A DNA stretch of 63,529 nt, counting the filler, from Octopus bimaculoides (Eukaryota): assembly GCF_001194135.2 (NCBI RefSeq). It is 6 parts of 5 records of this genome, joined end to end, with 100 filler letters (N's around TTAATTAATTAA, not from the genome) between each part and the next. Parts side by side here need not be neighbours in the genome. Positions count along the whole stretch, not along the records: positions 18,894 to 44,839 come from NC_068984.1; 5 more parts are not named here. One strand, written 5' to 3'. The position numbers were made by a program, and so were the translations under genes. Below the pieces are notes generated by a model. It was not told where the DNA came from, searched no databases, and saw nothing but the letters and a program-made list of their open reading frames with translations. Position 1 is the first letter of the stretch, and each line of letters opens with the position of its first letter. Below, piece after piece: positions 1-63,529 of the stretch.

Positions 1-608
1 TATATATATATATATATATATATTTCCAAAAATGATTTCAAAGGGATGTGTAATCCTGGCAGTTACCATGTTTCCTCTTAAATCAGTTTTGTATGCCAGC
101 TAACCACAGCGAATGTTGGTGATACCTGAGTTAGCAATAAGTTGCTAGACTGGTAATTTTTCTCACTTGTTAAATCCGAGTGTCCAACTCAGGCCAGCAT
201 AGTTTCCGTAAAGTAAGTAGTAATTTTGATAATAACCAGAAGAAGGGAGGTTTTCCACATCTATAATTTTATTAAACAGTCATTTATTAGCATTCTTCTG
301 TGGACCTATGCACATTACAACTGCATCAACTGCACACTGTTAGATGTGCATCCTGGTATTATTGTCGGTACAGTATCATCAGGGTTCATTGTTTACAGCC
401 ATTTGAAGTTAAGCTGAAGAAATTAGTAAGTCGAATGAATATATTGTTTTTAGGTGTTGGTGTTACTATGAATGTATTTTTATTGAGCCTCAACTATTTG
501 ATATATGGATCTAAGTGTAGTCTCAAAATAGGCCAAGGGTAGAGGTTTATGCAGATTCATTACTACTGTGAGAAAACTTACTAATCTACACATTTCAAGG
601 AGAATTGT

Positions 609-724
609 CTTTTAAAGGTATCCATTTAATTTTCGTTTATTATTTGTTTTTACTTTTCCCAATTCTTTTTTAAAGGTATCCATTTAATTATGGTTTATTA
701 TTTGTTTTTTTCTTTTCACAATTG
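609..724. repeat. Tandem duplication of an approximately 57-bp AT-rich unit
   Basis: ttttaaaggtatccatttaatt..gtttattatttgttttt occurs twice. Confidence 0.85.
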
Positions 725-1649
725 TTATTCTAATGATTTATAATTTTCTTACTTAATTAAGTATAATGCGTTTATTTCAGTTTATTAAAAGTACATTTAT
801 TTTTATGAAGACAGTTTAAACCATGTTCCTGTCTACAGTTAATCAGATTGTATACGGGATGCAAACTCAGGCCCAAATTTTTTTACAAACAAGGCTGATT
901 TTGTTTTCAATCTTAATACAGGTATAATAATATTTTTTATTATTATACATGGACAAGTAATGCTTCAAGTCACTCCAAAAAATTTTCTATACTCCCTCAT
1001 TTTGGCAATGAAATTTACCAAGAGGATGTCTGAAGTCTTTTCATTGCATAAGATTTTATGTACATGCATTACAGCACACACTGTGTCAAACGATGTTGCA
1101 GCATAATTTTGAACCCAGCTCAATGCTTTGGAAACAAAAAAACATCCAGAATAACCTTAGTTAGTGTCTCCAAAGTGTAGTCATGATGAAATCTTTGTGG
1201 ACGTCCTGGTTTTCAGTAACATAACAACAATAACTGATACGTGTTACATTCCAGAGAAATCACGTATAATACCAATAAACATGGAATATTCAAACTTTTT
1301 TTCTGGTCTAATGAAAGGTGTTATGAACATATGCCTCTAAGATTTCATTTTATATGGTATCAGATAGGAAATTAACCCATCGTTTAGGCTGTTGACTTAC
1401 TTCTGCACTACATTCTTTAGCAAATTTCCTGTGACACATGTTAACTTTCTCTTCAAAGATGGAACTAGAAACTTCTTTTATTTTTTACTTAGGATATTCC
1501 TTGAAAGTTCTCTCCCGTTATTTGCGCAAAAATATTTTTCTACACATTTTTTTACACCCATTTGACTAGTTTTCCTTCGTTTTGGTGACCGGGCGCTAAA
1601 CTAGATACAGAAGGTTATGAGGGGGAAAAAATGGATCGTGTGAACTTTC

Positions 1650-2020
1650 CGACAGTCTTCTCCTCACCCCTTCGGAAAAACTTCCCCTCAAATTTCTTTA
1701 TAATCGTAATCTATGCTGTTTGAAAGGTGTTTCTGCAAAATTTCACTAATACGTATCCATTTTCCTGAAAGTTATGAGGGAAATATCGGATCTTTTGAAT
1801 TTTCCGAAAGTCCTCTCTCCACTCCACAGCCGTTCGTTTGCGCAAATTTTTTTCCATATTCGTTTCTACACATATTATTTTTTACACATAGCAGGCTGTT
1901 TTTTTTTTTTTTTTCGTTATTGGGTCTCAAACTGTATATTGACCGAATTTTTATAGAAATACCTTTCAAACGGCATAGATTACGATTACAAAGAAATTTG
2001 TAGGGAAAATGTTTTCCGAA
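1650..2020. mobile_element. Foldback-type repeat; related copies at about 2240-2390 and 4810-5340
   Basis: Shared motif acctttcaaacggcatagattacgattacaaagaaattt, inverted at about 1690-1742 vs 1948-2005. Confidence 0.65.
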
Positions 2021-2699
2021 GGGAAATGATGATAACGATGATGATGATGATGATGCTGATGATGATGATCATAATGATGGAGACAAAGAGATAGAGGAGG
2101 ATGGAGACATTCGGACAGATTATGTTGGAAGAAATCAGAATATGAAGTGTAATCGCGTAACAGAAAGAAACAAAGATGCAGAACTAGAAACAGAATTCCG
2201 ATTTTTTTCCCTCCTAATTTTCAGGAAAATTGGTATATTTTAATGAAAGTTTATACAAACACCTTTCAAACGGCATATATTACGATTATAAAGAAATTGG
2301 TGGGAGAAATTTTTTTCCGGGGGTTAGGGAGAAAAGTTCTGGAAAAACGGAGTTTCGGATCAGGGAGAACACATAAGTTTATTTTTTTNNNNNNNNNNNN
2401 NNNNNNNNNNNNNNNNNNNNNNNNNNNNNNNNNNNNNNNNNNNNNNNNNNNNNNNNNNNNNNNNNNNNNNNNNNNNNNNNNNNNNNNNNNNNNNNNNNNN
2501 NNNNNNNNNNNNNNNNNNNNNNNNNNNNNNNNNNNNNNNNNNNNAATGGAAATTTGGCTGTCATTTCTAGCACATCGCAAGACAACCCTACTCGTTTCTT
2601 TCTCATCCTCGTATGTACTGATGTTTTTCAATATTTTTCTCCCCATAATCACATTTATGCTATAAAAAAATCCCTCAAGATGAAGAAGATAGGCTGGGG

Positions 2700-3056
2700 A
2701 GTTAGTCATTAGACTGTGGCCATGCTGGGGCACTGCCTTGAGGAATTTTTAGTCGAATGAATCAACTCCAGTACATTGTTTTTTAAAGCTTGGTATTTAT
2801 TCTTTTGGCAAACTGCAAGCAGTGGTGGGGGGTGGGACAAACACGGACGCAAAGACACACACACAAACACGACGGGCTTTTTTCAGTTTCTGTTTGCTAA
2901 ATCCAGTCACAAGACTTTGGTCGACCCAAAGCTATTGTTGAAGACACTTGCCCAAAATGCCATGCAGTGGGACTGAACGCAGAACCATGTGGTTGGGAAG
3001 CAAGTGTCTTACCATACAGCTACGCCTGTACCAAATGGCTACGCCTGTGCCTATAT
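2700..3056 (-). mobile_element. tRNA-derived SINE (octopus-type family)
   Basis: Reverse complement of the GGCTGTGTGGTAAG..GGTTCAGTCCC..GGGCAAGTGTCTTC consensus seen at 23763. Confidence 0.85.
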
Positions 3057-3503
3057 AGCCATGCTTGCTCCCATAAGCCTCCTAAATTTTTCTAATCTTC
3101 CCCATTCCTGCTTCCAGGACCTGAAACTAGTCTTGTTACATATTACTAATTTTTTCCAGGTGTCACAGGTCCACGCGACCAAACAAAAAAATAAAAATAA
3201 AAAAGAGAGAAAAATGTGTGAACATTTTTAATCGAATGAAATGGTGAGCCTGGAATCCTCTCAAATAGGGACGTGTGAAGAAAATTAGATGTGTCTGACT
3301 CCAGTTGAAATTATGCGGTTGCACGAGTAACTTAAATCTATGGTTATGAATAGCAGAAGATGCAATATGATTAAATTCGATCTTGCAGAAAATAAGTTCG
3401 TTCACGAAGCATTTTTCAGAATAGAGGAGCTGTGCCGGTAACGGCAAAGTTCTTGTCATCGTTGGCAGCTCGCCTTACCAAGGTGTCAGGTGATGCCCAT
3501 GAG

Positions 3504-3791
3504 CAAGTGGTTCCCAAAGTGAGCGTTAATCCCCACTGGGGACGTTGGGGAAAAGTGGGGCGATAATGGGGTAGCGATTGATGTAAAAAGTGGGGTGATG
3601 GTAGGGTAGCGATTCATGTAAAAACAACAAAATAATGGCTTCATTACTTTAAGTTTATTTGTGGAATACAGTTGTTTTGAATTTGCTTCACAAAGAGGTC
3701 TATGTTTGTGATGGTTAGTTGGGGTGAGGGCGGTAGGAATGTGGTCTGGGTGTCAAGGAGGCAGCACCCTAAAAAAGTTTGGGAACCACTG
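3504..3791. mobile_element. hAT-type MITE
   Basis: Termini CA(A)GTGGTTCCCAAA / TTTGGGAACCACTG; 8-bp flanks cccatgag / cccctgac. Confidence 0.75.
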
Positions 3792-4470
3792 CCCCTGACT
3801 GTGCTTGACTGTTCCAACGCCTTAGCCTCGCCGTTGCCCTTGGTAATGTAGCGAGCGTGTTGGCTTGCTTCAGTAGGTTCTGTTGATCCCCTCAGTCGGT
3901 TCTATTAAACCAATCGAAGCACTTGGTGTTGCATTGATGTTTTATTTTACCCTTTTCCTTTCTTTTTTCTCTTTCATTTTCTCGTTCCCCTTTTCCCATT
4001 TTCACTTTTGGATATTGGTTAATCGGATATGTATACACCAACATTATACATACATTACACATGATTAGTTCTAACGATATTATAAAGTTGTCTCTGACTT
4101 TAAATAACAATAGAATAAATAAATTAGTAATTTTTAAAAATTTTAGTCTGGTAGCTGCAGTTTAACGTAGCTTTTAGATGAGGTACGAAAATATGACATT
4201 AAAAATGTTTTAAATACAACTATTTTATCTTGAATGCAAAACGAAAGTAACCGGTATAAAATACAAAGGTTATGTATTGCAAGCGTTAACCGTTTGACAT
4301 AAACAAAATGTGGCAGTAGGGCTGTTCCGTAACGATTATATAACAACAGTTTTTTTTAATTTCAAACAAGTGAATACATTGACTGATATTTTGTTTTGCG
4401 ACCCTTTATGAGTAAATAAGTAATACATTTTCTGCTCTAAAACTTAAATATAATACCTATCGTTTTGACG

Positions 4471-4718
4471 ATGTTGATAAATCGTGTTTTATCGAAAGTA
4501 TATAAGCGCCTGACCATGTCACTCGAAAATAGCATTACTTACACGCCGTCTAGTTCTTTACAATTTGATAGTTTAGTAAATTCACGTAAATACACTTCAT
4601 CTGAGACAGAAGTAGATTATTCTTCTCCCCAGAAATTTATGGAATCGCTTGGAGTTAAACCTGGGAAATTTATTGAATACGCGCTTGGAGTTACGAATGT
4701 GGAACCTGGTGTGTTTAG
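4471..4718 (+). CDS. Probable first coding exon of an unidentified gene, possibly a TesB/ACOT8-like acyl-CoA thioesterase with an N-terminal presequence
   Basis: ATG at 4471, 82 open codons, strong donor AG|gtaagt (phase 2), unique CpG-containing context; FIEYALGVTNVEPGVFR resembles the recalled TesB/ACOT8 N-terminal pattern (LLNLEKIEEGLFRG / VLNLEPLDEDLFRG); downstream exons not found. Confidence 0.55.
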
Positions 4719-6214
4719 GTAAGTTTAATGTTTTTTAGGCACATCGGTATTAATAGTAAAAGTTTTGTGACAAGGTTGCTGTTTTCGATTTTTTTCTTGT
4801 TTTGATTTCGACAATTGAGATTCAGATTTTACCATAAAGACTCATTTAAAAATATTAAAAAATATTTAATATCTTTTAGCAGAATCATTTGCCCGTCGGA
4901 CAAAATGTTTTGCAGCATTTCTTTTGGATTTACGCTCTGGGTTCAAATTCTGTCAAGGTCGCCTTTGCCTTTCACCAGTCAATATAAAGATCTTTATATT
5001 GACCACGAAATTTTATACAAATACCTTTCCAATGGTGTAAATTACGATTACAAAGAAATTTGTTGGCAAAATTTTTTGGAAAGGGGCGGGGACGAGGAGA
5101 GGAGTTTCAGCAAAACGGAGTTTCGGATTAGACGGCCCACACGTTTTATTTTCTCCGTTTTGACGGGGATTTTTCCATATTTTTTTTTCAACTCAGTCTT
5201 CGGAATGATGGGAGGCATCTTTTCACGAAAGAAAAAAGGAAAAAATTTATTATTTTTGTATCACTTCTGCCACCCTTGTCTGGACCGATTTTGACCAATT
5301 TTTGTCCTCCTACGCACTTAAAACCCGCGAGGGAAACATTTTCTGTTTAAAATATTTTGCGGAAAAATTGAATACAAGGATAAAAGAGGGAAGAAAAAGT
5401 AACAATGAAAGCAAGAGTGTTGCATATTTTTATGGGATGAAAGGACACGATGTTCCAACAACTGACAATTGATGCTGGTAGTTTATTCTANNNNNNNNNN
5501 NNNNNNNNNNNNNNNNNNNNNNNNNNNNNNNNNNNNNNNNNNNNNNNNNNNNNNNNNNNNNNNNNNNNNNNNNNNNNNNNNNNNNNNNNNTTGAACCCAA
5601 GATCACATGCTTGGGAAGCAAGCTCTTTAACCACACAGCCACACCTGTGCCTATAGTGAATAAAAGATCGTCATTGTAGGAGTTACTGTTTATTTTCCTT
5701 CTGTTTATATGTATTATATAAGCACCTCTTTATCTATGTTTGTCTTTTTCGATAAATCGTCAAAATTAAAAAGTTACAGCTATTTTCCCTCAGTGTCTAA
5801 TTCCAATGTCCACCAATCCTATGCTTCCCGAAATTCGCGAAACATTACACCTGGGGACCCGTTGCACCCTTTCCACTTAATGGCTCTTACTGTTCACTTT
5901 TTTCCTTTTATGTTTCATCCCATAAAAATATGCAACACTCTTGCTTTTCAAGGACACGATGTTCCAACAACTGACAATTGATGCTGGTAGTTTATTCTAT
6001 GCTTCAACAATTTGAGTGTGAAAATTATTTAATTAACTCTTTGAACATGGAATGCGGATATAAACACCTTTTACAAAAGACGATTTTTCAGATTCTGTTT
6101 TTTCTCCCACATATTNNNNNNNNNNNNNNNNNNNNNNNNNNNNNNNNNNNNNNNNNNNNTTAATTAATTAANNNNNNNNNNNNNNNNNNNNNNNNNNNNN
6201 NNNNNNNNNNNNNN

Positions 6215-6400
6215 NATGGATGTTCGTACACATGCGTCATACAGTCTGCCTTTTACTCTGAGTGAGAGTCCCTTTGTCGCCAGCAGAAGTAAGAGCTCTC
6301 TGAACTTTGCCCAGGCTATTCTTATTCTAGCAGTTACACTTTCAGCGTACCCACCCCGACTACTAACTTGAGAAATGCGCAAAACAAATGCTACCACAAT
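6215..6400 (-). mobile_element. RTE-type LINE RT C-terminal fragment
   Basis: ESVTARIRIAWAKFRELL..LATKGLSLRVKGRLYDACVR; nearly identical to 45170-45247. Confidence 0.88.
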
Positions 6401-6968
6401 TTATAATCTTTCCATTCTATCAATGTGCCATTGGAACACCAACACAAATTAGATTAAATAAGGAAACCTTCTTCATTCAAAAATATAAACCCAAACTTAA
6501 CCATTGCTAACACTTTTAAATAAGGAAATTCACCTCACTGAGAGAAAAAAATATAGAACAAAACCTAACATTCTATTGCCTCTAAACCAAACCATGATAA
6601 ATTAATCAAAATCTATCACCTCCTACATTTCGATTATCTCCCTTATACCGGAAAAAATCCCTGATTACCTCCCCCTATCTAGAACTCTATTATACACACT
6701 GGAGTGAAGACACGTTACGATACAAGTAGAGAAATTTGAAAAGACAACACAAAACCGGTTATTTCTCCAAATACAATGTTTATATACCCTAAATTTTATA
6801 ACAATTTTTTTTTCTGACATAACAATTTAAATATATACTTTAACCATGTAACACAAGCCTTCTGTAGTTTTTTCACTCTTGTTTATCTTTTATACATCCA
6901 ACCACGTGCTTTCACATACCAACTTTCTCACCTGTATATCTATCTATATATATATATATATTTTCCTT

Positions 6969-7141
6969 AGTGCTTATATGCCTCGTTATTAGACTATTTT
7001 CCTTAGTCATTGCACGGTGAACGCCATAAACTTTAAGCTTATATTAAAAAAATGGTATTTTTTTAATATAAGCTTAAAGTTTATGGCGTTCACCGTGCAA
7101 TGACTAAGGAAAATAGTCTAATAACGAGGCATATAAGCACT
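6969..7141. repeat. Perfect palindrome: 85-bp arms, 3-nt spacer
   Basis: 6969-7053 is the exact reverse complement of 7057-7141. Confidence 0.95.
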
Positions 7142-7344
7142 CGACAGGAAGAACAAGGCTTTCCTATCCGTGTGTGAAGGTAACACACACAGTCATGTTA
7201 ACAAAGGGATGTGGATTTGCGTCCCACACAGATGGGAAAGCCTTCTTTTTTCTGTCGAGGGCTTATATGCTCCGTTATTACACTATTTTCGTTTAGTCAT
7301 TGCACAGTGAATGGCATAACCTTTAAGCTTATATAAAAATACCA
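7053..7344. mobile_element. Long-TIR foldback MITE
   Basis: About 120-bp imperfect inverted arms (TGGTATTTT..TATAAGCTTAAAG..TCGACAG / CTGTCGAG..CTTTAAGCTTATATAAAAATACCA). Confidence 0.75.
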
Positions 7345-8280
7345 CTATATAAAAATTATATAAAAATACCATTATATATATATATGCTTACTATAGCCTC
7401 AGGCTGACCAAAATCTTGTGAGTGGATTTCGTACTCAGAAACTGAAAGAAGACTGTCGTATATATGTGTATATTTGTGTATGTGTGTGTCTGTGTCTTGT
7501 GTTTGTACCCCCACCATTCCTTGACAGCTGATGTTGCTGTGTTTACATTCCTGTAACTTAGCGGTTTGGTAAAAGACACTGACAGAATGAGCACTAGGCT
7601 TACAAAGAATAAATCTTGTGGTTGATTTCTTCGACCAACGACGGTCCTCCACCATGGCCACAGTCACAGGCCGGGTATCTCTGCTAGTATATAAATATAC
7701 ATAAAACGAGAGAAACAAATGGAAAACAGGACAAGTAACATAAAAACAACCCTTCATCAGTTGTCGGCTGTCTATCTACTTCTCACTTCGAGCATTGATC
7801 GACAATGAGTTTTTGAAGACAGCTGCTCCCATACATACCATAACATAATTTGGGATTTATGGAGGCTCAAAGTTATTAACAAAAACAGGAAATACAAGGA
7901 AACTGAACAAAAACAAACATAGAGGGTCGTTAGGCCATAACGAGGGTAAAATAGTGAACGCTGGAGAAATATTTTCTTTGCCAACAAAAAGGATAGAAGA
8001 GAGAGATATAGGATATGTCCATTCTTTAGGCCAGCCCCGAAAGAAAAGAAAGATGATCATATGAGGAAAAGAAAAATGGACGATGGTCACATGTGAGCAA
8101 TGAGAGAGTAAAGGAGAAAGAGACAGATAGCGAACAGTGAAGGGGAGAAAAAAGTGAAATAGAGAAGGGATGAGAGAGGAAACGATAGAGAGAAAAAAAC
8201 AGTATAGAGTCGCATCAAAGAAATTAAGATAAACTTACTTGGAAATGGATGTGTGGCATTCAGTCAAATAATAATATGCA

Positions 8281-8315
<35 letters not shown>

Positions 8316-8324
8316 CACTGACAT

Positions 8325-9000
8325 TTATAAGTAGCCATCTTTCCTGTTGAGAATGTAGTCAACTTGACTAGTGTGTCCACCACACTGAGAGGTGAACAGG
8401 TCACTAGCAGGTTTCCTTAAGTTAGTATTACAGATCATAAGATCATTTGCATCACAGAACTCCAGCAGCCTAGTTACCTCCAGAATGCGGGACCCAAATT
8501 TGTAGCCATCATGTACACTATGGTAGCTTCCTGGATCTTGTCCAACATAGCCATTGAAGTTGCCAGCCACAAAGAGAAGGTCCCTGTCATTTGTTGACAA
8601 GGTAGTCTGCAAGAAGGTGTCATAAAAACAGTCTTTCTGTTCATCAGGTAGGCCTGGCTGAGGGGCATAAGCTGAGATAATAGTTGCTAAACCATGATGC
8701 AGTACTAGTCTAAGCTTAAGTATTCTATCACAGATTCTGACTACCTCGATTACCTTATCCTTTTCTCTGCAAGAAGTATACCCATGCCCCCAACCCCATC
8801 AGTGGTCCCTGCCCAGAAAATCTTATACTTATGTTCTTTGCCTGTGAGGAACCAAGCATAACTTCCTCTCCACCTTAAGCATCTCACCAAATCTACCTTT
8901 CAATGTGCCAACTCTAAGGGTGTGAAAAGTGTGGGTCGGCGAGATGGGGAACAGCAGCATCTGTAAAGAAAACTCACATTTGGCAGACCTTGTAGACATA
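8325..9000 (-). mobile_element. RTE-type LINE AP-endonuclease fragment
   Basis: LFVAGNFNGYVG..HDGYKFG..LLEFCDANDLMICNT..SQVDYIL. Confidence 0.85.
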
Positions 9001-9282
9001 AAGCAGCCTTCAACCTACATACACTACACCATCATTTTATGCACTACATAATCACTACATTCCTTAGGAGATAAACACTAGGTAGGGGTGGGGGCAGCGT
9101 TCCATATAGTGAGCCATTGGAAGTGCTCAGGAGACATCTGGTAGCGGTCAGAGGAGAAAAACTTCCGTGAATTACAATGAGAAAATATGAGAAAGATATG
9201 GTATATCACATTTTTTGTGCAGGGGTTCCTTGAGACGTAATTTATTTTAAGGGGTACGTATGGGAAAAAAGGTCGAGAAACA

Positions 9283-12200
9283 CTGCTCCAGACTTTTTCC
9301 TTACATTTGCAAGCAATCCTAAGCGGACTGAAGTTACTGAAAATCTTTTGCCAGGGTAAAAACCCCATCGACAACACGGCTTAATCGTGAGGGTTTTCCA
9401 CATTAAGTTATTGAAATTCATGAACCTACTAACAAAGAATAAGATATTTGGAGAAGTTACCTGTCAAATGTATAATGTCGAATGGCAGAAAAAAGGCCTG
9501 CCACATGTGCACACATTGATTTAGTTGAAGGAAAAGTTGCACTCAACCCAAATTCACTGTTAGAAGTGCGGAGATTCCAAACCAGAATGTAGACAAACAA
9601 CTTTTCAACCCCGTCAAATTGCATGTGGTTCTTGGTCCCTATGGTCCTCAGAAACAATTCCCCAAGCATGATAAATGGCAAGTGCTCAAAAGAGTACACT
9701 AAACTTCACTTCTGAAATGCACACTGGACATGACAGGTATCCAACACACACGAAACAAACCAGGAGGCGGTGGATTTAATTTCGCTCTTTGGCCAGAGCA
9801 AAGGCCAGTCATTGTACATAACAGATAGATCGTCCTATATAGTCCTCTATTGCTACGAGTTACCAATGCACACATTAACGTGGAATTTTGCAACTCTGTT
9901 CACTCCAGGTATGTATGCAAATATATAAACAAAGGGTCCAACATGGCTGTCTTTGGCCTTTCAGGTGTTGATAGAGCCAATGAGGTACACCAATATCTAA
10001 TGGGCTGTATGCAAACGGTAATGAAGCCGCTTGGAGACTCCTTCATTTCCCCATCCATGACAGATATCTCACAGTTGTCCACCTCTCTGTTCATTTACAA
10101 AATGGCTAAAGAGTTTCTTTTGATCCAATAAATCCCGAAACAGTTAGAGGACAAATATATGTGCTACAGGCAATGACTCTCACAGCATTCTTTGAGCTGT
10201 GTAGATGTGACGCATTTACTGTGACCATCCTCTTCTAAGATGTACCAAAGTATTACACCTGGAAAAACCATGTTAAGAAGTGGAAGAGGAGAAACCTTGG
10301 TGAAACCCTGACAGGGCATCCACACATAAAAAAAAAAAGTAATGCTCTGGGTTGAGTTTCTACAGTTCATCCCCAAAACTTCGAATGCTATTGTCTCCAG
10401 ATGCTCCTCCACAAAGTTCCTGGATCAATGTCATTCTGAGAACTTAAAATAGTAAGCTCCATGATTTGCAAAACATTTTGACAAGCCTGCCAACTGCAAG
10501 GTTTTCTCAAAGATGGCGGTCACTGGAGTTTAGCTCTTTCTGACACAACAACCACATGCACAGCTTACCAACTAAGAAGATTCTTCACCATCAAGTTGTA
10601 CCATGGCATTTATCGAATCCACTACGACCTTGGGAAAACCACAAACACAACCCATCTAATGACATCCTTCATGAAGCTCAACGGTTGCATGGGCCAAGTG
10701 TTTCCTACTAGGACGCTAAATACACTGTAGCATTACAGCATCTAGAAAACACGCTTAATTCCATTGCTGGCAAAAGCTTATTTGACTAAGGCATTCCAAT
10801 ACCTTCAGCAGTCTTTCAAGAGAAGTCATTTGAGAAAGAGCATAAATCATGGATGCCCTGAAAAGGTAACTTGATGAAAGTGAACCATTACTGCAAGCTG
10901 AGCAAAGGTCTGTTTACAATGAAATAGTAGTGTCTACCTTGCAAGGAGAAGGACATCTTCATTGATGCACCAGGAGGCACCGTGAAAACATTTCTATTTT
11001 TCTGGCAAAAATAAAGTAGATAGGAAACATTGCAATTGCAGTCGCATCAGAGATAGTGGAAACTTTGCTAATCAGTGGATGAGCAGCTCACTCAACATTC
11101 AAATTGCCTTTCAATTTGACTTCAACAGATGCCTAAATGTGCAATATTTTAACCCTTTCGTTACTATATTTCTGACCAAAATACACCCCTCATGAGTTTC
11201 AATTAAATTCTAAAATAATCATGAATTTAGACTAGTCTCATTAAACACCTGTAACTTTTTTATTTATCAACATATTAATGTGATATTTATAACGTAATTA
11301 AAGAAAGGGTTCTTAATCAATTCTATTGCATAATTTTTGTCTCAAAGTTCTCCACGTACTGGGGTACTGCTAGTGTCTCTCACATGTAAATATTGGTTCA
11401 GCTTCACGAATCGTACTCGTTCATAATACTGGAAATATATTCATCGCCAAAAGGTTCCTGATCGCTCCAGTAATTTATTATTCTGGGTAACTGTCTAATA
11501 CCCATAATAATATTTATGGCAAAAAATGCCCGTATTTCATCTACAGTTGCAGGAAACCGCAAGCTATCTTTTTTTTCCGGCTTGTTTACATTCTGCGTAA
11601 CGGTTTGTTTCTGCGGTAATCATTTCAAACAAGCATGCTGGAAAAAATAAGAAAAAGTAGTCTAAAGGTTTCGCTTCCTGAGAAAGACTATGGGTAGACC
11701 CTGTCTCCTCAGAAGAATTGTTAATAAACATATTTTTAAAATCTTTACTCCATTCTGGTGTAAAATCATCCTCGCTGTCGCCGTCGCCGCTTTCAGAATC
11801 GCTGCTTTCAGTTTCGGATACAGAAATATCTGATTCATTATCGTTCACCACATGCTTTTGTAGATCATTCATTCTTTTCTTTGATATCTCCATATCTTCT
11901 GTTGAAAAACCTTCAAATTCGGAATCACTGCTTGATAGCATGAAACTCCTCTCCATCTTCAAAGTTGAAAAAAATTAACGCCGCAAAAAATGTGGAAAAA
12001 AATCTTCCAAAATTCACTGAGTTCAAATATCACGCCAAACAACGTCAGATACAATAACTCAACTGTTTGCAAAATGAAATCAGGTGTTTTAACGAATGTA
12101 CTAACGAGATTTGGGTTCAAATATACATTTAAATAACAATGGGTACTCTTGGCCGGCTACAGCCGGGTTGGACTTATGAACCAAAAAATTTTTCAGCCGG

Positions 12201-25725: not shown

Positions 25726-28700
25726 TCATATATATGTTTATATGTGTATGTATGTATGTATGTATGTATGTATGATAGCCATGTATTGGTTAGTTTCAGT
25801 AATGTTATTGTAAATCCACCCCAACCCCGATAGAACATAATGATTTCAAAGCTGACTTTTGAGTGACAACCTCTGGATATACTTTCGCCTAAATGGTAAT
25901 TTTAACCCATACAACAAAGATATTTTCCAAGAGTGGACATGCCATTTTACGAATTTAGTAATAAAATTGTACTTATTTAATAGACTACGGAAGTATGAAA
26001 CAGTTTTACCTTCGGCAATCATTCAAGTTGAAAATGTTAAAGATTGCCAAGATATATTTCCTCTAGTTACATTACAAATTACTCTGCCAATATTCAAGGA
26101 GCACACTTTTTGTAATTCAACAACACCACAAACAGTAGCATATGCATTCATGACTTTATTCAACAAAATATTATAATTTAATCTCAATGTATATCCCGAA
26201 AGGAAACATAAAAATAGAATCATGAGTACAGAGTAGCAGTAGCCAACCTCAAGAGAACCAAGATAAACTGAAATAAAATCCATCAGAATCAGATAGCTGA
26301 CAGAAAAGGCAGCATAAATAAATAAATAATATGACAAAAACGCCAATAATAATAATAATCCTTTTTACTTAAGGCACAAGGCCTGAAAATTTGGGGCAGG
26401 GATCCAGTCGATCGCATCGACTCCACCTGTTTCAGTAGGTGTGAGAATTCTTCTGTTCTGCTGCCAGGTTTAGTTGTTCGAAGTTTCATGTGTGCGAAGA
26501 AACTACGAAGATAAGCTGGTTGAGCTGATCATCCTGCCCCGGCAATTTCTCCCTCATGCATTTCGTCAGCAGTGTTATCTGTTTTTCAGAGAACTCCGCA
26601 TCCTTATTTGAAAACTGCGGCAGACCTTTGTGATGGACGGTCAAGCCCACTTCCCATTACATCCCAAAGAGTTTATCGAATAGCAATTAAAAGTCAATTG
26701 GAATAGAATAGTTCGTCGAATTTTGGCTTTGTTCTCACTTTGCGCATCCAAAGCTCATCAAATGGTTTTCCTTCGTCATATCTGATAACGTAACTATCGT
26801 GCTTAGCGGTGAACTATCGGTCAAGGGCCCATCTCTCCGTCACCACATTAGTCGTAATTCCTTTCCGAAGTATCTCTTCTTGCTTACTAACTAGTTCTTC
26901 CTCTGCTATCGATATCTCATTCATTATTTCCATACTAAATCCTATTGAGTCTACTCAAATGGCGCTTTTCAAGTCTAACCATACTCGGTTGTTAGTTATT
27001 ATCCTCGTCAACTCCCTATTAACTAGTTCTATAATCTAGTCTCTGTAAACTTGATGCGACGCAAAAGACGCTTTTTGTTTCCAGTAACCGAGCCTCTATG
27101 TACGGTGGATACGATCTGGGTTGCCCGGTTGCAATATCTTCAAGCATTTATACTGCTCTCCATGTGATTCAATACTTGTCGAAACATTTAATACGTTCCT
27201 CAAACATGAAATAACTGGGATGGTGCATCTGAGGGTTGTACCTCGCTCATTCAACCGTCATATTATAAGGCTGAACGGTAATGAATGACCTGGTGTACGC
27301 AACAACAACTATAACCCTGCTCAGTATAAATAGTAAAAATAGTAAATATATAACACTATATTTTATGAATCGTAATACAAGCGCATATTTTCCCGTGTTT
27401 AAAAGTGTATGACTGCGAATGTGTGCAGTCAGTTCATTAGCTTCTGTAAACTGTCGTATTAAATAGCATAATGAAATCCAATACGTCACACTACAAATTG
27501 TAGAAAGAAAAATATTAAAAAATATTAGCGTAAATATTAAAGGAAACCTAATTATAGCTGAAAGACATGCAGGAAATATTTTTCTAGATCGAGAATAATT
27601 TAAAATAAAAAAAAAAACGCTAATTTTATTCCATGAAACAATCTGCATTTTAAATTCTGTAGAGAGCGCTGATAAATGTATTCATATTTTATATTTTGAA
27701 TAACATTATTTCATTACGTCAAAGAAGATTACTGGTAAAATAAACGACATATCCTCAGATGAGTTGATTCCACCTCTCAAATTTCAGAGTTTCCTCATTT
27801 CTTAGAATAGCCTATTCACCAATATCCAGTGCTGAACTTTTCTTCTGAATTCCATCTGTCTCTTCTCGCTGACACTATCTCAGTGCACAGCTACTCCGAA
27901 CATTCGACGAATTGAACATGTACGGCCCTGTTCTTTTCAAAACTGTGCTTGATTACCTTGTCGATTTCCTCATTAAATATGTCTATCTTTCTCTAGACAT
28001 ATTTTCCAGCCTCTGGAATGGTCTTATTCTCAGAAAGTCCTGTATGTAATATCCTAACAACTACTGATGCATCGTTCTTATAATAGATATGAGGTAACAA
28101 AACTGCTTCACACATCTACCTTCTACTTTATCTTGAATTTGTTGTGTTTCTCTTCAGTAACAACCTCTTAGAGTTTCAACTAAAATGTAATTATGGAGTC
28201 TTGTTATCCCGTAGTCGCGGTTGCTTACTAACCTTGGCATTAAAAAAACGTACAATAGTGTTTCGCCTCAGAAAGAGCCCCGTTATTGGTTCTATCGCCT
28301 CTCCTCACTCTCATCAATTGCCTGTTCGAGTCTTTTATTGCAGTATCGCGTGTTTGTCTGTTTGTCTGTTTGTTTCTGTCTGCCTCAACAATACTTTGGA
28401 ATAAATATCTGAAGTTGATTTCTAGATACACCTGATTTACCTTAAAAAAACATGCTAATATTTATTTCACGTCTACAACGCGACAAGGGGGTAGAATTTT
28501 TACCACGCCGGGCAAAATGTTTAGCAGTATTTCACCCGTCTTTACATTCTGAGTTCAAATTCCATCGAGGTCAACCTGACCTGTCGTCCTTTCGACAAAA
28601 ATACTTATCAGTTGGATACAGGACTTGATGTAATCAACTTACCCACTCCCTCGAGATGCTGGCCGTGTGCCCAAATCTGAAATGAATACTGGTTTCACGT

Positions 28701-29084
28701 TTAATCGTGTACAATATTCGCAGTTCTACTTCGTAATTCATTCATTCCTATTTCAGCATGTAGGGTAAAGTATGTAAGGCTCTAAAGAGATCTAATTATT
28801 GAGAACCATGTTCGCACATGTAGAGATGAAATATTAGGGAGTTGTATTTGTCTAGCAAGTGATTTGACCTGTTACCTTATAAAGACCTAACGTAACTTTT
28901 TCTGAGATGGAGCATTTAATAGTACACAAGAGTTGCTAAATTGCTATTAGATAAAAATTTACTTATGCCAAAATCCTCGTAGCACAACTTCAGTTTTTTT
29001 TTTTACTTTGTTTCCTTCCAGTTAAATAATATCAGTTTTTGAACTGTTTTTTCATCAGTAACAATAAAAGCTCATATTATGTTG

Positions 29085-29350
29085 TGCATTCCAGAAGTCT
29101 TAAGGCATTTTCCTTCAAAGTAGGATCCTCTGACGCCAGCTCACTTGTCGCAAGGTTCAAGCCATTTGAAGGCCCCATGGAAGTCCTCCAATAGGAAGAT
29201 GTCAAGGACCCATGTTATATCCTCCATCTTCCCATTGTTTTCAAAACGACTGCCTCTGAGGTACTCTCTCAGCTTCAAGAACAGCCAAAACTCACAGAGG
29301 CAAGGTCTGGATTGTTGGGCGAGTGAGGGATAATTTTGATGCCCATCTCT
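29085..29350 (-). mobile_element. Mariner fragment
   Basis: Minus strand reads NPDLA..EFWLFLKLREYLRGSRFE (degenerate YSPDLAPxD motif). Confidence 0.7.
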
Positions 29351-30474
29351 GTGAAGTAGTTGGTTACTAGATGGAATTGTGACAAGCAGTATTTAGTAGG
29401 TTGTGTATGACAAGCAGCATTGAGTAGAGGTTTTTCATAGTACCGTTACAAACGTCTCCTTTAATCTGGAATAAAAAATATGTTGGTAGTTCATAGTTAG
29501 GACAGTTATAGCTGCTCCTCCTAAAAATGTCTCAAAACTTCTGCAATGCCCTAGTACAAGCAGTTTCTATAGCAACTGTATCGGCTTATGTTTTATTTTC
29601 GTTTTGCTCGTCTTCCTCTCGTCGCCTTTAATGTGTTGCTTCAAAAATTCCCCACAAATTTTTTTCCTAAGCACTTTCTGTACACCTGTAATTAATTATT
29701 CAAATCACCTTGCTGCAAGCTGGAGTTTTTTGCAGTTCTCTGCAGCTATGGACATACCTACAGCTGTTACTCACAGAAAATTAAGTGCGTCGACCATACC
29801 AGTTTCATAAGGGTTCGAAATGCTGCATATACAGCTTGATCTTTTGCTTTATGAATAAAAGTAAAGTACTACGAATTATATTAGGGATGTATGTTCTGTA
29901 TCTTTTTCCACCGTTATTCTTCAAATATATTATGTAAAAAAGTTGGTGATTTTAGCAAAAGTATCAAAACCTAAATGACAGCCTGTATTTAATAAAGACA
30001 CTATTGATTTTTGTGTTGAAATATTTCCAATGTTGTCTCTACATTTTATTCCTCTATTCCCAATAAAATAAGCCAAACAATATATTAAGTAAATATATGT
30101 AAATGAAAAGCAAAATGGCGTTTTATCAGGAAATACTTAATTCAGTCAGCACTGGACGTTACAGTTATATCAGAGTGATCAAAATGATGCGGATCTAAAA
30201 CCTCGTAATATATATGCGAACTGCAAAGCTTTTATAAAAAGGAAGTGTCAACAGTGATATAACATGGTATATAACATCAGTGATATGCACAAAAGTTGCA
30301 TAATTTGTCAGCATGCGTAGAACAAAAAACTAGAGATTTAGGAACCCTAAGAACCCCAGGAAGAGGACCTTATACATCTTCAACGTTGGCGAAATGTGAT
30401 AAACTGGAAATACCTGAAGCAAAAAAAGCCTCATTCTTTTTCACTGACATTGTATATTTCTATATAGTTTAGAG

Positions 30475-30778
30475 CAGTGCGTCTCAAACTATCTCATGTG
30501 GTGTACCAGCAGGTTTTTTTTTTCCAATCTGCCAGAGACCGGTAATATTTCTTAGTAATATTAATTTATACCGGAAACAATATATATAATGAATATAATA
30601 AAAGTTGACAATTTTTAAAAATCTTATATTTATTTTGTAAACAAATAATACAATATTACATACACGCTTTATAAGCATATTATAGTGTTTCTTTCTTCTC
30701 TGAAAACTCACCGCGTACCGGCAGCTGATGGCTCGTGGACCGGCACCGGTCCACGGACCACCACTTTGAGTAGCACTG
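30475..30778. mobile_element. hAT-type MITE with perfect 8-bp TSD GTTTAGAG
   Basis: TIR CAGTGCGTCTCAAA / TTTGAGTAGCACTG; GTTTAGAG at 30467-30474 and 30779-30786. Confidence 0.9.
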
Positions 30779-30786
30779 GTTTAGAG

Positions 30787-31397
30787 CACGGTTCTCAACC
30801 ATTTTTCACCAATGGATACCTTTGATTACTATTTTATTCCGATGGATCCCCATAACTATTCGATGTTTAACCTTTCAACATTTACACCAGCTATATCTGG
30901 CCCAGATATTCAATTTCTTTTATGTTGAAGCTTGCCAGATCCAGCCTCTCGTACTTATCCCTACAGAGTTAATCTAAAAGTAAAAACATCACATCATCAA
31001 AATCTCGAAGTTACAAGATAAACGAGTAATTAAAAAACAAATGTGAATAAATAAACATTACACGTGACAGAGTCATTTGAATGCTAAAGGGTTAAAAACC
31101 AGTTTTATAGATACTTCTTTCAAAATTCGTATTTTGTTTTTCACATGTTCTTGCGTAGGCTTGCAATAGTACTCACTGAGATGTTACGTTTCAGTGGCTG
31201 TAAACATGTTAACTATGTAAAACGTTAGAGAAAGAAACCTGGCTCTTTCTTACAATAAATATATCTTACGCAACATTTTTCATGGACTCTTCAAGTACTC
31301 CTGCAGATCCCCAATTTACTATTTTGCTTGCGTGGACCCCTACCTAAAATCTTATGTGGATCTCTGGGGCCATATGGAACCTACTTGAGAATCATTA
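30787..31397. mobile_element. Older hAT-type MITE flanked by GTTTAGAG, containing a nested piggyBac MITE
   Basis: Degenerate termini CACGGTTCTCAA / TTGAGAATCATTA; GTTTAGAG at 30779-30786 and 31398-31405. Confidence 0.8.
30871..31091. mobile_element. piggyBac-type MITE
   Basis: TTAA-CCTTTCAACATT ... AATGCTAAAGGG-TTAA. Confidence 0.78.
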
Positions 31398-31845
31398 GTT
31401 TAGAGAAACTTTCAGGACGGCTGTTTATTATTAAAATCCTAATGCACAGACAGATATCATATAAAAAAAAAAACTATACAACTTAAATCAATAATGAATT
31501 TAGAAAATATATGAATGATACAAGCATACATAGCCCCGCTCTTAGATAATAAAACTATGTAAAAATGTAAAAAAAACCCCGCATTTTTACAATTATTTCT
31601 ATTATAAATATATATGTTCTTTTGTTGGTAAATTTTTATACTGACTCGTGTTCATATGACATCACTACAAATGCAATGAATTTAAAGTGAAAATTCTCCC
31701 AGTGGATGATTGAATCTCGTATCAATTCATGTTTTGGTGAACATTAATTCTCTGATGTTATATTTAGATATTCAACCTCAGGAAATTAGATTCTATAATA
31801 CATATGTAAATATTGTGATAAAACAATAAACAATAAGCAATAAAC

Positions 31846-31849
31846 AATT

Positions 31850-31903
<54 letters not shown>

Positions 31904-32040
31904 GCACCAGCATCACCACCACCAGCACCACTTCAGTTACTAAAACTATCATTATCAACACTACCACTACTGCTGTTAGTCTAACTACTGTTGTGATTGC
32001 TGCTACAACTAGTACTTCTACTACCACTACCACTACTATG
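31846..32040. repeat. (CTA)n/(CCA)n trinucleotide tract; similar tracts at 21905-22010 and 42425-42490
   Basis: Read directly from the sequence. Confidence 0.9.
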
Positions 32041-32955
32041 ATCCCATTAATAATATCGTTTTGATAACCGTTATAAATGCTTCCCCCGATATCATTGCTG
32101 TATCATTAAAAGAAAGACTACAAGACTATTTGGCATGGCGCCTTACATCTTCCCCCTTCAGCTGGTCTCCCAAAAGCCTATTGTTTGCTCCCTCTCAGCT
32201 CTCGCGCTCTCTCTCTCTCTCACACACAGGTTCCGTCTTCTCTACTGCGTCGACAATAGCATCTGCTCTTCGGATCTATCTAATCTCGTGTACCAACTTC
32301 ACGCAGCCATTTTCAGCTCAATCGCCTTTCTTTTCCTTTCGACACATATATTAGGTTCACACATAAACCCAGCATTATTCTCTTTTCTCACTATTTACTC
32401 TCCAACAACGTCAACCTACTCGAACTCTCTTCAGTAATTTTTCTCCAGTTGAGACAATTATCAATTATCCAAATGGCATGTACACGGAATTGACCTACGA
32501 AGGAAATGAGCACAGGAATGAAATGCCGGCCATGTTAGGATACCGCCTTAAAGGGATTTTAGTCGAAAAATTCCACCCCACTACTTGTTTTTACGTCTGG
32601 TACTTATTCTGTCTTTCTCCTTTACCGAACTACGGTCACTGTAAAGAGACCAACACCCGTTATCAAGCGGTGGTGGGACACAAGCACGAAGATATATGTA
32701 GATGTATCTATACATACATATATATAAACACACACACACACACATACACACACACACACACATACACACAAACACTAACACACATTTTTATATATCACGA
32801 TTGACTTCTAGTTCTTGTCTACTAAATTCACTCACAAGCCTTTGGTTGGGAAACAAGCTTCCTACTTCACATTCACCACATCTGCACACACACACACACA
32901 AACACACACACGCACACACACGCATATATATATACATTCATATAAATATATTTAT

Positions 32956-32992
<37 letters not shown>

Positions 32993-34494
32993 GAGTAATT
33001 CAAATAAACGGATAAAGACGTGTGGTTTGAATGTACAAAAAATATATACATGTATACATTTAAAAAGAGAAGACAGACTTAAAAGTCTCAGATGGTTAAC
33101 AGTGAAGTATATATATAATGATTAAAGTAGTTAGACGCAATTCAAAACCAAGAGGAAACAATTCACCGTCATTAAACACCATAATTATTATATAATTTTT
33201 ACATAACCATTTTACGGATTCAGCCTTTGATTCCTAAGGTAAAAGCTATATCCATATACTGACGGAGTTCAATTTAACTTCACCACCCTCAATGAACTGA
33301 ACATTACTGATGAGCATTAAATTTTATGGGGAGTTAGCACCAATCTAATGCCAGTCAATTGTGGTGGGGAGGTTGTCTCCCCTGTCAGTAAATAGAAAAT
33401 GTGCTTTCTGTGGATAAAAAGTAATTTGACTCTTTTATAGCAATGCTGGTGCTCCCTGCACCTTTCGACACTGTTTAGTGACGGTGAATTATTATATATA
33501 TATATATATAAAAGATAATAAGACTGAAAAAACTACAGAAGGCTTGTGTTACATGGTTAAAGTATATATTTAAATAATGTCAGAAAAATGTTAGAAAAAT
33601 GTTAGAAAAATTTTATAAAATCTTTTTGGTATATAAACATTGTATTTTGAGAAATAACCGGTTTCGTGTTGTCTTTTCAAATTTCTCTACTTCATTTTAA
33701 CCTGTTTGCTCCAGTCTTTTTAATAGAATAAACTTTCTAAGATTACATATTACAAAGAATTAAAGGGGAGTAGGCGTTATACGACCGACACCTGTTTCTG
33801 AGAGCTCGGAGTTACTTCATAATGTAGTTCATCAGCAACAGCCAGTAGTGGAAGCAAAAAGTCATTGTAAAGAGACCAACACCTGTTATCAAGCGGTGGT
33901 GGGACACAAGCACGAAGATATATGTAGATGTATCTATACATACATATATATAAACACACACACACATACACACACACACACACACATACACATACACACA
34001 AACACTAACACACATTTTTATATATCACGATTGACTTCTAGTTCTTGTCTACTAAATTCACTAAATTCACTAAATTCTCGATACATTCACAAAGAATATT
34101 ATATTCTAAACAATGTGATATTAATTAACAACATAAAGTTTATTCAACAGAGAATCATAAATATTTGAACATAATATGTCTGTAAATATGATGAGTGTTT
34201 TAGTAAAATGTTTGATATTTTCTAGGTATTCCTGTTATTGAGTAAAATAGTTTCTTTATTAGTTGTTTGATAATTTTCATATATCACCATTGCTACAAAC
34301 AAGTTGTCATCCGTCTTTGGTTGCAAGTGTATACGTATTTGGGTCTGTGGACGAAGGTTGTTTATCTAGTGTGTGTGTCAATCGATCTCCTTCGTTCTCT
34401 CTCTCACTCCTCCCCTCTCTCTCTTTCGCTCACAGACATATGCACGCACACTCGCATACAGCCATTTTCTTAAATTGCGCACATATATTGTTAC

Positions 34495-34623
34495 TTCAAT
34501 AGTTTGGGATTTTGAAATATCACTGGAATCCAGAAGTATAGCTTCTATGTAATCGCTTTGTTTCCTGACAGTAACAACTAATTTATCCCACCCAACACAG
34601 CACACCATACAGTCTTTCAAAAG
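34495..34623 (-). CDS. Candidate internal exon of an unknown gene (LLKDCMVCCVGWDKLVVTVRKQSDYIEAILLDSSDISKSQTIE)
   Basis: Acceptor taatttttcag, donor GAA|gtaaca, 129 nt open in phase 0-0, non-repetitive; no recognised homology. Confidence 0.3.
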
Positions 34624-36929
34624 CTGAAAAATTAGCCTTAAAGTAAAATAAAATGGTTGTTGTCGGAAAATCTTGGATCATAGATCTGCTTAAGCCCAAA
34701 TAACCTAGGAGTCAAATTACAAACAACAAAAAGAACTAGAATGTGTAGCGTTAAACAGTTGAATTGCTGTCTACGTTGCATTTCATTCGTTGTTATATTT
34801 AGTCGTTTCCTAAGTCGTAAACGTAGTATTTTTCACATGTAATTTGCATCTAGTGGACGTCAAAGAATTTTTTTAAAAAATGTAATTTTCATAGGAGCAC
34901 AAAAGGTGAAATTATTGCCCAATACATAAAACTATAAATTCTTCACCGAGATTAATCGGGGGATTACTGTTGAGGTGTTCATAAAATGAATAAAATGAAA
35001 ACTAAAAAGACATATTTTCTAAATATATCTTGTGGGTTGCAGAAGTGTTAAATTTTATTCTCAAATTCAATTTTCACATGCGTCCTTTCTAAGTGGAAGC
35101 TAAAACAGTGACATCATAATGATTAACAACAAACGCAGTAGCAGAACGAACCATACAAGTAAAAACAGATGCAAACTAAAGCTTGAAGTCACACATAAAC
35201 ACACAATGAATAGAAGCAATAAAATCTCCCGAAACCACAAGAAAAGTAACAGCGCTGACGGCATATGCATGACGAGTAAAACTTTAGTTATAGTGTAGCA
35301 CTATAAAATATTTTTTCTTTAGAAAAGAAGAGAAATTCAAGAATTACGAGATTAAGATGAATGGTTATTTTGGTGACTTGTTAGGCTGACGTTACACGTT
35401 GTTGAACATAAATTGCATATATGTGAAAAAAGAAGACATATATCACACCTTGTAGAATTAAAGTTTGGTTACGCTTGCGGAATGTAAGTTGCATAAATGC
35501 AATTGAGGTATGAAGACAGTGATGTGTTATTTTACTGTAAAAAAAAAGCAATAGAAGTAAAAGAAATGAAATAAAACTCGCAGTAAATATGCAACAACGT
35601 GCATCTGATAATGAATCATTTCAAAGGCAGAAGAGGTAAAGCGTTGTCGGAAATAGAACCATAACAGTAAGTGTTGAAAAATAAAATAAGCCAAAAAGAG
35701 AAAAGCGAAAACAAGAGGTAAATAATATTATGTAAGAAAATAGAAATGGAAATTAAAAGTATTCTGTTTTGATTTCAAACTATGTACTGTATTCAGTCAG
35801 AATGTTATTGCAGTTTTCTTTCTTTGAGACAAGAAAATATCTAATTGCCAATTTAAACACGAAGATAAGATTTTCTATGAGCATGAGGATAGTTAAAAGT
35901 TATTTGTGGACATCTAGAGCCGTTGCCTGGTATCTGCTTCTAGGGATTCTGTTAAGCGTTGAGTCTGATAAATGCAGGTCTTAGGTATATAAATAAGCAA
36001 GAAAAATACCAAACCACTACTAGCACACAACATATTCAGAGGAAAAAAAGGAAAAGAATCATACATGCATACATAATAGCGAGAAAGGGATAATGAAGAA
36101 TAAACCTTAATATTTTACTGGTATTTTGTGAACATGAAAGCAAAATTAACAACTGAGAGATTCGTATGGACTGTACGAAAACGCGGAACAAATTTTGCAA
36201 GGCATTCTGTTTCATGCTCGAGCGAATCTGGCAAGCACTGTCTTTCAATTTATGCTCAAGACCAAATGAATAATTTATATTTCAATAGGCAGTTGAACAG
36301 TCGCAGACAGTGAAAGCTAACTCAGTGTCTTATTTTGAAGTTGAATATTATTCTCCTCTCGAGATACCCTAACCAGTCGGTCATGTATAGAGGAAACAGT
36401 CTCATCTCTACGTCTACGTGCATATTCAGACATTTGATTCAGTCGCTTTTCCCTGATTTCCCTGATTCAGTTGCCCGTCTTTCTCTCTGCCGTCGTGCCT
36501 TAGCTGCTAAATGTTCTTTTGTAGTAGCATATTTTTTGGGACGCCCTATGTTGAATTGCAGATTTATTATGTGATATTTGTGTAACAACGAAATCAAACC
36601 TGGAGTTTGTGTGCGTGTGTTTATATTGTAGAGTTTACTCTATATACGTAATGTAAAAAAAAATATTTATTGAATGAATTAATGTTATTACATAAATGTG
36701 TCATGTGTTGATGGAGTATTGTAGATATGTAAGCACTAAATACAATGTAAACTGTAGATCCAACTCAATCAGGGCTGATTCTACGTGTGGTATATGTATA
36801 AAAAAGAACACAAACGGGATTAAAATTTACAAGTGCTGTTTCGGAAGGAATTTTGGTTGTATTCATGAATTATATCATAGCATATCATCCAGTATTTTCA
36901 AGTAAAATTTAACCAAATTTAACAGGTGT

Positions 36930-37014
36930 GATAAAACAGTGATGATGACAAATCCAACCAAAATGTTGTATAACTTAAAATGTTGACCGGATTTATCATC
37001 ATGCAGGTTTCATC
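36930..37014 (-). ncRNA. Candidate pri-miRNA-like hairpin (alternative: plus-strand C/D-box snoRNA)
   Basis: 36942-36961 pairs with 36983-37002 (20 contiguous bp on the minus strand including 4 G.U); 36930-36937 pairs with 37007-37014; all five A.C oppositions on plus become G.U on minus. Confidence 0.45.
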
Positions 37015-37185
37015 TGATCTGTGTATACCCATTAAAATTTTACTTGAAGACGGTGTGTTATATGCTATGTTGTATGTGTGCATTTATGTATGTATACATA
37101 TATATATATGCAAAAATATATATAAATATATATATATATGTATACATACATAAATACACACACATACATACACATACACGCACAA

Positions 37186-37239
<54 letters not shown>

Positions 37240-40200
37240 TGTAAGAACCGACTTGAAAAGGGACATACAGTGTCTCGCTAACTTCCATCTTAATTCTAAT
37301 GATATCCTTAGTCTATATTAAACAAATACAATCAAAATCCAACCGGTATCTTGATCTGATGCTAGTCATCTGACTGGCGATGCTACTTTTATGTAGTATC
37401 TGTGTAGAACAAACAAGCATAAGTTGTTCACCTCTTAGCTTAAGTCAACCAGTGCATAGCCAAACCTCAACCATTAATGAATACCAATGAATCTACCTAA
37501 TTGCATTAATAAGAAAAATGAAACCTGTTGTCAGTGTGAGGGTGGAGGTAAAATATTGCTGTTAAATTTAACAAGAAATTATATCTGATATACTTACGTT
37601 ATTAACTTATTACAAAGAGTCACAATGATCAGGTGAGTATTTAAATTAATAAACGGGGGGAAATGATACCATGTATGCAATTACACCACAATATGAAATC
37701 CGGAATTCGAGTTATATTTCGCAACAATTAGTTCATAGGAACGTTTACAGAAGTGAACGATAAACTCAATTACCACAAGGGATAAAAAATTAATTTTTCG
37801 AGTTCTTTTCTTGCGTCTGATAGTGAGAAAATGATAAAAAAAAATTTTTTGACAATAACACATCCGCTATTTTCTTCACTCCCAATCTATGCGAAATTTT
37901 AAATTCTTTATTCGTAACGATAAGGTGTGCGGTATGTTGTATCATTTAACGAAGATCTACTACTTCTCAGTTTGTCTAAAACTAACTGGGTACATGTTTC
38001 CTTCTTAAATGTTCAAGCTAACGAGTGTACCACTAGGCAATCGCTGGAATTGTTAGAAACAACAGCCCCAAAATTCTCCCTATTCACATTCATCAATCAT
38101 GAAAAGAGATGACGTACCAATAAATGTGGTCTCAAATTCACTGTCCCTTTAACTAAGTGACAACGTTCAAAACCAAGGTAACGGTACTGCGTGTAGCAGT
38201 GTCTGATGAACTATTTGAACTTCCTAAAGGAAACGAATTAATGGGACTGGCAAAAGCTATGGCCTCTAAATTGGGAGTTAACTGGAGGTGTTGATATATT
38301 TGTATTGTTGTTCTTGCGCTTATTGTTATTGTTGCTGCTGTTACTGTACGTTTCTAATGTTTTGCCTCGAGCAAATTACCGAACAATTATGTAGACCGAA
38401 CTCGATTCAGCATGCTATATGATAGGCAGGCGATTTGTTATATGGAGTATGATATCGTAAAAATAACATACAAAAGAAAATGCAATGCAAATACATTTAC
38501 AGCAATTACTCCAGATCATAATGGCTGTAATATTTGATATTGATAAAAAAATAAACAAAAAATTAAAAACAAAACAAAAGAGAACACATTCCGATACTGA
38601 GCTAACGGTATTTAGCATTGAATATACAAATTAACTTTGAATGGATAACAATCTTGCAGAGGAGAAATTATCAAATGATAAGCTGATTTTTTAATACAAC
38701 ATTATTTTTCAGATAAATAAATTACTTTACCGTAATTGATTTCCTTCTACTAACATGCAGCATCTTGAAATAGACAAGCACATTGATGGTCGATGTTTAA
38801 ATGTATGTTCGGCGAGAAGATTGCATCATAGGAAAGTGAAGAATGTCAGTGATCTACTTCGCATCGAGCATATTTTTCTATCTGCAATTGGAAGTATTCA
38901 ATATGAACTCAAATATGAAAGAAGGCAGCTGTTGTACAGAACTATTTCACTACAGAATAAATTGCTGTTGAAGTTGGGGGTAACGATTTTAAGCATGAGN
39001 NNNNNNNNNNNNNNNNNNNNNNNNNNNNNNNNNNNNNNNNNNNNNNNNNNNNNNNNNNNNNNNNNNNNNNNNNNNNNNNNNNNNNNNNNNNNNNNNNNNN
39101 NNNNNNNNNNNNNNNNNNNNNNNNNNNNNNNNNNNNNNNNNNNNNNNNNNNNNNNNNNNNNNNNNNNNNNNNNNNNNNNNNNNNNNNNNNNNNNNNNNNN
39201 NNNNNNNNNNNNNNNNNNNNNNNNNNNNNNNNNNNNNNNNNNNNNNNNNNNNNNNNNNNNNNNNNNNNNNNNNNNNNNNNNNNNNNNNNNNNNNNNNNNN
39301 NNNNNNNNNNNNNNNNNNNNNNNNNNNNNNNNNNNNNNNNNNNNNNNNNNNNNNNNNNNNNNNNNNNNNNNNNNNNNNNNNNNNNNNNNNNNNNNNNNNN
39401 NNNNNNNNNNNNNNNNNNNNNNNNNNNNNNNNNNNNNNNNNNNNNNNNNNNNNNNNNNNNNNNNNNNNNNNNNNNNNNNNNNNNNNNNNNNNNNNNNNNN
39501 NNNNNNNNNNNNNNNNNNNNNNNNNNNNNNNNNNNNNNNNNNNNNNNNNNNNNNNNNNNNNNNNNNNNNNNNNNNNNNNNNNNNNNNNNNNNNNNNNNNN
39601 NNNNNNNNNNNNNNNNNNNNNNNNNNNNNNNNNNNNNNNNNNNNNNNNNNNNNNNNNNNNNNNNNNNNNNNNNNNNNNNNNNNNNNNNNNNNNNNNNNNN
39701 NNNNNNNNNNNNNNNNNNNNNNNNNNNNNNNNNNNNNNNNNNNNNNNNNNNNNNNNNNNNNNNNNNNNNNNNNNNNNNNNNNNNNNNNNNNNNNNNNNNN
39801 NNNNNNNNNNNNNNNNNNNNNNNNNNNNNNNNNNNNNNNNNNNNNNNNNNNNNNNNNNNNNNNNNNNNNNNNNNNNNNNNNNNNNNNNNNNNNNNNNNNN
39901 NNNNNNNNNNNNNNNNNNNNNNNNNNNNNNNNNNNNNNNGTGAAATCCTAATCTCCTGTATTGCAAACATAGGACAAAAATAAGATGGGAGACAGAAATG
40001 TCACCTCAGATATGCTAGAAGGAAGAGGTAAAGGACAGGATTTCTTGGAAAACCTCCTCTTAAGTTTATATCGAAGATCAGGCTTTTAAATACGCTCATC
40101 ACAAACACAAATTACACAACAGCAAAAGATCATTTCAATTGAGCTTGAGCTGTAAATTTGCACAGAACACTGCAAGAATTAATAATTCGCACAGACGTTT

Positions 40201-40619
40201 TACCTAGAGTGTGTGCATGCATGTGTGTATGTCAAAGGAAGTTATTTTATGACATTCTTTCATTTGAAGAAGCAAAGTTGTCAACTCGACATACATGGGA
40301 TCATATGAGTGTTTATTAATTTCTGTAAAATTGTTTTAATTTCTGTAAAATTGTTTTAATTTCTGTGTGTTTTGAAAGAAATTGAGAGGAGAAAGTGTAA
40401 GATGTACGTGATATGAAATGGACGTGTCTGCGTGAGAGAAAGAGAGAGAGAGAGAGGTAGAAAGAAGGAGAGAGTGAGTGAGTGAAGGTGTGTGTTGGGA
40501 TGTATGAAATTTTTTGCATGTATATGCATGTAACACACTCTCTCTCTGTCTCTGTCTCTCACTCTCTCTAACACCCATTATCTTTCATATATACGTACAT
40601 AAATAGGCGGAGGTAATAT

Positions 40620-42423
40620 ACTACACTTCCAAGAAATGTATGAAGTTTGTTGGGGGTCATAGCTTGTAAAGGATTATGGTTCATTTTTAATTTATTAGTT
40701 TTTTCATGAACTACTAAATCTAAGACTAGAGGACTGTGTCTGTTTAGAATGCAAGGCAGGAGTGCATTGACAGTTCATAGCTAGGTATGGTCATAAATAC
40801 TGTCAAGATTTTAGTAGTAGTATAACGAAACTGTCTATAAAGGAGGCTGAGTAGGGGTAGACCCCGAATCAAGATGTTAATTACCAGTTAAACGGGTACT
40901 GTCGGTGATTGCTTATCAACAATATTGTTATGTCGTATGAAGATAAAATTTAAGATTATCAAAAATGATACCATAACCAAAATAGATAAAATGTGTATAT
41001 ATACCAATTTTCAACATTAAAAAGGGAAGATTACATACAATCAGTTTAATATTCATTCATGTACTTAATCATTTAATTATTAGGTGGCTTCTATAATGAC
41101 TGTTCTGGGCATTTACCTATGGAATACTGGAAAGATAAACATGCTATCTATATATTAATTATAAGCTAAAAATCAGAGAAATATAAAAGTTGTGTACAGA
41201 TGCACACACATGTTTATCTATGTGCACACATGCAAATATACACAAATATTGATACGTTATTATGGATATATTATAATCAGCTCGCATAGACTTAAGTAAC
41301 TAGAAAGTATATATCTCTGTTTCAGAACAGTAACAGCTTATAAGGGATAAGAGATTAATAGGTAAAGATGACAAAATAAGAGAACAAAATAATCAGAATT
41401 TATAGAGAATAGTAAGAAATATAAATAACTTACATTTAAAGAGACAGGGTATTAAAATTTGAGGTAGGAAGAGATAGAGATAACCCCATAGAGGAAGCAA
41501 TAGATATAGGAGTAGTGAGGGCAGTTGGAGGTATTCAGACCGGAGAGGTATTTTATAAGCTGCAAAGTTACCGGTGCTATTTACATATATGATTTTATAG
41601 TTTCTCGGGGGTATATAATTAGGAAACTTACATAAAAGCCATTACAAAAATATAATATGACCAGTAAGGTAGAACATCATAGAAAGGAACAAATAGTTTA
41701 ATCACCAAAAACATGATGAAGTCAGACTAATTAGCCAGGATTATTCATGGGAAAGTAGTTACATGTAGCACAGCACATACCATACCATATAGCTTATAAC
41801 ATATGCAATGCAATTTAATTCACCATATAACACAATATCCGATGATTTTATTATGTATAATACTAGAGGGTAAGTTCACATAAGATACGCCACCAAAAAT
41901 TAATTTCCACCACCTAAGTTCAAATATAGCATCTATAAACGCTAATTTCGAAAATATTTAAATGCACGGGTGACTCTATGTACGCATGATACCCTTAGGC
42001 CTAATCTACCTCAATCATTGCTAGTATATTAATGAAGTTGCTCTTGTCCCTATACTTAAAACTCTCATAAGTTTCCATAGAACACTGCTCACACCCGTAT
42101 CGACTATCTCTATAAGGCTTCGCTTTCCTCATTATATCCCATTTAAGACTAAATTCGATTCCGCTTTCCTTTGGTTACCAAATCTTGCTAGATAAAGACG
42201 TACAATTGGCTTTATGTTTGAGTTTAAAAGATGAAAAATGGTTATTAATACGTTTTTTCTATTTATCGAACATCCTGTATATAAATTTACCAGCCACAGT
42301 TATGATTGTACATTTATAAATTGCGTTTTGGATTAGACATCGGCCTAATATACGGACAGTGGGATTTAACTTTACAATTGCAACCAGTAGAATTACTACT
42401 ATTAACATTATTGATATTCATAC

Positions 42424-42489
<66 letters not shown>

Positions 42490-43630
42490 CATCATTATTA
42501 ATATCACTATTATTATTAATCCTACTACTACTATTGCATGTGTTATTTTCATATCTGTTATCATCTATCCTTCCCTCAACTGTAGTATTATTCAAATTCA
42601 TCTCAGCATCAACAAGCATGTCAGTAATATCTGTGCTAGTATAGATCTCGGAATTACAGTCTATATTGTATATATTAGATGCGTTAGTACCGTTGTTTCT
42701 ATTTCTTACGTCACCATTAATATTATTCTCAGTGTAGGGTTTTAAGTTAGTGTTGACTGTAATATTATCATTGACACGTCTTGCTAACTTTATATACTTC
42801 CTATTTAACCTTGCTATGATGGTACCAATATTAGGGAGGGTAGAATACGAGATTCTAATTGTCTTACAAGAAAAAGTTCTGTTATATCGATGGAAAGCAG
42901 GGACATTTTTTTCTAATATTATCATAAAGTTCCTATATATGTTTGTGGATATGGCACAGTTGAAGGGAACGTTATACCAGATCAAGTCATTATTTTCAGA
43001 CTTCTGTCGTGTGTAAGGGCGGAATCTACCTGCTTTTTCAACGCCTCCCAAAATTGTGACTTGGTTATTAGGTATGGCTCCATCATCAGTATTTTTCTTA
43101 TCATTATAGGGTGGAGTAACTTGCCCGTTCACCTGACTAACTTTATTATCTAAACTAAAATTCATACTTGTTATAACATCTAATTTCCTATTGTTGCTTA
43201 TATTTTTATTTGAATTGATGGGTTAGTTGGATGCTTTCCTAGTTGGTTTGTTTTCTCGACCAATTAAGTTTGTAGTCCTCCTCTCACTTAAAATCTCATT
43301 ATTTTTATTATTATTAGGTGTTATACTTTCAGGATTAAGAACGGTAATTTCATGGTCGTATCTTGCCTTAGATAAGGCGAAGTTGTAGTGGGGGGAATGG
43401 GTATTAAAAATGTTTTATTAGCTAATAATTTCGTAATTATCTTAGAAATACTTTTGACCATCGATGTTACCATATTAGCGGGGTGATTTGATAATTTGTT
43501 CACGTACCACGTAACTTCACCTGGTTTCCTATAAGGGTGGTATAATCCTGAGTTAGTATCTAAAGTAGTATCTAAGAAATTTGCTACCTTTGTGCCGTAT
43601 TCAAACGTTATACCTAAGCTGAAGCTTTAA
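40620..43630 (-). mobile_element. Penelope-like retroelement (RT C-terminus, Asn-rich linker, GIY-YIG endonuclease, long 3' region)
   Basis: ANFLDTTLD..LYHPYRKP, SNHP, IWYNVPF..ISTNI..ISYSTLPNI, CNCKVKSHCP, HFSSFKLKHKANCTSLSSKIW..LKWDI..CEQCSME; the 40620 boundary is approximate. Confidence 0.88.
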
Positions 43631-43844
43631 AAAAATCCTCTAATTCTTTACCTCATTCTTTCTATGACTGAATGTTGTCACTAGGGATTATGAATACAGC
43701 AGCGTCTCGATATAAACCTCCCTGCAATTCAGGGATTTCACTATTGAGGCATTTTCAGCTGAATTACTCGAGCCCATGTCTATATATAATGAGCAACGCG
43801 GTCGACCAGAAACAATCTACCTATCTATCTATCTATCTATCTAC

Positions 43845-43908
<64 letters not shown>

Positions 43909-44055
43909 ATATATATATATATATATAATTCATATAAAATTAATAACACCTACATTGCAAACAGCAATATAAGTGTTATTCACACCTTTAGCCAAGTTTC
44001 TTTGACGATTANNNNNNNNNNNNNNNNNNNNNNNNNNNNNNNNNNNNNNNNNNNN

Positions 44056-44840
44056 TTTTGCTATTTTTGTTTTGAGATGGATAAGTTGAAAATTCGTAGT
44101 TTTAAAATATGAGTTCTTTCTTGGAGATACAGCATCACAGACAGCTCGGAATATTATTCTAATGTTATTACACTTCCGACTGTATCGAATTGTTTTGCAA
44201 AATTTCGTTCTGGTAACTTTGACCTCACAAATGAGCAACGCGGTCGACCAGAAACAAAGATAGATAACGTCGAATTGAAAGCTACTGTCGAGTCAGATCC
44301 ATCTCAAAGTGCCCGTGAATTATCGTTGTTGTTTTGTGATAGCTAGCAAACAATATTGATTCACCTAGTTCAAATCGGTACAGTGAAAAATTTGGATAAG
44401 TGGGTTGCACATGAACTCAATGAAAATCAGAAACAGCAACGTTTTGATGACTGCATTATGCTACTTTCACGTCACAAAAATGAATCATTTTTGAATCGAA
44501 TTGTGATGAGAAATGGATCCAATACAACAACCGTTAAACGTTCAGGTCAAAGGTTGAACAAAAACGAGCCACCAAAACGCAGTCTAAAAGCAAAATTCAT
44601 CAAAAGAAGCTGATGGTATGTTTGGTGGTCTGGCGCAGGGGTGATCCATTATGATTTCATTAAACCTGGCTTATCAATCACGGCCGAAGTATACTGCAGC
44701 CAACTGGACCAAATGATGCAGAAACTTACATAAAAACAGCAGTGATTAGTCAACAGATCCACTTCATTTTTATTGCAAGAAAACGCCAGATCACACATCA
44801 CCAAAATGACTTTGGCGAAACTACAGGAGTTGGAGTTGGN
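44056..44840 (+). mobile_element. Mariner transposase remnant
   Basis: YEFFLGDTASQTARNI, FRSGNFDLTNEQRGRP, LDKWVAHELNENQK, LLQENARSH. Confidence 0.9.
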
Positions 44841-44939
44841 NNNNNNNNNNNNNNNNNNNNNNNNNNNNNNNNNNNNNNNNNNNTTAATTAATTAANNNNN
44901 NNNNNNNNNNNNNNNNNNNNNNNNNNNNNNNNNNNNNNN

Positions 44940-45247
44940 CACGCAGCTATCCTCATTCATTCTCACCACATGTCCAAACCAGCGCACGTCTCTCTTGCAC
45001 ACCACTACTGATGCTTCTTATGTTCAGCTTTTCTCTCAAGATACTTACACTCTGACGGGTATGCACATTCACATTACACATCCAGCGGAGCATACTGGCT
45101 TCATTCCTTGCGAGCTTACGCATGTCCTCAGCAGTCACAGCCCATGTTTCACTGCCATGTAGCATGGCTGTTCGTACACATGCGTCATACAGTCTGCCTT
45201 TTACTCTGAGTGAGAGTCCCTTTGTCGCCAGCAGAGGTAAGAGCTCT
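44940..45247 (-). mobile_element. RTE-type LINE RT C-terminal fragment
   Basis: ELLPLLATKGLSLRVKGRLYDACVRTAMLHGSETWAVTAEDMRKLARNEASMLRWMC. Confidence 0.9.
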
Positions 45248-46451
45248 TTAATATATATATATATATACACTCTAGTGGGATCTGTGAATATTTCAGGGAA
45301 TTAATGCTAAACCCGTATTACATTATTTCTGAAAACTTTATCCCCAAAACCTGAAAGTGTTGCCTGTGTTGTGTCTGTATCAAGAGGTTGTCACTCATCT
45401 GCTAATCATTAAAAAACTGAAGGAAATTGGTGCATGATGATTATTTCATGCACTTTATATATACACTTTATATACTTTATGCAGTTTTATAGACTTAATA
45501 TGCAGCATTCTCCCTCTTTCCCTCTCATTCTTTGCCTTACGCTCTCTTTCACTCTCTTTTTTCTATCACTCTTCGCCTTTCCCTTCAACTAGTCACGTGA
45601 AAAGTGTTTACAGATAGGTTAATTAACAGAGGTAAAAAAAAAAAAACTTAGTTCAAAAAAAAAAAAAATTACACATTTCACTCACCACCATCTCTCCCTT
45701 CCCGTCCCCACACCTCCCCTCTTCCTTCAACTAATCATATGAAAGCATTACGGATGGGTTAAGTAATGGAGGAACAATCAGAACAATAAGATATATATAT
45801 ATATAAATAATACAGAATGGGACAAGAACGCAAAACATCCAGACAGTTGGGTGATACAAGAAAGGGACAAAACATACAGATAGACGATACAAAGAAAACA
45901 CGGACAGGTCATTCGGAGTTTTCTCTCTTCAGTCGAGATCCAGATTCTTCTTGCAATTTCGGCTGGTTATTCTCGATATTTCTCCAATCTGGCAAGCCCC
46001 AAGGAAAAACTAAGCTAAGAGCATTAGATTCCTTGAAAGAAAGCAGCGAATGTATACAAAAACGAGGACGGAAAAGAACGAACAATGTTACACAAATACA
46101 GTAGGAATAATAACAGGACATAACAGATGTCTTTCGACTAAGGACGAATATATATATATATGAGGGGCTTCTTTCAGTTTCCATCTAGCAATTTCAGTTA
46201 CAGGGGTTTGGTCAACCAAGAAGATATAGCAGAATACACTTGCACAAGGTGAAGCACAGCAGGACTGAACCATCATGGGTTTAGTGCTTTTGAACATAGA
46301 TCCTCTTAACCAGAGATGGCCTAGGGTTAAACAACAACAACAAGAACACAGTCAAACAAACCAACAAAGAAGACTCTATGCAGAAGGAGAAACATTTCCA
46401 TGGATCAACCCAAATGGTTTACAAGGTGAACAGATATAAAGAGGAACTTAC

Positions 46452-46593
46452 CCAAGGTCATACAAGGGGCAGTATGGAATGCAGAGTTTGCGTAAGAAGG
46501 TCCAGATATCATTGTAAGTCCAATAAAGAAGTGGGTTTACTCTCATATAACTTGGCCAACCAGCATCAGTCTCAATAAAGGGTTGCAAATTTT
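46452..46593 (-). CDS. FLAD1: FAD synthase exon E ([47 protein letters not shown])
   Basis: Acceptor aattatttcag, donor GG|gtaagt; 142 nt, phase 1 to 2; GWPxxMRxNPLLxWTYxDIWxFLR and PYCxLYD motifs. Confidence 0.95.
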
Positions 46594-47827
46594 CTGAAAT
46601 AATTCAAAGGCAAGATGAGCTATTTAAATATACATACACATATATATATATATATATCATCATCGTTTAACATCTGTTTTCTATGCTGGCACGGGTGGGA
46701 TGGTTTGACAGGGGCTGACTAGGCAGAAGACAGCACGAGATTTCACGATCGGTTTTCTCAGGGTTTTTAAAGCTAGATGCCCTTCCCAACACCAACTACC
46801 TTACAGGGTATATATTGACATTTGCGCCAATAATAAACGACCTAGATTCAGAATTTTTCCCCTCTATCAATTCAGGGACGATGCAACCTGTAGTCAGCAC
46901 ATTAGAAAAGAGTCATTCATCGTTTAACGTCCGCCTTCCCTGCTAGCATGGGTTGGACGATTTGACTGAGGACTGGCGAACCAGATGGCTGCACCAGTCT
47001 CCAATCTGATCTGGCAGAGTTTCTACAGCTGGATGCCCTTCCTAACGCCAACCACTCCGAGAGTGTAGTGGGTGCTTTTACGTGCCACCGGCATGAGGGC
47101 CAGTCAGGCAGTACTGGCAACAGCCATGCTCAAAATGGTGTATTTTACATGCCACCTGCACAGGAGCCAGTCCAGAGGCACTGGCAACCACCTCGCTCGA
47201 ATGCTTTGTTCACGTGCCAGTAAGGCGACGCTAGTAACGTTCANNNNNNNNNNNNGCTTAGCGGTATTTCGACTGCCGCTACGTTCTTAGTTCAAATTCC
47301 GCCGAGGTCGACTTTGCCTTTCATCCTTTCGGGGTCGATAAATTAAGTACCAGTTATGCACTGGGGTTGATGTAATCGACTTTCTCTGTCCTTGTTTGTC
47401 CCCTCTATGTTTAGCCCCTTGTGGGCAATAAAGAAATAAGAAGCTTGCTTACCAAACACATAGCTTTGGGTTCAGTCCGACAGCGTGGCACATTTGGCAA
47501 GTGTCTTCTACTATAGCATCGGGCTGACCAAGCCTTGTGAGTGGATTTGGCAGACGGAAACTGAAAGAAGCCCGTCGTATATATATATATATGTCTATGT
47601 ATATGTTTGTATGTCTGTTTGTCTCCCTATCCTCACTTGACAACTGATGTTGGTGTGTTTACATCCCCCATAACTTAGCGGTTCAGCGAAAGGGACCGAT
47701 AGAATAAGTACTAGGCTTACAAAGAATAAGTCCTGGGATCGAATTGTTCAACTAAAGGTGGTGCTCTAGCATGGCCGCAGTCAAATGACTGAAACACATA
47801 AAAGAAACAAATCAGTGACCAACTCAC

Positions 47828-47949
47828 CTGAATAGGGGTCTGTTATTCTTGTACCCATGAATACAGCTTTTACCTGCGGATTCTGGACTTTTAGTTCTGC
47901 TAAAGATTCCTTGATTTTACCATTTAATGTAATCATTTTTAAGTTGTAA
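47828..47949 (-). CDS. FLAD1: FAD synthase exon D (YNLKMITLNGKIKESLAELKVQNPQVKAVFMGTRITDPYS-E)
   Basis: Acceptor atctgttttag, donor G|gtgagt; 122 nt, phase 2 to 1; MGTRxTDPYS motif. Confidence 0.95.
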
Positions 47950-50900
47950 CTAAAACAGATAAAGGGCAACGCATGAAATTCCGTATGAAATTGTCCACAA
48001 GATTTTATAAAAAGACTTCAATAAAAAAAAAAAAAAAGCTAAAAGCAACAAAAATGAAAACATTATCTAATTACAAATTAACGAGGGAGACTCTTATTAC
48101 CAGACCAGAGAATTGCTCATAAACCTCATGATCAAGAGTTTGGTAGCCTAACCATACCATCATCATCATCATCATCATTTTCCTCACCACCACTACCACC
48201 ACCATCACACCTGCCCCCCCCCACCCCTACTGCTACCACCACCACCACCACCACAACCAGCATCAATGTTTTAACAGCCACTTTTCCATGCTTGCATGGG
48301 TCAGACATGCTTTGCTGAGGTAGATATTCAACAGCCGGATGCTCTTCCTGTCACCAACCCCCAACTATTTCTAAGCAAGGTGAGGTGTTATTTCTCCATG
48401 GCTATAGTCACACATGTTTCCGCACACATTTGGAAACCAATGACACCACTTGTATGTCGATGCTCATTTGCAGCTATCACATTCTATCGAGACTAATTGG
48501 TCGTTAGAGTGCCATGCTAACAATGCCAGTGTTGTGGGTTCAATCCCGATACTGGCCAGCTAGTCATTTTTAAGTGCCCTAGCATGGCAAGTATAAAGAC
48601 TGAAAAAAAGTAAATGATTAAAGATACACACTCTCTTCCACTCTCTCTTTTTTTTTAAGCCTGATACCTAATCTATCAGGCTCTTTTGCCAAACCACTAA
48701 GTCATGAAGATGTAAACAAACCATCACCAGTTGCCTATGGGTGTCATAGGAGGCAAACACAGACACACATTTCACTATGCTGGACTGCTAAATCTACAGG
48801 TTTTTTCATTCTTTCACTCTGTTTATTTTTTATTATTCCTTTCTGTTGAAGAGCATAGGCTTGAAATGTAAAAGACTTTTTCATTTTCCCAAGTGTCAAA
48901 CTAATACACTTGCTTGTTGTTCATACACTTGTCTTCGTCTTTTGTTTTTCTATAAATTTCGACCACATGTAGATATATCATCATTATCGTTTAATGTCTG
49001 TTTTCCAAGCTGACATGGGTTGGACAGTTGACTAAGGTCTGGAAAGCCAGTGGCTGCACCATGCTCTGATCTGATCTGGCAATGTTTCTACAGCTGGATG
49101 CCCTTCCTAATGCCAACCACTCTGAGAGTGTAGTGAGTGCTTTTTACATGCCACTGGCACAGGAGCTAGTCAGGCATTGATCCCATTCAGATAGTGCCTT
49201 TTACATGCCACCGGCACAGGAGCCAGTCGGGAGGCACTGGCATCAGCTATGCTCAGATAGTGCTTTTTACGTGCCGCCGGCACAGGAGGCAGTCAGGCAA
49301 ACCTGGCATCAACCACGTTCAGATGATGCTTATATATACATATATATTACTGCCTGGTATCTTAGGAAAATGTTTTTTTTACTATAGTCCCATGAGAGGA
49401 TTTGATAAATGAAAACTGGTTGGCGTTAGGAATAGCATCCAGTCATAGAAACCATGTGAAATCAGATTGGAACTTGGTACAGATCATCATCATCATTATC
49501 ATCATCATCGTTTAACGTCCGCTTTCCATGCTAGCATGGGTTGGACGATTTGACTGAGGACTGGTGAAACCGGATGGCAACACCAGGCTCCAGTCTGATT
49601 TGGCAGAGTTTCTACAGCTGGATGCCCTTCCTAACGCCAACCACTCAGAGAGTGTAGTGGGTGCTTTTATCCAGTTTAACAATTCCAGTCTAGCCATCTA
49701 ATTCATGCGAGCATGGCAAGCAGAACAAAAAGATGGTGATGATGATGATGATATATATAGACATGGCTGTGTGGTAAGTAGCTTGCTTACCAACCACATG
49801 GTTCCAGGTTCAGTCCCACTGCATGGCACCTTGGGCAAGTGTCTTCTACTATAGCCTCAGGCCAACCAAAGTTTTGTGAGTGGATTTGGTAGACGGAAAC
49901 TGAAAGAAGCCCGTCGTATGTTTGTGTGTGTCTCTGTTTGCTTCGCCCGCCTTCGCTCATCAATCGATGCTGATGTGTTTATGTTCCCCATAATTTAGCG
50001 GTTCGGCAAAAGCAACCGATAGAATAAGTGCTAGACTTACAAAGAATAAGTCCTGGGGTCGATTTATTCGACTAAAATCCTTCATGGCGATGCTCCAGCA
50101 TGGCCGCATATATATCTGTGCTGTGTTGGGACCGGCATGTCAAAGAATAGACCCAACGTTTCCTCTGCGTGTTGGTTTGTTTACGCCGTCGTAACTTAGC
50201 GATTCGGCAAAATAAGCTGATGGAATAAACATCAGGCTTAAAAAATAAGACCTGGGGTCNNNNNNNNNNNNNNNNNNNNNNNNNNNNNNNNNNNNNNNNN
50301 NNNNNNNNNNNNNNNNNNNNNNNNNNNNNNNNNNNNNNNNNNNNNNNNNNNNNNNNNNNNNNNNNNNNNNNNNNNNNNNNNNNNNNNNNNNNNNNNNNNN
50401 NNNNNNNNNNNNNNNNNNNNNNNNNNNNNNNNNNNNNNNNNNNNNNNNNNNNNNNNNNNNNNNNNNNNNNNNNNNNNNNNNNNNNNNNNNNNNNNNNNNN
50501 NNNNNNNNNNNNNNNNNNNNNNNNNNNNNNNNNNNNNNNNNNNNNNNNNNNNNNNNNNNNNNNNNNNNNNNNNNNNNNNNNNNNNNNNNNNNNNNNNNNN
50601 NNNNNNNNNNNNNNNNNNNNNNNNNNNNNNNNNNNNNNNNNNNNNNNNNNNNNNNNNNNNNNNNNNNNNNNNNNNNNNNNNNNNNNNNNNNNNNNNNNNN
50701 NNNNNNNNNNNNNNNNNNNNNNNNNNNNNNNNNNNNNNNNNNNNNNNNNNNNNNNNNNNNNNNNNNNNNNNNNNNNNNNNNNNNNNNNNNNNNNNNNNNN
50801 NNNNNNNNNNNNNNNNNNNNNNNNNNNNNNNNNNNNNNNNNNNNNNNNNNNNATATTCATTATATTTCGTATTATCCTCCATCATGTTTTTTTTTAATAC

Positions 50901-50959
50901 TTGAAATGTGTGTTTGGAAGAGCAACCAAACTTTTCTTCAAATTTGAATTCGTCGTAGT

Positions 50960-63157: not shown

Positions 63158-63529
63158 TAGATACACACACACGCTCTGCATACCTTACGACATTACAATA
63201 CAGTAATCCCTCGACTATCGCGGTTGTTACATTCCAAAAACCCCAGTGATAAGTGAAAATCCGCAAAGCAGAAACAAAAGTGTGCTCTGTTTTTTAGCTT
63301 TAGCTTAGAGCTGTGGCCATGCTGGTGCACTGCCGTTTTGCTACACTGTTATTATTGAGAGCCTCCTTTGATATGTAGCATTTGATGAATAGGGGCGTCT
63401 GATGTCACTACCTTCATTTGCACCTCTTGCAGCGAGGTAGGTTCGTCTGGGACGCGCTCGACAGGAAGACGTCCAGTTCTCATCTGAAAACACCTACATC
63501 CACTTTGTGTAGGTCCTTCAGGCTCTTTG

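What the first reader, a model, noticed from the sequence alone, without database searches (positions are those of the whole stretch)
36930..37014. Strand-asymmetric pri-miRNA-like hairpin in a TE-poor island
Seen: on the minus strand, 36942-36961 and 36983-37002 form 20 contiguous pairs. A 4x4 internal loop and an 8-bp basal stem (36930-36937/37007-37014) follow, giving about 32 bp in total. All five A.C oppositions on the plus strand become G.U wobbles on the minus strand. Random decay of a DNA inverted repeat would not be expected to favour one strand this way. A CACC (CNNC) lies just 3' of the stem on the minus strand. Established: animal pri-miRNAs have stems of about 35 bp and often a downstream CNNC, and coleoids have an expanded miRNA repertoire. 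Inference: a possibly undescribed miRNA (5p about AUGAUGAUAAAUCCGGUCAACA, 3p about UUUUGGUUGGAUUUGUCAUCAU), on the same strand as FLAD1. Competing reading: a plus-strand C/D snoRNA (RUGAUGA at 36939/36942, CUGA at 37014-37017, short ACAG/CUGU terminal stem), although its box C would be buried in the hairpin.
Basis: partly seen in the sequence, partly recalled or inferred. Interest (0 to 1): 0.7.

Follow-up and report, generated by a model that had tools for sequence, protein, structure and literature searches.

The report
Hairpin inside a decayed 194-base palindrome
The hairpin is real, but it is the centre of a longer worn-down inverted repeat in non-coding DNA, and nothing I could test shows that it is a microRNA or a snoRNA, so it is most likely an ordinary repeat relic.

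Summary
On the minus strand, 37002-36983 pairs with 36961-36942 over 20 uninterrupted base pairs, four of them G.U. Two more pairs and an 8-bp lower stem (one G.U) follow, around a 21-nt loop. The 85-nt fold is -27.7 kcal/mol (z -4.7), and the minus strand folds better than the plus strand.

The hairpin is only the core of a 194-nt imperfect palindrome, 36876-37069. Its arms are about 72% alike, with perfect outer blocks of 14/14 and 10/10 in register.

Over the whole palindrome, transitions give G.U on the minus strand 10 times and on the plus strand 4 times (p = 0.18). There are also 9 transversions and 3 indels. A 20-column pairable run on one strand arises in about 16% of permuted palindromes with the same differences. 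The strand-asymmetry argument is therefore weak.

No Rfam family matches. The UG, UGU and CNNC motifs are not at canonical positions. There is no second copy in the piece, no FLAD1 exon in the piece, and no relative in any reachable collection. Small-RNA reads, orthologous loci and genome copy number could not be tested.

Best reading: a neutral palindromic repeat relic (about 0.7). A young miRNA or hairpin-RNA precursor is about 0.1, and a C/D snoRNA about 0.02.

The parts
36876..37069 (.). Whole imperfect palindrome (194 nt), symmetry axis at about 36972. The arms are 62/86 identical after reverse-complementing.
   Evidence: Local and global arm alignments. Self-BLAST inverted match at 66.7% over 195 nt, E 1.7e-7. 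186-nt folds: minus -53.8 kcal/mol, z -5.65; plus -49.7, z -4.5.
36983..37002 (-). 5' arm of the 20-bp upper helix (AUGAUGAUAAAUCCGGUCAA); candidate 5p strand.
36942..36961 (-). 3' arm of the 20-bp upper helix (UUGGUUGGAUUUGUCAUCAU); candidate 3p strand.
36962..36982 (-). 21-nt apical loop. It keeps partial palindromic symmetry (4 Watson-Crick pairs of 9 possible, read from the sequence).
37007..37014 (-). 5' half of the 8-bp lower stem (GAUGAAAC).
36930..36937 (-). 3' half of the 8-bp lower stem (GUUUUAUC; one G.U).
36897..36910 (.). Outer palindrome block TTCAAGTAAAATTT, a perfect 14/14 complement of 37035-37048, in register with the core.
37035..37048 (.). Partner of the 14-bp outer block.
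36876..36885 (.). Terminal block CATAGCATAT, a perfect 10/10 complement of 37060-37069; the left end of the palindrome.
37060..37069 (.). Terminal block ATATGCTATG; the right end of the palindrome.
36925..36928 (-). CACC (CNNC-type motif). It starts 10-12 nt 3' of the predicted 3p cut rather than 16-18 nt.
   Evidence: Read, with the structure.
36939..36945 (+). GTGATGA, a box-C-like heptamer. It lies in the left arm and is paired in the plus-strand fold.
37014..37017 (+). CTGA, a box-D-like tetramer.

Best explanation
The hairpin is the best-preserved central part of a 194-bp palindromic DNA repeat (36876-37069) in AT-rich, non-coding, microsatellite-rich DNA. The repeat is most likely a relic of a small foldback or MITE-like element, or of a local inverted duplication. 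Its arms have since drifted to about 72% identity.

Some of the accumulated transitions happen to leave the inner 30 pairs foldable as minus-strand RNA through G.U wobbles. If the region is transcribed, the RNA would fold into a long imperfect duplex. It would then be a passive substrate for dsRNA-acting enzymes such as ADAR, which acts on intronic and UTR hairpins in octopus. There is no evidence that it is a dedicated small-RNA gene.

Shown: the palindrome, its extent, the fold energies and the substitution counts. Inferred: the origin as a repeat and the neutrality.
For: The palindrome extends well beyond a pri-miRNA stem, with in-register perfect blocks of 14/14 and 10/10. The arm differences include 9 transversions and 3 indels as well as transitions. 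The polarity of transitions is not significantly skewed overall (10:4, p = 0.18).

A 20-column pairable run on one strand is expected in about 16% of palindromes with the same number of differences. Both strands fold far better than shuffles (z -5.65 and -4.5), as expected for a DNA-level inverted repeat.

No Rfam family reaches threshold, and only chance-level hits appear at relaxed thresholds. There is no protein-coding signal around it. A weak Mos1-type HTH remnant in the piece shows that DNA transposons were active here.

Base rate: this piece holds about one such helix per 24 kb. O. vulgaris has only 164 annotated miRNA genes (PMC9699675). Good hairpins therefore vastly outnumber miRNAs.
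Against: There is no second copy in the 24 kb available. There is no canonical target-site duplication; the flanks are TTATAT and TTGTAT, 5/6 alike, in AT-rich DNA. Genome-wide copy number could not be tested.

The inner part of the palindrome (36911-36961) does show a 9:1 excess of minus-compatible transitions (p = 0.02, chosen post hoc). This is what weak selection on a minus-strand RNA fold would also produce.
Confidence: 0.7

Rival explanations
1. A young, lineage-restricted miRNA (or short hairpin-RNA/endo-siRNA) precursor transcribed from the minus strand, born from the palindrome. Drosha would cut about 22 bp below the loop and about 11 bp above the junction at the base of the 8-bp lower stem. 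This would release a duplex of roughly (UGC)AUGAUGAUAAAUCCGGUCAA(CA) and UUGGUUGGAUUUGUCAUCAUCA.
For: The stem has 20+2+8 pairs and a 21-nt loop. The MFE structure equals the centroid, with z -4.7 for the 85-nt hairpin. The distances of about 22 bp from the loop and 10-11 bp from the lower internal loop fit the Microprocessor ruler (my knowledge of the pri-miRNA model).

All five non-Watson-Crick oppositions in the hairpin are G.U on the minus strand, and the count is 9:1 in the inner palindrome. The minus strand is 4.8 kcal/mol more stable than the plus strand. Coleoids have many novel miRNA families, and the authors say their count is an underestimate. Palindromic transposon relics are a known source of new miRNAs (my knowledge: human mir-548 from Made1).
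Against: The asymmetry is weak and was selected post hoc (p = 0.06 and 0.18; 16% by permutation). Three consecutive wobble pairs (G.U, G.U, U.G) sit in the duplex. The flanks are not single-stranded but continue pairing to 194 nt.

There is no basal UG at -14 and no apical UGU, and CNNC starts at +10 to +12 instead of +16 to +18 (read; the motif positions are from my knowledge of human pri-miRNAs, and their relevance to molluscs is not established). No Rfam miRNA family matches (mir-580, 24 bits against a gathering score of 83).

The arm sequences are absent from the text and the held supplements of the octopus miRNA paper, although its miRNA FASTA is not among the held files. The prior is very low, from the ratio of hairpins to miRNA genes.
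Confidence: 0.1
2. A plus-strand box C/D snoRNA of about 87 nt (36936-37022), with box C GUGAUGA (36939-45), box D CUGA (37014-17) and an ACAG/CUGU terminal stem. It would guide 2'-O-methylation through the stretch upstream of box D.
For: Both box consensus sequences and a 4-bp terminal complementarity are present, at a spacing typical of C/D snoRNAs. The best relaxed-threshold C/D hit lies on this strand and span (SNORD33, 36932-37012).
Against: That hit has 19.5 bits against a gathering score of 44, with E = 1 in a search of only 551 nt. Nothing reaches gathering thresholds.

Box C is part of the palindrome arm and is paired with 36994-37002 in the plus-strand MFE and centroid folds. The terminal stem consumes the R of box C and leaves an unpaired U after box D, so the kink-turn register is off. 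There is no internal D' or C' box. The boxes are explained by the (TGA)n-like arm sequence and its complement.
Confidence: 0.02
3. Chance hairpin with no inverted-repeat history.
For: The DNA is AT-rich and low in complexity, which raises background pairing.
Against: 0/200 shuffles fold as well. It is the only non-repetitive helix of 20 bp or more in 24 kb on either strand. The in-register 14/14 and 10/10 outer blocks have a chance probability that I estimate at 1e-6 or lower.
Confidence: 0.01

Closest known systems
Palindromic MITEs and foldback relics, such as the human Made1 element that gave rise to mir-548 (from my knowledge)
   Same: It is short (about 200 bp), AT-rich and non-coding. 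It is almost entirely two inverted arms that fold into a long hairpin on either strand. The terminal blocks are well preserved, and mariner-type remnants lie in the same region.
   Different: There is no TA or other clear target-site duplication. No second copy was seen in 24 kb. The family, the termini and the genome-wide copy number are all untested.
Canonical animal pri-miRNA hairpins, including the novel coleoid and octopus families of Zolotarov et al. 2022 (PMC9699675)
   Same: An imperfect stem of about 30-34 bp, a loop longer than 10 nt, a clean 22-nt duplex region, and G.U pairs tolerated on the putative sense strand.
   Different: There is no expression or conservation evidence and no family match. 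The sequence motifs are not at canonical positions. The stem continues into a 194-nt palindrome instead of single-stranded flanks.
Box C/D snoRNAs (SNORD33-like by the Rfam best hit)
   Same: RUGAUGA and CUGA about 68 nt apart, with short terminal complementarity on the plus strand.
   Different: The score is at chance level. Box C is sequestered, the kink-turn register is imperfect, there are no D'/C' boxes, and no target is known.
Long intronic or UTR dsRNA hairpins that serve as ADAR substrates in cephalopods (PMC9699675)
   Same: A long imperfect duplex that would form if the region is transcribed.
   Different: Neither transcription nor editing of this locus is shown. This would be a passive property, not a gene.

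Membership tests
Animal miRNA gene (MirGeneDB-type criteria) | Hairpin whose two about-22-nt arms are complementary at 16 or more positions, with a loop of 8 nt or more | tested here: met
   20/20 pairs (16 Watson-Crick and 4 G.U) plus 2 more, and a 21-nt loop.
Animal miRNA gene (MirGeneDB-type criteria) | Stem of about 35 bp bounded by single-stranded basal segments (Microprocessor substrate) | tested here: inconclusive
   The stem has 30-34 bp, but the flanks pair on: a 4x4 loop, 4 bp, 5x5 loops, then about 19 more pairs, out to 194 nt.
Animal miRNA gene (MirGeneDB-type criteria) | Reads from both arms with homogeneous 5' ends and 2-nt 3' overhangs | not testable with these tools
   No small-RNA data are available.
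Animal miRNA gene (MirGeneDB-type criteria) | Presence of the hairpin in a second species, with conservation of the mature arms | not testable with these tools
   No cephalopod genome is reachable. Attempts through ORF look-ups, a protein search and DNA pattern scans found nothing related.
Animal miRNA gene (MirGeneDB-type criteria) | Basal UG, apical UGU/GUG and a 3' CNNC at 16-18 nt (helpful motifs, not obligatory) | tested here: not met
   Read from the structure. There is no UG at -14 for any 5p start at 37005-37001, and no UGU at the apical junction. CNNC (36928-25) starts 10-12 nt after the predicted 3p end.
Any described miRNA family (Rfam 15) | Covariance-model score at or above the family gathering threshold | tested here: not met
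   0 hits at gathering. The best hit on the hairpin is mir-580, 24.4 bits against 83.
Box C/D snoRNA | Box C RUGAUGA near the 5' end and box D CUGA near the 3' end | tested here: met
   GTGATGA at 36939-45 and CTGA at 37014-17 on the plus strand.
Box C/D snoRNA | Terminal 4-6-bp stem that directly brackets the boxes, so that C and D form a kink-turn, with box C free to do so | tested here: not met
   ACAG/CUGU uses the R of box C and leaves U37018 unpaired. Box C is paired with 36994-37002 in the MFE and centroid folds.
Box C/D snoRNA | Guide of 10 nt or more, complementary to rRNA or snRNA upstream of box D or D' | not testable with these tools
   No rRNA of the source organism is available.
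Box C/D snoRNA | Match to a curated C/D family | tested here: not met
   SNORD33, 19.5 bits against a gathering score of 44, E = 1. Nothing at gathering.
MITE / palindromic DNA-transposon relic | Terminal inverted repeats, small size, no coding capacity | tested here: met
   10/10 terminal blocks, arms 72% alike, 194 bp. There are no Pfam domains in the surrounding stop-free stretches.
MITE / palindromic DNA-transposon relic | Target-site duplication flanking the termini | tested here: inconclusive
   The flanks are TTATAT (36870-75) and TTGTAT (37070-75), 5/6 alike, in AT-rich DNA next to a microsatellite. There is no TA, TTAA or 8-bp duplication.
MITE / palindromic DNA-transposon relic | Multiple dispersed copies in the genome | not testable with these tools
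   There is no other copy in the 24-kb piece. The genome is not available.

The most novel reading that the evidence does not exclude
A newly born, species- or genus-restricted miRNA (or short hairpin-RNA) gene on the minus strand. It would be caught at the stage where a palindromic repeat has begun to be shaped by selection for the RNA fold: transitions are tolerated only as G.U on the sense strand in the inner about 60 nt, while the outer palindrome decays freely.
Probability: 0.08. Interest if true: 0.35.

Novelty: new member of a known kind. Interest (0 to 1): 0.15.

Why it matters
If it were a real miRNA, it would add one more lineage-specific gene to the already large octopus repertoire of 90 novel families. 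It would also give a concrete example of a miRNA born from a palindromic repeat, an origin that the octopus miRNA paper says is unknown.

As it stands, it matters mainly as a caution. A clean 30-bp hairpin with one-sided G.U pairs is expected fairly often in decayed inverted repeats. It should not be called a miRNA without reads or conservation.

Tried and rejected
1. Rfam at gathering thresholds over the whole piece gave nothing. Relaxed thresholds around the hairpin gave only chance-level hits. The stronger hits (mir-297, mir-466 and others) lie on the adjacent TA/CA microsatellite at 37070-37250, not on the hairpin.

2. FLAD1 context: Pfam on minus-strand stop-free stretches of 29.5-44.8 kb found 0 families. 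tblastn with a remembered human FLAD1 sequence, used as a lead only, gave no hit better than E = 1. Motif searches also failed. The same-strand-as-host-gene argument cannot be checked in this piece.

3. Other copies in the piece: none by blastn-short, by a 3-mismatch pattern search, or by self-BLAST.

4. Relatives elsewhere: the degenerate arm pattern gave only single-arm chance hits in viral, metagenome and prokaryote collections. None extended beyond 29 nt.

5. ORF trick to fetch eukaryotic DNA: four ORFs in or near the palindrome are not on record. The 54-aa ORF across the hairpin has no homologue.

6. Organism identification through a transposon-like ORF at 42.3-43.6 kb gave only two unnamed ENA proteins, so the source species is not verified.

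7. Literature: the arm sequences occur in no paper text and in none of the held supplements of PMC9699675. That paper's miRNA sequence file is not among the held files, so this is a weak negative.

8. tRNA or SINE origin: ARAGORN found no tRNA-like genes in the piece.

Full report
**Observation**

- On the minus strand, AUGAUGAUAAAUCCGGUCAA (37002-36983) pairs with UUGGUUGGAUUUGUCAUCAU (36961-36942) over 20 uninterrupted pairs, four of them G.U.
- GAUGAAAC (37014-37007) pairs with GUUUUAUC (36937-36930) over eight pairs, one of them G.U.
It also adds an ACAG/CUGU helix beyond a 4x4 loop.

| Stretch folded | Strand | MFE (kcal/mol) | z-score |
|---|---|---|---|
| 85 nt | minus | -27.7 | -4.7 |
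| 116 nt | minus | -31.9 | -4.0 |
| 116 nt | plus | -27.1 | -2.6 |

In a scan of the 24 kb of readable sequence, this is the only non-low-complexity uninterrupted helix of 20 bp or more on either strand. It is one of two unbranched non-repetitive hairpins at -30 kcal/mol or lower per 110 nt. The other is at 19024-19133. The hairpin is therefore real and not a chance fold.

**What surrounds it**

The hairpin is only the core of a longer inverted repeat.
- BLAST of the region against itself found a perfect 14/14 inverted match between 36897-36910 and 37035-37048.
- Arm alignment extends the symmetry to a perfect 10/10 terminal block, 36876-36885 with 37060-37069.
- Self-BLAST of the piece reports the whole 36876-37069 as an inverted self-match of 66.7% over 195 nt.
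- The 186-nt region folds as one long hairpin on both strands: minus -53.8 kcal/mol, z -5.65; plus -49.7, z -4.5.
- The 21-nt loop also keeps partial symmetry about position 36972.

The object is thus a 194-nt decayed palindrome. It is not an isolated 35-bp stem with single-stranded flanks.

**The strand-asymmetry argument**

I aligned the left arm to the reverse complement of the right arm and classified every difference.

| Region | Matches | Transitions: G.U on minus | Transitions: G.U on plus | Transversions | Indels | Binomial p |
|---|---|---|---|---|---|---|
| Whole palindrome | 62 | 10 | 4 | 9 | 3 | 0.18 |
| Inner half, 36911-36961 (chosen post hoc) | | 9 | 1 | | | 0.02 |
| Outer part | | 1 | 3 | | | |

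The wobbles are clustered: three consecutive at 36956-58 and four at 36914-17. They may therefore not be independent events.

I then permuted the alignment columns and the transition polarities. An uninterrupted 20-column pairable run on one strand or the other arises in about 16% of palindromes with the same numbers of differences. That inference is suggestive at best.

**miRNA features**

In favour:
- The upper stem of 20+2 pairs and the lower stem of 8 pairs fit the rule of about 22 bp from the loop and about 11 bp from the base (my knowledge of the Microprocessor model).
- The MFE structure equals the centroid.

Against:
- The flanks pair on instead of being single-stranded.
- For any 5p start between 37005 and 37001 there is no UG at -14 and no apical UGU.
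- The CACC at 36928-36925 begins 10-12 nt after the predicted 3p end rather than 16-18 nt (read). These motif positions come from my knowledge of human pri-miRNAs, and their relevance in molluscs is not established.
- No Rfam family reaches its gathering score anywhere in the piece. The best relaxed hit on the hairpin is mir-580, at 24 bits against a threshold of 83.
- The arm sequences appear in no paper text and in none of the held supplements of the octopus miRNA study. The miRNA sequence file of that study is not among the held files.

**Base rate**

That study annotates 164 miRNA genes in O. vulgaris, 90 of the families being novel, and calls this an underestimate. This piece holds about one comparable helix per 24 kb. 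Scaled to a genome of a few Gb (size from my knowledge), that implies on the order of 1e5 such hairpins. The estimate rests on a single observation and is crude. It still puts the prior for any one good hairpin being a miRNA well below 1%. The weak G.U asymmetry and the good geometry raise it to roughly 0.1 in my judgement.

**snoRNA alternative**

The plus strand carries GTGATGA (36939-45), CTGA (37014-17) and ACAG/CTGT. Against the snoRNA reading:
- The heptamer is part of the (TGA)n-like palindrome arm and is paired with 36994-37002 in the plus-strand MFE and centroid folds.
- The terminal stem uses the R of box C and leaves a nucleotide unpaired after box D.
- There are no internal boxes.
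- The best C/D hit, SNORD33, scores 19.5 bits against a gathering score of 44, with E = 1 in a 551-nt search.

I could not test a guide-target match, because no rRNA was available.

**Context**

No FLAD1 exon is present in the piece.
- Pfam on minus-strand stop-free stretches from 29.5 to 44.8 kb found nothing.
- tblastn with a remembered human FLAD1 sequence, used as a lead only, found nothing better than E = 1.

The host-gene strand argument therefore cannot be checked. The piece is AT-rich, full of TA/CA/TC microsatellites and assembly gaps. It contains repeated elements elsewhere and weak transposase remnants. The source organism could not be verified: a transposon-like ORF gave only two unnamed ENA hits.

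**Search for relatives**

- There is no other copy in the piece.
- A degenerate pattern matching either arm found 1, 77 and 61 single-arm hits in the viral, metagenome and prokaryote collections. None extended beyond 29 nt, so they are chance matches.
- Exact look-ups of four ORFs in or near the palindrome, and a homology search with the ORF that spans it, found nothing.

Conservation and genome copy number remain untested.

**Conclusion**

The most likely reading is a neutral relic of a palindromic repeat, either a small foldback or MITE-like element or a local inverted duplication. Its inner 30 pairs remain foldable, and slightly better as minus-strand RNA. If transcribed, it would be a passive dsRNA substrate, for instance for ADAR, which acts on intronic and UTR hairpins in octopus.

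| Reading | Probability |
|---|---|
| Neutral palindromic repeat relic | about 0.7 |
| Young minus-strand miRNA or hairpin-RNA gene (not excluded) | about 0.1 |
| C/D snoRNA | about 0.02 |

The tests that would decide are small-RNA read mapping, genome-wide copy number and orthologous alignments.

Noticed in passing
window 37070-37250: A compound TA/TG/CA microsatellite lies directly next to the right end of the palindrome. It forms long self-complementary folds (-50.5 kcal/mol per 110 nt). It also draws sub-threshold Rfam hits to repeat-derived miRNA families (mir-297 at 45.7 bits, mir-466 at 39.6 bits), which are low-complexity artefacts.
   Followed up: partly
window 32635-32832 and 33861-34062: Two direct copies of an element of about 200 nt, 96% identical and 1.2 kb apart, each running into a CA/TA microsatellite. 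They look like a recent segmental duplication or a pair of SINE-like insertions.
   Followed up: no
window 23958-24193 and 24347-24589 (also 24017-24138 against 32558-32669, inverted): Older copies (about 70% identity) of another dispersed repeat. Their translations share a recurring motif, which suggests a SINE-like family, but ARAGORN finds no tRNA-like head in the piece.
   Followed up: partly
window 44113-44610 (+) and 29144-29445 (-): Degenerate mariner/Mos1-type transposase remnants. The first gives a weak Pfam HTH_48 match (17.6 bits, below the cutoff). The second shows a C-terminal transposase-like pattern by eye only.
   Followed up: partly
window 42314-43626 (-): ORFs of 283 aa and about 101 aa with a long poly-Asn run and no Pfam domain. 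Only two distant relatives were found (24-27% identity), both unnamed ENA proteins. This may be an uncharacterised transposon or retroelement protein.
   Followed up: partly
window 19024-19133: A second unbranched, non-repetitive hairpin (-35.2 kcal/mol on plus, -31.3 on minus). It is GC-richer, and its z-score is only -2.4, so it is less exceptional than the finding.
   Followed up: partly
window 20432-21025, 39000-39939, 44012-44055: Runs of N (assembly gaps) inside the piece. The one at 39.0-39.9 kb lies 2 kb from the finding, so the context there is incomplete.
   Followed up: no
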